In this document: positions 1-64,000 of the stretch, in pieces
Layout: every line of letters begins with the position of its first letter
How positions within the stretch are numbered: position 1 is the stretch's first letter
DNA from: Patescibacteria group bacterium
GTDB lineage: Bacteria > Patescibacteriota > Minisyncoccia > UBA6257 > 2-01-FULL-56-20
Direction: 5' to 3'
Length of the DNA stretch: 64,000 nt
Assembly: GCA_028865305.1 (NCBI GenBank)
Contig: JAGWKM010000003.1
Location: 4,820 to 68,819 of the forward strand
Translations under genes and position numbers: made by a program
Notes under the pieces: generated by a model
What the model saw: only the letters and a program-made list of their open reading frames with translations
Databases searched by the model: none
Told to the model about the DNA's origin: nothing

Positions 1-24
1 CCGATCAGCTTATCGTCTTATAAA

Positions 25-3000
25 GTGTTCGTTCAACCGTTCCAACCAAACTGGCTTTCGACGCAGCAGCTGATCAGCGCCGCTTCTTCATTGGTGGCGG
101 CTGGTTCCACGGCGACCCTTACGGTCCCGGTGGCAAGCTGCTTGACGCAAGTTGATGCCTGGTATGGTACGGCTCCGACGACTTTGCTCGACAGCAATCC
201 TTACCAGTATCCGAATGTGCCGTTTGTGATCTCTGCCGCGTTTACCCAGGCGCCGCTTTGCAGCAATCCGACGCCGACTTCGACGCCGCCGATCGCGAAT
301 ATCTCCGTCGAAAAGACGGTTGATAACGCGACACCGGATCAGGGCGACCTGATCAACTACGATATCACGGTCCGTTCATTCGGGCCGGCGACTTCGACTG
401 GGGTCACGGTGAGCGACCCGCTTCCGGCGGGATTGTCGCTTTTCGCCGTCCATACTTCCGTCGGCTCCTACTCGAGCTCGACGGGTATCTGGACGATCGG
501 CGATATGACCGCCCCTCGAGCCATTGAGTACCTGGAAATAGAAGCCAGGGTGACGGCGTCTCCGTGCACGACTGTTGCGAATACCGCGACGGTCAGCGAG
601 TCGCCGGACGAAGTGAATCAGGTTGGCATCGCAAATTCCACCGCGGCTATCACGGTGAACTGCGGCGGCCAGCCTGCCACGACAACGGCCGATCTCGCCA
701 TCGCGAAGACCGTTGATAATGCCAATCCCCACGAAGGGGATATGGTCCATTACACGCTGACGCTGACCGATTTCGGGCCGGCGTCCTCAACGGCTGCCTT
801 GGTGCATGACGCACTGCCGGCTGGCCTGACGTTCGTTTCCGCGGCTCCGTCGCAGGGAACGTATGTTTCAAGCACCGGCCAGTGGTATGTCGGGACGGTG
901 TTTCCGAACGCGACGGCCACCTTGGTTATTGCCGCGACGGTGAATGCCGGCACGGCAGGCCAGACGATCACGAACACTGCGATCGCGAGCGAGTCGAATT
1001 TCGACAATAATCCGTCGAATAACGCCTCATCGGTTTGTATCCTCGTGCAGGCAGGCGGTCCGCCGCCGACGCCGCACGCGGATCTCGCGGTCACGAAGGC
1101 AGTCGACCAGGCCAATCCGCACCATGGTGACACGATCCACTACGCCGTTACGGTAACCGACCTCGGGCCGGATGCCTCGACGGGCGCAGTGGCGACCGAC
1201 ACGCTGCCGGCGGGAGTGAGCTTCATTGCCGCCAGCACGTCGCTCGGCACTTATGCGAGTTCCACGGGTACGTGGACGATTGGCAGCCTCGGCGCAAGCT
1301 CCACGGCTACGCTCACCATCACGGCGAAGGTCACCGCTGCGGCGGGTTCTGTGATTACGAACACCGCGACGGTCGGCGGTTCTCCGAATGAGATCGACAA
1401 TTATCCGGGCAACAATACCGCGAGCGCGACCTTCACGGTCGCTTCCTGCGGCACCGGTTGCCAGAATATCGCCGATCTCGCCATCGCGAAGACCGTTGAT
1501 AATGCAACGCCTCGCCATGGCGACACGGTCCACTACCTGGTGACCGTGACGGATAACGGCCCTGCGACCTCAACGAATGTCACGGCGCACGATCTCTTGC
1601 CTTCGGGCTTGAGCTTCGTCTCCGCGAATCCTTCGGTCGGTTCCTATAACCTGAGTTCGGGCGAGTGGGATATCGGGAACGTCGGCACGAATGCCACGGC
1701 GACACTAGCCATCGCGGCTGTCGTTACGGCGGCGTCCGGCGCAACCGTCACGAATACCGCGACCGTCCAGGAATTGAGTTCGCTCGTTGATAACCCCGCG
1801 AACAATTCCTCCTCGGTTTCGATTGTCGTACAGCCTTCCGGCTGTCAAACGAATTGCGGCGGAGGACCAGCCGCCGATCTCGCTATCGCGAAATCGGTTG
1901 ACAACGCGGTGCCCCACGAAGGCGATACGGTTGCCTATACGGTTTCCGTAACCGATCAAGGTCCTGATGCGTCGACCAATGTTATCGCGAATGACCTCTT
2001 GCCTTCGGGCTTGAGTTTCGTATCGGCGACAACGTCCGTCGGCACATACGCAACCTCGACCGGCGCATGGACGATCGGCACGCTTATGCCGAACGCGACG
2101 GCCACCTTGGTCATTGCCGCGACGGTGAATGCCGGCACGGCAGGCCAGACGATCACGAACACTGCGACTGTCCAAGAATCGAATTCGATCGCGGATAACA
2201 ATCTCGCGAACAATTCTTCTTCGGTCTCGATCGCCGTGGTTCCGTCCGGAGTGGCTACTTCCACGGCTAACCTTTCAGTCGTGAAGACGGTCGATAACGC
2301 GAATCCGCAGCAAAATGCCGTGGTCCATTACACGATTACGGCAACCGCTTCGGGTCCCGCGACCTCGACCGGCGTCGTTGCGACGGATACCTGGCCTTCG
2401 GGCTTGGTATTCCTCAGCGCGACCACGACCCAGGGTTCCTACGCCAGTTCGACCGGTACCTGGAACGTCGGTGACATGACGGCGGCTTCAACGGCAACGT
2501 TGACGATCGCGGCCCAAGTCACGGCGAATCCCGGCACTGCGATTACGAATTTGGTTCTGATCGGCGAATCGACGAGCACCGTGAATCCAAACCCCAACAC
2601 CTCATCGACGGTGACGATCACCGTTGCCCAGCCGCCTTGCACCAGTAATTGCGGCGGTGGAGGAGGCGGTGGCGGTGGTGGAGGTGGCGGAGGAGGAGGC
2701 GGTGGCGGTGGTCCGCAATTTACGATCGCCATCAACAATGGAGCAAGCTCCACTTGTGATACCAATGCCACGCTTCAGCTTTACGCTACGGGCGCTTTCA
2801 CCATGCAGGTGTCAAACGATCCGAACTTCGCGTCTTCGAGCTCTTCCGGTTGGGTCCCTTATGCGACCACCATGTCGTGGACTTTAACCCCGGGAGCGGG
2901 AGCGAAGACGGTGTATGCGCGGTTCCGCGACGTGGGAGGCAACTCCATCGGCAGCGCGCAGGCGACCATCAATTTGCTTGCAAGCTGCTTCGTCCAATCG

Positions 3001-3381
3001 GGCACGCCGACTTCGACCGGCCAGGTCTTGGGTGCGCAGACAAGCTGCGGCCTCTACCTCGCCTCGTTTATCCATCCGGACCGGAAATACCTGAACATCC
3101 CGAGCGACGTCATGAAACTGCAGACCTTCCTCAATCAAAACCTGGGGACGACTCTGCCGATCACGGGCTACTATGGCTCCATGACCATCGCGGCGGTGAA
3201 CCAGTTCCAGCAAAAGTATTTCCCGACCGTACTTGCCCCGTGGGTTCCCTACGGACTGCCGAATTCAACTGATCCGACCGGCTATGTCTACATTACGACC
3301 CGCCGCTGGATCAATATGCTGGCCTGTCCGCAGCTGGACCTCCCGATCCCGACTCTGGTAGTCGATCAGGGCGGTAAGTAA
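25..3381 (+). CDS. Giant cell-surface protein, probably 5'-partial: six tandem DUF11-type repeat domains, 20xGly linker, C-terminal peptidoglycan-binding-like domain
   Basis: 1118-aa ORF. The frame stays open back to nt 1 and the first residues are not a signal peptide, so the gene likely continues upstream. A ~125-aa unit repeats six times with signature DLAIAKTVDNA.P..GD.V.Y.VTVTD.GP..ST.V...D.LP.GL.FVSA...G.Y....G.W.IG....ATATL.I.A.V. The C-terminal LQTFLNQNLG..LPITGYYGSMTIAAVNQFQQKY resembles PG_binding_1. Confidence 0.85.
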   Translation: MFVQPFQPNWLSTQQLISAASSLVAAGSTATLTVPVASCLTQVDAWYGTAPTTLLDSNPYQYPNVPFVISAAFTQAPLCSNPTPTSTPPIANISVEKTVDNATPDQGDLINYDITVRSFGPATSTGVTVSDPLPAGLSLFAVHTSVGSYSSSTGIWTIGDMTAPRAIEYLEIEARVTASPCTTVANTATVSESPDEVNQVGIANSTAAITVNCGGQPATTTADLAIAKTVDNANPHEGDMVHYTLTLTDFGPASSTAALVHDALPAGLTFVSAAPSQGTYVSSTGQWYVGTVFPNATATLVIAATVNAGTAGQTITNTAIASESNFDNNPSNNASSVCILVQAGGPPPTPHADLAVTKAVDQANPHHGDTIHYAVTVTDLGPDASTGAVATDTLPAGVSFIAASTSLGTYASSTGTWTIGSLGASSTATLTITAKVTAAAGSVITNTATVGGSPNEIDNYPGNNTASATFTVASCGTGCQNIADLAIAKTVDNATPRHGDTVHYLVTVTDNGPATSTNVTAHDLLPSGLSFVSANPSVGSYNLSSGEWDIGNVGTNATATLAIAAVVTAASGATVTNTATVQELSSLVDNPANNSSSVSIVVQPSGCQTNCGGGPAADLAIAKSVDNAVPHEGDTVAYTVSVTDQGPDASTNVIANDLLPSGLSFVSATTSVGTYATSTGAWTIGTLMPNATATLVIAATVNAGTAGQTITNTATVQESNSIADNNLANNSSSVSIAVVPSGVATSTANLSVVKTVDNANPQQNAVVHYTITATASGPATSTGVVATDTWPSGLVFLSATTTQGSYASSTGTWNVGDMTAASTATLTIAAQVTANPGTAITNLVLIGESTSTVNPNPNTSSTVTITVAQPPCTSNCGGGGGGGGGGGGGGGGGGGGPQFTIAINNGASSTCDTNATLQLYATGAFTMQVSNDPNFASSSSSGWVPYATTMSWTLTPGAGAKTVYARFRDVGGNSIGSAQATINLLASCFVQSGTPTSTGQVLGAQTSCGLYLASFIHPDRKYLNIPSDVMKLQTFLNQNLGTTLPITGYYGSMTIAAVNQFQQKYFPTVLAPWVPYGLPNSTDPTGYVYITTRRWINMLACPQLDLPIPTLVVDQGGK
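298..2640 (+). repeat. Six tandem DUF11-like coding repeats inside the surface protein gene
   Basis: (K/A)(T/S/A)VD(N/Q)A motif recurs six times at roughly 125-aa spacing. Repeats 2 and 5 share a 79-bp stretch with one mismatch (904-982 vs 2089-2167). Confidence 0.85.
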
Positions 3382-3388
3382 GATATTC

Positions 3389-3411
3389 AAAAACCCCGAA
3401 AGGGGTTTTTG
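3389..3411 (+). terminator. Intrinsic terminator after surface protein gene
   Basis: AAAAACCCC-GAAA-GGGGTTTTT hairpin with T-tract 8 nt after the stop codon. Confidence 0.8.
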
Positions 3412-3484
3412 AATTTAACGAAAACGGCCGCGCGCGGCCGGTCTCTTTGTTATAACGAATCGGCCCGCCGGAATCTGAAAATAT

Positions 3485-3514
3485 TTGCCATTTTCGATTA
3501 ATTAACCTTATACT
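3485..3514 (+). promoter_or_regulatory. Sigma70-like promoter TTGCCA-N18-TATACT
   Basis: Hexamers read directly, followed by AGGAGG (3524-3529) and ATG 3534. Confidence 0.55.
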
Positions 3515-3533
3515 CAAATAAGCAGGAGGCATC

Positions 3534-3848
3534 ATGCGATTCTTGACGTTCGGCCGGCGACCCCGGCTGGCGGGCAAAAAGGTGCAATTACTGAACGGAG
3601 AAATAATAAGGTTTTCGCTCGAAGATCTTGCGAACCCCGAGTTACAGGCCGGATTACAAGCCGGCAACGAAGGCCGCGGCGGGCACACGGAGGGAGATCG
3701 CTGGGATTCGCCGGCTTTCCAGCTTGGCTGGTGGCTGTACCTGTTTTGCGAAGGAAGGGTTTCGATTATTCCTTTCACAGGGAAAGACGTCCGCGCAGCG
3801 CTCGAGCAGTCCGGCATCCATCATTGCGGGTTGCGCGTGAAGGCATAA
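3534..3848 (+). CDS. Hypothetical protein (104 aa)
   Basis: Strong SD AGGAGG 4 nt before the ATG, C/G-rich third codon positions like neighbouring genes, own promoter and own terminator. No family recognised. Confidence 0.5.
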   Translation: MRFLTFGRRPRLAGKKVQLLNGEIIRFSLEDLANPELQAGLQAGNEGRGGHTEGDRWDSPAFQLGWWLYLFCEGRVSIIPFTGKDVRAALEQSGIHHCGLRVKA

Positions 3849-3860
3849 ATTTATCAATCG

Positions 3861-3882
3861 AGAGGCCTTGGGCCTCTTTTTT
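3861..3882 (+). terminator. Intrinsic terminator whose T-tract directly abuts the trmH-like start codon
   Basis: AGAGGCC-TTG-GGCCTCT followed by TTTTTT. The next base begins ATG 3883. Confidence 0.7.
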
Positions 3883-4389
3883 ATGAAGTTAACCGTCATC
3901 TTGCACAATATCCGCAGCGTCCATAATGTCGGTTCTATTTTCCGCACGGCGGACGGCGTCCGCGCGGAGAAAATTTATTTATGCGGCATCACGCCGACGC
4001 CGCTCGGCCGGTTCGGTAACATCCGCCCCGATTTGGCAAAAGTAGCGCTCGGTGCGGAACGCTCCGTGCCGTGGGAATATGCGAAGAGCACCATGGCGGC
4101 AGTCAAAAAATTAAAAAAAGAAGGTTATAGGATTTTTGCGCTCGAGCAGGCGGCCGGCTCGGTAGACATAGGGTCGTCCGCTCTCCGGATCCCGCTCTCC
4201 GGCTCCTGTCTCATCCTCGGCGACGAGATCCGCGGCCTGCCGCCGTCCATTTTGAAATTGGCGGATCGGATTCTTGAAATTCCCATGCGCGGCAGGAAGG
4301 AGTCGCTGAATGTTTCGGTTGCGTTCGGCATTGCAGCGTACGCATTCCTCAAAAAAGATGAACAAGCTAAAAACGGCAAAGGTCATTAA
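3883..4389 (+). CDS. SpoU/TrmH-family RNA 2'-O-methyltransferase
   Basis: MKLTVILHNIRSVHNVGSIFRTADG start and C-terminal LGDEIRGLP...IPMRGRKESLNVSVAFGIA are typical SpoU_methylase motifs. ATG 3883 is preferred over TTG 3868. Confidence 0.85.
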   Translation: MKLTVILHNIRSVHNVGSIFRTADGVRAEKIYLCGITPTPLGRFGNIRPDLAKVALGAERSVPWEYAKSTMAAVKKLKKEGYRIFALEQAAGSVDIGSSALRIPLSGSCLILGDEIRGLPPSILKLADRILEIPMRGRKESLNVSVAFGIAAYAFLKKDEQAKNGKGH

Positions 4390-4963
4390 AGCGCTCCGGG
4401 AAGGCGGGATGGGCGTAATGCCGACCGACACCATTTATGGCCTTGTGGGGTCGGCGCTCAACAAAAGGACGGTATACCGGCTGATCCGGCTGCGGCGCCG
4501 CGACTTAAAGAAACCATTCATCATCCTCATCTCTTCCGTGGGCGATCTGGAGTTATTTGATATAACTCCCGGCCGAAGGACGCAGGCATTACTCAAAATG
4601 TGGTGGCCGGGGAAGGTGAGCGTGATCATGCCGCTTAAAAGGGATCAGGGAATCAGGAGGGCATTCGCTTATTTGCACCGCGGGACCAACCGGTTGGCTT
4701 TTCGGTTGCCGAAGCCGGCATGGCTTAGGAATTTATTAAGTGAGACCGGACCGCTCGTTGCACCAAGCGCGAACCTGCCGGATAAGCCGGCGGTGAGGAC
4801 GGTGCGCGAGGCAAAAAAATATTTCGGGAATCGCGTCGATTTCTACTGGGACGCCGGCAAATTAGAGCGGAAACCTTCCGCGCTGGTTCGGATCGATGGG
4901 CGGGGCGTTACAGTCCTGCGTCCCGGAGCCGCGGCGGGAATCTCCGTATTAAAAAATCATTAA
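4358..4963 (+). CDS. tsaC: L-threonylcarbamoyladenylate synthase (TsaC/YrdC/Sua5 family)
   Basis: GGMGVMPTDTIYGLVGSA, KKPFIILI and LVAPSAN motifs. Start taken at MNKLKTAK, overlapping the trmH-like gene by 32 nt. Confidence 0.8.
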   Translation: MNKLKTAKVIKALREGGMGVMPTDTIYGLVGSALNKRTVYRLIRLRRRDLKKPFIILISSVGDLELFDITPGRRTQALLKMWWPGKVSVIMPLKRDQGIRRAFAYLHRGTNRLAFRLPKPAWLRNLLSETGPLVAPSANLPDKPAVRTVREAKKYFGNRVDFYWDAGKLERKPSALVRIDGRGVTVLRPGAAAGISVLKNH

Positions 4964-5047
4964 AAAAACAACCGCTTCATTGCGATCGCGCAATAAGCGG
5001 ACATTTTTGAATATGGTAGAATATTCATAATTCTTTATTTTTTTCTC

Positions 5048-5524
5048 ATGAAATCCATGCCAGTCATCATTTTCCTCTCGGCGGCGCTTGTGGTCCTCGT
5101 ACTGCTCTACCTGGGCTACCTTTTCTTTTTTCCGCACGTGAACCCGCCTCTTGTACAAAACGCGGTGATCATCGGGGACAATACGTTCGACGTGGAGATC
5201 GCTTCGACGACCATGGAAAAGACGCTGGGGCTTTCGGGGCGCAACGGGCTCGGCGCAAACCAGGGGATGCTTTTCATTTTCAGCGATCCGGGAGTGCAGC
5301 ACTTCTGGATGAAGGATATGAAGTTTTCGATTGACATTATCTGGATCTCGGATGACCGGGTGGCGGGGTTTGTGCAGAATGCGGCGCCGGAACCCGGCGT
5401 GCCGCTCTGGAACCTGCAGATCTATAATTCGCCGGATTCCGTGGATAAGGTGCTGGAAGTGGATGCGGGGACAGTGGCAAAAGACAACATCAAAATAGGG
5501 GACAGCGTGAGCGTGCGGAGTTGA
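5048..5524 (+). CDS. DUF192-domain protein with N-terminal membrane anchor
   Basis: LGLSGR...GMLFIF......FWMKDMKFSIDIIWI pattern is typical of DUF192 (COG1430). Confidence 0.7.
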   Translation: MKSMPVIIFLSAALVVLVLLYLGYLFFFPHVNPPLVQNAVIIGDNTFDVEIASTTMEKTLGLSGRNGLGANQGMLFIFSDPGVQHFWMKDMKFSIDIIWISDDRVAGFVQNAAPEPGVPLWNLQIYNSPDSVDKVLEVDAGTVAKDNIKIGDSVSVRS

Positions 5525-5591
5525 TCATTGGCCTTTTCGTCGGGGCAAGGGGAAATTGAGAAAAAGGAGTCGGAAAGAGTATAATGAAGGT

Positions 5592-6560
5592 ATGCTCCTC
5601 GATGACATCAAAAACTACGCCAAGCAGTTTGAATATGAACCGCTGGTCGAGAACGGGGCAAAACTGAAGAAATTCGGGAAATTTGTGGTCTGCGGGATGG
5701 GCGGATCGCACCTCGCGGCGGATATCCTGAAGGCCTGGCATCCGGAGGCGGATATCATCATCTGGCCGGGGTATGGTTTGCCGCGGCTGCACGACAAGGA
5801 CCTGAAGGAACGGTTGGTGATCGTAAGTTCCTATTCCGGCACGACGGAGGAGGCGATTGACGCTTTCGGCGCGGCCCGGGCGAAACATCTGGCGGTTGCG
5901 GTGATTGCCGCGCGCGGGAAGCTCATTAACCTGGCGCAGAAATTCAAAGTGCCCTACGTGCAGATGCCGGATTTCCACATGCAGCCGCGCATGGCGACCG
6001 GCTTGAGTTTGAAGGCATTACTCGCCGTGATGGGTGAAAAGGCCTGGCTTGCGGAAGCCAAGACGCTTGCAACGCAGCTCCATCCGGCGCGTGAAGAGCG
6101 GCGCGGGAAGGATCTTGCGAAGCGGCTTTTCGGCAGCGTGCCCGTCATTTACGCTTCAATGAAAAATGCGGCCATTGCGCACAACTGGAAAATCAAATTC
6201 AACGAAACCGGCAAAATCCCGGCGTTCGACAATTTCCTCTCGGAGATGAACCATAACGAGATGACCGGGTTTGATGCCAAGATGCGGACCGCGCCCTTGT
6301 CGCGCCATTTCCACTTCGTGTTCCTGAAGGATGGCATGGACGACCGGCGCATCACGAAACGGTTCGGCGTGCTCGAGCACTTGCTCCACGACCGCGGCTT
6401 CAAGGTGGAAATCGTGCTCCTCGAGGGAAAGACCGAGCTCCATAAGATTTTCAACGCGCTCGTTTTCGCCGACTGGACGGCGTACCATACGGCGAAGCTC
6501 TACGGCGTGGAAGCGGAGCAGGTGCCGATGGTGGAGGAGTTCAAGAAATCGATCGGCTAA
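5592..6560 (+). CDS. Bifunctional phosphoglucose/phosphomannose isomerase family protein (SIS domain)
   Basis: VVCGMGGSHLAADIL and VIVSSYSGTTEEAIDAF SIS motifs. C-terminal half matches the PGI/PMI family layout. Start chosen at MLLDDIKNY. Confidence 0.75.
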   Translation: MLLDDIKNYAKQFEYEPLVENGAKLKKFGKFVVCGMGGSHLAADILKAWHPEADIIIWPGYGLPRLHDKDLKERLVIVSSYSGTTEEAIDAFGAARAKHLAVAVIAARGKLINLAQKFKVPYVQMPDFHMQPRMATGLSLKALLAVMGEKAWLAEAKTLATQLHPAREERRGKDLAKRLFGSVPVIYASMKNAAIAHNWKIKFNETGKIPAFDNFLSEMNHNEMTGFDAKMRTAPLSRHFHFVFLKDGMDDRRITKRFGVLEHLLHDRGFKVEIVLLEGKTELHKIFNALVFADWTAYHTAKLYGVEAEQVPMVEEFKKSIG

Positions 6561-6575
6561 CCGTTCCTATACGTT

Positions 6576-7337
6576 ATGTCTGAATATTATAACCCGCACC
6601 GGGTTAAAAACTTGTTCAATCCGAAAAGCGAAGAGCCGTTCGTGGTGAGCCGGTCGGGCATCGATCTTTTTGTGCGCTGTCCGCGGTGCTTTTATATTGA
6701 TAAACGATTAGGTACGGCAAATCCTCCGGGTTTTCCTTTCAGTTTGAACTCGGCCGTTGACGCGCTGCTCAAGAAAGAATTCGATGCGCATCGCGCAAAG
6801 GGGCTTGCGCATCCGCTGATGAAGGCCTATGGCATTGAGGCGATTCCTTTCGCGCACCAAGAGCTCGACGCATGGCGGGATTCGCTCCGGCGCGGCATCA
6901 AATATCTCCATGAACCGACCAACCTCATGATCCGCGGCGGCGTCGATGATGTTTGGGTAAGTCCGGACGGCGAGCTCATCATCGCTGATTACAAGGCGAC
7001 CTCGAAAAACAAAGAAGTGACGCTTGATGCGGAATGGCAGGATGGCTACAAGCGGCAGATGGAAATTTACCAGTGGCTCTTCCGCAAGAACGGCTTCAAA
7101 GTTTCGGACACGGGCTATTTCGTCTATTGCAACGGCAACGCCGATAAAGAAGCGTTTGACGCAAAGTTGGAATTCGACATCAAATTGATTTCCTACAAAG
7201 GGAACGATGACTGGGTGGAGCAAACGATCTTTGATTTGCACGATTGCCTCATGTCGGAAACATTGCCGAAGCCCGGGGATGCCTGTGATTTTTGCGCATA
7301 TTACGATGCAAGAAAAGGATTGGAAGCCAAATTTTAA
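6576..7337 (+). CDS. PD-(D/E)XK nuclease family protein (Cas4/RecB-like, Cys-cluster)
   Basis: N-terminal CPRCFY, core GGVDDVWVSPDGELIIADYKATSK (D...D/E-X-K), QMEIYQWLF, and C-terminal CDFCAY give the four-Cys arrangement of Cas4/AddB-type nucleases. Confidence 0.7.
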   Translation: MSEYYNPHRVKNLFNPKSEEPFVVSRSGIDLFVRCPRCFYIDKRLGTANPPGFPFSLNSAVDALLKKEFDAHRAKGLAHPLMKAYGIEAIPFAHQELDAWRDSLRRGIKYLHEPTNLMIRGGVDDVWVSPDGELIIADYKATSKNKEVTLDAEWQDGYKRQMEIYQWLFRKNGFKVSDTGYFVYCNGNADKEAFDAKLEFDIKLISYKGNDDWVEQTIFDLHDCLMSETLPKPGDACDFCAYYDARKGLEAKF

Positions 7338-7707
7338 GAAGAAGATCGCCTGGACCAGCCACGCGCAGGCGAAAATGAAATTTTACAAGCTTTCCCGGCA
7401 GCGCGTGCTGCGCGTTTTGCACAGCCCGAAGAGGATCGAAGAGGGCGTCGCGCCGAAAACGGTTGCCGCAATGCAGCCCGCGTCGGTAAAAATGGCAAGA
7501 GTGCGCTCTTCGGGAGCGGCTCCGGAGGGGCGCCCAAGGGAAACCTGGAACCAGGAGCTCTGGGTTATGGTCGAAGATACGGCCAAAGAGAGGAAAATAA
7601 TAAGCGCCTGGAGGTATCCCGGCATGAGCAAGCCCCGAAGCGCCATAACGTTGGGCCATATGCGGCAGGAATTCGAAGAATACCAAAAGGGCGGCTTATC
7701 GGATTGA
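7306..7707 (+). CDS. Hypothetical protein (weak DUF4258-like N-terminus)
   Basis: IAWTSHAQAKMKFYKLSRQRVLRVLHSP resembles the H-A..rM..R.I motif of DUF4258. Start uncertain; it overlaps the upstream gene by 32 nt. Confidence 0.45.
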   Translation: MQEKDWKPNFKKKIAWTSHAQAKMKFYKLSRQRVLRVLHSPKRIEEGVAPKTVAAMQPASVKMARVRSSGAAPEGRPRETWNQELWVMVEDTAKERKIISAWRYPGMSKPRSAITLGHMRQEFEEYQKGGLSD

Positions 7708-7739
7708 TTCCGGCGCTATCGCATTTCCGCCGCGAGCCC

Positions 7740-7768
7740 TTGCCAAAAGGTTTATAATTTTCTATACT
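7740..7768 (+). promoter_or_regulatory. Promoter TTGCCA-N17-TATACT, 7 nt before the L25 ATG (near-leaderless)
   Basis: Hexamers read directly. There is no SD between the -10 and ATG 7776. Confidence 0.55.
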
Positions 7769-7775
7769 TTCTCCC

Positions 7776-8435
7776 ATGGACTTAGCGGTCAAAATGCGCG
7801 AAGGAGACGGCAAAAAAGCTTCCGCCCTGCGGCAGGAAGGTTTTATTCCGGCAGAACTCTACGGCCACGGGTTGAAGAACAAGCACCTGGCCGTTCCGGC
7901 GCGGGAGTTCAATAAAGTTTTCAAGGAAGCGGGAGAAAACACCGTGGTCACTTTGCATACCGGCGCGGAAAAGCATCCGGTTTTGATCTACGACGTGCAG
8001 CGCGACTTTTTGACGGGCGAAGTGGCGCACGTGGATTTTTACGCAGTGAAAATGGATGAGAAACTGAAGGCGAAGGTACCGCTCGAATTCACGGGCGAGG
8101 CGCCGGCCGTGCGCGAGAAGGGCGCAGTACTCAATAAATCGATGACGGAAATCGAAGTCGAGGCATTCCCGCAGGACCTGCCGCACCGGCTCGCGGTGGA
8201 CATTTCAGGGCTCGATGATTTTGGCAAGACCATTTACGTGAAGGATTTGGCGGTGCCGCGGGGCGTGGAAATTCTCGTGGAAGCGGAAACGGCCGTGATA
8301 ACCGCGACGGAGCCGATGAAGGAAGAGGAGGTGGCGGCGCCGGCGCCGGAAGCAGCCGTCGGCGAGGTGAAGGTGGAAACAGAGGAAAAGAAAGCCGAAA
8401 GGGCTGCCGAGAAGGAGGCAAAAGAAGAGAAGTGA
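7776..8435 (+). CDS. rplY: 50S ribosomal protein L25/Ctc with acidic/Lys-rich C-terminal tail
   Basis: LRQEGFIPAELYGHG...VLIYDVQRDFLTGEVAHVDFYAV is typical of bL25/Ctc. Confidence 0.9.
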   Translation: MDLAVKMREGDGKKASALRQEGFIPAELYGHGLKNKHLAVPAREFNKVFKEAGENTVVTLHTGAEKHPVLIYDVQRDFLTGEVAHVDFYAVKMDEKLKAKVPLEFTGEAPAVREKGAVLNKSMTEIEVEAFPQDLPHRLAVDISGLDDFGKTIYVKDLAVPRGVEILVEAETAVITATEPMKEEEVAAPAPEAAVGEVKVETEEKKAERAAEKEAKEEK

Positions 8436-8440
8436 TGAAA

Positions 8441-8482
8441 AACCGGCTCGAAGCGCCATCACGGCACTTCGGGCCGGTTTTT
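8441..8482 (+). terminator. Intrinsic terminator after rplY
   Basis: 17-bp imperfect stem AACCGGCTCGAAGCGCC / GGCACTTCGGGCCGGTT followed by TTTT. Confidence 0.75.
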
Positions 8483-8621
8483 ATAATCCGCGCGCGCGCG
8501 ATCTAGTAATCCATGTTTGTTGCGGGATTGAAATTCACTTCATGAAAGCGTAGCATTGAAGTAGATGATGGTCGATGGCATCGAAAAAGAAGCAATCGAA
8601 CAATTGGTTGCGAAACGCCAT

Positions 8622-8640
8622 ATGTCAAATATCTTGACAT
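8622..8640. promoter_or_regulatory. Perfect palindrome ATGTCAA-ATATC-TTGACAT, candidate operator of the HTH antitoxin
   Basis: 7-bp inverted repeat read directly. It lies just upstream of and overlaps the promoter region of the XRE-HTH gene. Confidence 0.5.
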
Positions 8641-8647
8641 TTTATGC

Positions 8648-8676
8648 TTGACTTTCTGACACTACCGGATTATCAT
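8648..8676 (+). promoter_or_regulatory. Promoter TTGACT-N17-TATCAT, 7 nt before ATG 8684 (leaderless mRNA predicted)
   Basis: Hexamers and spacing read directly. No SD present. Confidence 0.55.
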
Positions 8677-8683
8677 TGAAGCA

Positions 8684-9370
8684 ATGAGTAAGGAACTCTC
8701 CAAAATCATCAGGAAAATCCGCACTGGAAAAGGATTTTCCCAGCTTGAAATTGCGCAAAAACTTGGCATTTCGCGGCCTTCTTATATTGCAATCGAGCAA
8801 GGGAAACGGGAATTGACCCTTAAGGAGGCGCAGGCGCTGGCGCAGATTTTTGGCATGGACTTGAAAGAAATGGAAAAAGGATTGGCCCCCAACAGTGAGA
8901 AATACAAGCAGATGATTCTCGCGTACCTACGGGAGGCGGTACCGGCAGATGGGAGGATTCCCAAAACGAAACTGGCAAAACTGCTTTACCTGGCGGATTT
9001 CGCCTGGTTTTACGACCATTTAGAGAGCATGAGCGGCATGCCGTATCGCAAGTTCCAGTATGGACCGGTGCCGGATATCTATTTCCGCGTGATCGATGAG
9101 CTCTTTGGCGAGGGAAAAATCAAAATAGAAAACACGGAAGACGGGGCAATGCTGATTTCGGAAACAAGAGGCGGACGCCGCGATGAACTTCCCGCATTAA
9201 ATGCGGAAGAAAAGGAATTGATCAGAAAAATATCGAAAAAATGGAAAAACAAGCGGACGCAGGAAATCGTGGCGTTCACCCATAAGCAGTTGCCCTACAT
9301 GGTTTCGCATGATGATGAGATTATCCCTTATGAGGTGATCACCCAGGAAAATCCCGAAGATGTCTATTGA
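8684..9370 (+). CDS. XRE-family HTH fused to DUF4065 (Panacea/SocA-like) domain; candidate antitoxin
   Basis: N-terminal IRKIRTGKGFSQLEIAQKLGISRPSYIAIEQGKRELTL is a Cro/C1-type HTH. The C-terminal KTKLAKLLYLADFAWFYDHLESMSGMPYRKFQYGPVP matches the DUF4065 signature. Confidence 0.75.
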   Translation: MSKELSKIIRKIRTGKGFSQLEIAQKLGISRPSYIAIEQGKRELTLKEAQALAQIFGMDLKEMEKGLAPNSEKYKQMILAYLREAVPADGRIPKTKLAKLLYLADFAWFYDHLESMSGMPYRKFQYGPVPDIYFRVIDELFGEGKIKIENTEDGAMLISETRGGRRDELPALNAEEKELIRKISKKWKNKRTQEIVAFTHKQLPYMVSHDDEIIPYEVITQENPEDVY

Positions 9371-9752
9371 TTATGCCGTCATCATTGAAAAATTTGCCGA
9401 GCGCCACTATATAAAACGGTTTCAAAAGAAGTATAAAGGGGCGTGGGACGCAACGGTACGGGCCCTCATGCAGGAGTTCCGTGTTTTTGATGCCCTATTT
9501 GAGAAAAGCATTGCGGAAACGATTACGGATCGGGGAAGCGCAAAGGTTTGCAAGACCGAGTTCAAGATCTCCGGCACGCAGGAATCCCGGCATGGATCCG
9601 GAAACCGTTGCATTGTGGCAATAGAGAAGGAAACACGGGTCGTCCGCGTCCTTTTGGTTTATCATAAAAATGATTTGGGAGGCGAGAATGAAACGGCGCA
9701 GTGGAAGCAAATAATCAAGGAAAATTATCCGGAATATCGGGAATTGCTTTAA
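9360..9752 (+). CDS. Hypothetical 130-aa protein, candidate toxin partner of the Panacea-domain protein
   Basis: Start overlaps the upstream stop by 11 nt (translational coupling). Small basic protein; family not recognised. Confidence 0.55.
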   Translation: MSIDYAVIIEKFAERHYIKRFQKKYKGAWDATVRALMQEFRVFDALFEKSIAETITDRGSAKVCKTEFKISGTQESRHGSGNRCIVAIEKETRVVRVLLVYHKNDLGGENETAQWKQIIKENYPEYRELL

Positions 9753-9788
9753 CTTGGAATTTTGAAGCTCTGAACCTATGATGCGAAA

Positions 9789-10859
9789 TTATTCCGGCGC
9801 CAGATAATCCGGCCCGTACGTGGCTACGCTGGAACTGCCCGCTCTTGCTTCCATTTCATAGTAATACGGCATATTGACGGCGCTGTCGACAACCTGCAGC
9901 GAATAACGGGTGGTGGGCAGGTTCTTTTCGGTCAAAAACGGTTGCCAGGGGCCGCCGGGGTTTGGCGAGCGCATGATGATCAACGTATCAATCTGCGGCG
10001 GGAGGTTTTGCCAGCCGATTTCGATGCCCTGATACGCGTGCTGGACCCAGAAGATCGGCGAGCCGCTGGCGGCATAGGCAACGATTTGCACCTGCGGATT
10101 GTAGTAAGGCGTTCCGGAAGGGGAGGATGTTATTGGATATTGGCTATTAGTTGGCGAAGAACTGGGATTCTGGTCATCCGATGGGGGAGTCGGGTTCGGG
10201 GAGAAGTTGTTATTATTTTGGTTCGATGATGTCGTTTGCTGGTTGCTGGTTGCTGGTTGCTGGTTGCTGGTTGCTGGTCCGGGCGGCATTCCGGTGGTCG
10301 AGGTTGTCACGGCGGGCGTGATGAAGCCCGAAGTCCAAAGCGTTTGCTGGTCGCCGGTCGCCGACAGCTGGTTTCCCGCAAACTCAAGCGTCGTCGTCGC
10401 GCCAATCGGCAATTTCCCGACCTGTTGCGCCGAAATGGCCGTGACGGCGTAAACCGAACAGCGCTCATACCATTTGCCGAGCGCGATTTCCCGGTTGCCG
10501 GCCGAAAGTTCTCCGGAGGAAAGCAGGATTTCCCGCCAGAGCGTCCAGGTCGAACTCGTGGTCGGATGCATCAGGGCCGAACAGAAAAGATCGAGCGCGG
10601 CGGTTTCAGCCGGCAGGTTGGCCCATTGCACGATGAGCGAGTTGCCGGTTTTGAGGTGGCGGATGGTGAGCGAAATGGAAGGCGGCGGCGGAGGACCGGG
10701 AGGAGGTTGCTGCTCATTGCCGGCCACCGGCTGCTGGCTGCTTGTTGATCGAAAAAATGCCGATCCGCCGATGGCAAGAAAGAAGACGAGAAGCGCAAGG
10801 CCGAATCCGCCGATGGTGAAAAGGAAAAATTTTCGGGACATTTGTTTTTTATGGCGCAA
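9789..10859 (-). CDS. Membrane-anchored secreted protein with Pro/Ser/Thr/Asn/Gln-rich linker
   Basis: N-terminal TM segment FFLFTIGGFGLALLVFFLAIGG. Low-complexity PATSNQQPATSNQQTTSSNQNNNN is encoded by a 7-nt microsatellite. Confidence 0.65.
   Translation of the reverse strand: MRHKKQMSRKFFLFTIGGFGLALLVFFLAIGGSAFFRSTSSQQPVAGNEQQPPPGPPPPPSISLTIRHLKTGNSLIVQWANLPAETAALDLFCSALMHPTTSSTWTLWREILLSSGELSAGNREIALGKWYERCSVYAVTAISAQQVGKLPIGATTTLEFAGNQLSATGDQQTLWTSGFITPAVTTSTTGMPPGPATSNQQPATSNQQTTSSNQNNNNFSPNPTPPSDDQNPSSSPTNSQYPITSSPSGTPYYNPQVQIVAYAASGSPIFWVQHAYQGIEIGWQNLPPQIDTLIIMRSPNPGGPWQPFLTEKNLPTTRYSLQVVDSAVNMPYYYEMEARAGSSSVATYGPDYLAPE
10236..10277. repeat. Perfect heptanucleotide microsatellite (TTGCTGG)x6 inside a CDS
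   Basis: Six exact tandem units counted by hand. On the coding (minus) strand, CCAGCAA x6 encodes PATSNQQ twice. Confidence 0.95.
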
Positions 10860-10969
10860 TGGCTAACGACGCAGCGATGACGAGTGAACTCATTGTGTCA
10901 CTGCGCCATTAATTTGATGCTCTCTTCTATTTTACAATATTGCCATGCCGGTATGGTACAATGAACCAT

Positions 10970-11362
10970 ATGGACGACTTACCTCCGCTGATTTTGGTGG
11001 TGGACGACGAAGAGAACTTCCGTGAAATTTTCCGGACCAAGCTTACTGCGGCGGGCTTTCGCGTTGAGACAGCCGTGAACGGCGCGGAAGGGGTCCAGAA
11101 AGCGAAACAATTGAAGCCGAAACTGGTGCTTATGGACGTAAAGATGCCCGTGATGGATGGCGCGGCCGCAGCGCTTGCCTTGCGCGAGGATCCCGAAACA
11201 AGGAATGTCAAAGTGGCTTTTTTGACGAGCTTGGGCGACCCGCGGGCGGATATGCGGCCGGTTGATGACGCGTTTTCGAAGGATTTCGGCGCCGATCAGT
11301 ATCTCAAAAAGACCGATGACCTGGATATGCTCGCGGGCAAAGTGAAGGCATTGCTAGGATGA
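10970..11362 (+). CDS. Single-domain response regulator (CheY-like receiver)
   Basis: ILVVDDEENFREI...KPKLVLMDVKMPVMDG...KVAFLTSLGD receiver motifs. The extended -10 TGgTACAAT (10954-10962) favours leaderless ATG 10970; ATG 10961 is the alternative. Confidence 0.8.
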   Translation: MDDLPPLILVVDDEENFREIFRTKLTAAGFRVETAVNGAEGVQKAKQLKPKLVLMDVKMPVMDGAAAALALREDPETRNVKVAFLTSLGDPRADMRPVDDAFSKDFGADQYLKKTDDLDMLAGKVKALLG

Positions 11363-11457
11363 ACCCTGATAGCCGGTAATAATTTCTGAGTCGTATATAA
11401 TAAATAGGCCTTTGCCGTCCCGGGCGCGATCGCGGGATCCGGAGGTTTTAATTTGAA

Positions 11458-13875
11458 ATGCCGAATTCCGAACACCAAAACGATTCCGCCATTCCCACTA
11501 TCCTCGTTGTCCTTGGCGCCACGGGCGACCTGATGGCGAAAAAAATCGTCCCGGCGGTCTTTAATTTGCATGCCAAGAAGGAATTGCCGCCGAAGTTCGA
11601 ATTTGTCGGCGTTTCGCGGCGCGACTGGACGGATGAGGACTTCAGGAAACATGTCCGGGGGATTTTGGATGCGAAAGGCCTGGCATCCGATGTCCGGCGG
11701 ACGCCGGACATCGGATCATTTTTGGACTTGACCTGCTATCATCGGTTGGCTTTCGGCCAACTTGCCGATTATGCGGCGCTCAAGGAAAAACTGGAAAAAA
11801 TCGACGCGCGCTGGGGCGTTTGCACGAACAAGCTTTTTTATCTTTCCGTGCCGCCGCAATTCTACGATGAGATTTTCGAGAATCTGCATCGGAGCCATCT
11901 GACGGACCCGTGTTCGCCGGAAGAAGGGTGGACGCGCGTGATCGTCGAAAAACCGTTCGGCAGCGATGAAAAAACCGCGAAGCAGCTCGATGCCAAGCTC
12001 GCAAAGCTTTTTAAGGAAGAGCAAATTTACCGCATCGACCATTATTTGGCCAAGGAAATGCTGCAGAACATTTTGGCGTTCCGGTTTGAAAATAATCTTT
12101 TTGAAAATGAATGGAATGCGGAATTCATCGAACGCATCAATATCCGGATGTACGAGACAATTGGCGTGGAGGATCGCGGAGCGTTTTACGACGGCGTTGG
12201 CGCCCTGCGGGATGTCGGGCAAAACCATCTGTTGCAGATGCTTGCGCTCGTAACCATGGAGCGGCCTCTCCTTCATCAAGGCCGCGGAGAGCAAGCCGCT
12301 GGATTTGGCGCCGAAGCAGTGCGGGCGGCCCGTGCCGATATTTTGGAGCGGCTTGAAATTCCGACGCTGAAGCAGGCCGCCGACCGGTCGTTCCGGGCGC
12401 AGTATGACGGCTTTCAGCTGATTAAAGGTGTCGCTCCGGATTCCCAAACCGAAACCTATTTTAAGATCCTCGGTTTTCTGGACCATCCGCGCTGGGCCGG
12501 CGTGCCGATCTATATGGAAAGCGGCAAGCGGTTGCGGGAGGACGTGAATGAGATCGAAATCCTGCTTGGAGGCGGAAAAAATAAAGTGATTATCCAGATT
12601 GAACCGACGGAAAGCATCACGGTGGTTTTTTGTTCAAAAAAGCCGGGGCACGGATTCGAAACGGAAGAGCGCCGGCTGACATTTGATTTTCGCGAGGGTA
12701 AACCGCGGCCGCAATATACGGAAGAATACGAAAAGCTGATTCTGGATTGCATCGCCGGCGACCAGACGCTCTTCGTGTCGAGCCGCGAAATTGCCGCCAT
12801 GTGGAGGTTTACGGATCCGTTCAGCAAGGCGTGGAACAGGGAACAAGAGACGGGGAAAAGGGAAGTTACAGCCCTAAACCATTATCGACCCAATTCTGAT
12901 GAAATAATCATAAAAGCAGAAGAAAAGTTGAATTCCCTGTCCCTTGTCTCATGTTCCCTGTCTCTCGCCCTCATCGGCCTCGGCAAGATGGGCGCGAATC
13001 TTGCGCGGAACTTGCGCGAGCACGGCTGGCATGTCGTCGTATATAACCGCACCCCGGAGAAAACCGCAGAATTGGAAAAAGAAGGTTTCGAAGGCGCGCG
13101 GAGTCTGGAGGAGTTGGTCCGAAAGGTATCCCATTCTCCATTCTCCATTCCCCATTCTCCTCGGATGTTTTGGCTCATGGTGACCGCCGGCAAACCTGTC
13201 GACGACCTATTATCCAATCTCATGCCGTTGCTCAAGAGAGGCGATATCGTGATCGACGGCGGGAATTCGTTCTTTGAAGATTCCATGCGCCGCGCGAAAC
13301 TGCTCGAGAAAAAGGGCATAAAATTCCTTGATGCCGGCGTTTCCGGCGGGCCATCGGGTGCACGGAACGGCGCCTGCATGATGATCGGCGGCGACCGCGA
13401 GGCATTCGGAAAATTAGAGCCGCTCTTCCGCGACGGCTCGGTTCCGGGCGGCTATGCCTATTTCGGCAATGCTGGCGCGGGCCATTTCGTTAAAATGGTC
13501 CACAACGGCATCGAATATGGCATGATGCAGTCAATCGCGGAAGGGTTCGCGCTCATGAAGAAATCTCCGTTCAAATTGGACCTTGCACAGGTTGCGCGCA
13601 TTTATCAACATCAAAGCGTCATTGAATCGCGCCTCGTTGGCTGGCTCGAGAGCGGGTTCAAGGAGTTCGGTCAGGACTTGAAAAAAGTCTCCGGCACGGT
13701 GAATGCGACCGGCGAAGGCGAGTGGACCATAAAAACCGGCAAAAAATGGGGAATGAAACTCGCCGTGATCGAGGACGCTTTCAAATTTCGCATGAAATCA
13801 AAAAAGTCGCCGAGTTATATCGGTAAGATTTTATCGGCGTTAAGGAACCAGTTCGGCGGCCACTCCATAAAATAA
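11458..13875 (+). CDS. zwf: Fused glucose-6-phosphate dehydrogenase / 6-phosphogluconate dehydrogenase (short Gnd type)
   Basis: N-terminal half has LGATGDLMAKKIVPA, EKPFGSD and RIDHYLAKEMLQNILAFRFEN (G6PD). The C-terminal ~300 aa has LIGLGKMGANLARNL, VIDGGNS, LDAGVSGGPSGARNGACMMIGG and GAGHFVKMVHNGIEYGMMQ (6PGDH). One uninterrupted 805-aa ORF. Confidence 0.85.
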   Translation: MPNSEHQNDSAIPTILVVLGATGDLMAKKIVPAVFNLHAKKELPPKFEFVGVSRRDWTDEDFRKHVRGILDAKGLASDVRRTPDIGSFLDLTCYHRLAFGQLADYAALKEKLEKIDARWGVCTNKLFYLSVPPQFYDEIFENLHRSHLTDPCSPEEGWTRVIVEKPFGSDEKTAKQLDAKLAKLFKEEQIYRIDHYLAKEMLQNILAFRFENNLFENEWNAEFIERINIRMYETIGVEDRGAFYDGVGALRDVGQNHLLQMLALVTMERPLLHQGRGEQAAGFGAEAVRAARADILERLEIPTLKQAADRSFRAQYDGFQLIKGVAPDSQTETYFKILGFLDHPRWAGVPIYMESGKRLREDVNEIEILLGGGKNKVIIQIEPTESITVVFCSKKPGHGFETEERRLTFDFREGKPRPQYTEEYEKLILDCIAGDQTLFVSSREIAAMWRFTDPFSKAWNREQETGKREVTALNHYRPNSDEIIIKAEEKLNSLSLVSCSLSLALIGLGKMGANLARNLREHGWHVVVYNRTPEKTAELEKEGFEGARSLEELVRKVSHSPFSIPHSPRMFWLMVTAGKPVDDLLSNLMPLLKRGDIVIDGGNSFFEDSMRRAKLLEKKGIKFLDAGVSGGPSGARNGACMMIGGDREAFGKLEPLFRDGSVPGGYAYFGNAGAGHFVKMVHNGIEYGMMQSIAEGFALMKKSPFKLDLAQVARIYQHQSVIESRLVGWLESGFKEFGQDLKKVSGTVNATGEGEWTIKTGKKWGMKLAVIEDAFKFRMKSKKSPSYIGKILSALRNQFGGHSIK
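12934..12968. repeat. Heptad-periodic array (TCCCTGT-like x5) forming the zwf-gnd linker
   Basis: tccctgt cccttgt ctcatgt tccctgt ctctcgc read directly. Encodes SLSLVSCSLSLA. Confidence 0.8.
13129..13162. repeat. CTCCATT-family heptad array in frame inside the gnd half
   Basis: tcccattctccattctccattccccattctcctc encodes SHSPFSIPHSP. Confidence 0.9.
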
Positions 13876-13879
13876 AAAG

Positions 13880-13899
13880 GCGCCGCGGAGATGCGGCGC
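13880..13899. terminator. Bidirectional hairpin GCGCCGC-GGAGAT-GCGGCGC between convergent genes
   Basis: A-tract upstream on the plus strand, so a T-tract on the minus strand. Sits between the zwf-gnd stop and the minus-strand Zn-ribbon gene stop. Confidence 0.6.
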
Positions 13900-13912
13900 A
13901 GAGAAGCCGGGA

Positions 13913-14161
13913 TTAATCATCGGGCTCGGGGTCGTATGCTGTCTTGATCAGGTTCCAGTCCTGGGGAACCTGGCCAGCATTGGCCATGGCAGCCCTGCAG
14001 TTCGGGCAGTCGGGCGGAGTCGCTTCGGTCGGTTCGCGCATCAAAAAGATATGGCGCCGGCAGGAACTGCAATTCACCATGACCATGCCGACGGTGCTTT
14101 CGTATCCTTGCGCTACCCACACGGCTGCAGTAGGCGGCGGCCCTGCGAATTCAGTGATCAT
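13913..14161 (-). CDS. Small zinc-ribbon protein (82 aa)
   Basis: CSSC...CPNC cysteine pairs, followed on the minus strand by a hairpin and T-tract. No family recognised. Confidence 0.5.
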   Translation of the reverse strand: MITEFAGPPPTAAVWVAQGYESTVGMVMVNCSSCRRHIFLMREPTEATPPDCPNCRAAMANAGQVPQDWNLIKTAYDPEPDD

Positions 14162-14209
14162 ATTGTAAAGCTCCCGAGGGAATTGTAATCTTGGTAATAC
14201 CAGAGGTCA

Positions 14210-15634
14210 ATGGAACATAGGCATAAAAAAATCGCAATCCTCGGTTTCGGCAAAGAAGGATATTCGGCGCTCCGGTTTTTGCGGCGCGAACCGCGGTACC
14301 GGCATTCTGATATTTGGATCCTTGATAAGAATGAAAATATAAAGCTGCCCCGCGGCGTTTTTTCACAGCTCGGAGAACATTATCGGGAAGGCCTGGATCG
14401 CTTCGACCTCGTCATCCGTTCGCCGGGGATCTGTTATAAAGCATCAAACGCGACCAGTCCGACCAGAATCTTTTTCGAACATTGCCCGGCGCCGATCATC
14501 GGCGTGACGGGGACGAAGGGAAAGGGAACGACGTCAACGTTGATATATAAGATTCTGAGGGAATGGAGAATGGAGAATGGAGAATGGAATAAAGTTTTTC
14601 TCGTGGGGAATATCGGGAAACCGGCACTGGATATCCTGCCGAAATTGGATAAGAAATCAATTGTTGTCTATGAAATGTCGAGCTTCCAATTGGTCGACTT
14701 GAGACAGAGCCCGCATATCGCGGTGGCGCTCATGATCACTTCGGAACACCTTGATTGGCATAAGAACGTCAAAGAATATCGCGACGCGAAATCGAATATC
14801 GTGAGATACCAGCAAGCAAAAGATTTCGCAGTGTTGGCGCAGGATTATCCAGCAAGCCGGGCTTTCGCAAAATTGACTAAGACAAGCATTTTTTCATTCA
14901 CCCGAAGCGCTGCGCTAAAAAAGGATTATATCCGACGATCGTCCAATCTAATCCTTCGGGGCGCATGGGTTGAGGACGGCTGGTTCTACTTTTCGGATGG
15001 AAAAAAGAAGGAGAAAATTTGCGCGACGGCGGATCTGCAGATACCCGGCGAGCACAACTGGGAAAACGTCGGCGCGGCAATCACGGTGGCGAAGATTCTA
15101 AAAGTGCCGAACGGGGTCATTGCGGAAACGATCCGCAGGTTCAAAGGATTAGAGCACCGGCTCGAATTTGTCGCAAAAAAAGACGGAATCCGCTTCTACA
15201 ATGATTCATATTCCACGACGCCGGAAACGGCGATTGCCGCAATCAGAGCATTCAAGGAACCGAAAATCCTGATCCTCGGCGGTTCATCAAAGGGCAGTGA
15301 TTTCAGGGAATTGGGAGAGGTCATTTCGAAATCGGGCAGCATCCGGGGAATCATCGGGATCGGTGTCGAATGGAAAAGGATAAAGGAGGCAATTCCGACG
15401 CGAAGGCGGAAGGCCATTTCCGCAGATAGAATTTCGTCGCAGGCCGCCGGCCATGAATCAGCGATCCCGGTCGTCGAGAACTGCAAAACCATGAATCAGA
15501 TCGTCCGGGCCGCAAGAAAGCTCGCAAAACCGGGCGATGTAGTCCTCTTGTCGCCGGGTTGCGCCTCGTTCGGAATGTTTAAGAATTACAGCGACCGCGG
15601 CGTGCAGTTCAAGCGAGAGGTGAATGGTGTATAA
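14210..15634 (+). CDS. murD: UDP-N-acetylmuramoylalanine--D-glutamate ligase
   Basis: KIAILGFGKEGYS, GVTGTKGKGTTSTL, GLEHRLEFV and SPGCASFGMFKNYSDRG are classic MurD/Mur-ligase motifs. Confidence 0.9.
   Translation: MEHRHKKIAILGFGKEGYSALRFLRREPRYRHSDIWILDKNENIKLPRGVFSQLGEHYREGLDRFDLVIRSPGICYKASNATSPTRIFFEHCPAPIIGVTGTKGKGTTSTLIYKILREWRMENGEWNKVFLVGNIGKPALDILPKLDKKSIVVYEMSSFQLVDLRQSPHIAVALMITSEHLDWHKNVKEYRDAKSNIVRYQQAKDFAVLAQDYPASRAFAKLTKTSIFSFTRSAALKKDYIRRSSNLILRGAWVEDGWFYFSDGKKKEKICATADLQIPGEHNWENVGAAITVAKILKVPNGVIAETIRRFKGLEHRLEFVAKKDGIRFYNDSYSTTPETAIAAIRAFKEPKILILGGSSKGSDFRELGEVISKSGSIRGIIGIGVEWKRIKEAIPTRRRKAISADRISSQAAGHESAIPVVENCKTMNQIVRAARKLAKPGDVVLLSPGCASFGMFKNYSDRGVQFKREVNGV
14557..14590. 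repeat. GAGAATG-family heptad array in frame inside murD
   Basis: gagggaatggagaatggagaatggagaatggaat encodes REWRMENGEWNK just after the P-loop region. Confidence 0.9.
14921..14956. repeat. Family-C palindrome copy 1 (imperfect), in frame inside murD
   Basis: aaggattatatccgacgatcgtccaatctaatcctt encodes KDYIRRSSNLIL. It is related to the copies at 34854 and 57573. Confidence 0.75.
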
Positions 15635-15711
15635 TGAGAAAAATGGAAAATGTATAATGGAGAATGTGTAATGGGTTGACCCATTCTACATTCTTCGTTA
15701 TACATTCTACT
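15621..15711. repeat. Heptad-periodic hairpin element (purine arm / GGGTTGACCC centre / pyrimidine arm) between murD and gap
   Basis: tgaatggtgtataatgagaaaaatggaaaatgtataatggagaatgtgtaatgggtt | gacccattctacattcttcgttatacattctac. Contains the murD stop codon (TAA 15632-15634). Confidence 0.85.
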
Positions 15712-15721
15712 TGATTATCAA

Positions 15722-16765
15722 ATGGCTAAAACACGCATTGCAATCAACGGTTTTGGGCGGATCGGGCGGCTCTTTTTCCGGGCGGCGTTTGGATTGGAAA
15801 ATGTCGAGATTGTGGCCATCAATGACCTTGGCGACGTGGAAAATTTGGCCTATCTTCTGAAGTACGATACGGTGTACGGCCGGTATGGCAAGGCGGTGAT
15901 GGCTAAACCGGCGGCGGGCGGGGAACCGGGAACCCTGGAAGTGCAGGGAGCGCAGATAAAATTTTTACAGATAAAAGATCCGACCCAGTTGCCGTGGAAG
16001 GACCTCGCGATCGACATCGTGGTAGAATCGACCGGTTTGTTTGATTCCTATGAAAAATCAAAAGTGCATCTCGAAGCGGGCGCGAAGCGGGTCGTGATCA
16101 CGGCGCCGGCGAAGGATGCTGACGGTGATATGGGTAAAACGGTTTTGATCGGCGTGAATGAGGACCAGTTCAAGACCTGCCCGATCACCTCAAACGGTTC
16201 CTGCACAACGAACTCGGCCTCGCCCGTAATCCAGGTGCTTTCCGAAAATCCGGGTATCGTGAAGGCGACGCTTTCAACCGTGCATGCCTACACCGCGACG
16301 CAAAGTTTGGTGGACGGCCCGATCCGCGGCGGCCATGATTTCCGCAAGGGCCGCGCGGCGGCGCATAACACGGTGCCTGAAACGACGGGTGCCGCGATTT
16401 CCGTCGCTCGCGCGATCCCCGAACTGAAGGACAAGTTCGACGGCGTGTCGTTCCGCGTGCCGAACATCACCGGCTCGATTTCGGACATCACCTTTATTGC
16501 CAAGAGGCCGACGAGTGTCGAGGAGATCAACCAGATTCTGACCGATGCGGCAAATTCCGAGCGCTGGCAGGGGATCCTGAAAGTGACGACCGACCAGCTC
16601 GTCTCATCCGACATTATCGGCGAACCCTACGGCGCCATCGTACCGCTCGACCTTACGAAAGTCATCGATGGGGATCTCGTAAAAGTGTTAAGCTGGTACG
16701 ACAACGAGAGCGGGTACGTGAGCACATTGGTGAAACACATACAGAAGGTGGTCGAAGTACTTTGA
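15722..16765 (+). CDS. gap: Type I glyceraldehyde-3-phosphate dehydrogenase
   Basis: RIAINGFGRIGR, active-site SNGSCTTNS and WYDNESGY motifs. Confidence 0.92.
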   Translation: MAKTRIAINGFGRIGRLFFRAAFGLENVEIVAINDLGDVENLAYLLKYDTVYGRYGKAVMAKPAAGGEPGTLEVQGAQIKFLQIKDPTQLPWKDLAIDIVVESTGLFDSYEKSKVHLEAGAKRVVITAPAKDADGDMGKTVLIGVNEDQFKTCPITSNGSCTTNSASPVIQVLSENPGIVKATLSTVHAYTATQSLVDGPIRGGHDFRKGRAAAHNTVPETTGAAISVARAIPELKDKFDGVSFRVPNITGSISDITFIAKRPTSVEEINQILTDAANSERWQGILKVTTDQLVSSDIIGEPYGAIVPLDLTKVIDGDLVKVLSWYDNESGYVSTLVKHIQKVVEVL

Positions 16766-17000
16766 GGATATTTGAAATCAAAATACCATAATCCCGCAAA
16801 TCAGCCGCAACCCGGAGGGCTCTGGCCAAATGCGGCAATAGCTGCGTTCCAAGGAATCCGCAGTGCGCCCAGCACAGCGGATTTCTTGTGTCTTGTTCTT
16901 GCCGCATTTGACCGAGAGCGCGAGCGGAAGATTTTCGAGATGGGGGTCTGCTTTGCCGCCTGGATTCAAGTATGCCGGGGTGGAATAGAAAAGTCCGGTA

Positions 17001-17522
17001 TCAATTGTCCCTTGCCCATTTCTTTGCTCTTTCCGCAAGTGCATCAAGAAACTCGTGTTTCCCATGACTGTAGGATCGATAATCGTTCGGATATTTATTC
17101 AATAGTTTCTGCTTGAGCGCCTCGTATGCCTTAACTGTTTCAGGATGCGCGCGGAGGTAGTCGCGGATATTAAGAATACGCGGCACATGTTCATGGTTCT
17201 TTTTAAAGAAATGGATGTTATAGAGCTTAGTTTCTCCTCTAAATTTTTCGAGCAAGCGGCTATTCGGTTTTACATAATTCGAGCGGAATACATAACCCAG
17301 CTTTTCAAATTTCGTTTTAGCACGGTCAAGTGCATGAAATTCTTTGACGATAACAAGCATATCCACGATCGGCTTTGCACTCATGCCTTTTACCGATGTG
17401 CTGCCGACATGATGGATTTCCAGAGCCGCTTTGCCTAAAACTCGCTTAATTAATTTCTCTTGTATACGAAAACGCCGCTGCCAATTTGCGGTGTATTTTT
17501 CTACGGAGTAATTTCTTGTCAT
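17001..17522 (-). CDS. GrpB-family protein (nucleotidyltransferase-fold)
   Basis: IHHVGSTSVKGMSAKPIVDMLVIV ... RDYLRAHPETVKAYEALK is typical of the GrpB domain. Lies in an AT-rich region. Confidence 0.7.
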   Translation of the reverse strand: MTRNYSVEKYTANWQRRFRIQEKLIKRVLGKAALEIHHVGSTSVKGMSAKPIVDMLVIVKEFHALDRAKTKFEKLGYVFRSNYVKPNSRLLEKFRGETKLYNIHFFKKNHEHVPRILNIRDYLRAHPETVKAYEALKQKLLNKYPNDYRSYSHGKHEFLDALAERAKKWARDN

Positions 17523-18025
17523 GACTTAAATATTGGAATCTTTAATTCTTTCGCTTCTTTCTTTAAAAATTCTTGGATAATCCTGGTGTTTTGGAATTGC
17601 ATTTTATGAAAGGCATCTTTTTTGCGGTGAATAAAAAATTGGCGTTTGTGCTCTTGTATTGGCGGTGCAAGAAAAATTAGTTTGCTGGTTTTAATAAACC
17701 TTTTAGGATCAAGAAAGGCTGCTTCAAGTACAAATCCCTTTTTATGTTTCTTTATCTGCTTGGCAATGGTCGGATCGAGCGCCTTCCGCACATTTAAGAG
17801 CCCCGTGATGATATTTTTTTTCGTTCGTCTGCCAATTGCCTGATACGCTTCCGTGGTCGCCAAAAAATAAAAAGGGTGCTTCGGCAATATCTTGCCTTTT
17901 TGAGCGATGCTTCTGAAAGCATCCGCTTCAATGTGCGGTAATCTCAATTGCTTGGCGAGCTTGCGTGCCAACGCCGTTTTACCTGATCCGGGAACGCCAT
18001 AAACGATAATTCTCCTTTCTCTCAT
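17519..18025 (-). CDS. P-loop NTPase/kinase-like protein
   Basis: Walker A in IIVYGVPGSGKTALARKLA. 4-nt overlap with the downstream GrpB gene. AT-rich. Confidence 0.65.
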   Translation of the reverse strand: MRERRIIVYGVPGSGKTALARKLAKQLRLPHIEADAFRSIAQKGKILPKHPFYFLATTEAYQAIGRRTKKNIITGLLNVRKALDPTIAKQIKKHKKGFVLEAAFLDPKRFIKTSKLIFLAPPIQEHKRQFFIHRKKDAFHKMQFQNTRIIQEFLKKEAKELKIPIFKS

Positions 18026-18122
18026 TTCCGTTATTTTACCAAAGTTTTCTTCTAAATCTGAATTCGCAATAGCTTGTGAACTCGGATTTGGAGCGGGCGA
18101 CTTTCGTCGCCCGCCATTACTG

Positions 18123-18272
18123 TTAGAGTGTGAGTTCCATCGGAATTCCTTTGATTACTACGGTGCCCCTGCCCCTGCAGTCGCAGCATTGTCCTGGCTG
18201 GATGGGAACGCCGTCAACCACATACAGAATGCCAGTGCCGTTGCACCTGAAGCAGGTTACCCGTCGCGACAT
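18123..18272 (-). CDS. 49-aa DnaJ-type zinc-finger mini-protein
   Basis: Two CxxCxGxG motifs (CFRCNGTG, CCDCRGRG). GAGG lies 7 nt upstream of the ATG. A hairpin (18093-18114) follows on the minus strand. Confidence 0.5.
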   Translation of the reverse strand: MSRRVTCFRCNGTGILYVVDGVPIQPGQCCDCRGRGTVVIKGIPMELTL

Positions 18273-18337
18273 TGGAAAACCTCGGATCAGCTGGATGGGC
18301 TTCGGTCTTCTTTTTCCTCTCATCGAGTTTGCCCTTC

Positions 18338-18655
18338 CTAGAACGAAACTTGGGCGAAGCCCTTGCGGGTATGAGCTGAATAGTTGATCTCGATCGGCAC
18401 CTGCTCGAGGAGCACCTGATGCGGGCGAGGCTGTACGATTTTGCAAACCCCTCTGATGGAATACGCGCCACCTTCTTCGGCGCGGTAACGACCGATATTC
18501 GTTACGGCAACGAGAAGATGAGCCTCTTTCCCATTCCATTGGGTGGTAAAGCGCGGTCGTGGCGCTTCGCCGGGATAGTCCTCGTCGTGAAACAGGGATT
18601 CGGCTAGCAACCATCGGTCGGGGCCTTTTGTAATCTCTAAACGTTCGATCTGCAT
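18338..18655 (-). CDS. Hypothetical protein (105 aa)
   Basis: The second in-frame ATG is preceded by AGGAG at 5 nt. Transcribed from the minus-strand member of the divergent promoter pair. Confidence 0.5.
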   Translation of the reverse strand: MQIERLEITKGPDRWLLAESLFHDEDYPGEAPRPRFTTQWNGKEAHLLVAVTNIGRYRAEEGGAYSIRGVCKIVQPRPHQVLLEQVPIEINYSAHTRKGFAQVSF

Positions 18656-18761
18656 ATACTCTCCTAAAGTTTCCATTTGAGGCTGGAAACCATGGCCTTT
18701 TACCTATCCTCTTCGGTAGGCAACCCGCCTATACGGGCGGGAATTTCAAGGTTCTAGGCCT

Positions 18762-18805
18762 ATTTTACCATGCCCTTGACAAATGTCAAGCTACTATGCT
18801 AGAAT
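18762..18805. promoter_or_regulatory. Back-to-back divergent promoters sharing the palindrome TTGACAAATGTCAA
   Basis: Plus strand: TTGACA (18776-18781)-N18-TGcTAGAAT. Minus strand: TTGACA (complement of 18784-18789)-N16-TGgTAAAAT. Both have an extended -10. Confidence 0.6.
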
Positions 18806-18868
18806 ATGGACAGCTAAATCCTGAACCCGTATGGGCAGGTTCCCGCAAGGGATTTCAAAAGAAAGGAG

Positions 18869-19060
18869 ATGCGGGCAAGTGTATTCGCCGACACCAAAGG
18901 CGGAACCGAGTTCGGCCTCTGCAAGCTCGAAAATCGGCGGATGCTGACTGAAAATCAGATGCGCAAGGTAGCCGCCGATCACAAGTTCCGGTTCCTCGAG
19001 AGCGGCATCTTGTCCGTTCGCGACGGCCGAAGCGAAAGTTACATGATCGGCTGCTGCTGA
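18869..19060 (+). CDS. Hypothetical small protein (63 aa)
   Basis: Third codon positions are strongly C/G-biased like real genes here. Lies downstream of the plus-strand divergent promoter. SD spacing is poor (AAGGAG abuts the ATG). Confidence 0.35.
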   Translation: MRASVFADTKGGTEFGLCKLENRRMLTENQMRKVAADHKFRFLESGILSVRDGRSESYMIGCC

Positions 19061-19338
19061 TCGCGGGAGCGACCACTCGCTCCCTATGTATATATTCCTG
19101 ATCACGATCGAACTAGCCGCCGCAGTCGCATTCGGATATGTCTTTGGCTTGGCCATATGCATATGGCTGGACCACAGGCAATCCAAACGAAACCAGTAAG
19201 CGCAACAAGGGTTGAGGCCCCGACAAAAGACCTCCCGCAACTTCGGTTGCGGCTTCCACCAGAGGAGATAATCGAATCTTTTGCGGTGGGAGCTTGCACA
19301 GTCCCAAAATTCAACAGCACCTTAAAGGAGAAGAAATC

Positions 19339-19791
19339 ATGACGACGACCAGTTTGATCACCGGAACCGTGGCGGGCTTCGCGCTCGTCATTGACCCCGC
19401 CAACGAAAAGGGCAAGCGCGAGCGGATTGAATGTCCGGACTTCGCCTCGATAAAAGCTCGTGTTTTGCAGCTCCATCGGGAGAATGTCGCGGCCTACAAC
19501 GCCGATCCGCGGAACTACGACCCCATCGAGACGCATTACTTCACCCTCTACCGTCGCGACGACAACGGCGCGACCGAGGAGGATCAGGCCTTCGACCTGT
19601 CCGGCAATACTAACGTCGGCGATGCCGCGCACAAGAAGTTCTGCAAGTGCGGCAAGTCGAGCTGGTGGAAAAACCGCGAGGGATGGTCGCAGAGCCCGTC
19701 GTACACCTGCGAGGACTGCAACAAGCCGGAAGACGACGGCTACGGCGGCGACTTCAGCGACTACGATGGCGGCCAGGAGCGGGAATACTAA
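19339..19791 (+). CDS. Hypothetical acidic protein with CxC...CxxC cluster (150 aa)
   Basis: AAGGAG 8 nt upstream of ATG 19339, very high GC3, and a terminator-like hairpin with T-tract near 19829-19860. Confidence 0.6.
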   Translation: MTTTSLITGTVAGFALVIDPANEKGKRERIECPDFASIKARVLQLHRENVAAYNADPRNYDPIETHYFTLYRRDDNGATEEDQAFDLSGNTNVGDAAHKKFCKCGKSSWWKNREGWSQSPSYTCEDCNKPEDDGYGGDFSDYDGGQEREY

Positions 19792-20019
19792 CGCCGCTCC
19801 AAGCCGAGCTTGACCGGATTTGTCAGGCAACCGACCAGAAATGGCCGGTTTATTTTTTATTACATTCATCCGGAAATTGAGTATCAGGACCGGCGGGATT
19901 GCCGAATAATCCGGCTCTTTTTGCACATGCGGCTTTCTCCTTCTGGGGCGGGGTATGTTATTATTTTATGAACGGAGGAGCTGGGTTTTTTCGTAATGAA
20001 TTGGGCATTTATACGCAGC

Positions 20020-20135
20020 AGAATGGAGAATGCATAACCCTCTCCATTCTCCATTCTCCATTCTCCATTCTCCATTCTCCATTCTCCATTCTCCATTCTC
20101 CATTCTCCATTCTCCATTCTCCATTCTCCATTCTC
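20020..20135. repeat. Tandem array (CTCCATT)x13 with a short complementary GAATGGAGAATG arm upstream
   Basis: 13 exact units counted from 20042 to 20132. Ends 19 nt before the rpiB ATG. Confidence 0.95.
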
Positions 20136-20153
20136 TTTTTCTACTTCTCCACA

Positions 20154-20609
20154 ATGACCATTTTTCTCGGCGCGGACCATCGCGGCTTCCGCCTTAAAGA
20201 ACAATTGAAGGCAACCTTGAAGACCGACGGCTATAAGATCGAGGATCTCGGCGCGAACGAATACAACGGCAACGATGATTATCCGGACTATGCGCGCGCC
20301 GTCGCGCAGAAGGTGGGCGAGGCGCCGGAGGAGAACCGTGGGATTTTGATCTGCGGATCCGGCTCGGGCGTTGATATTGTGGCGAACAAGTTCAAGGGTG
20401 TGCGCTCGGTGCTCGCGATGTCTCCGGACCACGCGTACATGGCGCGGCACGATGATGACGTAAACGTGCTTGCGATCGCGTCGGATTTCACCGACGAGCC
20501 GGCGGCGCGGAGCATGATGCGGTCATTCCTCACGACGCCGTTTGCGAAGCTTGAAGACAGGTATACGAGGAGATTGAGGAAAATCGAGGAGATCGAGTCG
20601 GGAAAATAG
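20154..20609 (+). CDS. rpiB: Ribose-5-phosphate isomerase B (RpiB/LacAB family)
   Basis: MTIFLGADHRGFRLKEQL, ILICGSGSGVDIVANKFKGVRS and RHDDDVNVLAI motifs. Start set by homology at ATG 20154. Confidence 0.88.
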   Translation: MTIFLGADHRGFRLKEQLKATLKTDGYKIEDLGANEYNGNDDYPDYARAVAQKVGEAPEENRGILICGSGSGVDIVANKFKGVRSVLAMSPDHAYMARHDDDVNVLAIASDFTDEPAARSMMRSFLTTPFAKLEDRYTRRLRKIEEIESGK

Positions 20610-20631
20610 CAATGGCGGCCGGCCGGGAAAA

Positions 20632-21093
20632 TTATTTCCTTCTCGAAAAGTGGAAAAAGGCGTCGAGCCCCAGATACTGGCCGGCTTTGGCAAAGATGAT
20701 GATGAGGAGGCAGAGGATCAGGATTACGCCGTCGTTGATGAACTGCGCAAGCGTGAGGTTCGCGTAATGCACGACCGGCAAATAGCCGATGACGGTGAGC
20801 GCGATGCCGGCGGCCGAGGCGAGCGTGGTCAAAAAACCGACGGCGAGGCAGATGCCGGCGAGGAGGAACGCCCAGGACGAGAATGGGTGGAGCCAGGCCG
20901 TCGCGGCGGCATTCGAGGTATCCATGAACCGATAGAGCTGGCCGAAGGACTGTTTTTCAAGCTCCGGCACCAGGGATCCGTTCCAAAGGGTGCTCCAGCC
21001 GAGATAAAAGAAATCCAGGCCGAGCGCGACGCGGAGGAGGAAAACAAGGAACCGGAGGTGGTGCGGGAGTTTGGTGCCTTGCGGGAGGTTCAT
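20632..21093 (-). CDS. DoxX-like integral membrane protein
   Basis: Four predicted TM segments. FLLRVALGLDFFYLGWS resembles the DoxX N-terminal motif. Confidence 0.55.
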   Translation of the reverse strand: MNLPQGTKLPHHLRFLVFLLRVALGLDFFYLGWSTLWNGSLVPELEKQSFGQLYRFMDTSNAAATAWLHPFSSWAFLLAGICLAVGFLTTLASAAGIALTVIGYLPVVHYANLTLAQFINDGVILILCLLIIIFAKAGQYLGLDAFFHFSRRK

Positions 21094-21123
21094 TGTATAA
21101 TCAGTTTATCATATCCGATAGAT

Positions 21124-21240
21124 GACGGAGAACGGAGCATAGAGAATGGGGTATAGCATAGGTTGCCCATTCTCCATTCTTCGATCTCCATTCTCCGTTA
21201 TTCATTCTCCATTCTCCATTCTCCATTGCCCATTCTGCCT
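21124..21240. repeat. Heptad-periodic hairpin element in the divergent intergenic region
   Basis: gacggagaacggagcatagagaatgggg...ttgcccattctccattcttcgatctccattctccgttattcattctccattctccattctccattgcccattctgcc. Confidence 0.85.
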
Positions 21241-21244
21241 CCCC

Positions 21245-21760
21245 ATGGAAGATTATAAAAAACACTCGCTCGGACATCGGGCTTTCACCCGCTTCTTTTT
21301 CAAGAAGATCAGGCCGTTTATAGTCGTGCTTATTATCACGCTTGCGGCTTGGTACGCCGAACGCTGGGTGCCGTTCGTTTACGTCCCTTATGCCGACTAC
21401 GCCGTCATGCTGTTATGGGTAGTCACCCTGCTCGCCTTGCTCCTTACCTTTTTATACGCCTATCTGGAATACCGGTATTATACTTACACTTTCACCGATG
21501 AAGCATTCATCATCACCTACGGCTATATGGTGCGGAACGAGGTCGCGGCGGTGTACCACCAGATCCAGAACGTGAACCTTCGGCGGAGCGTGCTTGACCG
21601 GTTTATGGGCGTGAGCGAGGTCGTGATCCTGATGGCCGGCATCGACCGCGAGGACCGGAGGAACCAGATTTCACTGCCGGCAATCGGCAAGACGAAAGCG
21701 CGGATCGTCCAGAAAGAGCTGCTCCAGCGCGCGAGGAAACACTTCATGGTAAATTCCTGA
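21245..21760 (+). CDS. Membrane protein with bacterial PH domain (bPH_2/YdbS-like)
   Basis: Two N-terminal TM helices, then YTFTDEAFIITYGYMVRNEVAAVYHQIQNVNLRRSVLDRFMGVSEVVI, typical of bPH_2. Confidence 0.7.
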   Translation: MEDYKKHSLGHRAFTRFFFKKIRPFIVVLIITLAAWYAERWVPFVYVPYADYAVMLLWVVTLLALLLTFLYAYLEYRYYTYTFTDEAFIITYGYMVRNEVAAVYHQIQNVNLRRSVLDRFMGVSEVVILMAGIDREDRRNQISLPAIGKTKARIVQKELLQRARKHFMVNS

Positions 21761-21784
21761 TCTCTCATTTAAAAAGGAGAGATC

Positions 21785-22303
21785 ATGCCTCCTTGGCCAG
21801 CCATCATTCCCGTTTTCCTGCTTCAGGAGTTCGCTTCGGTTGCCGCGCTCCTCGCGTTCGCCTATGGTCACGGCGGGGATCTTTTGGCGCTCCATTTTGC
21901 CTGGGTCGCGGCGACCTTCGTTGACCTTTTCGCCGGATACCTGGTCGGGAAATGGCTTGGCGACCGGTTCCGGAATGCGCGCTTGAGACAATGGCTCCAG
22001 CGCTTCGCGGAAAAATGGCAGGGTCGGGTGGGCAAAAGCGGGCAGGCGCTGTCGCTCCTGTTTTTGGGGTTTCTTTTGTATCCGTATCTCGCCGCGTTCA
22101 TCGCGGCCTGGGCCGGCGTGTCGCTGAACGATGCGGTCTTTTACCTTTTGCTTGGCAATATCGCCTGGTACCTTTTCGCATGGGGCGCGGCCATCGGACT
22201 CACGGCTCTCGTGCCGAATTTCGAATGGCTGATCGTGGTCATCATCAGCCTTGCGATCGCATTGAGCGTGGTATTCGAGCGGATTCGCCGGAAGGTGTTT
22301 TAA
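21785..22303 (+). CDS. Polytopic membrane protein, family not recognised
   Basis: Hydrophobic 172-aa ORF with at least four TM segments. SD-like GGAGAG upstream. Confidence 0.6.
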   Translation: MPPWPAIIPVFLLQEFASVAALLAFAYGHGGDLLALHFAWVAATFVDLFAGYLVGKWLGDRFRNARLRQWLQRFAEKWQGRVGKSGQALSLLFLGFLLYPYLAAFIAAWAGVSLNDAVFYLLLGNIAWYLFAWGAAIGLTALVPNFEWLIVVIISLAIALSVVFERIRRKVF

Positions 22304-22304
22304 C

Positions 22305-22368
22305 GGGGAAAAAAGAAAAAAAGGAACAAAGGAAAAAGAGAACGGGATGTCTTCCTTTTTCTTCCTAT
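22305..22368. repeat. Purine-arm/pyrimidine-arm hairpin between convergent genes
   Basis: ggggaaaaaagaaaaaaaggaacaaaggaaaaagagaacggg atg tcttcctttttcttcc. Confidence 0.6.
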
Positions 22369-23954
22369 TTTACGTAGAACACGCTGCTGCTCGGCGTGCC
22401 TTTCGGAATTTCACCGGTCTCGTCAGGCAGAAGATAGGTGATATGGCGCGCCAGTTGCGTTGACGTAGTGAACGAATCGGTCACGAACATCACGGTTTCC
22501 GCCGGCACCGGAATGCCGCGCGCGATGACGCCGCCCGCTTCGACAACTACGTATTTCGGCTCACCCAGCGGCAAGGCGTTGATTTGGTTCCCGATCGCAA
22601 CGTAATCTGCGTTGAAAGCTCCCGGCACGTTTGAATTTTCGGCCCAGACGACGAAGTAATCATAGTAGGCATAAATCGCAACGGCCGCCAAAAAAACAGC
22701 CGCAATCACCGGAGGGAGCCATTGAAGACGATCTTTAAAAAAGACGGCCCTTAAGGATCGATACGCCCAAATGCCGCCGATGGCGGCAAAGATCACGGTT
22801 GGCGGCAGCATGAGAATCGACCGGAGCGCGTGCGGGATGCCTTCGTCCGACGCGGCGGCGGGAAGGAGCGCAAGGAGGAACCAGGAGAGGAGAAGCGAAG
22901 TGACAAATGACAAATGACTCATGACAAACGAACGCCTTGATTTCCAAAGCTGATAAATGCTCCAGATGATTCCGGTTATAAATAATATTCCCACGGGCCA
23001 CCAGAGTTCCGGCGCGCTCGCGATGTTCTGCCGCCAATTGTTGTCGCCGCGGACATTCAGCATAAGCAAAGTTTTCGCGACATTTGTCATGAAGTCGCCG
23101 ATCGGATTTTTCGCGTTGGTAACCGCAATTTGCGACGTCCTGCCGAAGAAATCACCGGGATGCTGGAGGAAGTAGACGCCGATCGGCAGGGCTATGATGA
23201 AAGCGGCGAAACAGAATAAAAGCATTTTTTTCCAAAAGCCCGGCGTTTTCCGGAAGAACGGGATGAAAAGCAAAAAGAGCAGGGGAGTGATGCGGTAGGC
23301 GATGTAGGTGTAAAAACCGAGGCCGTAGATGATGCCGGCGGAGATGATACAGAGCATGGAGAATGGAGAATGGAGAATGGAATATTCCCCGTTCAGTCCT
23401 CCGTCCTCCGTCCTCCGTCCTCGGAGCCCCTTCAGCAAAAAATACACTGCCCAAACGAGGCAAAGCGGCGCCAAAATTGCCCGGAATCCGATCCTCGAAA
23501 AAATGATATGCCAAAAACTGGTTGCGAGGAGAAAAGCGGAGAGGAGGGCAAGCACAGGACCCGGAAATTCGAACCCGGAGAATGGAATGCTGCCGGCTTC
23601 CGTTTCCGGGCTTCCGCTTTCCCTTTTTTTAAATAACTCCGCAACCAGGAAATACATTCCGAACACCGTGAGTATTCCCGCAATCGCCGCCGGCAGGCGG
23701 ACGACCCACGGCTCATGCCCGAACCATTTGATGAAAAAGACCAATATGTTCACGTAAAGCCCTTCCCGGCCGTTGTCCTCGACATAGAACGGCTGGAACG
23801 AAGCGGTGCCGTGGACGATTTCGAGCGCATTGTTGCCGTCCATCGCCTCGTCCGGATAAAGTCCCGGAGGTGTCGCCGTGATGTGATATAATCGAAGGAA
23901 GGCGGCAAATACAAGGATACCGACGAGCAGCAGAACTTTAATGCCGGTGCGCAT
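22365..23954 (-). CDS. Family-39 glycosyltransferase (ArnT/PMT-like)
   Basis: RLYHITATPPGLYPDEAMDGNNALEI N-terminal loop motif and more than 10 TM segments. Confidence 0.8.
   Translation of the reverse strand: MRTGIKVLLLVGILVFAAFLRLYHITATPPGLYPDEAMDGNNALEIVHGTASFQPFYVEDNGREGLYVNILVFFIKWFGHEPWVVRLPAAIAGILTVFGMYFLVAELFKKRESGSPETEAGSIPFSGFEFPGPVLALLSAFLLATSFWHIIFSRIGFRAILAPLCLVWAVYFLLKGLRGRRTEDGGLNGEYSILHSPFSMLCIISAGIIYGLGFYTYIAYRITPLLFLLFIPFFRKTPGFWKKMLLFCFAAFIIALPIGVYFLQHPGDFFGRTSQIAVTNAKNPIGDFMTNVAKTLLMLNVRGDNNWRQNIASAPELWWPVGILFITGIIWSIYQLWKSRRSFVMSHLSFVTSLLLSWFLLALLPAAASDEGIPHALRSILMLPPTVIFAAIGGIWAYRSLRAVFFKDRLQWLPPVIAAVFLAAVAIYAYYDYFVVWAENSNVPGAFNADYVAIGNQINALPLGEPKYVVVEAGGVIARGIPVPAETVMFVTDSFTTSTQLARHITYLLPDETGEIPKGTPSSSVFYVK
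22900..22930. repeat. CATTTGT-family heptads in frame inside the GT39 gene
   Basis: gtgacaaatgacaaatgactcatgacaaacg. The coding strand gives SFVMSHLSFVTS. Confidence 0.8.
23355..23423. repeat. Two adjacent heptad arrays (GAGAATG x3-4, then GTCCTCC x4) in frame inside the GT39 gene
   Basis: catggagaatggagaatggagaatggaatat ... gtcctccgtcctccgtcctccgtcctcg. The coding strand gives RRTEDGGLNGEYSILHSPFSM. Confidence 0.9.
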
Positions 23955-23980
23955 AGTACCAGTATAGCATCTATAAAATT

Positions 23981-24128
23981 ACTAATATCTAATTAATAAT
24001 TAATAACGAATGTCCAAGGTTAAATTTCCAACGGACATTCGGTCATTATCCATTCGTTATTAATTATTAATTAGAAATTTCCCCAACAATCCATTCGTTA
24101 TTAATTAGATATTATTAATTAGAAATTT
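23981..24128 (+). repeat. Family-A AT-rich palindromic element, copy A1 (full length)
   Basis: 22-bp perfect inverted repeat AATTAATAATTAATAACGAATG (23991-24012) / CATTCGTTATTAATTATTAATT (24051-24072) with a 38-nt loop. A third arm follows after AGAAATTTCCCCAACAATC. Confidence 0.9.
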
Positions 24129-24135
24129 ACCTCTC

Positions 24136-24552
24136 ATGGACCAGCCCCAATCTTTCGAACAGCGCCTCGAATCCGATATGCACCAGCTTGCGGAGCAGGT
24201 TGCGGCCCAGCGCGAACGGCCGGAAATGAAAGGCATGCGCGAGCAGGAGCTTTTAAAAGAGGCAATCCGTGCTTTTCCGGGCGTCCCGCGGCCGCCGCAG
24301 GAATTGAAAGCGCAAACATTGCCGCAATCGCCTTCGGCCGCCGCAATGAGCCCTTTGCCGGCCTACGCGCAATCCGCTTCGCCTGAAACAAAATTGGAGA
24401 TCGAGCACCTGATTGAGGTCGCGTTCAGCAAGGGAGTGGTCGAAGCATTCGCAGAGGCGGAAAAATCATCGTATTTCGTGGAGGACGCGCTTGTGGACGC
24501 CCTCGCCGGAAAGTTGTATCCGATTTTGCAAGCGAAAAAATTGATAAACTAA
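24136..24552 (+). CDS. Hypothetical protein (138 aa)
   Basis: ORF with coding-like composition directly upstream of pilC. No family recognised. Confidence 0.5.
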   Translation: MDQPQSFEQRLESDMHQLAEQVAAQRERPEMKGMREQELLKEAIRAFPGVPRPPQELKAQTLPQSPSAAAMSPLPAYAQSASPETKLEIEHLIEVAFSKGVVEAFAEAEKSSYFVEDALVDALAGKLYPILQAKKLIN

Positions 24553-24566
24553 TGTAATGGTCAGTC

Positions 24567-24600
24567 CATTTGTCATTTGTCATTTGTCATTTGTCATTTG
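24567..24600. repeat. Tandem (CATTTGT)x~5 immediately upstream of pilC
   Basis: catttgtcatttgtcatttgtcatttgtcatttg ends 7 nt before ATG 24608. Confidence 0.9.
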
Positions 24601-24607
24601 ATCACCC

Positions 24608-25684
24608 ATGGCTTCCCCCGGCTTTTTTTCAAAGATGTTCGACCGGATCTCCGTGCAGGAACGGATCAATTTCGCGCGGCATCTTTCGCTTGTCGTGAAA
24701 GCCGGACTCCCCGTTTTCCAGGGACTGAAGATCATCGAGGGGCAGACCGAATCGCCGGTCTTGAAGCGTGTCGTGCAAAGTTTGCTCGAAGACGTGCAAA
24801 ACGGGAAATTCCTTGCTGACGGCCTGCAGAAATTCGAGCACCTTTTCGGCGGTTTTTTCATCAACATTGTCCGCGTCGGCGAATCGAGCGGCACGCTTTC
24901 CAAAAACCTGCTCTACCTCGCCGACGAACTGAAGCGTTCCAAGGATCTCCAATCGAAGGTCCGTTCGGCGATGATTTATCCGATGGTCATTTTAGTCGCG
25001 ACGCTCGCGGTCGCCGGTTTCCTCACGTTTTATATTTTCCCCAAGCTTATTCCGGTCTTTTCCGGCATGAAGGTGCAGCTGCCGATCACGACCCAAATCC
25101 TTCTCAAATCCGTAAATTTCCTCCAGGCGGACGGATTGTATCTTTTGGCGGGAATCATCGTTTTTGCGATCTTCGTCCGCATCGTTTCGAAGCAGGTAAC
25201 TTTCGTGAAGTATTTCCTGAGCCAGGTCTTGTTTTTCATTCCGGTCGTTTCAAACCTCACGGTCAGCGTCAATATGGTGAACTTTACGCGCGTGCTCGGT
25301 TTGCTTTTGAAAAGCGGCGTGAAGATCGTCGAGGCGATCCAGATCACCGGATCCACTTTCAGCAATCTTGTCTATCAGCGGTTCCTGGTTGAGGCGGCGG
25401 AGGAGATTAAGAAAGGCGGCCAGCTCGGGCTTTTCATTGTCAAATACAAGCGTTATTTCCCGCCGCTCGTTTCCGGCATGGTGCAGATCGGCGAGAGCAC
25501 CGGCAATCTTGAGGAAAACCTGGAATACCTTTCCACATATTACGACGAGGAAGTGGATGCGAAGCTGCATGCCCTGACTTCGCTCATCGAGCCGATCATG
25601 CTGCTCTTCATGGGCGGCCTCGTGGGATTCGTGGCGTTGTCGATCATCACGCCCATATATTCAATTTCATCAGGAATCCAGTAA
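24608..25684 (+). CDS. pilC: Type II secretion / type IV pilus platform protein (GspF/PilC family)
   Basis: Duplicated T2SSF architecture: ERINFARHLSLVVKAGLPVFQGL ... and a second half with GESTGNLEENLEYLSTYYDEEVD. Three TM segments. Confidence 0.85.
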   Translation: MASPGFFSKMFDRISVQERINFARHLSLVVKAGLPVFQGLKIIEGQTESPVLKRVVQSLLEDVQNGKFLADGLQKFEHLFGGFFINIVRVGESSGTLSKNLLYLADELKRSKDLQSKVRSAMIYPMVILVATLAVAGFLTFYIFPKLIPVFSGMKVQLPITTQILLKSVNFLQADGLYLLAGIIVFAIFVRIVSKQVTFVKYFLSQVLFFIPVVSNLTVSVNMVNFTRVLGLLLKSGVKIVEAIQITGSTFSNLVYQRFLVEAAEEIKKGGQLGLFIVKYKRYFPPLVSGMVQIGESTGNLEENLEYLSTYYDEEVDAKLHALTSLIEPIMLLFMGGLVGFVALSIITPIYSISSGIQ

Positions 25685-25734
25685 TGAGTTGTCGTCCTGG
25701 GCCTGGCCCGGATCCAGGGCGTTGAAAAATGACT

Positions 25735-25885
25735 GATTAATAATATCTAATTAATAACGAATGGATTGTTGGGGAAATTTCTAATTAATAATTAATAATT
25801 AATAACGAACGCCTAATGCTCGAATGTCCATCAGACATTTCTCCTTGGATATTCGTTTTAATTATTAATTAGACATTATTAATTT
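25735..25885 (-). repeat. Family-A element, copy A2 (inverted relative to A1)
   Basis: ttaataatatctaattaataacgaatggattgttggggaaatttctaattaataattaataattaataacgaa...attcgttttaattattaattag. The head is the reverse complement of the A1 tail. Confidence 0.88.
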
Positions 25886-25948
25886 CAAACCTCGATCCCG
25901 GCCTGCCTGCCGGACAGGCATGCTCGGAGACCGGGATGACAGAATAAT

Positions 25949-27703
25949 ATGGAATTCAGAAAAGCCACCTCCCTCATCGATCTCATCATCGCCATTGCCA
26001 TCATCGCCCTCCTCTTCGGCGGCGTCTATCTGGTGTACTTTTCCATTATCTCGGCGGCAACGAACGTCGGGGCGCGGACGGCAGCAAGCGAAGCGATTGG
26101 GAACGAATTGGAGATGATCAGAAACCTTCCTTATGCGGATGTCGGCACGGTGGGAGGAATTCCGGCGGGCGTCATCCCGCAGAACCGGACGAGCACGATC
26201 AATAACTTCACGATTGCGCTCCGAACGACGGTGTTCAATATCCACGATCCGTATGACGCCGCCTCCGGCAGCGTGCCGAATGCCGACTACAAGCTCGTGA
26301 CCGTGACGGCCAGCTGCCCCACGTGCGTGCATTTCGTTCCGATGGGCATCACGACTACCGTGGCGCCGCCGAACCTCCAGGCGGCCGCGGCGCAAGGCGG
26401 CGTTATCATCGTGAATGTGCTCGATGGGAACGGCATCGGCGTTCCGGGCGCAGAGGTGCAGGTGGTGAACGCTTCCGTCACGCCTTCCATCGATCTTACC
26501 GATTTCACGAACGCAAGCGGCATCCTCGAATTGCTTGGCGTTCCCACGAGCACGCAGGGATATTACCTTTCGGCGACAAAACCTGGATGGTCCCTCGATC
26601 AAACCTACGCGCCGGGCTCGCTCGGCAGTTCGACGCCGGTGAGCCCGAACGTCACGGTGGCGTCGCAGACAATCTCGAGCGTTTCGTTTTCTATCGATGC
26701 CCTGAGCCAACTTACCGTTCAGACGCTTACGGACCGCTGCGTGTCCGTGGGGAGCGAGCCATTTACGGTGACCGGTTCGAAACTGATCGGCACGTCGCCG
26801 GATATTTTCAAATTTTCCACAAGTTCCGAAACAAATGCGAGCGGTACGGTGACCTTTTCCCCGATCGAATGGGATTCTTATAATCTGGCGCTTGCCGATG
26901 CCGCCCGGGATGTCGCGGGTACCATCCCGTTCAATCCGGTGGCCATGAGTCCGAGTTCGAGCCGGCTTTTCCAATTCATTTTACGGCCGGCGGCAAACCC
27001 TTCGCTCCTTGTGACCGTCCAGGATGCGGCGACCGGCGCCGGAATCCCGAATGCGACGGCAACGGTTTCTTCAAATGGTTATTCGGCGGCGCTCGTCACT
27101 AGCCACGCGGTCTTTTCGCAAACCGATTGGTCCGGCGGGCAATACGCAAGCCAATCCGGCGGTATCAACGCGAACGTGTCCGGCGCTTTGTCGCTCGCGC
27201 TGAACGCTTCCGGAACTTATAATACCGGTTCGACGGAATGGCTCATTTCAAACACCTTCGATGTCGGCGGAACCAGTTCGACGTTCAATACCATTTCGTC
27301 GAATCCGGCATCAGAGCCGCCTTCGACCGGCGCGGGCAGTTTGGAATTCCAGGTCGCCGCGAATAATGACAACGCCACGTGGCATTTTATAGGCCCGGAC
27401 GGAACCGCAAATACTTATTTCACAACCGGCACGAGCACCTTGCCCGCCTCGCTCGCCGGCAACCGCTATTTTCGCTACGAAGTTTTCATGAGCACCCAGG
27501 ATACCAATAATACGCCGACACTCGATTCGGTGACTTTTGATTTCACCGCCAATTGCGTTCCGCCGGCACAGGTGCTTTTCACCAACCTGCCGACCGGTTC
27601 ATACACGGTCGACGTGCAGGCGCCCAATTATCAGGAAACTACCTCCAGTGTGAGCATAGGGGCAGGGGAGCAGTCAACGACGATCCAGATGGCGCATTTG
27701 TAG
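25949..27703 (+). CDS. Giant pilin/pseudopilin-like protein with CarboxypepD_reg-like and beta-rich domains
   Basis: N-terminus MEFRKATSLIDLIIAIAIIALLFGGVYLV resembles a prepilin-type hydrophobic helix. VNVLDGNGIGVPGAEVQVVN...TNASGILEL is a carboxypeptidase-regulatory-like fold motif. Confidence 0.65.
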   Translation: MEFRKATSLIDLIIAIAIIALLFGGVYLVYFSIISAATNVGARTAASEAIGNELEMIRNLPYADVGTVGGIPAGVIPQNRTSTINNFTIALRTTVFNIHDPYDAASGSVPNADYKLVTVTASCPTCVHFVPMGITTTVAPPNLQAAAAQGGVIIVNVLDGNGIGVPGAEVQVVNASVTPSIDLTDFTNASGILELLGVPTSTQGYYLSATKPGWSLDQTYAPGSLGSSTPVSPNVTVASQTISSVSFSIDALSQLTVQTLTDRCVSVGSEPFTVTGSKLIGTSPDIFKFSTSSETNASGTVTFSPIEWDSYNLALADAARDVAGTIPFNPVAMSPSSSRLFQFILRPAANPSLLVTVQDAATGAGIPNATATVSSNGYSAALVTSHAVFSQTDWSGGQYASQSGGINANVSGALSLALNASGTYNTGSTEWLISNTFDVGGTSSTFNTISSNPASEPPSTGAGSLEFQVAANNDNATWHFIGPDGTANTYFTTGTSTLPASLAGNRYFRYEVFMSTQDTNNTPTLDSVTFDFTANCVPPAQVLFTNLPTGSYTVDVQAPNYQETTSSVSIGAGEQSTTIQMAHL

Positions 27704-27802
27704 AAAGTGGGGACCAGCAAACAGCGATAAGAAAACAATTCTGGATTCATTCATTTTACTTTTTTTCCCGCTCCCCGCTCCCTGGTTCTTATTGTCTCCC
27801 TG

Positions 27803-28504
27803 CTACATCTCCGCTTCCGCTGCTTCGGTTTCGATCAGTCCCGTGATTTTTTCCGCAACCTGTTCCGGCGCGTCCACGGGGATATTCGGCCGGTCGCCGG
27901 GACGGAAATGCGCAAATTCGCCGGTGCGGACCGCATTTTTTCCGAAATTGGTTGAGGTCATTTTCGGATGTATCACGCTCACGATGATGTGGTCCTTTTT
28001 TAATTCTTCGCGGGCGGTGAGCGAGATAGCATTCAACGCGTATTTCGTGGAGGCATAGGCGCCGAGGTTCGGGAAATAATTTTTCGAAACGCGCGAGCTT
28101 ACGTTCAAAATCATGCCTCCGCCCTGCCGCCGCATGATCGGGATCGCAAGCTGCATCGCGCGGAGGACGCTTACCACGTTCAGTTCAAGAATATCCCTAT
28201 ATCTTTCGATATCCACGGATTCGATCGGCCCGTACAGGCCCTGCCCGGCGTTATTGATCAGGATATCGATCCGGCCGTATTGGCCCATGGCCGCATCGAT
28301 CATTTTCCGGATATCATCCGGCTTCCGCAGGTCTGCCGGCACCGCAAGCGCATCCGGCAGCTCGTCCACCAGCTTTTTCAAGGTATCCGCCGACCGTGCT
28401 GCCAAAACCGTTTTCGCGCCTTTAGCCGCCAGCAGCTTTGCCGTCGCGAGCCCGATCCCTTGCGAAGCACCAGTGATGACAATCACTTTGCCTTTGATTT
28501 GCAT
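27803..28504 (-). CDS. Short-chain dehydrogenase/reductase (SDR)
   Basis: KVIVITGASQGIGLATAKLLAAKGAK (TGxxxGxG), NNAG and YASTKYAL (YxxxK) motifs. Start set at MQIKGK. Confidence 0.88.
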   Translation of the reverse strand: MQIKGKVIVITGASQGIGLATAKLLAAKGAKTVLAARSADTLKKLVDELPDALAVPADLRKPDDIRKMIDAAMGQYGRIDILINNAGQGLYGPIESVDIERYRDILELNVVSVLRAMQLAIPIMRRQGGGMILNVSSRVSKNYFPNLGAYASTKYALNAISLTAREELKKDHIIVSVIHPKMTSTNFGKNAVRTGEFAHFRPGDRPNIPVDAPEQVAEKITGLIETEAAEAEM

Positions 28505-28587
28505 ATGCCTATTATACGCATCTCCCCGGAAATCCGGTGAAGCAATAAAAAATCGCCCGAACCGGATCGGGCGACCGAAAGAGCCAT

Positions 28588-29598
28588 TCAGCGTTTGGGG
28601 ACTTCGTGCGCTTCGAGCGCCTGGCGGTACTTCTCGATGGAGTAGAGTTCGAAAGCGTCGCCGCACATGAAGACGGCAACGATATTACCGTCTTTGTTCC
28701 GGAGCCGTTCCCAGGCGCCGGGTGTGCGCCGTTCATTTTTGAGAAATTTCTCAAGGGCGACTCTTGCGCCGCCGGAAGTCGGACCGCCGTGGATGCCTGC
28801 AATCGCGAGCTCCCAGCTGCTCCGGTAGGCCTCGGCCTGGCGGATTTCTACTAGGTTTACATTGGCGTTCGATGTGTCGCCGATGATTTTCGAAAGGGGA
28901 ACTTGCGAGAGGCGGCTCATCGTGCGCATACCGGGCACCGGATTGCCTTCGGCGCAGTAGCCGGCAACCACCGTAATCGGAGCCGTGAAGCTGATGGCTG
29001 CTCCGATGTGGCCGCACGTGCCCAAAGTGCCGGCGTAAACAGTCATCTTTTCCCGGGTTTGTTCCCAGGCGGGGGTAATGTGATATATTAAATGCCCTTT
29101 GATGTTGTCCGGATTCGAATATTGGCCGATATAGCGGCAGCCCTTTTCCTGGCCTCTTAAACAGGCCTGCTGCATGGCGGTCGCTTCCCCGGGCAGGTCG
29201 CGGCATTTCACGAGCTCGAGGTCGGCACCGATATCCGCGAGTTCGCGGAGCCGGTCCTCTTTTGTTTTTGGCATATCTGCCGGAACGAAAAGGACTGCTT
29301 TGAGGCCGCGATGCTGCGCAAAGATGGCTTCGCATTTCGCCGTATTGCCGGAGGAAGAATCGGTGATTGTGTGGACGCCGTCAAGTTCGCCGCGCATTTC
29401 GGCTTCGTGGAACATGTGGAATACGGCTGGGTGCTTGAGCGATTGCAGTGGCCATTCGAAAGCGGCCTGCGCGTATATCTTCACTCGATCTTTCGACGGA
29501 AACGGGTTTAGCTCGGGCGGCAACTGGATGAGCGGAACGGGCGGAAGATGGCGCGGATCAAGATAGGCAGTCGGACTTTCGAAAACGTTGTTTTGCAC
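28588..29598 (-). CDS. PLP-dependent enzyme, tryptophan-synthase-beta superfamily (fold type II)
   Basis: SLKHP (candidate PLP lysine) and ITDSSSGNTAKCEAIFAQHRGLKAVLFVP are typical of the cysteine-synthase/threonine-synthase-like PALP fold. Confidence 0.65.
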   Translation of the reverse strand: MQNNVFESPTAYLDPRHLPPVPLIQLPPELNPFPSKDRVKIYAQAAFEWPLQSLKHPAVFHMFHEAEMRGELDGVHTITDSSSGNTAKCEAIFAQHRGLKAVLFVPADMPKTKEDRLRELADIGADLELVKCRDLPGEATAMQQACLRGQEKGCRYIGQYSNPDNIKGHLIYHITPAWEQTREKMTVYAGTLGTCGHIGAAISFTAPITVVAGYCAEGNPVPGMRTMSRLSQVPLSKIIGDTSNANVNLVEIRQAEAYRSSWELAIAGIHGGPTSGGARVALEKFLKNERRTPGAWERLRNKDGNIVAVFMCGDAFELYSIEKYRQALEAHEVPKR

Positions 29599-29660
29599 GC
29601 TGTGCTCCTTTTTAGATGGACTGCTTTCCTTCTACTCCGAAAACAGAAGGAAAGCAAGGG

Positions 29661-30728
29661 TTATTCCGTCCTCTGTTTCCGATCCTCGGTTCTCCGCAAA
29701 ATGCAGAACGGCGTCATCTCATCGGATTGGCCGAGGGGATTGTCGCGAAAAGCTTTTTCTATGAACGCCTCTGAAGGTGCGCCGCTCGTTTTGCCGAGCG
29801 AAAACGCGCCGCGGTAGTTTGCATCGAGGATGACCGCTTCGCAACCGATTGCTTTCTTGATGCGCCGCGCGGCGCCCTTCGGGTCATCCGGCGCGAGTTT
29901 CACCGAGTGCGCGTATTCCAAAATCAAAAATGACATCGGGCAATCGATGGACTTCGCGCGCAAACCGCAGATGCGATAGAACATTCCCTTAATGCCGAAC
30001 GGCCGCGTGATGGCGGATACGGCGGCGGCGAAAAGGACGCGCGGCACGCCGGCTTCTTCGATGAAGGCCTGCATCGCGATCGATGTCCCGTGGCCGAAAC
30101 CGCGGAAATTGCCCGAACCGTAATAATTTCCGACGCGGCCCGCCAAAAAGCGGGCGAGCCTGGTCGGTTTGATGGTACTCATGTCGACGACCCGGCCCTG
30201 GGTGATGGTGAGCGCTTTTTCGCTTACAAAAACAATATCGCCGGGCTTCACATAAGGTTGCACATATTTTTCGATGAGCGGCAGGATGTCGGTGTCTTTC
30301 GCCGTGATGAGCCGCGTGCGGACCGGCAGGCGTTCATAGGTAACGCCATCGACGCCGATCTCGATCTGTTTTCCCGGGTTGGGCCGGAATTCGCCGGTTG
30401 GTTCGATTACCGTTATCCGGCGGCCACCGGAAACCGGCCCGCCAAAAGAAACCTCTTCACCGCGAAACAAGGCGAATAATTTTTCGATGAGCGCGCGGAT
30501 TGCCGCCGGGCTTTCATTCAATTTCGCCCGCGAGGAGAGCAATTCCGTTGCTTCCATGTAAAGGATGTGTGCCTCGTCGACGCGGAGCGCGGAAAAGGCC
30601 GCTTCAGCAGCCGGGGCGTCGCGGTCGGCTAGCGCCTGTACGGCCGCCGAGCCGTCTGGGTGCGGAAGATAGGCGATAGTGAGTCCGGTTTGCGTCTTGA
30701 AATCGGTATAGGTCTGGGTTTTTTCCAT
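29661..30728 (-). CDS. CofE-like (F420-0:gamma-glutamyl ligase family) protein with ~110-aa N-terminal extension
   Basis: LPVRTRLITAKDTDILPLI...KPGDIVFVSEKALTITQGRVV resembles the CofE/F420_ligase core. Confidence 0.55.
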   Translation of the reverse strand: MEKTQTYTDFKTQTGLTIAYLPHPDGSAAVQALADRDAPAAEAAFSALRVDEAHILYMEATELLSSRAKLNESPAAIRALIEKLFALFRGEEVSFGGPVSGGRRITVIEPTGEFRPNPGKQIEIGVDGVTYERLPVRTRLITAKDTDILPLIEKYVQPYVKPGDIVFVSEKALTITQGRVVDMSTIKPTRLARFLAGRVGNYYGSGNFRGFGHGTSIAMQAFIEEAGVPRVLFAAAVSAITRPFGIKGMFYRICGLRAKSIDCPMSFLILEYAHSVKLAPDDPKGAARRIKKAIGCEAVILDANYRGAFSLGKTSGAPSEAFIEKAFRDNPLGQSDEMTPFCILRRTEDRKQRTE

Positions 30729-30818
30729 AACAAAGGAATTATAGCAGATAAAAAGGTTGATTTGACCAATTTGCGGCAGGATAATATCATTCCGATAGGA
30801 ACTTATCGAGATAAATTT

Positions 30819-31259
30819 ATGAAAAAATCAAAAGATTTCATGGGCTCGGTCAGCATGATGCATGGCAAGCTCCATATGGTAAAGATCACGGAGGCGCGGA
30901 AGGACTACGAGGGCTCCATCACGATCGACCGCGATTTGGTGGAAGCTGCCGGCATGACGGACCATCAATACGTGGTCATCACGAACCGCACCAACAAGGG
31001 CAAGTTTTGGGAGACCTACGTGATGTACGGCAAGGCGGGGAGCGGCGAGATCTGCGCCAACGGTTCGGCGGCGTGGCATTTCCGCCCGGGCGACAAGGTG
31101 ATCATCATCGCGAGGACGGACGTGCCATACGCAAAACGGCTTTCGGTCCGCCCGCGTTCAGTTCTTGTGAACGAAAAAAACCAGGTCAAGGAAATCAGGA
31201 CCTACAACCTCAAAAACCATACGTTCACTTCGGAACGTTTCACGCCCAAGCCGAAATGA
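30819..31259 (+). CDS. panD: Aspartate 1-decarboxylase
   Basis: MHGKLHMVKITEARKDYEGSITIDRDLVEAAGM...NGKFWETYVMYGKAGSGEICANGSAAWHFRPGDKVIIIA aligns by eye with E. coli PanD, including the GS processing site. Exact start uncertain (30819 or 30840). Confidence 0.85.
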   Translation: MKKSKDFMGSVSMMHGKLHMVKITEARKDYEGSITIDRDLVEAAGMTDHQYVVITNRTNKGKFWETYVMYGKAGSGEICANGSAAWHFRPGDKVIIIARTDVPYAKRLSVRPRSVLVNEKNQVKEIRTYNLKNHTFTSERFTPKPK

Positions 31260-31277
31260 GCAGGGTTCCGTCCGCCG

Positions 31278-31310
31278 GCGCCTTCCGAAACCAGGAGGGC
31301 GCTTTTTTTT
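31278..31310 (+). terminator. Intrinsic terminator after panD
   Basis: GCGCCTTCC-GAAACCA-GGAGGGCGC followed by T8. Confidence 0.8.
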
Positions 31311-31446
31311 CACTCTCCAAACTTAAAACCGCGCCCATAAGGGTGCGGATGAAGTTTGGTCCCGCCGGCGCTTTGGCCGGTGGGACGCCGCCCATCCGGG
31401 GCGGCGAAGAGGGAGAAGATACCCCGTCCGTGAGGGCGGGGTATCT

Positions 31447-31926
31447 TCATTTCAATTCCGCCGATTCTTTTTCCAGCCGTTCCGAAACATTCATCTTGCG
31501 CAGGATAAAGAGCAATACCGCGATAAGCAGCGCTGAAACCGTGGCAAACTGCAAAAGGCCGGCGCCCGCGAGGATGCCGACCGCGGCGGTGAGCCAGACG
31601 AGGGCGGCGGTCGTCACGCCGTGCGGATGGTCGTTCGATTTGATGATGAGCCCGGCGCCGAGGAAGCCGATGCCGACGACGACATTCGCGATGACCTGCA
31701 GGAAGCCGCTGTTGTGCGCGAGGATATCGGTGAGATTCGTCGAATCAAGGGCGGTCAAATAGGGAAGCATGAGTCCGGCCATGGTGAAAAGCGCCGCGCC
31801 GCCCGCGACGAGCATTTCGGTCCGCACGCCGGCTTCCTTGCGGACGAGTTCCCGCTCGACGCCCAAAATGGCGCCGAGGACGAGCGCGACGACAAAGCGG
31901 AAAAGCATTTGTCCAAGAGTGAGCAT
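31447..31926 (-). CDS. MgtC/SapB-family membrane protein
   Basis: LVLGAILGVERELVRKEAGVRTEMLVAGGAALFT is the MgtC signature. Confidence 0.8.
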   Translation of the reverse strand: MLTLGQMLFRFVVALVLGAILGVERELVRKEAGVRTEMLVAGGAALFTMAGLMLPYLTALDSTNLTDILAHNSGFLQVIANVVVGIGFLGAGLIIKSNDHPHGVTTAALVWLTAAVGILAGAGLLQFATVSALLIAVLLFILRKMNVSERLEKESAELK

Positions 31927-32009
31927 GGGTTGTTTTTATTATTATAACAAATCATATTCATAGCTGAATAAAAAAGCCACGTTTCCGCGGCGATTACCGG
32001 ATCCGGAAC

Positions 32010-32381
32010 CTATGCCGGCTTTGCGGCATTTTTTCCTTGTTCAAGCGTCCGGAGATAATATTCGGCGAGAGCCCTTGCGAAGCTGTGTCGCAGGGCGTTG
32101 CAATTTTTTCCATCCCTGCAGGCCAGCGTATGTCCGCTGAATCCAAATATTCCAAAGCAGCTTTCCCCATCGTCTTCTTTGATGAAGTTCGCCACCTCGA
32201 CGGCTTCTTTTGGACTCTCGATGATAAAAACAATATCAGTGGCAGTATATTTGGGCCCGCTACAGTTTTTACCTCGGAAGCTATGATCTTCGAGGGCGCT
32301 CACGAAACTCTGCGGTTTTACCGGGATTCGTTGCTTACAAATTGAGCAAGTACCTGCTCGCTTCAGCTTCGGTATTGGCAT
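32010..32381 (-). CDS. Hypothetical protein (123 aa)
   Basis: AGGAGC 4 nt upstream of ATG 32381. No family recognised. Confidence 0.45.
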   Translation of the reverse strand: MPIPKLKRAGTCSICKQRIPVKPQSFVSALEDHSFRGKNCSGPKYTATDIVFIIESPKEAVEVANFIKEDDGESCFGIFGFSGHTLACRDGKNCNALRHSFARALAEYYLRTLEQGKNAAKPA

Positions 32382-32432
32382 ATAAGCTCCTGGAGCCATG
32401 ATACTCTTCTAGTTATTGGACGGTCAATCCGG

Positions 32433-32460
32433 TTGCGTTTCTCGCAATATTTGCTATGAT
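32433..32460 (+). promoter_or_regulatory. Promoter TTGCGT-N16-TGcTATGAT for the aspS leader
   Basis: Hexamers and the extended -10 read directly. Confidence 0.55.
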
Positions 32461-32461
32461 G

Positions 32462-32638
32462 GACGTAATAGGATAGCGAGGTGGACGCCGCTAACGACGG
32501 CTTGGCTGGATGGGGGAATGTAAAAAGGCCCGGCGACATAACGCCCGGCGAAGTAAGGTGGCACCGCGGTCCGAACGCCAGATCGCCCTTACAAAGTCAT
32601 CGAGTCGAGGTGATTTTGTAAGGGCGTTTTGTTTTCTA
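32462..32638 (+). promoter_or_regulatory. T-box riboswitch leader of aspS with terminator
   Basis: T-box sequence AAGTAAGGTGGCACCGCGG (32551-32569). Terminator GCCCTTACAAA...TTTGTAAGGGC plus GTTTTGTTTT (32585-32634). GAC triplets at 32484 and 32496 are specifier candidates. Confidence 0.75.
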
Positions 32639-32722
32639 GTAGAATGTAGAAAGTAGAAGGTAGAAAGGTAGTCTGCTCATTCTCCATCTTCCATTCTCCA
32701 TCTTCCATTCTCCATCCTACTT
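32638..32722. repeat. Heptad-periodic hairpin element between the T-box terminator and the aspS start
   Basis: tagaatgtagaaagtagaaggtagaaaggtagtctgctcattctccatcttccattctccatcttccattctccatcctac. Confidence 0.85.
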
Positions 32723-32733
32723 TTTACCCCCTT

Positions 32734-34146
32734 ATGCAACGAACTCACATTGCGGATATAATTAAAGAAGAAGGCAAGACGGTGACTCTCGCCGGCTGGG
32801 TGCATGCGCGGCGCGACCACGGCAAACTGGTTTTCATCGACTTGCGCGACCGGAGCGGCATCGTGCAGGTGGTTTTCGGGCCGGATGTCGCCGGTGCTTC
32901 GGAGCTGCGGTTGGAATATGTCATCAAAGTGAAGGGCGAAGTGAAAAAGCGGCCGCCGTCGATGGTGAATGACAAGATCCCGACCGGCGCCTTCGAGATC
33001 GGCGCGACGGAATTGGAAATCCTGAACCGGTCCGGTGAAATGCCGATCCCGGTCGATACCGACGGCTTCGACATCAACGAAGAGCGGCGGCTGCAGTATC
33101 GCTATCTCGACCTGCGCCGCGAACGGTTAAAAAACAACATCATCGCGCGGCACAAGGTCATCAAATTCATCCGTGATTTCTTGGCGGAGCGCGGCTTTAT
33201 TGAAATCGAAACGCCGAACCTTTCAAAATCGACGCCCGAAGGCGCGCGCGATTACCTCGTGCCGTCGCGCATCCAAAAAGGGAATTTTTATGCCTTGCCG
33301 CAATCGCCGCAGCAGTATAAGCAGCTTTTGATGGTGGCCGGGCTCGAAAAATATTTCCAAATTGCGCGTTGTTTCCGCGATGAGGACACGCGCGGCGACC
33401 GCCAGCCGGAATTCACCCAGCTCGATTTCGAGATGAGCTTCGTTGCGCGCGAAGACGTGATGGCGCTGAACGAGGAACTTTTGATCGCTATCGTCAAAAC
33501 GTTATATCCGCAGAAAAAAATCCAGGAAATCCCGTTCCCGCGCATCAGCTATGCGGAAGCGATGCAAAAATACGGCACCGACCGGCCGGACATGCGGAAA
33601 GATAAAAATGATCCGGATTTATTGGCATTTTGCTGGGTCATCGATTTCCCGTTTTTTGAAAAAGTGAAAGCGGATGCCGCGCACTCCGAAGCCTCGGCGC
33701 AGGAGTGGACGTTTACCCACAATCCGTTTTCGGCACCCAAACCGGAATTTATGGCGGATTTGCTTGCAAAGAAAAATATCCCGGACATTCTGACGACGCA
33801 GTACGATGTCGCGATGAACGGTTTGGAAGTCGGCGGCGGCAGCATCCGCAACCATCAGCCGGAAGCGCTCGAAGCGGTGTTCGAAATTATGGGTTTCAAA
33901 AAAGAGCGGATCTATGCGAACTTCGGCCACATGCTCGAGGCCTTGAGTTTCGGCGCGCCGCCGCACGGCGGGATTGCGTGGGGGCTCGACCGTTTGGTAT
34001 CATTACTGCAAAACGAGCCGAACATCCGCGAGGTGATCGCGTTCCCGAAGACTGGCGACGGCCGCGACCCGATGATGGGTTCGCCCGCAGAGGTCGAGGA
34101 GAAACAATTGAAGGAGTTGGGCATCGAAATAAAAAAGAAATCGTAG
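32734..34146 (+). CDS. aspS: Aspartate--tRNA ligase, short form lacking the GAD insertion
   Basis: OB-fold start GWVHARRDHGKLVFIDLRDRSG, motif 2 FQIARCFRDEDTRGDRQPEFTQLD and motif 3 GGGSIRNH...GIAWGLDRL. Only 470 aa. Confidence 0.92.
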   Translation: MQRTHIADIIKEEGKTVTLAGWVHARRDHGKLVFIDLRDRSGIVQVVFGPDVAGASELRLEYVIKVKGEVKKRPPSMVNDKIPTGAFEIGATELEILNRSGEMPIPVDTDGFDINEERRLQYRYLDLRRERLKNNIIARHKVIKFIRDFLAERGFIEIETPNLSKSTPEGARDYLVPSRIQKGNFYALPQSPQQYKQLLMVAGLEKYFQIARCFRDEDTRGDRQPEFTQLDFEMSFVAREDVMALNEELLIAIVKTLYPQKKIQEIPFPRISYAEAMQKYGTDRPDMRKDKNDPDLLAFCWVIDFPFFEKVKADAAHSEASAQEWTFTHNPFSAPKPEFMADLLAKKNIPDILTTQYDVAMNGLEVGGGSIRNHQPEALEAVFEIMGFKKERIYANFGHMLEALSFGAPPHGGIAWGLDRLVSLLQNEPNIREVIAFPKTGDGRDPMMGSPAEVEEKQLKELGIEIKKKS

Positions 34147-34222
34147 AATAGTTAATCGTAGAATGTATAATGGAGAATGAAGAACGTATAATGGGTTAAC
34201 CCATTCTCCATTCTCCATTTCC
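34144..34222. repeat. Heptad-periodic hairpin element (centre GGGTTAACCC) between aspS and ndk
   Basis: tagaatagttaatcgtagaatgtataatggagaatgaagaacgtataatgggtt | aacccattctccattctccatttcc. Contains the aspS stop TAG and ends at the base before the ndk ATG. Confidence 0.9.
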
Positions 34223-34807
34223 ATGAAACATCCCAAAGAAGAACTTACGTTTGCGATGGTGAAACCGGATGGCGTGCGGAAAGGTTTGACGGGTGAAATC
34301 ATCAAACGCTTTGAGCAGCGCGACCTGAAAATTGTGGCGCTTGAAATGTTCACGCCGAGCGTGAAGCAGATCGATGACCATTATCCGAAAGACGAGGCCT
34401 GGATCCGCCGGCTTGGCCAGAAATCGCTTTCGACCTATGAGAAATATGGCATTGATCCGGTGAAAGAATTGGGCACCGCGGATGACCTTGAAATCGGCAA
34501 GAGCGTCCGTAAGTGGCTGATCGATTACATGACCTCCGCGCCGCTCGTGAAAATGGTGGTGCAGGGGATCCATGCCGTGGATGTGGTCCGGAAGATCGCG
34601 GGGCCGACGCTGCCGTACAAGGCTGAAGTCGGCACGATCCGCGGCGATTTTTCGATTGATTCGCCGCTCCTTGCAAACAGCGAAAAACGAGCCGTGATGA
34701 ATCTTATTCACGCCTCCGAAACGCCCGAGGAGGCCGCGCATGAAATCGAGCATTGGTTTGGCAAAATAAAGCTGAATGAATACAAAAGGTTCGGCGTGGA
34801 CGAATAA
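34223..34807 (+). CDS. ndk: Nucleoside-diphosphate kinase (long form with insertion)
   Basis: ELTFAMVKPDGVRKGLTGEIIKRFE, GTIRGDFS and NLIHASE (active-site His) motifs. Confidence 0.88.
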   Translation: MKHPKEELTFAMVKPDGVRKGLTGEIIKRFEQRDLKIVALEMFTPSVKQIDDHYPKDEAWIRRLGQKSLSTYEKYGIDPVKELGTADDLEIGKSVRKWLIDYMTSAPLVKMVVQGIHAVDVVRKIAGPTLPYKAEVGTIRGDFSIDSPLLANSEKRAVMNLIHASETPEEAAHEIEHWFGKIKLNEYKRFGVDE

Positions 34808-34853
34808 AGCGCTCGGATATCGGATAAAAGATTAAAATTTTATTAAAATATTC

Positions 34854-34885
34854 GGATTAGATTCGACGATCGTCGGATATAATCC
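34854..34885. repeat. Family-C palindrome copy 2 (intergenic, upstream of the NUDIX gene)
   Basis: ggattagattcgacgatcgtcggatataatcc. Confidence 0.8.
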
Positions 34886-34892
34886 TTTTGAC

Positions 34893-35402
34893 ATGGAACT
34901 CGATCCGCGGTTACATTTTGTAGTGGTGACGGGGATTGTGGCGAAGTTGGAAAATGGGACGCCAAAATTCCTGATCGCGAAGCGCGCACCGACGGAAAAA
35001 GCGTTCCCGAACAAATGGACCGTGCCGGGCGGCAAGCTCGTGCGGACCGAATATGAAAATTTGCCCAAGCGGCCGTATGTGGAAGGCCAGAAGCCGAGCG
35101 AGGCGCCGCAGTGGTATAACCTGGTTGAATGGGTGTTGCGGAAGGAAGTGATGGAAGAAGTGAACGTCGAAATCGAATCGCCGAAATATCTGACTGATCT
35201 TGTCTTTATCCGCCCCGACGGTTATCCCGTCGCCACGCTTTCCTATTGGGCGATGTACAAATCCGGAGACCCCAAGCCGGGCAAGGATTTAACGGAGGTG
35301 GCCTGGGTCACCGCCGCCGAGGCGAAGCAGCATGACATGATAGAGGGCATTCCGGAGGAAATCGCGGAGGTGGAGAGGATAATTGTAGAACGTATAATGT
35401 AG
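34893..35402 (+). CDS. NUDIX hydrolase
   Basis: WTVPGGKL ... LRKEVMEEVNVEI form a Nudix box split by an insertion. Confidence 0.7.
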   Translation: MELDPRLHFVVVTGIVAKLENGTPKFLIAKRAPTEKAFPNKWTVPGGKLVRTEYENLPKRPYVEGQKPSEAPQWYNLVEWVLRKEVMEEVNVEIESPKYLTDLVFIRPDGYPVATLSYWAMYKSGDPKPGKDLTEVAWVTAAEAKQHDMIEGIPEEIAEVERIIVERIM

Positions 35403-35416
35403 AATGTAGAATGGGA
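35383..35416. repeat. Purine-type half-arm of a heptad palindrome (left flank of 4HB cassette 1)
   Basis: ttgtagaacgtataatgtagaatgtagaatggg. Contains the NUDIX stop TAG. Confidence 0.8.
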
Positions 35417-35438
35417 TTAAAAAATTATTAAATAACTT

Positions 35439-35467
35439 TTGCAGACTTCAGATCCACATGCTATGAA
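35439..35467 (+). promoter_or_regulatory. Cassette-borne promoter TTGCAG-N17-TATGAA, 6 nt before ATG 35474 (leaderless)
   Basis: Read directly. Homologous in position to the promoter of the second cassette (38887-38914). Confidence 0.55.
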
Positions 35468-35473
35468 TGGCAT

Positions 35474-35881
35474 ATGGCAACTCAAAAAATTGAACAATTT
35501 ACCGATCTCAACGCATGGAAAGAATCTCACAAATTAGCCTTATTTGTTTATAAAGCAACAAAAATCTTCCCCAAGGAAGAAATGTTTGGGTTAGCGAACC
35601 AGATGAGACGGGCCGCCGTCTCGATCACTTCAAATATTGCTGAAGGATTCGGAAGGCGAAGCAGCAAGGAAAAGCTCCAGTTTTATTATCTTTCCAAGGG
35701 TTCTTTAAACGAAGAAAAGAACCAGCTTTTAATATCCCGTGATGTCGGATATTTGGAAAACGATCTTTTTACAGAAGGTATGAAGCAAGCCAATATTGCG
35801 GATCAATTATTACAAGGATTAATTCGTTCTGCGGCATTGAGGACTGGCTCTTATTTCCGTAATAATACCTCCAGCCACTGA
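35474..35881 (+). CDS. Four-helix-bundle protein (23S rRNA intervening-sequence protein / Avd-like family), copy 1
   Basis: FTDLNAWKESHKLALFVYKATKIFPKEEMFGLANQMRRAAVSITSNIAEGFGRRS.KE...FYYLSKGSLNE is the TIGR02436/PF05635 signature. AT-rich. Confidence 0.85.
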   Translation: MATQKIEQFTDLNAWKESHKLALFVYKATKIFPKEEMFGLANQMRRAAVSITSNIAEGFGRRSSKEKLQFYYLSKGSLNEEKNQLLISRDVGYLENDLFTEGMKQANIADQLLQGLIRSAALRTGSYFRNNTSSH

Positions 35882-36459
35882 ACGCCCCGCAATTCCTGCA
35901 GCCCATTTTTGACGATGATAAATTTTCCAGCCAGTTCTTCTATATCTTTTTGAGAGTAGAAATAAAACATCCTTTTTCCAAACTTGTCCTCCTTCAATAT
36001 TTTTTCGTAATTATCCTTATGCTTTAAAGAAATGCGCATTGCGCCGCCTTCATTAAGTGCCGCATATGAATGCGCCAGGATCTCTTTCAAGCTTTCCTTT
36101 GGTACATGAAGCAGCGAAGCAAAGGCAAAAATTATATCCAAACCATCCGGGAAAAAAAAGTTTTCTATGTCCGCAACCTCAAACCGGCCGTTTGGCACTT
36201 TCCTTTTGGCGAGCGCAATCATCCCTTCGGAAATATCTATGCCTAGATAATCATTCGTTTCCTTGATAATTTCCTCTGTGTCCCTGCCATTCCCGCAGCC
36301 GATTTCCAGAATTTTCGGATTTATTTTATCTACAAGCTGAAAGGTTTCTCTTATATCAGAAATCCGCACTCCTATTTCATCAAATTTGGCAGCGAGCTGA
36401 TGCGCGCTATTATTGTAAGCATCAACCGTTTGCGATTTTTCCTCCTGAAAATTATTCAT
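35851..36459 (-). CDS. Class I SAM-dependent methyltransferase
   Basis: ILEIGCGNGRDT (motif I) and LDIIFAFASLLH. Its 3' end overlaps the 4HB gene by 31 nt (convergent). AT-rich. Confidence 0.8.
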   Translation of the reverse strand: MNNFQEEKSQTVDAYNNSAHQLAAKFDEIGVRISDIRETFQLVDKINPKILEIGCGNGRDTEEIIKETNDYLGIDISEGMIALAKRKVPNGRFEVADIENFFFPDGLDIIFAFASLLHVPKESLKEILAHSYAALNEGGAMRISLKHKDNYEKILKEDKFGKRMFYFYSQKDIEELAGKFIIVKNGLQELRGVQWLEVLLRK

Positions 36460-36506
36460 GATTTTCAACTGAATATGGGATGAAACGTAGAATACAAAAA
36501 GAGTCC

Positions 36507-36540
36507 GCCCATTATACATTCTCCATTATACATTCTTCCT
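36507..36540. repeat. Pyrimidine-type half-arm of a heptad palindrome (right flank of 4HB cassette 1)
   Basis: gcccattatacattctccattatacattcttcc. Contains the prfA stop (TAA on the minus strand, 36526-36528). Confidence 0.8.
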
Positions 36541-37260
36541 TTCCAAAAACGCTTTCACGATGGGATCCATATCACCTTCTAAAATCTTTTCAATATTATG
36601 CCATTTTTTGCCGATGCGGTGGTCGGTGATGCGATCGTCGGGGAAGTTGTAAGTGCGGATTTTTTCGGAGCGGTCGGCGGAGCCGATTTGCTCGCGGCGG
36701 AGGTCGGTGACGGAACCGGTGGCCCGTTGCTGTTCGATCTCCCAGAGCTTGGCGCGCAGGATGTCGAGCGCCTTTTCGCGGTTTGCGTGTTGGGAGCGTT
36801 CTTCACGCGAGCTGACGACGATGCCGGTGGGTTTGTGCAGGATGCGCACGGCAGTTTCCACTTTGTTGACGTTTTGGCCGCCAGGGCCGCCGGCGCGCGA
36901 GAAAGTGACTTCGAGGTCGTTCGGATTGATGTTCACTTCGCGCGCCTCGACGATCGGCAAGACCGCGACCGAGGCCGTTGAAGTGTGCACGCGCCCGGAT
37001 TTTTCGGTCGAGGGCACCCGCTGTACGCGATGCACGCCGGATTCATATTGGAAGGCCTCATAGCTGCCCTGGCCTTCGATTTCCGCCACGAGAGATTTGA
37101 ACCCGTTCAAGGTGCTTTCATTTTTATCGAGAACCGAAAACCGCCAGCCGCGTTTAGCCGCATAGCGCTGGTACATCCGACCCAGGTCTCCGGCAAAAAG
37201 CGACGCCTCATCGCCGCCCGCCCCCGCCCGGATTTCAAGAATAAGCTTGTTGGTGGTCAT
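36526..37260 (-). CDS. prfA: Peptide chain release factor 1-type protein lacking N-terminal domain 1
   Basis: Starts at [26 protein letters not shown], which aligns with E. coli RF1 around residue 107. Has the [17 protein letters not shown] (PxT-type tripeptide), [20 protein letters not shown] (GGQ) and [15 protein letters not shown] motifs. Confidence 0.8.
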
Positions 37261-37298
37261 TTGAGCATTATGATATCTAAAATCTATAATTTCGGCAA

Positions 37299-37324
37299 CA
37301 AAAAAATCCCTCACGGGGAGGGAT
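37299..37324 (-). terminator. Intrinsic terminator (minus strand) between the membrane protein gene and prfA
   Basis: The minus strand reads ATCCCTCC-CCGT-GAGGGAT followed by TTTTTTT. Confidence 0.75.
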
Positions 37325-37346
37325 GGGATTGTAAACGACCGGATAT

Positions 37347-38075
37347 TCAACTTTCTTCCGGCTTGGCCGCGAAACATGGCGCAGTTTCTCTTTTCGGTTT
37401 GCCTTCGGTCGCGGCGAAAAGCATCCGCTCGACCCTGCGCTTCAGGAGATGCGCGGTTGCGAGGAAAAAAACCGTGATGCCGATCAAGCTCCACAGCAGC
37501 TTTGGCTCCGCCGGAAAAAACAATCCAAGCAAAGCAAAGGATGCCATTTTGAGGAGGTTGCCGGCGAGGAGCGAGCGGTATGCCCGCCACTCATCCAATT
37601 TGAAATTCAAAGCATAATTTACGCCGACCGGGATACAGCCGGGATAGAGGCCGAAGAAGAACAGCGGCCGGTAATAGCGGGCCGATCTTCTTGCGGCTGC
37701 TGTGTCGAGCGTGCCGACGGGTTTCGGCACGTAGCGGTTATCAAGCCAGCGCAGGACGCCGTGCAATTTCCGGATCCACGAAGAGGAGATCCTTTTCGGA
37801 TTGGCCCGCCTCATCCACGAGAACAGCGGGAAATACGAAAAGGTGTCATAGCTGCTGCAAGCGGCCGCCATGCAAAACGCCGTCGGGCTCGCGAAACCGT
37901 GGAGCCGCCAGAATCCGAGTGATGCTTCGCCGTTCACAAACGTGAGGAGAAGGTTCAATCCATATTTTGCATGGATGCTGAAAGCGGCAACGACGGCCGC
38001 AAGCGCCGCGATGGAGATAGCGGTCCAGATTCTCATTGCCGTTTTCGGCACAAGTCCTCCTAAGATTGGAATCAA
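37347..38075 (-). CDS. Polytopic membrane protein, family not recognised
   Basis: 242-aa hydrophobic ORF followed by a terminator. Start may be at internal Met 38036. Confidence 0.55.
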
Positions 38076-38120
38076 GAAAACTGGTTGTAAGTATAGAAGA
38101 TATTGTTTAAAATATCCATT

Positions 38121-38879
38121 ATGATTTCATTTTCGGGCGTGACGAAGTCCTATGGCAAAGGCAAAAAGCTACGGACCGTGGTGGACGATTTCACGCTGGA
38201 TGTCGACGTGCCGATTTTCGGCTTTTTAGGGCAAAACGGGGCTGGGAAGACGACTATCATGAAAATGACGGTAGGATTGCTCATGCCGACTGCGGGAACG
38301 ATCGGGATTGACGGCGTCCCGTCGCAAAGCGCCGCGGCAAAGTCCAAAATTGGCTTCATGCCCGAAACACCGTATTTTTATGAGCGGATGACGGGAATTG
38401 ATTTCCTGCGGTTCTGCGATGAACTGTATGGCAGCCCCGAAAAGGACCATCGGGGGCGCTACGAAACCATTCTGAAAAAAGTCGGCATTTTCGAGGCGCG
38501 CAGCCAGGAGATCCGCACCTATTCAAAGGGCATGCGCCAGCGGTTGGGGTTTGCGCAAGCGCTCGTGAACGATCCGGAATACCTGTTTTTGGATGAGCCG
38601 CTCGACGGCCTGGATCCGCTCGGCCGGCGCGAGATGAAGGCGGTGATGTTGCGGCTGAAAAGCGAAGGCCGGAAGATTTTTCTCAATACCCACATCCTCT
38701 ATGATGTCGAAGAGATCTGTGACGAGGTGGGTATCATTCACGAAGGGAAATTATTATACGCCGGCGGCGTGAAGGAATTTTGCGCGGGGAAGCCGCTCGA
38801 GGAGCGGTTTGTGGAAACGGTCACGGGTGCGAAGAATGGAGTACGGAGAATGGAGAATGAATTATTAAAAATTCATTAA
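38121..38879 (+). CDS. ABC transporter ATP-binding protein
   Basis: Walker A GQNGAGKTT, signature YSKGMRQRLGFA and Walker B LFLDEPLDGLD. The C-terminal tail GAKNGVRRMENELLKIH is encoded by a heptad array plus the cassette edge. Confidence 0.88.
   Translation: MISFSGVTKSYGKGKKLRTVVDDFTLDVDVPIFGFLGQNGAGKTTIMKMTVGLLMPTAGTIGIDGVPSQSAAAKSKIGFMPETPYFYERMTGIDFLRFCDELYGSPEKDHRGRYETILKKVGIFEARSQEIRTYSKGMRQRLGFAQALVNDPEYLFLDEPLDGLDPLGRREMKAVMLRLKSEGRKIFLNTHILYDVEEICDEVGIIHEGKLLYAGGVKEFCAGKPLEERFVETVTGAKNGVRRMENELLKIH
38829..38866. repeat. GAGAATG-type purine arm at the left flank of 4HB cassette 2
   Basis: gcgaagaatggagtacggagaatggagaatgaatt. Confidence 0.8.
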
Positions 38880-38886
38880 ATAACAT

Positions 38887-38914
38887 TTGCAAATTAAAAC
38901 GCACATGCTATGAC
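38887..38914 (+). promoter_or_regulatory. Cassette-borne promoter TTGCAA-N16-TATGAC, 6 nt before GTG 38921 (leaderless)
   Basis: Read directly. The flanking sequence ATTAAATAAC.TTTGCA......CACATGCTATGA is shared with cassette 1. Confidence 0.55.
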
Positions 38915-38920
38915 GAAGAT

Positions 38921-39289
38921 GTGGAAAATAGAATCAAAAAGTTTACCGATCTCAACGCATGGAGAGAAGCCCATAAGCTTGTTTTGTATATTTATAGAAT
39001 TACAAGGTCGTTTCCTAAAGAGGAAATTTTTGGTTTAACAAATCAAATGAGACGGGCAGCTGTATCTATAACTTCAAATATTGCAGAGGGATTTGGAAGA
39101 CGCAGTTTTAAGGACAAAGCACGGTTTTATTATTTGGCAAAGGGATCGATAAACGAAGAGAAAAATCAAATTTTGATTTCTCATGACATCGATTATTTAT
39201 GCGATGCTGAATTTCAGGAAGGTATACAGCAGGCTGACATTGCAGATCAACTTTTACAGGGTTTAATTAATTCAACAGAAAAAGGATAA
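38921..39289 (+). CDS. Four-helix-bundle protein (23S rRNA IVS / Avd-like family), copy 2
   Basis: FTDLNAWREAHKLVLYIYRITRSFPKEEIFGLTNQMRRAAVSITSNIAEGFGRRS. Paralogue of the 35474 gene with high identity by eye. AT-rich; GTG start. Confidence 0.85.
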   Translation: MENRIKKFTDLNAWREAHKLVLYIYRITRSFPKEEIFGLTNQMRRAAVSITSNIAEGFGRRSFKDKARFYYLAKGSINEEKNQILISHDIDYLCDAEFQEGIQQADIADQLLQGLINSTEKG

Positions 39290-39290
39290 T

Positions 39291-39354
39291 GATGGAGGTG
39301 GAATTGGGGTGATTTTATCCCATTCTCCATTCTCCATTCTCTATCCTCCATCCC
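39291..39354. repeat. Heptad hairpin / pyrimidine arm at the right flank of 4HB cassette 2
   Basis: gatggaggtggaattggggtgattttatcccattctccattctccattctctatcctccatccc ends at the base before ATG 39355. Confidence 0.8.
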
Positions 39355-40119
39355 ATGCGCAACATCTGGATTATCGCCAAAAACACTTTTAAGCTTGAGA
39401 TCAAAGACCGCATCTGGATCGGCATCCTGGTCTTCGGCATTTTTTACGTCGTGCTCACCTTGTTCCTTTCCGACCTGGTCCTCCGCGAACTGCCCATGGT
39501 GAAAAGTTTCGGCCTTACCGGCATTTATTTCTTCAACGCGATCGTGGCGCTTTTCCTCGGCACGACGTCGTTCTACAAAGATGTGGACCGCAAGACGGTT
39601 TACTTCATCCTATCGAAGCCGGTGTCGCGCGCGCAGTTTCTGGCGGGAAAATTCCTCGGGCTCTGCCTGCTGCTTTTCGTCACGACCGCCATTTTGGCCG
39701 TCGGCTATTTGGCCGTCATCGCCTGGAATGGCGGCGGGTTTGACGCGATCGGTTTGCTTGCGATTGCGATGCAATTCTTGGAAATGGCGCTTTTTGTGGC
39801 GTTCGCGATTTTCGTCTCGACGTTTTCGAGCTCGCTGCTTTCGATCGTTTACACCTCCGCCGTTTTTTTCCTCGGCCATATCGTGAGCGCGCTTCTCGCT
39901 GATGCGCGCGAACTTGGCCTCGGCGGCATCCAATATTTCTTCGTGCAGGTTTTGTATTACGTATTCCCGAACCTTGAGAAATTCGACCTCCGCGGCATGG
40001 CAGTGCATGCCGTCGCGCTGCCCGGCGATGCATTCGTGCTGGCGCTCATTTACGCCGCCGCATATATCGCGCTGCTCTTAATGGCAAGCATGTGGGTGTT
40101 TGAGAAGAAAGAGATTTGA
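39355..40119 (+). CDS. ABC-2-type transporter permease
   Basis: Six TM segments. Position and size fit a permease partner of the 38121 ATPase. Confidence 0.7.
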   Translation: MRNIWIIAKNTFKLEIKDRIWIGILVFGIFYVVLTLFLSDLVLRELPMVKSFGLTGIYFFNAIVALFLGTTSFYKDVDRKTVYFILSKPVSRAQFLAGKFLGLCLLLFVTTAILAVGYLAVIAWNGGGFDAIGLLAIAMQFLEMALFVAFAIFVSTFSSSLLSIVYTSAVFFLGHIVSALLADARELGLGGIQYFFVQVLYYVFPNLEKFDLRGMAVHAVALPGDAFVLALIYAAAYIALLLMASMWVFEKKEI

Positions 40120-40128
40120 TGTGAATGA

Positions 40129-40214
40129 CTAATTAATAATTAATAACGAATGCCCAATATCGGAATGCCCAACGGATATTATGCATTGGACATTCGTTAT
40201 TAATTATTAATTAG
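40129..40214. repeat. Family-A element, copy A3 (hairpin module only)
   Basis: Perfect 24-bp inverted repeat CTAATTAATAATTAATAACGAATG / CATTCGTTATTAATTATTAATTAG with a 38-nt loop. Confidence 0.9.
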
Positions 40215-40233
40215 ACATTAGCCATTTCAAAAA

Positions 40234-41085
40234 ATGTCCGCCATTTTTTATCGCACCACCGCCCTCATCCTCCTTCTCCTCGCCGTCACTTCCGCCCAGT
40301 TTTATTACGACGTCGCGAAGCTGCCCGGCGTCCGATGTTCTTCCGCCGACCGCGACTGCCAGACGGTGTTTTCGCCCGAGGCCATCCGCCTCATCGACCT
40401 CGGCTTCAACGCAACCATCGGCTCATTCCTCTGGGCCGGCACCATGCCGGAGATTTTGGACCTCTTTTTAAACGATAAAACCGAATATATTCCCGATGTC
40501 CGCTATATAAACGCGGTCGACCCGAAGCTCAGCTATCCGTACGCGTTTTCAGTGCTCACGTTGCCGGCCATTTCAACGGCCACGTATCCGCAGGCGATCA
40601 CCGAAGCGCAACGGATCGGCGAGCGGGGATTGTTGCACGCCGACCCGGACTGGCGTATTCCGTATTACATGGCCATCAATTATTTCCTTGAGCTGAAGGA
40701 CGGCGAGGATGCCTTGAAATATTTCGATATTGCCGCACAGACGCCGGGCATTCCGGATTTCGCCAAACGGTTCGCGGAAAATTTCGGCATCGGCGCGAAC
40801 GACCGGAAGAAGGTGGAAGAACTTTGGGCAACCATCCGCGACTCGACAAACGATCCGGATACGAAAGCGCGCGCGCAGGCGTATATCGACCGGTTGCAGA
40901 TATTCGATTATCTGGAGGCCGCGGCGAAAGTTTATAAGCAGCGCTTCGGTTCGTGGCCGGCCGCGCCGCAAGTTATGGCGGATAAAGGCATCATCCCGTT
41001 CGTGCCGCAGGACCCGTTCGGTTATACGTTTATCATCAATAAAGACGGTTCGGCGGGAATAAATGTGAATAAGTATCCGGGGTAG
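40234..41085 (+). CDS. Membrane-anchored hypothetical protein (helical-repeat-like)
   Basis: N-terminal TM ALILLLLAVTSA. The remainder is helix-rich with no recognised motif. Confidence 0.55.
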   Translation: MSAIFYRTTALILLLLAVTSAQFYYDVAKLPGVRCSSADRDCQTVFSPEAIRLIDLGFNATIGSFLWAGTMPEILDLFLNDKTEYIPDVRYINAVDPKLSYPYAFSVLTLPAISTATYPQAITEAQRIGERGLLHADPDWRIPYYMAINYFLELKDGEDALKYFDIAAQTPGIPDFAKRFAENFGIGANDRKKVEELWATIRDSTNDPDTKARAQAYIDRLQIFDYLEAAAKVYKQRFGSWPAAPQVMADKGIIPFVPQDPFGYTFIINKDGSAGINVNKYPG

Positions 41086-41229
41086 CGAGCGGTTTCAGGT
41101 TCGTGATTTTCAATCAATGATCAATGAGCCAGTGCTTCAATTGGAGACTGAAAATTGAAAAATAAAATATTCTCCAATAAAAATGCCCGGGCGTGCGGCT
41201 CGGGCAGGAGAGTGGAGGAATAACGGGAG

Positions 41230-41592
41230 TCAGGCATTTTGGCATACGGGAACGCCTTCGGGCCGCGGCGCCGTCCATTCGACTTCGGATCCGTCTGGAA
41301 GGACGAAAACATTCGTGCCGCCGGCGTTGTAGGCCACGGTTGGGAAATCGAAGCCCCGCTCCCTCAGAAAACAGTGTATCTCCGGGCCAAAGCAACCGTC
41401 TCTCACGCTTTGGCAATAGTTCGTTTGCAGTCGCCTTATGAAGGAAACCGCGATATCATCGTAGCGTTGATAGTTGAATTCGCCGCGACGAGAGAGCCCT
41501 TGGCCGATGCATATACCATGGATCACCGCGAGAAATTGCGCGACCGCTTCTCCGCGCGACCCTTTTCCAAACCGTTTCGGCAACCGTTCCAA
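41230..41592 (-). CDS. Hypothetical protein (120 aa)
   Basis: TTG start preceded by GAGGAG at ~10 nt. Terminator-like hairpin downstream on the minus strand. Confidence 0.4.
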   Translation of the reverse strand: MERLPKRFGKGSRGEAVAQFLAVIHGICIGQGLSRRGEFNYQRYDDIAVSFIRRLQTNYCQSVRDGCFGPEIHCFLRERGFDFPTVAYNAGGTNVFVLPDGSEVEWTAPRPEGVPVCQNA

Positions 41593-41680
41593 TTTTATTT
41601 TTCTCCTCAGAAAAAAAATTTGGTGCTACTTCATTTATAACCGCCGTCGTTTCATTTGTCAAAAGAATCGCGTGTTCAGC

Positions 41681-41755
41681 TTTGGGATTTGGTCATTGGG
41701 ATTTGGGATTTGGTTAGGTCAATTAGGTCGATTAGAGTAATTAGATTAATTAGCC
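41681..41755. repeat. Degenerate heptad-periodic tract (TGGGATT ... TTAATTA)
   Basis: tttgggatttggtcattgggatttgggatttggttaggtcaattaggtcgattagagtaattagattaattagcc. Confidence 0.7.
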
Positions 41756-41800
41756 GAACTCCATCAGGGGTTCATCGAAGCACATGCTATAATGAACCCC

Positions 41801-43633
41801 ATGTCTTTGCTTTGGAGCTACATCCGGCGTTATAAAAAGACGCTTGCGCTCACCCTGGCCCTTGCAATGGTGAACACCGTGTTTTCGCTCGTCGACCCGC
41901 AGATTTTCCGCATCATCGTCGATGATTACATCACAAAAATCGGCCAGATTTCACGGGGCGATTTCATCCGCGGCGTCCTGCTCCTCCTCTTCGCCTCCGT
42001 CGGCGCCGCGCTCATCTCGCGCATCGCAAAAAACTTTCAGCAGTATTACGAGAATGTCGTGACCCAGCGCGTTGGTACCGAGCTCTACGCCTACAGCGTG
42101 AAACACTCCTTCTCCTTGCCGTACGCCGTCTTCGAGGACCAGCGCTCCGGCGAACTGCTCCAAAAGCTCCAAAAGGCGCGGCTCGACAGCCAGCAGCTTA
42201 TCTTGAGTTTCATTGACATCGTGTTTGTGGCGCTCGTCGGCATCGTCGCGGTTCTCGCATACGCGTTCTATGTGCATTGGCTGATCGGCCTGCTTTATTT
42301 CCTCATCATCCCGATCCTTGGCGGCGTCCTCTTTTTCCTCGGCCGCAAAATCAAATCCATCCAGAAAAGCATCGTCGTTGAATCCGCAAACCTCGCCGGT
42401 TCCACCACCGAAACGCTCCGCAACGTCGAGCTCGTGAAAAGTTTGGGGCTCGATGACCAGGAAACGCGGCGGCTGAATGCGGTGAACGACAAAGTGCTCC
42501 AGCTCGAGCTCTCAAAGCTCACCGTCATCCGCAAGTTAAGCTTCACGCAAGGCACCATCGTGAACGCCATGCGGTCGCTCATCCTTTTCACGATGCTTTA
42601 TCTCATTTTCCTCGGCCACGTGTCGCTCGGCGAATTCCTCACGCTCTGGTTCTATTCGTTCTTTATCTTCCAGCCGCTCGGCGACATCGGCACCGTGGCG
42701 GCGCAATACCAGGAGGCGAAAGGCAGTTTGGAAAAGTTAAAGGAAATCTTGACGATACCGCCGGAGGAAAAGCCGGGCAATCCGGTGGATGTCGGTCAGT
42801 TGAAATCAATCCAGTTCCAAAACGTTGAATTCAGTTATCAGAGCAATTCCGTGCCGGCGGTGAAAAACATCAATCTCGAAATCCGGAGCGGCGAAACCGT
42901 CGCCTTCGCCGGCTATTCAGGTTCCGGCAAAACAACACTCGTGAAATTACTCGTCGGGCTCTACCGGTCAACGAAAGGGGACATCATGATAAACGGCGTC
43001 CGCGGCCTCGACATCGACTTCGATCTTTTGCGCCGCCGCATCGGCTACGTTTCGCAGGAAACGCAACTCTTCGCCGGCACGTTGCGCGAGAATCTATTAT
43101 TCGTCCAGCCCGACGCAACCGATGAAGATTGCTGGGAAGCGTTACGCGCGGCGTCAGTCACCGGCATCGCCGACCGCCCTCCGGTCGTGTTTGGGGTAGG
43201 CGGCGGGAAAGGTTTGGAAACCCGCATCGGCGAAGGTGGCATCAAAATATCCGGTGGCGAACGGCAGCGGCTTGCCATCGCGCGCGCCCTTTTGCGCAAA
43301 CCCGATTTGATCATCTTCGATGAAGCAACGTCGAGCTTAGATTCCATCACCGAGCGCTCCATTACAAAAACCATTAAAGACATCGCCGCTTCGCGTCCGA
43401 ATCTCATCACCGTCATGGTCGCGCACCGCCTCTCGACGATCTCCCACGCCGACGAAATCTACGTCCTCCAAAAAGGCAGTATCCTCGAGCACGGCCCCCA
43501 CGAAAAAATCCTCAAGCACAAAGACGGCCTCTATACCGCACTCTGGAAAGAGCAAAGCGGCGGAGGAGGGGAAGAGCGCGATGAAGTTGAAGACCGCCTT
43601 CCCCGCGTTGAAACCACCAAGCAGGGAGTATAA
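41801..43633 (+). CDS. ABC exporter, fused permease/ATPase (MsbA-like type I)
   Basis: Six-TM N-terminal half, then GYSGSGKTTL, ISGGERQRLAIARAL and LIIFDEATSSLD. The extended -10 aTGcTATAAT (41785-41793) favours leaderless ATG 41801 over ATG 41792. Confidence 0.88.
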   Translation: MSLLWSYIRRYKKTLALTLALAMVNTVFSLVDPQIFRIIVDDYITKIGQISRGDFIRGVLLLLFASVGAALISRIAKNFQQYYENVVTQRVGTELYAYSVKHSFSLPYAVFEDQRSGELLQKLQKARLDSQQLILSFIDIVFVALVGIVAVLAYAFYVHWLIGLLYFLIIPILGGVLFFLGRKIKSIQKSIVVESANLAGSTTETLRNVELVKSLGLDDQETRRLNAVNDKVLQLELSKLTVIRKLSFTQGTIVNAMRSLILFTMLYLIFLGHVSLGEFLTLWFYSFFIFQPLGDIGTVAAQYQEAKGSLEKLKEILTIPPEEKPGNPVDVGQLKSIQFQNVEFSYQSNSVPAVKNINLEIRSGETVAFAGYSGSGKTTLVKLLVGLYRSTKGDIMINGVRGLDIDFDLLRRRIGYVSQETQLFAGTLRENLLFVQPDATDEDCWEALRAASVTGIADRPPVVFGVGGGKGLETRIGEGGIKISGGERQRLAIARALLRKPDLIIFDEATSSLDSITERSITKTIKDIAASRPNLITVMVAHRLSTISHADEIYVLQKGSILEHGPHEKILKHKDGLYTALWKEQSGGGGEERDEVEDRLPRVETTKQGV

Positions 43634-43858
43634 ATAAACTTTTCCATTAGAGAAGGCGGCCTTCTCATTGTCTTCTCATCCCAGCCCTCGAGCTAGGATC
43701 CAGAAGTTGGTGTCGTCATTCCGGACTTGCCGTGCCCACCATAGTCCGACGACGGCGGGATCCTGGATCCAGTGCTCGCTCCGTCGTTTGAATTTCCCTC
43801 CACGAAGGCGTACGAGGTTTTCGAAGAAAAACGGCTGGAAGCATGATATTATGAAGAT

Positions 43859-44476
43859 ATGAAAAGGTGGTCGACGGTGGTTTCGGCGGTAATAATTTTG
43901 GTAGTTGGGGCGCTGTTCATGGCGCGGTTTTTGGGCGGATCGGAAGATGCTTGGATTTGCGTGAATGGGCAGTGGGTGGAGCACGGGCATCCGTCGGCGC
44001 CGCAGCCGTCGAGTGGGTGCGGGAATCCGGCGTCGGCGGGAGCGAACGACCCGAAAAATGCGACTTACTTGATCGAGAACCAACCCGTGGCGTTGGCGGG
44101 CGGCCGAGCTGAAACGGAGATTGCGCCAGGGTCAGCTTCGAAATTGGTTACGCAATATTTCGGCAATGAGGCGATGGGCGATTTAAACGGCGATGGCCTG
44201 CCGGACGCAGCTTTCATTTTGACGCAGACCGACGGCGGTAGCGGTATATTCTATTACGTGGCCGTGGCGCTTGGGCTTTCGGGCGGCGGCTACCATGGGA
44301 CGGACGCGGTTTTCCTTGGCGACCGGATTGCGCCGCAATCGACCGAGATCAAAAACGGAGTTTTGACCGTGAACTACGCGGACCGGAAACCGACTGATCC
44401 GATGACGGCGGCGCCGAGCGTCGGCATTTCGAAATATTTGAAAGTGGTGGATGGCCAATTAGTTGAAATGCAATAG
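43859..44476 (+). CDS. Membrane-anchored hypothetical protein
   Basis: N-terminal TM VVSAVIILVVGALFMA. TGaTATTAT lies 6 nt upstream of the ATG (leaderless pattern). Confidence 0.55.
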   Translation: MKRWSTVVSAVIILVVGALFMARFLGGSEDAWICVNGQWVEHGHPSAPQPSSGCGNPASAGANDPKNATYLIENQPVALAGGRAETEIAPGSASKLVTQYFGNEAMGDLNGDGLPDAAFILTQTDGGSGIFYYVAVALGLSGGGYHGTDAVFLGDRIAPQSTEIKNGVLTVNYADRKPTDPMTAAPSVGISKYLKVVDGQLVEMQ

Positions 44477-44540
44477 GAAGAGTGGTATCCTTTCTCTTGT
44501 GTCACCCCTATGAACCGCCGGTTCGGGGGAGTTGTGTGTT

Positions 44541-44637
44541 GGGGAAGAAGAAGGAATACAGAAGGAAGAAGGAATATTTCAAATTCTATATTCTCGATTC
44601 CATTCCTTATTCTTTTTTCCTCGTTCTTTCTTCTTTT
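44541..44637. repeat. GAAGGAA / TTCCTTC heptad-periodic hairpin upstream of uvrA
   Basis: ggggaagaagaaggaatacagaaggaagaaggaatatttcaaattctatattctcgattccattccttattcttttttcctcgttctttcttctttt. Confidence 0.75.
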
Positions 44638-44645
44638 AAAGAAAC

Positions 44646-47201
44646 ATGCGCGATAAAATTACAATCAAAGGGGCGCGAGAGCACAATCTAAAGAACGTTA
44701 ATCTCGAGATTCCGCGCGATAAAATGGTCGTTTTCACGGGGCTTTCGGGCTCGGGCAAATCGAGCTTGGCTTTTGATACGATCTTCGCGGAGGGCCAGCG
44801 GCGGTATATCGAGTCGCTTTCGGCGTACGCGCGGCAGTTTTTGGGTCGGCTCGACAAGCCGGACGTGGATGACATTGAAGGGCTGTCGCCCGCGATTTCG
44901 ATCGACCAGAAATCGCATTCGGCGAACCCGCGTTCGACCGTCGCGACCATCACGGAAATTTACGATTATCTCCGCGTGCTCTTCGCGCGCGCCGGCAAGC
45001 CATTCTGCCCGCGTTGCGGCCGGGAGATCAAAAAGATGACGAACGAGGAGATCGTCGATATTGCGATCGATATTTCCGAGGAGAATGGAGGACGGAGAAT
45101 GGAGAGTGGATTGGTTTCCAAGAAAACGCTTGGTAAAAATCTGCTGATCCTTGCGCCGGTCGTCCGCGGGCGAAAAGGGGAGTATTACCAGATGCTCTAT
45201 GATTTCCTGAATGCCGGGTTCAGCGAGGTGCGCATCGACGGCAAATTCCATTCGTTGCGCGACCGGGTTGAATTGAGCCGCTACAAATCGCACGACATTG
45301 ACCTCGTGATCGACCGCATGCCGGCCGGGATGAATTTCAAAGACAAGGACAACCGCCTGCGCCTCGCTGAAGCGATCGAGTCGGGCATCAAGTACGGCAA
45401 CGATGTCGTGACAATCATCACCGACAAGGAAGTTTCGCTTTCGGCAAAGTTCACCTGCCCGCACGACGGTTTTTCATTCCCCGAAATCGAGCCGCGCCTG
45501 TTTTCGTTCAATAGTCCCTACGGCGCGTGCCCGGAATGCCATGGTTTGGGCGTGAAAGATATTTGGTCGGATGAGATATGCCCGGTCTGCGAAGGCAAGC
45601 GTTTGCGCGAAGAGAGTCTGAATGTGCTCGTCAACGATAAAAGCATCGTGATGGTGACGGCGCTTTCCATCGAGCGGGCGTATGAGTTTTTCAGCAAGAT
45701 GAAATTCGCGACGGCATCGATGGCGGAGGTCGCGGAAACGCCTCTCCGCGAGATCAAGAGCCGGCTGAAGTTCATGATCGACGTCGGCTTGGAATACCTG
45801 ACGCTCGACCGCAAGGCCGGAACGCTTTCCGGCGGCGAGGCGCAGCGCATCCGGCTGGCGTCGCAAATCGGTTCGCGGCTTGTCGGCACGCTCTATATTT
45901 TGGATGAACCGACGATCGGCCTCCATCAGCGCGACAATTTGAAACTGATCCAGACCTTGCAGGAGCTGCGCGATTTGGGGAACACGATCGTGGTCGTTGA
46001 GCACGATGAAGACACGATCCGCGCGTCGGATTATTTGGTCGACGTCGGGCCCGGAGCCGGCGTGCATGGCGGCAGGATCGTGGCGGCCGGGCCGGTGCCG
46101 GAAATTTTGAAAGATTCGAAGCAGGACTCGCTTACCTTGCAATATCTGCGCGGCAAGAAATTCATCGAGGTGCCCGATGAGCGTCGCAAAATCGATTCGA
46201 AGCGCGAGCACCTGAAGATCCGCGGCGCGCACGCGAACAACCTGAAAAATATAAACGTAGATATTCCGCTCCGGCGTTTTACGGCCGTGACTGGCGTCTC
46301 GGGCAGCGGCAAGTCATCGCTCGTGTACGATGTGCTCTATGAAGCCGTGGCGGCGAAATTAAACCGAACGAAAGCGCCCCCCGCGAAAGCATCTTCCATC
46401 CTCGGCCTGGAATATATTAACCGCATCATAAACATCGACCAGGCCGCGATCGGCCGCACGCCGCGCTCAAATCCGGCGACGTACGTCGGCGCCTGGACGC
46501 ACATCCGCGACCTTTTCGCCTCAACCGAAGACGCCCGCGTGCGCGGCTACAAGCCCGGCCGGTTCAGCTTCAACGTGCCCGGCGGCCGCTGTGAAAACTG
46601 CGAAGGCCACGGCACGATCGCGATTGAGATGCACTTCCTGCCGACCGTCTACGTCACCTGCGATATCTGTAAGGGCAAGCGCTTCGACCGCGAGACGCTC
46701 GAAGTCGAATACAAGGGGAAAAATATCTACGACATTTTACGGATGACGATCGAGGAAGCCGTGAAGTTCTTCGAAGACATCCCGTGGCTCTATGAAAAAC
46801 TCACCATCTTGGAAGAGGTTGGCTTGGGCTATCTTGAACTTGGCCAATCAGCCACGACGCTCTCCGGCGGCGAAGCCCAGCGCATCAAGCTCTCGGCCGA
46901 ACTCGGCAAGCGCGACACGCGCCGCACGTTGTATTTATTGGACGAGCCAACCACCGGCCTCCATTTCGCCGACATCGACCAGCTCATCAAAGTCCTGCAA
47001 CGTTTAGTTGATCGCGGTAACACCGTCGTCGTGATTGAACACAATTTAGACGTGATAAAAACCGCCGACTGGGTAATTGATTTAGGCCCCGAAGGCGGCG
47101 AGCGAGGAGGCCAGATAATAGCCACGGGAACCCCCGAAGAAATAGCAAGGAAGAAAGGCAGTTTCACAGGGGAATACCTAAGGAAAACATTACAGAAGTA
47201 A
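44646..47201 (+). CDS. uvrA: Excinuclease ABC subunit A (short, 851 aa)
   Basis: [35 protein letters not shown], the Zn modules CPRCG / CPECHG / CENCEG...CDICKG, and two ABC signatures LSGGEAQRI. Confidence 0.93.
45078..45110. repeat. GAGAATG-family heptads in frame inside uvrA
   Basis: gaggagaatggaggacggagaatggagagtgga encodes [11 protein letters not shown]. Confidence 0.85.
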
Positions 47202-47280
47202 TTTCGTCATCTACGCGCAGCGCCCGTCATAGCTTTAGCGGGCGGGAAAACGGGGATCCACGCTTTGAATAAAGGACCAA

Positions 47281-47310
47281 GTGACAATATTTCCATCGGT
47301 GCTATAATTG
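47281..47310 (+). promoter_or_regulatory. Promoter GTGACA-N16-gTGcTATAAT
   Basis: Perfect -10 with extended TG, upstream of the 41-aa ORF. Confidence 0.5.
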
Positions 47311-47329
47311 GTTTTAGCGAGGTGATGGT

Positions 47330-47455
47330 ATGCTCCTGTTGGGTTTCGGATTCCCGATCCTGGTCATCTTGTTGGCTCTGAACTGGGCGTGGCCGCGCCG
47401 CGATCGTTTTTCGGAATCTCGTCTGATGGAACATTTTATGGGTCCGCTGAGGTAA
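47330..47455 (+). CDS. 41-aa hydrophobic peptide (single TM plus basic tail), not in the ORF track
   Basis: GAGGTG 5 nt upstream of the ATG. Translates to MLLLGFGFPILVILLALNWAWPRRDRFSESRLMEHFMGPLR. Terminator at 47497-47524. Confidence 0.4.
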   Translation: MLLLGFGFPILVILLALNWAWPRRDRFSESRLMEHFMGPLR

Positions 47456-47496
47456 TAAAAATATCGAAAGCGAGACACGCATGACTCCTGAATTTG

Positions 47497-47524
47497 CCCG
47501 GCTCTTGCAGCCGGGATTTTTATT
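47497..47524 (+). terminator. Intrinsic terminator
   Basis: CCCGGC-TCTTGCA-GCCGGG followed by ATTTTTATTT. Confidence 0.7.
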
Positions 47525-47538
47525 TGATTACGAAGAGC

Positions 47539-47567
47539 TTGACGCGTTATTCATTTATTACTATAAT
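47539..47567 (+). promoter_or_regulatory. Near-consensus promoter TTGACG-N17-TATAAT
   Basis: Read directly, ~50 nt upstream of ATG 47620. Confidence 0.7.
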
Positions 47568-47619
47568 TAATTCAGGCCTTTAGAAACTTTTTTGGTCAGA
47601 AGGTCAGAAAGGAAGAGTT

Positions 47620-47889
47620 ATGAGATATCGGGGGTTTGTAGTCGGCTCTGAAACGAGGCCCGGCGGACGTCTTGTTTGGAAAGTGAGGATAAAGGACGCC
47701 GGCAGCCCCTATGATGGCCAGAAGTTCACCGTGGCTTCGATTCACGGCGGACTTGAGCTCGCACGGGGGCTGAACGTTACCTTCGTCCTCGGGACCGTGG
47801 ATGACGAGACTGAGCAAAAAGTCATACGAGCCGTTGATGTGCGCCTGGAAGGAATTCCGGACGCGAAACCGCAACAGGACGAGCACTAG
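47620..47889 (+). CDS. Hypothetical 89-aa beta-rich protein, first gene of the AAA+ operon
   Basis: GAAAGGAAGAG upstream. 33-nt gap to the AAA+ gene. No family recognised. Confidence 0.6.
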   Translation: MRYRGFVVGSETRPGGRLVWKVRIKDAGSPYDGQKFTVASIHGGLELARGLNVTFVLGTVDDETEQKVIRAVDVRLEGIPDAKPQQDEH

Positions 47890-47922
47890 GCCGGAAAGTC
47901 AAAAGGTCAGAAGGGGAATGAA

Positions 47923-49608
47923 ATGGAAAAAAAGAATGGAAAGGGGTGGCAGCCGCTCATCGCGACCGTGGAGCGGATCCAGGACGTAGAATTTCACCCT
48001 GGGCAAATATTCACGGATTTCAGCGGCTCCGAGTTTGCAATTACCGACCAGAAAGAAGGGATGGGGTTCAGGGTTGGCATGCTTTTATCAGCCAAGCCGG
48101 ACAACACTTTGAGAGGTGAAATCCTTAGGGCAAAAAAAATTGTAGTCGTTGGATTTCTCTCGGGTGGGCAACCCGTAGTCCAAATTGACGATGGATTCAT
48201 TGCCGGTTTGACCAGTGATACCATCGGCACATTCAAGATCATCGGCCAGTTTGGTATATCGGCCACGGTGAACGCCGGCGGCAAACGCTTCAACGCTTTT
48301 TTACCCAAAGACCTCGCGGTCGCCGTGGGCGACAGGGTGGCAGTCGATTTATCCGATCCGCAAAAGCCGAGAATCACGGGGAAAGTTGATCCGGATATGC
48401 GATCATCCGGTGGCGCCGCAAGGACTTCGACACCGCGGCTCAACCGGCAGCTCGACCCGACCCATGTCGGTTTTGATGCTGAAAAGCTTGAAACCGATCT
48501 CTCCAAGCGTATCGTCGGCCAGGCCGAAGCCATCAGGCAGGTGGTGAATATTTACCAGACCTATCTGGCAGGCATGGCCGCTTCCGGGCATCCCATCGGG
48601 AATTTCCTTTTTCTCGGGCCGACCGGCACCGGGAAAACCCGCCTCGTGGAGGCAACCGCCGAATCGTTCGTGGGTGACATGCGAGCGGTCGTTAAGATCG
48701 ACTGCGCGGAGTTCCAGCATAGCCACGAGATTGCGAAACTTATCGGCTCGCCCCCGGGATACCTCGGGCATCGCGAAACGCACCCGTTGCTTTCCCAGGA
48801 GGTGCTGAACCAGTATCACACCGAGAAAGTGAAAATCAGCTTTGTCCTTTTCGACGAAATCGAAAAGGCGAGCGACGCCCTCTGGAATCTCCTCTTGGGG
48901 ATTCTCGACAGGGCGACCCTCACGCTCGGCGACAACCGGCGCGTGGATTTTTCCCGGGCGATAATCTTCATGACGAGCAATCTCGGCGCGGCGGAAATGA
49001 GCAACATCCTCCGGCCGAACGTTGGGTTCGCCGCGGGAGAGATTGAACGCAAAGCTGCCGCCGGCATCGCGAATGAAAAATTGAACGTAAAGATCGGCAA
49101 CGCCGGCATCGCGGCTGCCCGCCGGAAATTCACGCCTGAGTTCATGAACCGCATCGATAAGACCGTGGTATTCCGGCCCCTCGGCGAACCCGAGCTCCGG
49201 AAGATCCTCGCGCTCGAGCTGAATATCATCCAGCAGCGGATTTTCAATTCGGCAAGCAGCGCCCCGTTCGTATTTTCATGCACGGAGACCGCGGAGGATT
49301 TTCTCCTGCGCGAAGGCACCGACATGAAATACGGCGCGCGCCACTTGAAACGGGCAATCGACCACAATCTGGTCCATCCGCTTTCAAACCTCATCGCGAC
49401 CAGGCAGGTGTGCGGCGGGGATTTGATCCGAGTGGATTTTGACGGGGATACCCGACGACTGACCTTCTTCAAGGAAGCCGAGGATATGCCCGCCTATGCC
49501 ATGGTGCAGCTGGTGGACACTTCCATCACGCCGCCGCGCGGAACCTTCTCTTCGGGCGCGATAGCCGATCCACCAAATGCGGCAAACGCCCGCGGCGAGC
49601 GCCGCTAG
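47923..49608 (+). CDS. Single-ring AAA+ ATPase of the ClpA/ClpB D2 type with an unrecognised ~190-aa N-terminal region
   Basis: RIVGQAEAIRQVVN...PIGNFLFLGPTGTGKTRLVEATAE, IGSPPGYLGH, VLFDEIEKA, IIFMTSNLG and FTPEFMNRIDKTVVFRPL match the AAA_2/ClpB_D2 layout. No D1 ring, no Clp N-domain. Confidence 0.8.
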   Translation: MEKKNGKGWQPLIATVERIQDVEFHPGQIFTDFSGSEFAITDQKEGMGFRVGMLLSAKPDNTLRGEILRAKKIVVVGFLSGGQPVVQIDDGFIAGLTSDTIGTFKIIGQFGISATVNAGGKRFNAFLPKDLAVAVGDRVAVDLSDPQKPRITGKVDPDMRSSGGAARTSTPRLNRQLDPTHVGFDAEKLETDLSKRIVGQAEAIRQVVNIYQTYLAGMAASGHPIGNFLFLGPTGTGKTRLVEATAESFVGDMRAVVKIDCAEFQHSHEIAKLIGSPPGYLGHRETHPLLSQEVLNQYHTEKVKISFVLFDEIEKASDALWNLLLGILDRATLTLGDNRRVDFSRAIIFMTSNLGAAEMSNILRPNVGFAAGEIERKAAAGIANEKLNVKIGNAGIAAARRKFTPEFMNRIDKTVVFRPLGEPELRKILALELNIIQQRIFNSASSAPFVFSCTETAEDFLLREGTDMKYGARHLKRAIDHNLVHPLSNLIATRQVCGGDLIRVDFDGDTRRLTFFKEAEDMPAYAMVQLVDTSITPPRGTFSSGAIADPPNAANARGERR

Positions 49609-49630
49609 ACCTTGTTTTTAAGCAGATTTT

Positions 49631-49659
49631 GCCTCCGGCACCCGTCGGAGGCATTTTTA
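49631..49659 (+). terminator. Intrinsic terminator after the AAA+ gene
   Basis: GCCTCCG-GCACCCGT-CGGAGGC followed by ATTTTTAT. Confidence 0.75.
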
Positions 49660-49703
49660 TCATCCGCTTCTTTTTGGGAATATTTTGCATTATATTTAGG
49701 AAC

Positions 49704-50966
49704 GTGAAACGCAAGGATTACAAAAAACTGCCGGAGACGCCGGGCGTTTATCTCATGAAAGATACCGGCGGCAAAATCCTCTATGTCGGCAAAGCGGGCA
49801 ACCTGCGCCGGCGGGTTTCAAGCTATTTTGAACGGCCCCATGACGTGCGGATCGAGAAACTGGTAAGCAAGATAGCGAGCATCGATTTTGAAGAAACCGA
49901 TTCGACCCTTGAAGCCCTGATCCGCGAAGCCCGGCTCATCCGCGAACTCACACCGCCCTTCAACGTGAAGGAAAAAGACGATAAGAGTTTTTTATACATC
50001 GAGATCACGAAGGAAAAATTTCCCCGCGTGCTTTTGGCGCGCGGGCATGATGTAGGAACAGGAAACAGGAAACCGGGAACAGGGAACCTATTTGGGCCGT
50101 TTACCTCGGCAACGGGCGCGCGAGAGGCATTGCGGATTTTAAGGAGAATTTTCCCGTGGAGCACGCACGAAACCGAAGGGAAAAGCGGAAAGAAAAAAGA
50201 AAAAAGGGCGTGCTTCGATTACGAACTCGGTCTTTGCCCCGGAACCTGCATCGGCGCCATCAGCGAGCGGGAGTATAAAAAGAACATTGCCCATCTGAAG
50301 CTCTTCCTCGAGGGCAAGAAAAAAAAGCTGATCGCCGCGCTCGAAAAAGAAATGGCGGCGGCGGCCAAAACTATGGAATTCGAAAAAGCGGCAAAACTGC
50401 GCGGCCAGGTTTTTGCGTTGAAGCACATAAGAGATACGGCACTGATGGGGAAAGAGGAGAATGGAGAATGGAGGACGGAAAATGGAACAAGGTTTCGCAT
50501 CGAGGGCTACGACATATCGAATATTTCCGGCACTGCAGCCGTGGGGTCGATGGTGGTTTTCGAAAATGACCAGCCGGATAAAAATGAATACAGGAAGTTC
50601 AAAATAAAAACGGTATTCCAACCCAACGATGTCGGTATGCTCACGGAAATGCTTGAGCGGCGTTTTCGCCATTCTCCCGTTCTCCGTTCTCCGTTCTCCA
50701 TTTTGCACCCATGGCCTCTCCCCGGCCTCATCCTCATCGACGGCGGTTTGGCGCAGGTGAATGCGGCAAACAAAGTGCTGCTCCGCGCCGGGCTGAAAAT
50801 ACCGGTCGTCGGTATCGCGAAAGGCCCGGAACGGAAGCGGAACGACATCATCGGCCTCGTGCCGAAGGGCGTAAAAAAGGAAACACTGATCCGGGTGCGG
50901 AACGAGGCGCACAGGTTCGCGATCAGTTATCACAAAAAATTGAGAGGCGTAAACGCGCTGCATTGA
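49704..50966 (+). CDS. uvrC: Excinuclease ABC subunit C, short form without the C-terminal (HhH)2
   Basis: GIY-YIG PGVYLMKDTGGKILYVGKAGNLRRRV, UVR motif MEFEKAAKLRGQVFAL, and endonuclease part IEGYDISNISG ... RVRNEAHRFAISYH. GTG 49704 chosen because TTG 49629 lies inside the upstream terminator. Confidence 0.88.
   Translation: MKRKDYKKLPETPGVYLMKDTGGKILYVGKAGNLRRRVSSYFERPHDVRIEKLVSKIASIDFEETDSTLEALIREARLIRELTPPFNVKEKDDKSFLYIEITKEKFPRVLLARGHDVGTGNRKPGTGNLFGPFTSATGAREALRILRRIFPWSTHETEGKSGKKKEKRACFDYELGLCPGTCIGAISEREYKKNIAHLKLFLEGKKKKLIAALEKEMAAAAKTMEFEKAAKLRGQVFALKHIRDTALMGKEENGEWRTENGTRFRIEGYDISNISGTAAVGSMVVFENDQPDKNEYRKFKIKTVFQPNDVGMLTEMLERRFRHSPVLRSPFSILHPWPLPGLILIDGGLAQVNAANKVLLRAGLKIPVVGIAKGPERKRNDIIGLVPKGVKKETLIRVRNEAHRFAISYHKKLRGVNALH
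50054..50087. repeat. GGAACAG-family heptads in frame inside uvrC
   Basis: aggaacaggaaacaggaaaccgggaacagggaacc encodes GTGNRKPGTGN. Confidence 0.85.
50454..50488. repeat. GAGAATG-family purine array in frame inside uvrC
   Basis: gaggagaatggagaatggaggacggaaaatggaac encodes [11 protein letters not shown]. Confidence 0.85.
50668..50703. repeat. Complementary pyrimidine array in frame inside uvrC
   Basis: gccattctcccgttctccgttctccgttctccattt encodes HSPVLRSPFSIL. Roughly complementary to the 50454 array ~180 nt upstream. Confidence 0.85.
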
Positions 50967-51074
50967 CGAAGAGAACGGCGGTTTGCCTTTGGAAGCATCT
51001 TGCGGCCGTGTCGCTTCCGGACGACGCACACGGTCCTTCCGCACCCAAAAACCTTGACACTTCGTAAAAAAAAC

Positions 51075-51506
51075 ATGGATTCTCCTAAGAAAAATGGTGG
51101 GATATGGGACATGGGACATGGAAAGCCGTTCCTCGACGGACCGGAGCCTTCGGACACGCTCGCTCCCCGGATTCTGCATTGCATTGAAGATCGCGAGCGG
51201 CGGGATTTGCGCATGAAAATGGCCGTCTTTGGGGCAATGTTCATGGGTTCGCTTTCGGCGGCCGTTGCCGGTTTTTTGAATTTCGGGGCCCAGGTTTCGC
51301 AGTCCGGCTTTTTATCATTCGCCTCACTTTGGTTTTCTGATTTTTCGGCGGCCATTGCCAATTGGTCTGACATGCTCTCTTCAATGGTGGAATCATTTCC
51401 GGCCTTGCCCGCGGCATTGGTCCTGGGCGGCGTTGCGTTTGCAGCTTGGTCGGCCGGGAAGCTGGTTTCTGAAATAACCCTCATGCGGATGCACCGGCTG
51501 TCATGA
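51075..51506 (+). CDS. Hypothetical membrane protein
   Basis: Two or three TM segments. 4-nt overlap with the next gene. Confidence 0.5.
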   Translation: MDSPKKNGGIWDMGHGKPFLDGPEPSDTLAPRILHCIEDRERRDLRMKMAVFGAMFMGSLSAAVAGFLNFGAQVSQSGFLSFASLWFSDFSAAIANWSDMLSSMVESFPALPAALVLGGVAFAAWSAGKLVSEITLMRMHRLS

Positions 51507-51964
51507 AAAACTTCCTCGAATCAAAAAATGTCCGCGCCGTTATTTTTATCCTCGGCGGCATTGCGGCAGCCCTTTTGGTATTCAGCGCCGGCGTGGCGGT
51601 CGGCGAGCGTAAAGCGATTTTCTCGGCGGCATGGGGAAAAAATTATGGCCGGTTCTTTTTTACCGCGGGACCGCCGCCGGGCGCGATCGGCGTCATGGTC
51701 CAGCGCGGGCCCTGGAACACCCATGGCGTGGCCGGCCAGGTCATTGATGTTTCAAGTTCATCGTTCATGGTGAAGGATCCGGACAACGACGAACGGTCGA
51801 TCGCGATCACGTCGGGCACGGTCATCCGCGATGCGAACCAGGTGATTCCGCTCGATAACATCGATCCCGGATACCAGGTGGTCGTCATCGGGCAGCCGAA
51901 CGCAAGCGGCCAGGTCGAGGCGAGATTCGTAAGAGTGTTTGAAGTGTCGAGTTCGCCGCAATAA
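51503..51964 (+). CDS. Membrane-anchored small beta-barrel-like protein (DUF5666-like pattern)
   Basis: N-terminal TM, then GQVIDVSSSSFMVKD......ITSGTVIRD.......NIDPGYQVVVIGQPNASGQVEARFVRV. Paralogue-like to the 56418 gene. Confidence 0.55.
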   Translation: MKNFLESKNVRAVIFILGGIAAALLVFSAGVAVGERKAIFSAAWGKNYGRFFFTAGPPPGAIGVMVQRGPWNTHGVAGQVIDVSSSSFMVKDPDNDERSIAITSGTVIRDANQVIPLDNIDPGYQVVVIGQPNASGQVEARFVRVFEVSSSPQ

Positions 51965-51967
51965 CCC

Positions 51968-53812
51968 ATGTCCAAATTCAAATTATTCATCAAATCGCAT
52001 CGGGTTGCCTCGATCATCGTCCTTATCGTTGCCCTTGCCGGTTGCTATTACTGGTACCGCAGCGCGCAAAGCGCTTCGGCGCCGGCACGGTATGTAGTTG
52101 CCGCGGCCAAGCCGGGAACCGTGATTGCCTCGGTGCAGGGGAGCGGCCAGGTGGATTCGGTGACATCGATCAACGTGAACCCCCAGGTGACGGAGACGGT
52201 GACCGGCGTTTACGTCCAGCCCGGCGATTACGTCCGCGCCGGCCAGCTATTGGTACAGCTCGATCCGACGAATGAACAAAAGGCCCTGCGGCAGGCGGAG
52301 CTTTCGCTGCAGTCAGCCCAAATATCACTTTCCAAACTGCAGGAGGCGCCTGCCACGACCACGCTCGTCCAGGATCAAAATGCCGTTACGCAGGCAGAAG
52401 ACCAATTGAACACCGCCTCCGCAACACTCCAAAGGGATTATCAGTCGGGTTTTGATACTTTGACCGCCACATTCACCGACCTGCAGAATATCATCACCGG
52501 CGTCCAGAATTTCGTTCAGGGCGCTGACGTGAATAAGATCCAGGCCGATCCGGATGCCTATGTGAACCTGATGCCGAATTACCTAACCGCGCAAGCTCTG
52601 CCGTATCGCAACAACATTTATTCCGCATTCCAAACGGCAACCGCGGCATACCAAAACAACCTGGTTGATTTCCACGCCGCAGACCGGAATTCAAGTCCGG
52701 CAATCATCGATGCGCTCCTTGCGGAAACGGCGAGTACCGCGAAGAATATTTCAAATAGCGTGAAATCGGTGAAGGATCTCCTGAATTTCGTCGTCAATAA
52801 CTATCCATCTTCCTCAAGCACCAACCCGCTGCCGCAGGTCACGAACACGTATCAAACGAATTTCGGCAATTATACAAATACGATCAACACCGATATTTCG
52901 AATCTGCTCGGCGCTCAAAATACGATTTCGTCCGACAAGACCGCAATTAAAAATGCCCAGCTTTCGCTGAATGAAGCGCAAAATACGCTCACGGCGCTCT
53001 TGGCTGGCCCCGATACGCTTGATGTGCAATCACAGAACATTTCGATTCAGCAACAGCAGCTTTCCCTGCAAACGGCCCAGCAGAATCTGGACAATACTTC
53101 GATCCGTGCGCCGATTTCCGGCGTGATTTCCGCCGTGAGCGCCGTGGCGGGAGAAAGCGTAGCTTCGCCGGCAGTGACCATGGTTGGCTCGGATAAGGTG
53201 GCGGAAGTGACGTTGAACGAAGTGGATGCGGCGAAAGTGAGCTTGGGCCAGCAAGCGGCGCTGAGTTTCGACGCGCTGCCGAATCTGTCGCTCGCGGGGA
53301 AAGTAGTGGAAGTGGATCCGGTCGGCACCGTGTCGCAGGGCGTCGTGAATTACAACGTGAAGATCAGTTTTGCGAGCGCGGCTTCCGCGACGAGCACGGA
53401 CCAAGTGAAGCCCGGCATGAGCGTGACGGCGAATATCATAACGCAAGCCGACCAGAATGTGGTGACCGTGCCGAACTCGGCGTTGCTTACCGTCGGTTCG
53501 CAAAAATTCATCATGGTACCGGCTTCACCGCTATCGGCCGAAGAATTGGCGTCCAGCTCCGCCGTCGGGATTGAACTCGCGGCGGCACCGGTACGTGTTC
53601 CGGTCGCAACGGGAATTTCAAACAGCAACGTGACTGAGATCACATCCGGTTTGAATGTCGGCGACCAATATATAGCAAGGACCATTTCAGGTTCCGCCGG
53701 AACGGGCGGGGCGGGAACGAATGCGCTGCGCACGCTTGGCGGCGGCGCAGGCGGAGCATTCTTCGGAGGCGGCGCGGTCCGAGTCGGCGGAGGAGGACGT
53801 GTTGGCGGATGA
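51968..53812 (+). CDS. HlyD/MacA-type periplasmic adaptor (membrane fusion protein) with long coiled coil and Gly-rich tail
   Basis: Lipoyl-like VYVQPGDYVRAGQLLVQLD ... IRAPISGVISAV, and a beta-barrel/MP domain VKPGMSVTANI. Long Q/N/T-rich helical hairpin. Confidence 0.8.
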   Translation: MSKFKLFIKSHRVASIIVLIVALAGCYYWYRSAQSASAPARYVVAAAKPGTVIASVQGSGQVDSVTSINVNPQVTETVTGVYVQPGDYVRAGQLLVQLDPTNEQKALRQAELSLQSAQISLSKLQEAPATTTLVQDQNAVTQAEDQLNTASATLQRDYQSGFDTLTATFTDLQNIITGVQNFVQGADVNKIQADPDAYVNLMPNYLTAQALPYRNNIYSAFQTATAAYQNNLVDFHAADRNSSPAIIDALLAETASTAKNISNSVKSVKDLLNFVVNNYPSSSSTNPLPQVTNTYQTNFGNYTNTINTDISNLLGAQNTISSDKTAIKNAQLSLNEAQNTLTALLAGPDTLDVQSQNISIQQQQLSLQTAQQNLDNTSIRAPISGVISAVSAVAGESVASPAVTMVGSDKVAEVTLNEVDAAKVSLGQQAALSFDALPNLSLAGKVVEVDPVGTVSQGVVNYNVKISFASAASATSTDQVKPGMSVTANIITQADQNVVTVPNSALLTVGSQKFIMVPASPLSAEELASSSAVGIELAAAPVRVPVATGISNSNVTEITSGLNVGDQYIARTISGSAGTGGAGTNALRTLGGGAGGAFFGGGAVRVGGGGRVGG

Positions 53813-53853
53813 CCTTTCTGTCATGCTGATGCTCTGCCGAAGAATCTTATCTG

Positions 53854-53998
53854 AAATTTCTAATATCTAATTAATAATTAATAACGAATGTCTAAAGTTA
53901 AATTTCCAACGGACATTTGGCATTACACATTCGTTATTAATTAGTCATTATTAATTAGATATTTCCCCAACAACACATTCGTTATTAATTAGAAATTT
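53854..53998 (+). repeat. Family-A element, copy A4 (full length)
   Basis: gaaatttctaatatctaattaataattaataacgaatg...cattcgttattaattag...atttccccaacaacacattcgttattaattagaaattt. Confidence 0.9.
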
Positions 53999-54040
53999 GG
54001 AGCGTTATTGATTGATTACCCGGCGCAAAACCAACGAGCG

Positions 54041-54763
54041 ATGAAAAATATTATTGATTGCAAAAACATCCAAAAGACTTACGGCGCAGGCGACACGGCG
54101 ACCGTGGTCCTGAAGGGCGTAACGTTCTCCGTAAAGGAGGGGGAGTTTGTGGCGATCATGGGGCCGTCCGGTTCCGGCAAATCAACGTTGATGCACATCA
54201 TCGGCTGTCTCGATACGCCGACCGGCGGGGAATATTTGATTGACGGCAGGGATGTTTCCAAGTTAAGCGATGACGAACTTGCCGATATCCGTCGCGAGAA
54301 GATCGGTTTCGTCTTCCAGGCGTTTAATCTTTTGCCGCGAACGACTGTCCTGCGGAATGTTTCGTTGCCGCTCATTTATGAAGGTGTCGAGAAAACGAAA
54401 CGCGAAGGGATTGCCGAAAGGGCATTGGCCGATTCCGCTTTTCCGCAGAAATTTTGGTACCACCATTCAAACCAGCTTAGCGGCGGTATGATGCAGCGCG
54501 TGGCGATCGCCCGGTCGCTCGTCAATAATCCGGCGCTCATTTTGGCGGACGAGCCGACCGGCAACCTGGATTCAAAGACCGGCGAGACCGTCCTCGGTAC
54601 GTTCCAAAACCTGAATGAGAAGCAAGGCAAGACGATCGTCTTGATCACCCATGAGCGCTATGTCGCCGAACACGCCGACCGGATCATCCATATTTTAGAC
54701 GGGAAGATCGTGCAGGAGGAGTCGAATGGCGTGCACCAGAGGAAAGCGACAATCAATGTCTAA
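54041..54763 (+). CDS. MacB/LolD-type ABC transporter ATP-binding protein
   Basis: GPSGSGKSTLMHIIG, LSGGMMQRVAIARSL and LILADEPTGNLD. Confidence 0.9.
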   Translation: MKNIIDCKNIQKTYGAGDTATVVLKGVTFSVKEGEFVAIMGPSGSGKSTLMHIIGCLDTPTGGEYLIDGRDVSKLSDDELADIRREKIGFVFQAFNLLPRTTVLRNVSLPLIYEGVEKTKREGIAERALADSAFPQKFWYHHSNQLSGGMMQRVAIARSLVNNPALILADEPTGNLDSKTGETVLGTFQNLNEKQGKTIVLITHERYVAEHADRIIHILDGKIVQEESNGVHQRKATINV

Positions 54764-54906
54764 TGTCTAATTAATAATTAATAACGAATGTGTAAAGTTA
54801 AATTTCCAACGGACATTCGGACATTATCCATTCGTTATTAATTATTAATTAGATATTTCCCCAACAATCCATTCGTTATTAATTAGGCATTATTAATTAG
54901 AAATTA
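54758..54906 (+). repeat. Family-A element, copy A5 (full length; overlaps the ATPase stop codon)
   Basis: gtctaatgtctaattaataattaataacgaatg...cattcgttattaattattaattag...atttccccaacaatccattcgttattaattaggcattattaattag. Confidence 0.9.
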
Positions 54907-54909
54907 CGT

Positions 54910-56154
54910 ATGACGACCAGCGATATTTTTGAAGAAACTTATTCAGCCGTGACGGTCAATAAGGTCAGATCGGGCTTAACGATGCTCGGCATCGTGATCG
55001 GCATCGCTTCGGTGATCGCCTTGACCGCCGTCGGCCAGGGCGCCCAAAGTTCGATCCAGTCAAGCATTCAATCGCTTGGCTCGAACCTGCTCATCGTAAT
55101 GCCGGGCGCTTCGAAATCATTCGGTTCCACGGTGAGTGCGGGTCTCGGCAGTGCTGAAACGTTAACGCCGGATGATGCCACGGCCATCAGTCAATTGCCC
55201 GGCGTGAGCGCCGTCGCGCAAGAAGTGAGCGGCCGCTATCAGGTCGTCTACGCAGGCACCAACACGAACGTCAGCGTTCTCGGCACCACGTCCGCTTATC
55301 CCATCGTGCGCAACGTACAGATCGACCAGGGAAATTTCATCACCGACCAGGATGTCGCCGAATCGAACCGTATTGCGGTAATCGGCCCGACCGTTTTGCA
55401 AACATTATGGAATCCGTCAGGCAATGCGACAGCCACGCCCGACATGGCAATCGGCCAGATGATCCGCATCAAAGGTGTTGATTTTACCGTTATCGGCGTG
55501 ACAGTTTCAAAAGGCGGCACCGGCTTCAATAACCAGGACAATATGATTTACGTGCCGCTCTCAACCGCCCAGCATTATCTCATTGGAAACAGTTCTTATA
55601 TCACCGAAGCCGACGTGGAGGCCCAGGATGCGCAATCAATGACGAACGTGCAGGATGAAATTACGCAGCTTTTACTCCAGCGGCACAATATCAGCGACCC
55701 GACGCAAGCCGATTTCAACGTACTGAACCAGGCGGATATCGTCGCGGCCGCTTCATCTGTTACTGGAACTTTCACGACTTTGCTTGCCGCGATCGCCGGC
55801 ATTTCGCTCCTCGTCGGCGGCATCGGCATCATGAACATGATGCTCACGACCGTCACCGAGCGAACGCGCGAAATCGGCTTGCGCAAGGCGATTGGCGCCA
55901 AGCGGCACGATATCACGATGCAATTCCTGGCCGAATCCGTTACGCTCACGTTCGGTGGCGGCGCTATTGGCATTATCCTCGGTTGGCTTGGCGCAATCGC
56001 GATATCTTCGTTCACCGGTACCGCAACAACCATTTCGCTCGGTTCGATCATTTTGGCTTTCTGTGTCTCTGCCGGAATCGGGATCGTGTTCGGCTATTAT
56101 CCGGCAAGGCGGGCGGCAGGGCTGAATCCGATAGAAGCTCTGAGATATGAGTGA
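54910..56154 (+). CDS. MacB-type ABC transporter permease (FtsX family with large extracytoplasmic domain)
   Basis: TM1, then a ~230-aa MacB_PCD-like domain, then three TMs with the FtsX motif RTREIGLRKAIGAKR. C-terminal PIEALRYE. Confidence 0.88.
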   Translation: MTTSDIFEETYSAVTVNKVRSGLTMLGIVIGIASVIALTAVGQGAQSSIQSSIQSLGSNLLIVMPGASKSFGSTVSAGLGSAETLTPDDATAISQLPGVSAVAQEVSGRYQVVYAGTNTNVSVLGTTSAYPIVRNVQIDQGNFITDQDVAESNRIAVIGPTVLQTLWNPSGNATATPDMAIGQMIRIKGVDFTVIGVTVSKGGTGFNNQDNMIYVPLSTAQHYLIGNSSYITEADVEAQDAQSMTNVQDEITQLLLQRHNISDPTQADFNVLNQADIVAAASSVTGTFTTLLAAIAGISLLVGGIGIMNMMLTTVTERTREIGLRKAIGAKRHDITMQFLAESVTLTFGGGAIGIILGWLGAIAISSFTGTATTISLGSIILAFCVSAGIGIVFGYYPARRAAGLNPIEALRYE

Positions 56155-56234
56155 AATGTTCCTGGCATCCCGAACTTGCTGCATCCGCCATGGCTTTAGC
56201 GAGGGCGGAGCCCGGGATCTAGAGCGTTCACATG

Positions 56235-56388
56235 ACTAATTAATAATATCTAATTAATAACGAATGCATTGTTGGGGAAATTTCTAATTAATAATATCTA
56301 ATTAATAACGAATGAATAATGTTCGAATGTCCGTTGGAAATTTAACCTTGGACATTCGTTATTAATTATTAATTAGATATTAGAAATT
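56235..56388 (-). repeat. Family-A element, copy A6 (inverted relative to A4/A5)
   Basis: ctaattaataatatctaattaataacgaatgcattgttggggaaatttctaattaataatatctaattaataacgaatg...cattcgttattaattattaattag. Confidence 0.9.
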
Positions 56389-56417
56389 ACAAAAGGTCGT
56401 CGATACAGAAACAAATT

Positions 56418-56870
56418 ATGAAAAAATCAACAGTCATTATCATTGCAGTTGTCTTCGCCGTAGCCGCTTTCGTGGCTGGCATGTTCTACGGCAAATCCTC
56501 AACTGCGGTTTCGCCGCAGGCAGCTTTGAATGGCAACGGCGGCACATTCACGCGCCGGTTCGCGGCAGGCGGGGCTGCGGGTGCGGCAAATATCATCGCC
56601 GGACAGATCATTTCGGAAAACGGCCAAAGCGTGACCATCCAATTGCCGGACGGTAATTCGCAGGTTGTTTATTTCTCACCATCAACCGAGATCACGATGG
56701 TGAAAGTAGCTTCCGGAACGGCAAGCGCCCTCGCCGTTGGCACCGACATCATCGTGACGAGCAGCACCAAAGATTCAAGCGGCGTCGTCACGGCGAATGC
56801 TATCCAAGTTCGCCAAGGAGGTGCCGGGGGCATGCTCTATCGCGTCGGCGCAGGAATAAATGGCGGTTAA
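56418..56870 (+). CDS. Membrane-anchored small beta-barrel-like protein (DUF5666-like pattern)
   Basis: N-terminal TM, then GQIISENGQSVTIQLPDGNSQVVYFSPSTEI....LAVGTDIIVTSSTKDSSGVVTANAIQV. Confidence 0.55.
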   Translation: MKKSTVIIIAVVFAVAAFVAGMFYGKSSTAVSPQAALNGNGGTFTRRFAAGGAAGAANIIAGQIISENGQSVTIQLPDGNSQVVYFSPSTEITMVKVASGTASALAVGTDIIVTSSTKDSSGVVTANAIQVRQGGAGGMLYRVGAGINGG

Positions 56871-56983
56871 CGCGTTAATGCTGCTTTTGAATCAAGATCC
56901 CGTTTTTTGCTCTGGTCGGGCCAAAAACGGGATTTTCAATGAAGAATAATTGTGTTTTCCATTGGTAAATTTAAGATTGATTT

Positions 56984-57586
56984 ATGCGACGGAGACTGTT
57001 TTTCGCTTTAAATGTGGACGAGCGGACGAAGGAAGCGATCCAAAAATCGATTGCAGGCTTAAGGCCGGAATTCGACCGCCGGTTCCGTTTTGTGCCGCCG
57101 GAAAACTGGCATATCACTGTTTCATTTCTGGGGGCGCAGGATAACGGGCGGCTGACGAACATCATGAGGGCGGCAAAGGAAGCGGCAAAACATTTTGAAC
57201 CGATGGTCGTAACGTTCGAGCGGCTGCAATTCGGGCCGGATGACCGCCATCCGCGGATGATCTGGATGGCAACCGACCAGGGCACTTCGGGGCAAATCGG
57301 GGAATTGAAGGGTGAACTCGAGGCCCGGCTTGCCGGGAACGGCGTCTCCTTCGAACGCGAATCGCGGCCGTTTGCGGGGCATATCACTTTGGCGCGGACT
57401 TCCCGAAACGGAACTATGTCCGATGCCGGCAGAACGGTACCGGGCACCGTCCCATTTCAGGCGGGACCCCTTCACCTAAAATGCACAATTGATAGTATAG
57501 ATTTAATGGAATCAGAATTGAAAAAGAGCGGCTCGGAATATGCAATTTTGCAGAACTTTCACTTAGCAGGAAGCAGCGAGGATTAG
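56984..57586 (+). CDS. thpR: RNA 2',3'-cyclic phosphodiesterase (ThpR/LigT, 2H family)
   Basis: Two H-x-T/S-x motifs, WHITVSFLG and GHITLAR, at canonical spacing. Confidence 0.8.
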   Translation: MRRRLFFALNVDERTKEAIQKSIAGLRPEFDRRFRFVPPENWHITVSFLGAQDNGRLTNIMRAAKEAAKHFEPMVVTFERLQFGPDDRHPRMIWMATDQGTSGQIGELKGELEARLAGNGVSFERESRPFAGHITLARTSRNGTMSDAGRTVPGTVPFQAGPLHLKCTIDSIDLMESELKKSGSEYAILQNFHLAGSSED

Positions 57587-57618
57587 ATTCGACGGTCGTC
57601 GAATCTAATCCTCGCTGC
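57573..57618. repeat. Family-C palindrome copy 3: perfect 22-bp arms, 2-nt centre
   Basis: GCAGCGAGGATTAGATTCGACG-GT-CGTCGAATCTAATCCTCGCTGC. Contains the thpR stop TAG (57584-57586). Confidence 0.95.
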
Positions 57619-57668
57619 CGGCCGCTTCCCGCTCTCGCTAAAATTTGTTAAACTTACAGAACTGACCT

Positions 57669-58946
57669 GTGAAAAAACGAGTCCTTGAAATCACCATCGT
57701 CGCGGTTCTTGGTGTTGCCCTCCTCGGCAGCGGTTTTTGGCTTGGCTGGACGACGGGCCGGAAATATCCGACGAATCTCGTGATCACGGGAGTAGGTTCG
57801 AGCACCTTGGCGCAGGCATCGAGCGTTGCCGATTTCAGCATCTTTTGGCAGGCCTGGCAGGATATCAACGACCTCTATCTTCGGAATCCCGATATTTCAA
57901 GCACGGCAAAGGTTTATGGCGCCGTGAATGGGTTGGTGCAGTCGCTTGGCGACCCCTACACCGAATTCTTCGCTCCGGCGGACAGCCAGCAGTTTCAGCA
58001 GAACATTCAGGGCAGCTTCGGCGGCATCGGCGCGGAGCTTGGCGGCAACCTGGCAAACGAGATTGTCATAATCGCCCCGCTCAAGGGTTCGCCGGCGGAG
58101 GCGGCCGGTTTGAAACCTGGCGACATCATCCTTGGCGTGAACGGCAGCTCGACCGCAGACATGACGGTTGACCAGGCGGTAATGTTGATCCGCGGTCCGG
58201 TCGGGCAAAAAGTGACCCTGACCATCGGCCGCACCGGCTGGAATGCTCCGAAAGATTTCACCATCACCCGCCAGACCGTCCAAGTGCCGCTCGTCGATTT
58301 TGAGATGAAAGGGGACATCGCGCATATTTCCGTCCACCAATTCGACCAGGAAACGGGGCGGCAGTTTTACAATGCCCTCGTGCAGGCGGTGAACCATAAC
58401 GCGAAGGGGATCGTGCTTGACCTCCGCGGCGATCCGGGCGGCTATCTGGAAGTCGCCGTGGAGCTCGCGGGTTATTTCCTGAAACCGGGATCGCTCGTTG
58501 TGAAGGAAGTTGGCCGCGCGGTGCCGGAGCAGGATTTTACGTCTTCCGGCAACGGGGCGCTCGCGAACCTGCCGATGGCGGTTCTGATCGACAGCGGTTC
58601 GGCTTCGGCATCGGAGATCCTTGCCGGTGCGCTGCACGATGACCGGAAAATTCCGCTTGTCGGCACAAAGAGTTTCGGGAAAGGAACGGTGCAGGAATTG
58701 GAGCAGCTTTCCGACGGTTCATCGATCAAAATAACGGTTGCGCATTGGGTCATGCCGTCCGGCCTCATAATCGACCATAAGGGCATCATGCCGGATTACG
58801 CCGTGACGCTTACCGACCAGGATATCCAGAGCAAAAATGACACGCAGCTCGCGAAGGCCCTCCAGGTAGTGCAGGCGGAAATAGACGGCAAGCCGCTGCC
58901 AACGCCGACACCTGTATCAAGCACGGCATCGTCGAGTTCATCGTAG
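57669..58946 (+). CDS. S41-family C-terminal processing peptidase (PDZ-containing)
   Basis: GIGAELG, PDZ motif LKPGDIILGVNG, GIVLDLRGDPGGYL and SASASEILAGAL. GTG start, N-terminal TM. Confidence 0.88.
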   Translation: MKKRVLEITIVAVLGVALLGSGFWLGWTTGRKYPTNLVITGVGSSTLAQASSVADFSIFWQAWQDINDLYLRNPDISSTAKVYGAVNGLVQSLGDPYTEFFAPADSQQFQQNIQGSFGGIGAELGGNLANEIVIIAPLKGSPAEAAGLKPGDIILGVNGSSTADMTVDQAVMLIRGPVGQKVTLTIGRTGWNAPKDFTITRQTVQVPLVDFEMKGDIAHISVHQFDQETGRQFYNALVQAVNHNAKGIVLDLRGDPGGYLEVAVELAGYFLKPGSLVVKEVGRAVPEQDFTSSGNGALANLPMAVLIDSGSASASEILAGALHDDRKIPLVGTKSFGKGTVQELEQLSDGSSIKITVAHWVMPSGLIIDHKGIMPDYAVTLTDQDIQSKNDTQLAKALQVVQAEIDGKPLPTPTPVSSTASSSSS

Positions 58947-59009
58947 AATGTATAAAGCGGAATGTATAATGGTTTACCCCCTCTGCTTTCTACGTTATAC
59001 ATTCTGCCC
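58943..59009. repeat. Heptad-periodic hairpin element between the S41 peptidase gene and rplI
   Basis: gtagaatgtataaagcggaatgtataatggtttaccccctctgctttctacgttatacattctgccc. Contains the peptidase stop TAG. Confidence 0.85.
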
Positions 59010-59018
59010 ATAAACGAT

Positions 59019-59468
59019 ATGAAAATTATATTACTGGCAGATGTACGGAATATTGGCAAGCGCCACGAAGTCAAGGACGTCGCTGACGGTTATGCGCGGA
59101 ATTTCCTGTTCCCGAATAATTTAGCGGAGCCAGCGACGCCGGGTGCGTTGAAGAAATTGGAGACATTAAAAGCGGCGCATGATAAGGAAGAAAAAGAATT
59201 AATCGTACATTTGGAAGGGATCAAGCGGAAACTCGAGAGCACGAAAATCGAATTCGAATTAAAGGCGGATGAAAAGGGGAGCGTGTTCGGCGCGGTGAAC
59301 AAGGAGTCGATCTTGAAAGCACTTCGGGAACATGATTTCATCACGAAAGAGCGCGTGGAGATTGAGCTGAAGTATCCGATCAAGGAGTTTGGGGAACACA
59401 AGGTGAAGGTGGATCTGAAAAAAGGCGTCACAGCGGAGCTCAAAATCCTCGTGCGCGCGAAGGGATAG
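59019..59468 (+). CDS. rplI: 50S ribosomal protein L9
   Basis: [36 protein letters not shown] is the bL9 N-terminal signature. Confidence 0.92.
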
Positions 59469-59513
59469 GGAATCGCCGGAAATAGTAAGTTCAGATCAAT
59501 GTCTATTATAGGC

Positions 59514-59543
59514 TTGACAAATGTAGAATAGTCATGCTATATA
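59514..59543 (+). promoter_or_regulatory. Promoter TTGACAAATGT...-N18-TATATA
   Basis: The TTGACAAATGT core and ATGCTA before the -10 are shared with the 18776 promoter. AGGAGG at 59567-59572, ATG at 59583. Confidence 0.6.
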
Positions 59544-59582
59544 TTTATCTAGTATTAATTTACGTCAGGAGGTTCTAAGAGT

Positions 59583-59906
59583 ATGGGAACTAAGGAGGGA
59601 GACAAGGTTCTCCGGTTCGCATTGAACGGGCACGAACTGACCGTCTACGTGAACACCGATCCCAACGAAGCAGAAAAGTGTAGCATCTGCGGCGCCGTCC
59701 CGGAGGGCGAGCAAAACGAAGTCCTCGTATTTACCTACGAAATCGCCGAAATGGATGAGGATGGTGTGCATCTTCCTCTGGAAGGCGAACTCTTCGAAGC
59801 CGTGAAATCCAAGATCGACAGCACTGGGTTTTTCGGCAAGGCGTTCTGCCTGGACTGCTACGATGAGCAGGACGACCGCTTCCATCGCGAAATCGAAAAT
59901 GACTGA
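59583..59906 (+). CDS. Hypothetical acidic CxxC...CxxC protein (107 aa)
   Basis: Strong promoter, SD and terminator. CSIC and CLDC pairs. No family recognised. Confidence 0.6.
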   Translation: MGTKEGDKVLRFALNGHELTVYVNTDPNEAEKCSICGAVPEGEQNEVLVFTYEIAEMDEDGVHLPLEGELFEAVKSKIDSTGFFGKAFCLDCYDEQDDRFHREIEND

Positions 59907-59930
59907 TGGGCATATTCGAAAAACCATCGA

Positions 59931-59962
59931 GCGGCATCACCCTATGGGGATGCCGCTTTTTA
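59931..59962 (+). terminator. Intrinsic terminator
   Basis: GCGGCATC-ACCCTATGGG-GATGCCGC followed by TTTTT. Confidence 0.75.
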
Positions 59963-60076
59963 TTTCAAAAACCATTCGAGGTGCGACGACGGCCTTCGTA
60001 TTCTTTCTTTTTTTTGGCGTGGAAACGGTAACTCTGGCTTTTTCAGACGGATTACCCGGCGTGACGACCATAATTT

Positions 60077-61243
60077 TCACGCGGCCGACAGCGGTTTCAA
60101 AATGCCGCACCTGTCTTTTATTTCCGTTCCCACAGCTTCGCTGATATTCCTATAGCCGTCTTGCTTTAATAATCTCACGAGGCCTTTATTGATTCTTTTC
60201 ACGGCCATCGGGCCGCCGTAGATGAGGCCTGTTACCATTTGCACGAGCGACGCGCCGGCTTTGATCTTTTCATACGCATCTTCGGCGGTGAAAACGCCGC
60301 CGAGGCCGATCAGGGTATACTTGCCTTTTGTTTTTTCATAAATATGCCGGACGATGTTTGTCGAGAGGTCCCGCATGGGCCGGCCGGAAATGCCGCCTTC
60401 GGGAATGGCATTCAATTGTTCGGCGGACGACCTCAGGTTCAGGATGTCGCGACGTTTGGAAAGGTTCGCGACTACGAAACCGTCAATGAGTTGGATGTTC
60501 TTATTATACTTTTCAACAACAGCCAGAATATCATCCACTTCTTTTATCGTGAGATGGCTTGAGATTTTCAAAAACACCGGGCCGTATTTTTTTTCTTTCG
60601 CAATCGCGACAAGCAAGCTGTCGAGCATCCAAGGATTCTGGAACGTGCAGCCATCCGCCGCGTTTGGGCAGGAAATATTCAGCGTCACATAACTGAAATA
60701 TTGCGCAAGCTGCCGATAGGTGAGCGCATAATCCTCGACCGATTTATCGCCCTTGATGTCCGCGCGGTTCGTCTTCGCGATGTTGATGCCGATAGGGAAC
60801 GCCCGGGCATTCGCCGCCTGCTGGAAATCGGATACCGAAAGCGACTGCATTTTCCGCTCCACGGCATCCGCGCCTTCATTTTTCAAACCATAATAGACGA
60901 TGAGCGACTGGTCTTTCGGCAATCGTGCGAGCCGTTTGCCGGAATTGCCCTCGTAGGGAAGATGGGTGATGGCGCCGACCTCCATAAAGCCGAAGCCGAC
61001 CGAAGGCATGATTTTCGTCAGGTGGACTTCCTTATCGAATCCGGCGCCGAGGCCGATTGGGTTGGCAAAATGGATACCGCGGACCGTGGTTTGCAGTGCC
61101 GGATGTTCATAGCGGCAAAAAGCGGCCACCAGACGGCGTCCTAAAGAAAAATTTCCCAGCGTTTCTCCAATAGACCCGACAAAATCATGGACTTTTTCCG
61201 GGTCGAATTTAAAAAAAATCGGTTTGAGGATGGATTCATACAT
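60077..61243 (-). CDS. pyrD: Quinone-dependent dihydroorotate dehydrogenase (class 2)
   Basis: N-terminal membrane-association helix, then NPIGLGAGFDK, GFGFMEVGAIT, NISCPN and GGVFTAEDAYEKIKAGASLVQ. Confidence 0.9.
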   Translation of the reverse strand: MYESILKPIFFKFDPEKVHDFVGSIGETLGNFSLGRRLVAAFCRYEHPALQTTVRGIHFANPIGLGAGFDKEVHLTKIMPSVGFGFMEVGAITHLPYEGNSGKRLARLPKDQSLIVYYGLKNEGADAVERKMQSLSVSDFQQAANARAFPIGINIAKTNRADIKGDKSVEDYALTYRQLAQYFSYVTLNISCPNAADGCTFQNPWMLDSLLVAIAKEKKYGPVFLKISSHLTIKEVDDILAVVEKYNKNIQLIDGFVVANLSKRRDILNLRSSAEQLNAIPEGGISGRPMRDLSTNIVRHIYEKTKGKYTLIGLGGVFTAEDAYEKIKAGASLVQMVTGLIYGGPMAVKRINKGLVRLLKQDGYRNISEAVGTEIKDRCGILKPLSAA

Positions 61244-61538
61244 ACAATCTTATTCTAGCTTTTACTGCATTTATTTCAAATTTCATTAAATAGTCATTAA
61301 ATGAAATTTGACTTTGAATTTAGGGTCACTAACCTGGAAAATAAAGTCGAAAAATAAGCCATTTTCATATAACATGACCCTGGAAAATCTGGTTCAAATG
61401 AACCGGAAGCAATTCCTGCCGCTCGAGGATAAATGGACGATGGATTTGCAATATTAGGCAGCAAACTCGACGAATTGCTTCGTGATATAAGAGAGAAGAA
61501 TAAACGGGCGGAGAAATTGGAAGGAGCCGTATTGTAAT

Positions 61539-61576
61539 AAAAAATCGGATGCTCCCTTTGGATATCCGAAATTTTT
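61539..61576. terminator. Bidirectional hairpin downstream of rpmA
   Basis: AAAAAA-TCGGAT...ATCCGA-AATTTTT, 2 nt from the rpmA stop. Confidence 0.6.
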
Positions 61577-61577
61577 C

Positions 61578-61853
61578 TTACGCCATCACGCTGACTACCG
61601 TTGCCCTTCTTGGCGAGCCGTCGAATTTTGTCTTGGTTTTTGACGAAAACTTTACAATGCCATTCTTGCCGGCGTAGAGTGTGTCGTCGCCCGCGCGGAT
61701 GACATTCGCGCCCGGCAGGTATTTCGTGCCGCGCTGACGGAGGATAATCTGGCCGACGAGCGCCTTCTGGCCGTCATTGATCTTGACGCCAAGGCGCTTT
61801 GCGATGGAATCGCGGCCTAATTTTGTTGAACCGATAGCTTTAGTATGGGCCAT
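61578..61853 (-). CDS. rpmA: 50S ribosomal protein L27
   Basis: MAHTKAIGSTKLGRDSIAKRLGVK...GQIILRQRGTKYLPGANV is the bL27 signature. Start set at MAHTK. Confidence 0.92.
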   Translation of the reverse strand: MAHTKAIGSTKLGRDSIAKRLGVKINDGQKALVGQIILRQRGTKYLPGANVIRAGDDTLYAGKNGIVKFSSKTKTKFDGSPRRATVVSVMA

Positions 61854-61856
61854 TGC

Positions 61857-61923
61857 GGGGAGAATGAAGAATGAAGAACGAAAAATGGGTAAACCATTCT
61901 GCCTTCTCCAATCTACTTTCTGC
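61857..61923. repeat. Heptad-periodic hairpin element immediately upstream of rpmA (minus strand)
   Basis: ggggagaatgaagaatgaagaacgaaaaatgggtaaaccattctgccttctccaatctactttctgc. Confidence 0.85.
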
Positions 61924-61952
61924 AATAATGAACCAGTCAATTCTATGCTACA

Positions 61953-62705
61953 ATGACCTCAATGTCAACTACGAACAAGCTTATTTTGGACATAGAAACC
62001 ATCGGCGAAGATTTCGATTCCCTGGACCAGGCGACCCGGGAAAACCTGACCCGGTGGATCAAAAAAGATTCGGAAAACGAAGATGAATACCAGCGGGCGC
62101 TTAAAGACCTGAAGGACGGGCTCGGTTTTTCGCCGTTGACGGGCGAGATCGTCGCGATCGGCGTGCTCGATTTCCATAAAAACGAAGGCGGCGTCTATTA
62201 TCAAGCGCCCGGACAGAAAAGTGATAGGGAGCAAGGAACAGGGAACAAGGAGTTGAAAGAAAACGGGATTATTTTCAAAGCAATGACCGAGGAGGAAATG
62301 CTTCGGAAATTTTGGGAGCTTGCGGCGCGGTACCAGGTTTTCATCACGTTCAATGGCCGCGCGTTTGACGTGCCATTTTTAATGGTCCGTTCCGCGATCC
62401 ACGGCATCCGGCCGACGAAAGACCTCATGCGCGGCCGGTATTTATATCAAAACAATCCGGAGGCGCTTCATATTGATCTTGCCGAGCAATTAAGCTTTTA
62501 TGGCGCCGTCCGCCGGAAGGGAAGCCTGCATCTCTGGTCGCGCGCGTTCGGCATAGAAAGCCCAAAGTCCGGAGGCGTGACCGGAGATGATGTAGGCCCG
62601 ATGTTCAAGAAGAAAAAGTTTCTGGAAATAGCAAAGTACAATGTGGGCGATCTGCGGGCGACGAGAGAATTGTATGCAAAGTGGGAGCAATATCTATCAT
62701 TTTGA
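61953..62705 (+). CDS. RNase H-like 3'-5' exonuclease (PolB-exonuclease-related family)
   Basis: LILDIETIG (Exo I), FITFNGRAFDVPFL (Exo II) and YNVGDLRATRELY (Exo III-like). Confidence 0.7.
   Translation: MTSMSTTNKLILDIETIGEDFDSLDQATRENLTRWIKKDSENEDEYQRALKDLKDGLGFSPLTGEIVAIGVLDFHKNEGGVYYQAPGQKSDREQGTGNKELKENGIIFKAMTEEEMLRKFWELAARYQVFITFNGRAFDVPFLMVRSAIHGIRPTKDLMRGRYLYQNNPEALHIDLAEQLSFYGAVRRKGSLHLWSRAFGIESPKSGGVTGDDVGPMFKKKKFLEIAKYNVGDLRATRELYAKWEQYLSF
62225..62252. repeat. GGAACAG-family heptads in frame inside the exonuclease gene
   Basis: atagggagcaaggaacagggaacaaggag encodes DREQGTGNKE. Confidence 0.8.
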
Positions 62706-62711
62706 TTGGGC

Positions 62712-62807
62712 GGAAGCGGACGCGGCATTTTGAAACCTTCTGGCAGGCATGCTGCAAATCAGGAAGGAACATGGCTGACAGTGGTTTCAAAGTGCCGCGC
62801 CCGCTTC
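62712..62807. repeat. Long imperfect inverted repeat (25-bp arms, 45-nt loop) containing GGTTTCAAAGTGCCGC
   Basis: ggaagcggacgcggcattttgaaacc ... ggtttcaaagtgccgcgcccgcttc, with two mismatches. Confidence 0.8.
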
Positions 62808-62837
62808 TGGCCGCTACTTATTTTATTCTGTACAAAA

Positions 62838-62868
62838 GAAAACCCGCCTTTTAGGCGGATTTTCTTTG
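62838..62868. terminator. Bidirectional terminator hairpin
   Basis: AAAACCCGCC-TTTTA-GGCGGATTTTCTTT. Overlaps the stop of the minus-strand gene. Confidence 0.7.
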
Positions 62869-63756
62869 CTGCTGATGGTTCAGCGCGTTCGCTAACGGAC
62901 TGGCGGTCGCGGTCGAAGCATTCGGTGCGGGAGCGTGGTTGCTCACGAAACTGATGGTCGGTTGGACCGGAGCCACAGGAGCCGGAGCGGGCTTTTTGCT
63001 GCTCTTAGCCGATACCGCCGCCGGTTCTTCATTGCCGCCGCGTCCCCAGATAAGGATCGCAATCATCGCAAGCAGGATTACGCCGATGATGATAGCGGGC
63101 AAACGGTTGCCGCCGAAGATCGACGAGGCCACTGCCGCGCCCTGCGCCGCCGGCTGGTTTTGGGCCGGTTGCGTCAGATCCTGTACGGATGGCAAAAGCG
63201 AACCAGAATTCAGGCCTTCGGAGCCATTCCGGGCTGCCGGTGCGGCTGACGGCGAAGGGTTATTCACGGCGACAAGCGGTGCTTGGCCGGCGGATGCGGC
63301 CGGCGTTTCGTTCTGTGCCAAAGCCGAACCCGTACCGTTTTGCATGGAGATCAAAACCGCCGCGAGCGAATTCTCAATGCCGGAAAGCGATTTTGCAATC
63401 ACGGGGCCGTTCTCGGCCAGGAATTGAGGGTTGCTTTGCATGGCATTTTGCAAGCTGACGAGCGTCGTCGCGAGCGACGAAAGCGCCGCGTTGAGCGCCG
63501 CAGCATCAGCCGCGGAAATGTCCGTCGCTGCCGGTTGGGCCGCCGGAGTAATTGCCGCGGTAACCGGGGATTCCGCCGCCGCGCCCAAGTCCTGCCCCTG
63601 CTGCAGCTCGAGAAGCTGTAATTTGGCTTTCATAAGCTGCAACTGTTGCTGGAGGGTCGCTTGGTCGGCCGGCGCGGTTTGCGCATGAGCCAAAGCTATA
63701 GATCCAAAGCTCATCAATGCAAGGGAAAGGAAAATCGAAACAAGTAATTTTTTCAT
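62851..63756 (-). CDS. Secreted Ala/Gln-rich protein with signal peptide and C-terminal TM anchor
   Basis: MKKLLVSIFLSLALMSFGSIALAHA signal peptide. C-proximal LPAIIIGVILLAMIAILIW TM segment. Confidence 0.65.
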   Translation of the reverse strand: MKKLLVSIFLSLALMSFGSIALAHAQTAPADQATLQQQLQLMKAKLQLLELQQGQDLGAAAESPVTAAITPAAQPAATDISAADAAALNAALSSLATTLVSLQNAMQSNPQFLAENGPVIAKSLSGIENSLAAVLISMQNGTGSALAQNETPAASAGQAPLVAVNNPSPSAAPAARNGSEGLNSGSLLPSVQDLTQPAQNQPAAQGAAVASSIFGGNRLPAIIIGVILLAMIAILIWGRGGNEEPAAVSAKSSKKPAPAPVAPVQPTISFVSNHAPAPNASTATASPLANALNHQQQRKSA

Positions 63757-63803
63757 GGATGTTGGTAAAGTTTAATTGCAAGGAGGCTTATACCCGGACG
63801 AAG

Positions 63804-63905
63804 ATAATGTCTAATGGCAAATGGCTAACGAATGTTCCAATGGTGGAAATGTCCGATATCAGACATTTAAGCATTTTTTCCGTTCGTTAGGCATGGGACA
63901 TTTTT
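63804..63905. repeat. Degenerate, GC-richer relative of the family-A element (A7)
   Basis: gtctaatggcaaatggctaacgaatg ... cgttcgttaggcatgggacatt. Same CTAACGAATG/CGTTCGTTAG arm core and GACATT/AATGTC motifs. Confidence 0.6.
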
Positions 63906-64000
63906 CATTCTCTCCGCGCGGGTACAAGCCTCTGACGGCCTTTCAAAAATTTGGCTGTCAAAGAGCTCTGGATGTAATTGTTAAGTCGGCTAATTCCAGT

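Follow-up and report, generated by a model that had tools for sequence, protein, structure and literature searches.

The window analysed here, a 64-kb stretch of the genome of a Patescibacteria group bacterium, carries a two-gene operon on the forward strand, with uvrA upstream and uvrC downstream. Inspection of open reading frames and signals confirmed the layout described in an earlier note on this DNA. A sigma-70-type promoter, TTGACG-N17-TATAAT (47539..47567, +), matches the consensus at 11 of 12 positions and is the same in an independent metagenome contig, L042. It is followed by the gene for an 89-aa protein (47620..47889, +), the gene for a 561-aa AAA+ protein (47923..49608, +, stop codon included), which is a continuous ORF with AAGGGG placed 7 nt before its ATG, and a clean intrinsic terminator (49630..49653, +) made of a 10-bp stem with 7 G-C pairs and then a T-run TTTTTATCAT.

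The sole other copy of this exact gene pair lies on L042, a contig of 544 bp that comes from a sister strain and is 95% identical from the promoter through the 20th codon of the large gene. The start region and the first 20 codons of the large gene present no differences between the two, and the untranslated regions are nearly invariant, although the small gene has reached a dS of 0.42 (dN/dS 0.12). Co-conservation of the two genes, on which the earlier note had staked its reading beforehand, did not hold up: the exact pair is not co-conserved, and the small gene is missing from 59 of 60 related genomes.

With regard to the surroundings, no tRNA or Rfam element was found in the 64-kb window, and no target-site duplications were found flanking the locus. 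In relatives, the search for the uvrA-uvrC adjacency gave upstream matches that were partial, of ABC type and just 37-47% identical. A possible meaning of the position between two excision repair genes had been raised, but no tie to nucleotide excision repair emerged and homologous cassettes occur in unrelated neighbourhoods; the placement between uvrA and uvrC looks incidental.

The small, predicted OB-fold protein and the repeats around its gene

The 89-aa protein belongs to an unnamed family, with 12 homologues at 55-89% identity. Searches of Pfam, NCBIfam, PHROG and PADLOC gave no match for it, and neither did a tblastn search of 50,697 phage records. Membership of known defence or phage families was likewise rejected for both this protein and the N-domain of its larger neighbour, with none found in PADLOC or PHROGs. 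An OB fold is predicted, as the AlphaFold2 model (pLDDT 87.4) is a five-strand barrel with an ordered core of residues 1-77 and a disordered tail. The closest folds in both structure libraries are the OB folds of SSB, PriB and S12, and these top Foldseek hits are of the weak, generic kind that OB folds give (E~5e-3, TM 0.4-0.5). From bacterial SSBs the protein is set apart by the missing Pfam and NCBIfam matches, the weak fold likeness and the variable tail, where SSBs end in an acidic tip. The conserved core of the family comprises R2, G5, A39-S40, L47-A48-x-G50-L51-N52-V53 and R70-A71-V72-D73, and all 19 invariant columns in an alignment of 12 sequences are kept in the protein of the window. 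The tail varies across the family, some members lack it, and it overlaps in part with a repeat at the nucleotide level.

Both translation starts of the operon are marked by GTCA(A/G) repeats. A tandem repeat with an 8-nt period, GTCAGAAGGTCAGAAAGG (47595..47612, +), overlaps the Shine-Dalgarno region of the 89-aa gene, and a second one, GTCAAAAGGTCAGAAGGG (47898..47915, +), overlaps that of the 561-aa gene; together they make up a direct-repeat family (repeat family D2), and the 64-kb window has no exact copy of the 10-mer GGTCAGAAGG outside these two start regions. Repeats of this kind, with a period of ~8 nt, surround the small gene at 13 loci, with a density of 19.6 per kb against a background of 1.67 per kb. 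At least two motifs are present in the 70 nt after the conserved core of the small gene in 12 of the 13 loci, compared with 0.8% of background 70-nt windows. They accompany the small gene whether it precedes an Mpa-like ATPase, a phage-type AAA, a Rossmann-type protein or the D2 chimera described below. A genome-wide regulon of paired GTCA repeats was considered and rejected (21 matches, with ~23 expected by chance); most of the other paired matches in the genome are its own 7-nt repeat elements.

The proposal that a small beta-rich protein is co-transcribed with a single-ring AAA+ unfoldase was sustained. The gene after the small-gene homologue could be resolved at 13 distinct loci and encodes an AAA+ ATPase at 12 of them, the exception being L044, where a Rossmann-type, non-AAA protein follows. 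Small-gene homologues precede three unrelated AAA+ architectures, and some lie before a phage-type AAA of 508 aa whose N-domain is unrelated. Given these varied downstream genes, the small protein cannot be linked specifically to the OB/SH3 N-domain of the large protein. The N-terminal segments of the latter had also been thought to resemble the small partner in style. Profile-profile comparison spoke against any homology of the N-domain to the 89-aa protein (hhalign probability 0.2%), and the idea was rejected; what they have in common is that both are beta-barrels. The 89-aa protein could be an adaptor or an RNA-binding regulator.

A chimeric AAA+ protein with a D2-type motor

The large protein opens with an N-domain (residues 9-155; 47947..48387, +) consisting of an OB barrel that carries, between strand 1 and strand 2, an inserted SH3-like domain (residues 27-101; 48001..48225, +). 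AlphaFold2 predicts an all-beta structure, with an overall pLDDT of 80.7 that rises above 90 for most of residues 12-150. The insert belongs to an unnamed repeat family of ~78 aa that has no Pfam model and that phmmer recovered in 16 clusters out of 1.84 billion representatives. The domain is found in arrays of 2-14 tandem copies on the C-terminal side of AAA_5/MoxR-type ATPases, in company with an L7/L12 C-terminal domain, on its own, or as a single insert in Mpa-like ATPases, and the invariant residues of the family (G52, G77, F78 and Q87) are all present here. Foldseek returned weak SH3, Tudor and OB matches for the N-domain, with the Mpa inter-domain structure 3fp9 at rank 24. BLASTP aligned residues 30-147 with residues 62-182 of P0016, an Mpa-like protein of the candidate phyla radiation (CPR) (E=3e-9), and tblastn of the N-domain against L014 gave E=9e-11. 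Judged from these alignments, the N-domain is homologous to the N-terminal region of CPR Mpa/ARC-like AAA ATPases; homology to the N-terminal half of the 508-aa phage-type AAA was rejected. The two segments that the earlier note had called beta-rich are indeed so, but they are a piece of a CPR Mpa/ARC-like ATPase carrying the unnamed repeat domain and not the novel region that had been supposed.

In other CPR genomes, the related cassette is ordered as small OB gene, Mpa/ARC-like AAA ATPase, Pup-like peptide with a Cys-x-Cys end, and DUF1360 membrane protein. The ATPase is laid out as a coiled coil, OB1 (with the SH3-like insert in some members), OB2 and a classic AAA module, and such partner ATPases find their best matches in the proteasome-ATPase model TIGR03689 (E down to 2e-100, under its cut-off) and in Mpa structures. 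The operon of the window shares with this cassette the homologous N-domain (OB1 plus insert) and the small-gene family upstream. The coiled coil that serves Mpa/ARC as Pup receptor is absent from the 561-aa protein, in which no helix precedes the OB domain and the sequence begins where the coiled coil of P0016 ends. OB1 corresponds to the inter-domain of Mpa/ARC, OB2 is absent, and the motor comes from another AAA+ clade: the module is AAA_2 in place of the classic AAA (PF00004), and TIGR03689 does not match the protein. No Mpa-like, Pup-like or DUF1360 gene was found by tblastn in the genome itself. The lone weak match to a Pup-like gene (contig C292, E=0.009) lies on a 3-kb phage-like contig; it is not Pup-like and was discarded.

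The N-domain is followed by a linker that holds the fusion boundary (residues 156-170; 48388..48432, +) and contains Met159, from which the source gene caller starts the 403-aa protein P0001; residues 160-189 are disordered in the AlphaFold2 model. The remainder (residues 171-561; 48433..49605, +) is a complete D2 AAA+ module of the stand-alone type, including the C-terminal tail of that family, EDMPAYAMVQ... The single AAA_2/ClpB-D2-type module recognised in the earlier note was recovered in Pfam as one AAA_2 domain (residues 224-413) and one ClpB_D2-small domain (420-504). Alignment of its motifs located Walker A, GPTGTGKT (residues 232-239; 48616..48639, +), Walker B, VLFDEIEKA (48844..48870, +), sensor 1, the Arg-finger region PEFMNRIDK (49135..49161, +) and sensor 2, GARHLKR (49333..49353, +). 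The aromatic-hydrophobic translocation loop in the pore, GYLG (48757..48768, +), aligns with GYVG in the D2 ring of E. coli ClpA and in the genome's own paralogue, and the G-Y-x-G columns are invariant in the alignment. Pfam and profile searches of the 561-aa protein detected no D1 ring, Clp_N or middle domain, in line with what had been noticed before.

Residues ~171-561 align over their full length with stand-alone proteins of ~392 aa at 78-84% identity, from the N-terminal peptide RLNRQLDPT through to the C-terminal tail. At the DNA level, homology to the stand-alone D2 genes starts at nt 513 of the ORF, which is codon 2-3 of the family, with an identity of 72-75%; the family start MGRLN reads TPRLN in the chimera, the ancestral start Met being gone. 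According to these comparisons, the 561-aa protein is chimeric, joining part of a CPR Mpa/ARC-like ATPase to the product of a complete D2-type gene. D2-only relatives, previously held to be uncommon, number at least 8000 matches at E<=1e-30. The best 120 of these are 389-434 aa long and 77-84% identical, and none of these 120 carries the 170-residue N-terminal extension with its two folded domains that distinguishes the 561-aa protein, which is also encoded behind a small OB-fold gene. Annotation pipelines call members of this family 'ClpA' or 'ClpB', and the two with taxonomic names are labelled Bryobacteraceae and Terriglobia. A full-text literature search found nothing on the stand-alone D2, SH3-like or small-OB families.

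The fusion junction is known from a single contig. A word-based search with residues 1-190 gave the window's own protein alone, and no further fusion copies were found in the metagenome scan. In a maximum-likelihood tree, the motor is nested within the stand-alone family as sister to P0034/P0035 (support 90/93), on a long branch of 0.34; this nesting points to horizontal transfer, through which the D2 motor was probably acquired. Among 60 related genomes, leaving aside two-ring Clp genes that are ~40% identical, further strong matches were limited to one gene, a diverged stand-alone copy.

Comparison with Clp unfoldases and rival readings

The motor appears closer to the D2 ring of ClpA and ClpC than to ClpB. 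The ClpB model TIGR03346 gives 229.8 bits against a cut-off of 1232.1, with the match confined to model positions 558-849, and the Clp_N, D1 and coiled-coil middle domains typical of ClpB are absent in Pfam. With the D2 of ClpA/ClpC, the 561-aa protein shares an HCLR-clade AAA_2 module, the D2-small domain, the GYxG pore loop, the Arg finger, sensor 2 and, after sensor 1, a loop with the pattern [LIV]-G-[FL]. It differs from them in having a single ring, without Clp_N, D1 or the zinc-binding domain, and in a conserved C-terminal tail of ~50 aa that they lack; its binding to ClpP is predicted from sequence.

This prediction concerns the VGF tripeptide at residues 367-369 (49021..49029, +), a candidate ClpP-docking loop. 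The earlier reading had seen no ClpP-binding IGF/L loop by eye, but VGF aligns with IGL of E. coli ClpA and with IGF of the genome's two-ring Clp paralogue on contig C48, and [VL]GF is conserved across the stand-alone D2 family. The D2 of Thermus ClpB has a gap of 15 residues over the segment that includes VGF, and ClpC chains match the loop region in one stretch, ClpB chains only as two pieces. ClpP is encoded in the same genome, on contig C242. Given the absence of the xGF loop from ClpB and the presence of ClpP in the genome, the motor is therefore ClpA/C-like and not ClpB-like, and a ClpP-coupled protease becomes likelier than a stand-alone remodeller; the D2 motor probably feeds ClpP. Of the two functions suggested previously, that of a single-ring AAA+ unfoldase is upheld and that of a ClpB-like remodeller is disfavoured by the ClpA/ClpC-type loop. 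Docking on ClpP is read from one aligned tripeptide. In the four family contexts examined, which are large, high-GC contigs, the D2 gene comes after an SDR gene and in none of them does it lie beside clpP.

We favour, with somewhat more belief than doubt, a reading of the locus as a derived CPR mobile cassette in which OB1 and the SH3-like domain were fused to an acquired, ClpP-docking D2 Clp motor, with the 89-aa protein as cofactor. Everything downstream of OB1 would have been replaced, with OB1 and its insert joined in frame to a stand-alone D2-type Clp ATPase, and the coiled coil, OB2, the classic AAA module and the Pup-like and DUF1360 genes would have been lost here. The 561-aa protein would form one hexameric ring whose six OB domains build a collar at the pore entry, as in Mpa and PAN, with the SH3-like domains pointing outward as recognition sites. 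The GYLG loops would thread the substrate and the VGF loops would dock the ring on ClpP, so that substrates would be degraded, beyond remodelling. ClpX, as a single-ring partner of ClpP, may be a functional parallel. The 89-aa protein would be a dedicated cofactor that either works at the N-domain, as adaptor or gatekeeper, or regulates the operon. SspB-type adaptors, in which a small beta-barrel body with a flexible tail brings substrates to a single-ring Clp unfoldase, suggest an analogy with its compact beta-barrel core and disordered tail and with its being encoded together with its unfoldase; no sequence match or specific structural match links the two.

Two other accounts assign different functions to the pair. 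The ATPase might be a ClpP-independent remodeller or disaggregase of the ClpB-D2 type that works like human Skd3/CLPB, with the 89-aa protein as adaptor or substrate. The top profile and structure matches by score are indeed to ClpB D2, the ClpB_D2-small domain is present, and the four contexts without an adjoining clpP fit this account. It also has a precedent in Skd3, described as a single-ring D2 disaggregase (PMC7343390). Like the 561-aa protein, Skd3 sets one D2-type ring on an unrelated N-terminal protein-binding domain, which in Skd3 is made of ankyrin repeats rather than OB/SH3; its chains match the motor at E~1e-32, a lower similarity than that of bacterial ClpB/ClpC D2 (1e-55). The account seems unlikely in view of the post-sensor-1 loop, with its [VL]GF conserved in the whole D2 family and missing from ClpB and Skd3, and of the lack of a middle domain for Hsp70 coupling. 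Somewhat less doubtful, yet still tentative, is the idea that the 89-aa protein binds single-stranded nucleic acid sequence-specifically at GGUCA(A/G) repeats (candidate site GGUCAGAAGGUCAGAAAGG) and gates translation, the downstream gene being an exchangeable payload. The predicted likeness to SSB, PriB and S12 would suit such a role, as would repeats that overlap the ribosome-binding sites of both genes, are enriched in 13 loci and go with the small gene whatever gene comes next, and untranslated regions that stay nearly invariant in the sister strain while the small gene diverges. However, the weak structural matches are of a kind common to OB folds, the Shine-Dalgarno sequence is part of the repeats, which may be no more than a conserved strong ribosome-binding site, and the AAA+ ATPase downstream in 12 of 13 loci favours a partnership at the protein level.

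The remaining accounts question the fusion itself. It is improbable that the first 158 codons are left over from a disrupted Mpa-like gene and either go untranslated or lack a function, with a 403-aa D2 ATPase made from Met159. The source annotation does call the protein from there, and an aligned Met is the first residue of some D2 family members 403-406 aa long. However, the frame is unbroken and a good Shine-Dalgarno sequence precedes the upstream ATG, whereas the sole purine-rich run before Met159, GGGGAAAG, stops 13 nt upstream of it. Moreover, the sister strain shows no change in the upstream start or the first 20 codons despite the divergence of the small gene, the invariant residues of the repeat domain are kept and its fold is confidently predicted, and the usual family start MG has become TP. 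Far less probable still is an assembly artefact that misjoined the D2 gene of another organism into the contig, even with a bin of 388 contigs and 8% contamination and a junction present in one contig only. An artefact would need two precise junctions, one of them in frame at donor codon 2-3. The GC3 of the D2 part (0.74) fits that of host genes such as uvrA (0.725), and a member of the D2 family is also present in a related CPR genome. Furthermore, the nearest relatives, at 72-75% DNA identity and across a long branch, indicate that the D2 gene was not copied from an abundant co-assembled genome.

A proposed exchange of motors in protein-unfolding machines

AAA+ unfoldases are regarded as modular, with an N-terminal recognition domain set on a generic motor. 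To our knowledge, natural swaps of motors between clades on one front end are hardly documented. Under the favoured reading, the locus would represent such a swap, with the CPR Mpa-like cassette as the state before and the D2 chimera as the state after. What was lost (coiled coil, Pup-like peptide and DUF1360) and what was kept (OB1, SH3-like insert and small OB protein) would then delineate two functional groups. A bolder proposal, which we regard as unlikely but worth stating, is that the 89-aa OB protein and its GGUCA(A/G) sites form a portable CPR control module that moves together with interchangeable unfoldase payloads. In this genome, selection would have retained the module and the OB/SH3 entry domain, while a proteasome-type motor dependent on the Pup-like peptide was exchanged for a Clp motor that can dock on ClpP, redirecting the same set of clients from unfolding to degradation.

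The analysis also draws attention to three uncharacterised families: an abundant stand-alone D2 ATPase with a candidate ClpP-type docking loop, an SH3-like repeat of ~78 aa that occurs on three kinds of AAA+ ATPase, and a small OB protein with conserved repeats at the RNA level. If the bolder proposal is true, the operon would be the first natural case of one substrate-selection front end on motors from two AAA+ clades, and it would give a first functional handle on the large stand-alone D2 family, as a minimal partner of ClpP. Under the favoured reading, the exchange of a proteasome-type for a Clp-type motor in a small-genome bacterium would speak for the modularity of protein-unfolding machines.

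Operon layout and a second copy

The gene for the 89-aa small protein (window positions 47620-47889) and the one for the 561-aa large protein (47923-49608) lie on the same strand, separated by 33 nt in which no terminator is present. Both are bracketed by a promoter, TTGACG-N17-TATAAT (47539-47567), that matches 11 of the 12 consensus positions, and by a strong terminator (49630-49653), which bears out the two-gene operon proposed in an earlier note. Upstream, uvrA ends at 47201, and downstream the start of uvrC is most plausibly the GTG at 49704. The location between these two genes carries no functional hint, because related cassettes occupy unrelated neighbourhoods.

L042, an independent contig of 544 bp from a different metagenome, shares 95% identity with window positions 47440-47983. 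The promoter is shared, with a single differing position across the promoter and 5' untranslated region, the start of the large gene is identical and the small proteins are 89% identical. Purifying selection acts on the small gene, its dN/dS between the two strains being 0.12 and its dS 0.42. The divergence is a mosaic: codons 26-69 of the small gene (window 47620-47889, L042 183-452) contain 27 of the 31 nucleotide differences, and the intergenic region together with the opening 20 codons of the large gene has a single one. This pattern suggests either a recombination tract within the small gene or a strong constraint acting on untranslated sequence. A separate promoter-to-terminator unit, encoding a short hydrophobic peptide, occupies positions 47281-47524 between uvrA and the operon, and its 3' part, from 47440 to the terminator, also precedes the operon promoter in L042.

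The small protein, its gene neighbours and the associated repeats

The small protein has no match in Pfam. In the AlphaFold2 model (pLDDT 87) it folds into an OB barrel of five strands and ends in a disordered tail, and its best structural matches in the PDB and BFVD, albeit weak, are single-strand-binding OB folds (SSB, PriB and S12). No homology to the N-terminal domain of the large protein was detectable, so the resemblance between the two that had been noticed earlier is not borne out as common descent.

Twelve homologues were retrieved, with identities of 55-89%, and the gene is rare, being carried by only two of 61 related genomes. The related genomes measure 0.5-1.3 Mb, which fits the candidate phyla radiation (CPR)/Patescibacteria, and the named genomes with a homologue include Saccharibacteria and Parcubacteria MAGs. 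In most of the contigs and named genomes with a homologue, the next gene encodes a protein of 583-673 aa whose best matches are the proteasome-ATPase model TIGR03689 and Mpa structures. This Mpa-like gene is followed by that of a ~60-aa Pup-like peptide with a C-terminal CxC and then by that of a DUF1360 membrane protein; Mpa-like, Pup-like and DUF1360 genes were not found in the window's source assembly. In the DUF1360 products of loci L001 (8504-8932) and L005 (6821-7231), the cytoplasmic C-terminal tail is a coiled-coil segment. It resembles the coiled coil at the N-terminus of the Mpa-like ATPases from L008 and L013 (tblastn E=1e-4 to 4e-4), a similarity that hints at a possible pairing of the membrane protein with the coiled coils of the ATPase.

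An alternative downstream gene, present in three MAGs (two Saccharibacteria and one labelled only 'bacterium'), encodes a 508-aa phage-type AAA protein of the phrog_10440 family, found in N4-like phages, with an N-domain unrelated to that of the window. It follows the small-gene homologue in L015, L016 (7240-8766) and L019 (7254-8780), matches phrog_10440 at E=2e-103 and is ~38% identical to ATPases of N4-like phages. The sole locus with a non-AAA gene in this position is L044 (757-2567), where a 511-aa Rossmann-type product with a weak NAD/FAD signature is encoded by a gene overlapping the small-gene homologue by 4 nt. An AAA+ gene thus adjoins the small gene in 12 of 13 loci, and given the variety of downstream genes, the small protein is a consistent AAA+ gene neighbour that is not bound to one N-domain. 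On its 5' side, the small gene has a conserved neighbour of 134-158 aa in L001 and L015-L017.

Both the small gene and its downstream neighbour have ribosome-binding sites overlapped by GTCA(A/G) pentamers with a period of ~8 nt; in the window these pentamers lie at 47595-47612 (GTCAGAAGGTCAGAAAGG) and 47898-47915 (GTCAAAAGGTCAGAAGGG). Over the 13 loci their density is 19.6 per kb, about 12-fold the background of 1.67 per kb, and at least two copies occur within 70 nt 3' of the conserved core in 12 of the 13 loci, against 0.8% of background windows. Outside the window, the repeats surround the homologues in L001, L005, L006, L008, L013-L016, L018, L019, L043 and L044, regardless of the downstream gene, and many start codons are found within GGTCATG. 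Furthermore, the variable 'GQ' tails of the small-protein family are partly translated GTCA(A/G) repeats. Since repeats at ribosome-binding sites travel with the small gene, a serious alternative to an adaptor role is that the small OB protein binds them on the mRNA and thereby exerts a putative translation control.

Composition and origin of the large protein

Pfam likewise yields no match in the first ~190 residues of the large protein, and a full HMMER scan of residues 1-190 against 1.84 billion representative proteins matched only 16 clusters, which define an unnamed domain of ~78 aa corresponding to residues 27-101. Arrays of 2-14 tandem copies of this domain lie C-terminal to AAA_5/MoxR-type ATPases, and it is also found in combination with the L7/L12 C-terminal domain, on its own, and as a single insert within the N-terminal region of Mpa-like ATPases. 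No Pfam model covers the SH3-like domain (P0017-P0032); the AAA_5/MoxR-type ATPases that bear up to 14 copies at their C-terminus are 700-2100 aa long, and the combination with the ribosomal L7/L12 C-terminal domain is seen in P0022. An AlphaFold2 model based on an alignment of these clusters is all-beta and confident, with a pLDDT of 80.7 overall that exceeds 90 over most of residues 12-150. In it, a small SH3/Tudor-like barrel (residues 27-101) is inserted in an OB-like barrel between strand 1 (residues 12-21) and strands 104-154, and residues 160-189 are disordered. The Foldseek matches, to a Mib repeat, tandem Tudor and OB folds, are only weak and generic, and the Mpa inter-domain is at rank 24. 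At the sequence level, residues 30-147 align with residues 62-182 of one CPR Mpa-like ATPase (E=3e-9), and the N-domain matches the Mpa-like ATPase of L014 at E=9e-11. As the alignment spans both the SH3-like insert and the remainder of the first OB domain, the N-terminal region is, judged by homology, a fragment of the ATPase normally encoded downstream of the small gene, and the novelty previously claimed for it does not hold in the sense of a region without relatives. Compared with the CPR Mpa-like ATPases, the large protein lacks the coiled coil and the second OB domain.

The motor is a single module, as described in the earlier note, with Pfam placing AAA_2 at residues 224-413 and ClpB_D2-small at 420-504; in NCBIfam and the PDB the matches are confined to the D2 half of ClpB, ClpA and ClpC and stay far under any family cut-off. 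Residues 160-561 have at least 8000 matches at E<=1e-30, the best 120 of which have lengths of 389-434 aa and identities of 77-84%. Among the matches listed, the pipeline names are ClpA or ClpB, and Bryobacteraceae and Terriglobia are the labels of the two that bear a taxonomic name. In the contexts examined, the stand-alone D2 family, uncharacterised ATPases of ~392 aa, lies on large contigs of up to 2.4 Mb with 61-65% GC and has no small partner. In four such large, high-GC genomes (L009-L012) a gene for a 239-aa short-chain dehydrogenase (SDR) always lies directly 5' of the D2 gene, and the ~50-aa C-terminal tail of the family (EDMPAYAMVQMVDTSIAPP...RR) is nearly invariant. DNA identity between the window and the stand-alone genes is 72-75% and starts at nt 513 of the large ORF, which corresponds to codon 2-3 of those genes, the family start MGRLN reading TPRLN in the window. 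A maximum-likelihood tree nests the module within the family, with P0034/P0035 as its sister group (support 90/93); its branch, at 0.34, is long compared with the median of 0.06. Of the 60 relatives, one alone (G027) has a stand-alone copy, which is 65% identical, likewise nested, and on a branch that is longer still. The remaining strong matches in the relatives come from the D2 halves of two-ring Clp genes and are ~40% identical. On these grounds, horizontal acquisition of the motor is probable, together with its in-frame fusion to what was left of a Mpa-like gene.

The source's gene call places the start of the large gene at Met159, a reading that is disfavoured: the Shine-Dalgarno spacing before this codon is poor and the stand-alone family's own start codon has been lost, whereas the upstream start has a strong Shine-Dalgarno sequence that is kept in L042, and the N-domain is intact, with a confidently predicted fold. 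It is also unlikely that the large gene is an assembly chimera, which would need two precise junctions and is at odds both with a GC3 that agrees with the host and with the long branch of the D2 module.

Predicted ClpP docking and significance of the fusion

The tripeptides IGL and IGF are the ClpP-docking elements of ClpA and ClpX. In the large protein, sensor 1 (MTSNLG) is separated from the Arg-finger region (PEFMNRID) by a stretch that includes ...ILRPNVGFAAGEIERK..., whose VGF is aligned by MAFFT with the IGL of E. coli ClpA and the IGF of the source genome's two-ring paralogue. In contrast, the D2 of Thermus ClpB is devoid of this loop segment, with a 15-residue gap exactly at the VGF. 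When a 95-residue segment is used as query, ClpC chains match in one stretch and ClpB chains as two pieces only. The earlier impression that a ClpP-binding loop was missing is therefore not sustained, and [VL]GF is conserved across the stand-alone D2 family. ClpP is encoded in the source genome, and the motor retains intact Walker A/B motifs, both sensors (1 and 2), the Arg finger and the GYLG pore loop. The most likely activity of the large protein is predicted to be ATP-driven translocation into ClpP.

The same genome encodes two two-ring Clp paralogues. One, of 885 aa (contig C48, 22550-25204), has an unusual combination of a long ClpB-like middle coiled coil and IGF at the ClpP-docking position; the second (C379, 69473-72094) has a hydrophobic N-terminal region and a degenerate D2 pore loop (GSPDGQTDG) in which the aromatic residue is absent. 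A phage-like contig (C292, 3016 bp), unrelated to the operon, carries a lysine/arginine-rich ORF of 332 aa and a partial, DNA polymerase-like ORF of 499 aa.

Full-text literature searches turned up no publication that deals with the CPR cassette, the stand-alone D2 family, the repeat domain or the small protein. The parts of the locus fall in known superfamilies (the AAA+ HCLR clade, OB and SH3-like). The significance of the fusion lies in a front end that was retained as the motor was swapped across AAA+ clades, in the clean split between the parts lost and the parts retained, and in an xGF loop that suggests a function for the very large orphan family of stand-alone D2 ATPases.
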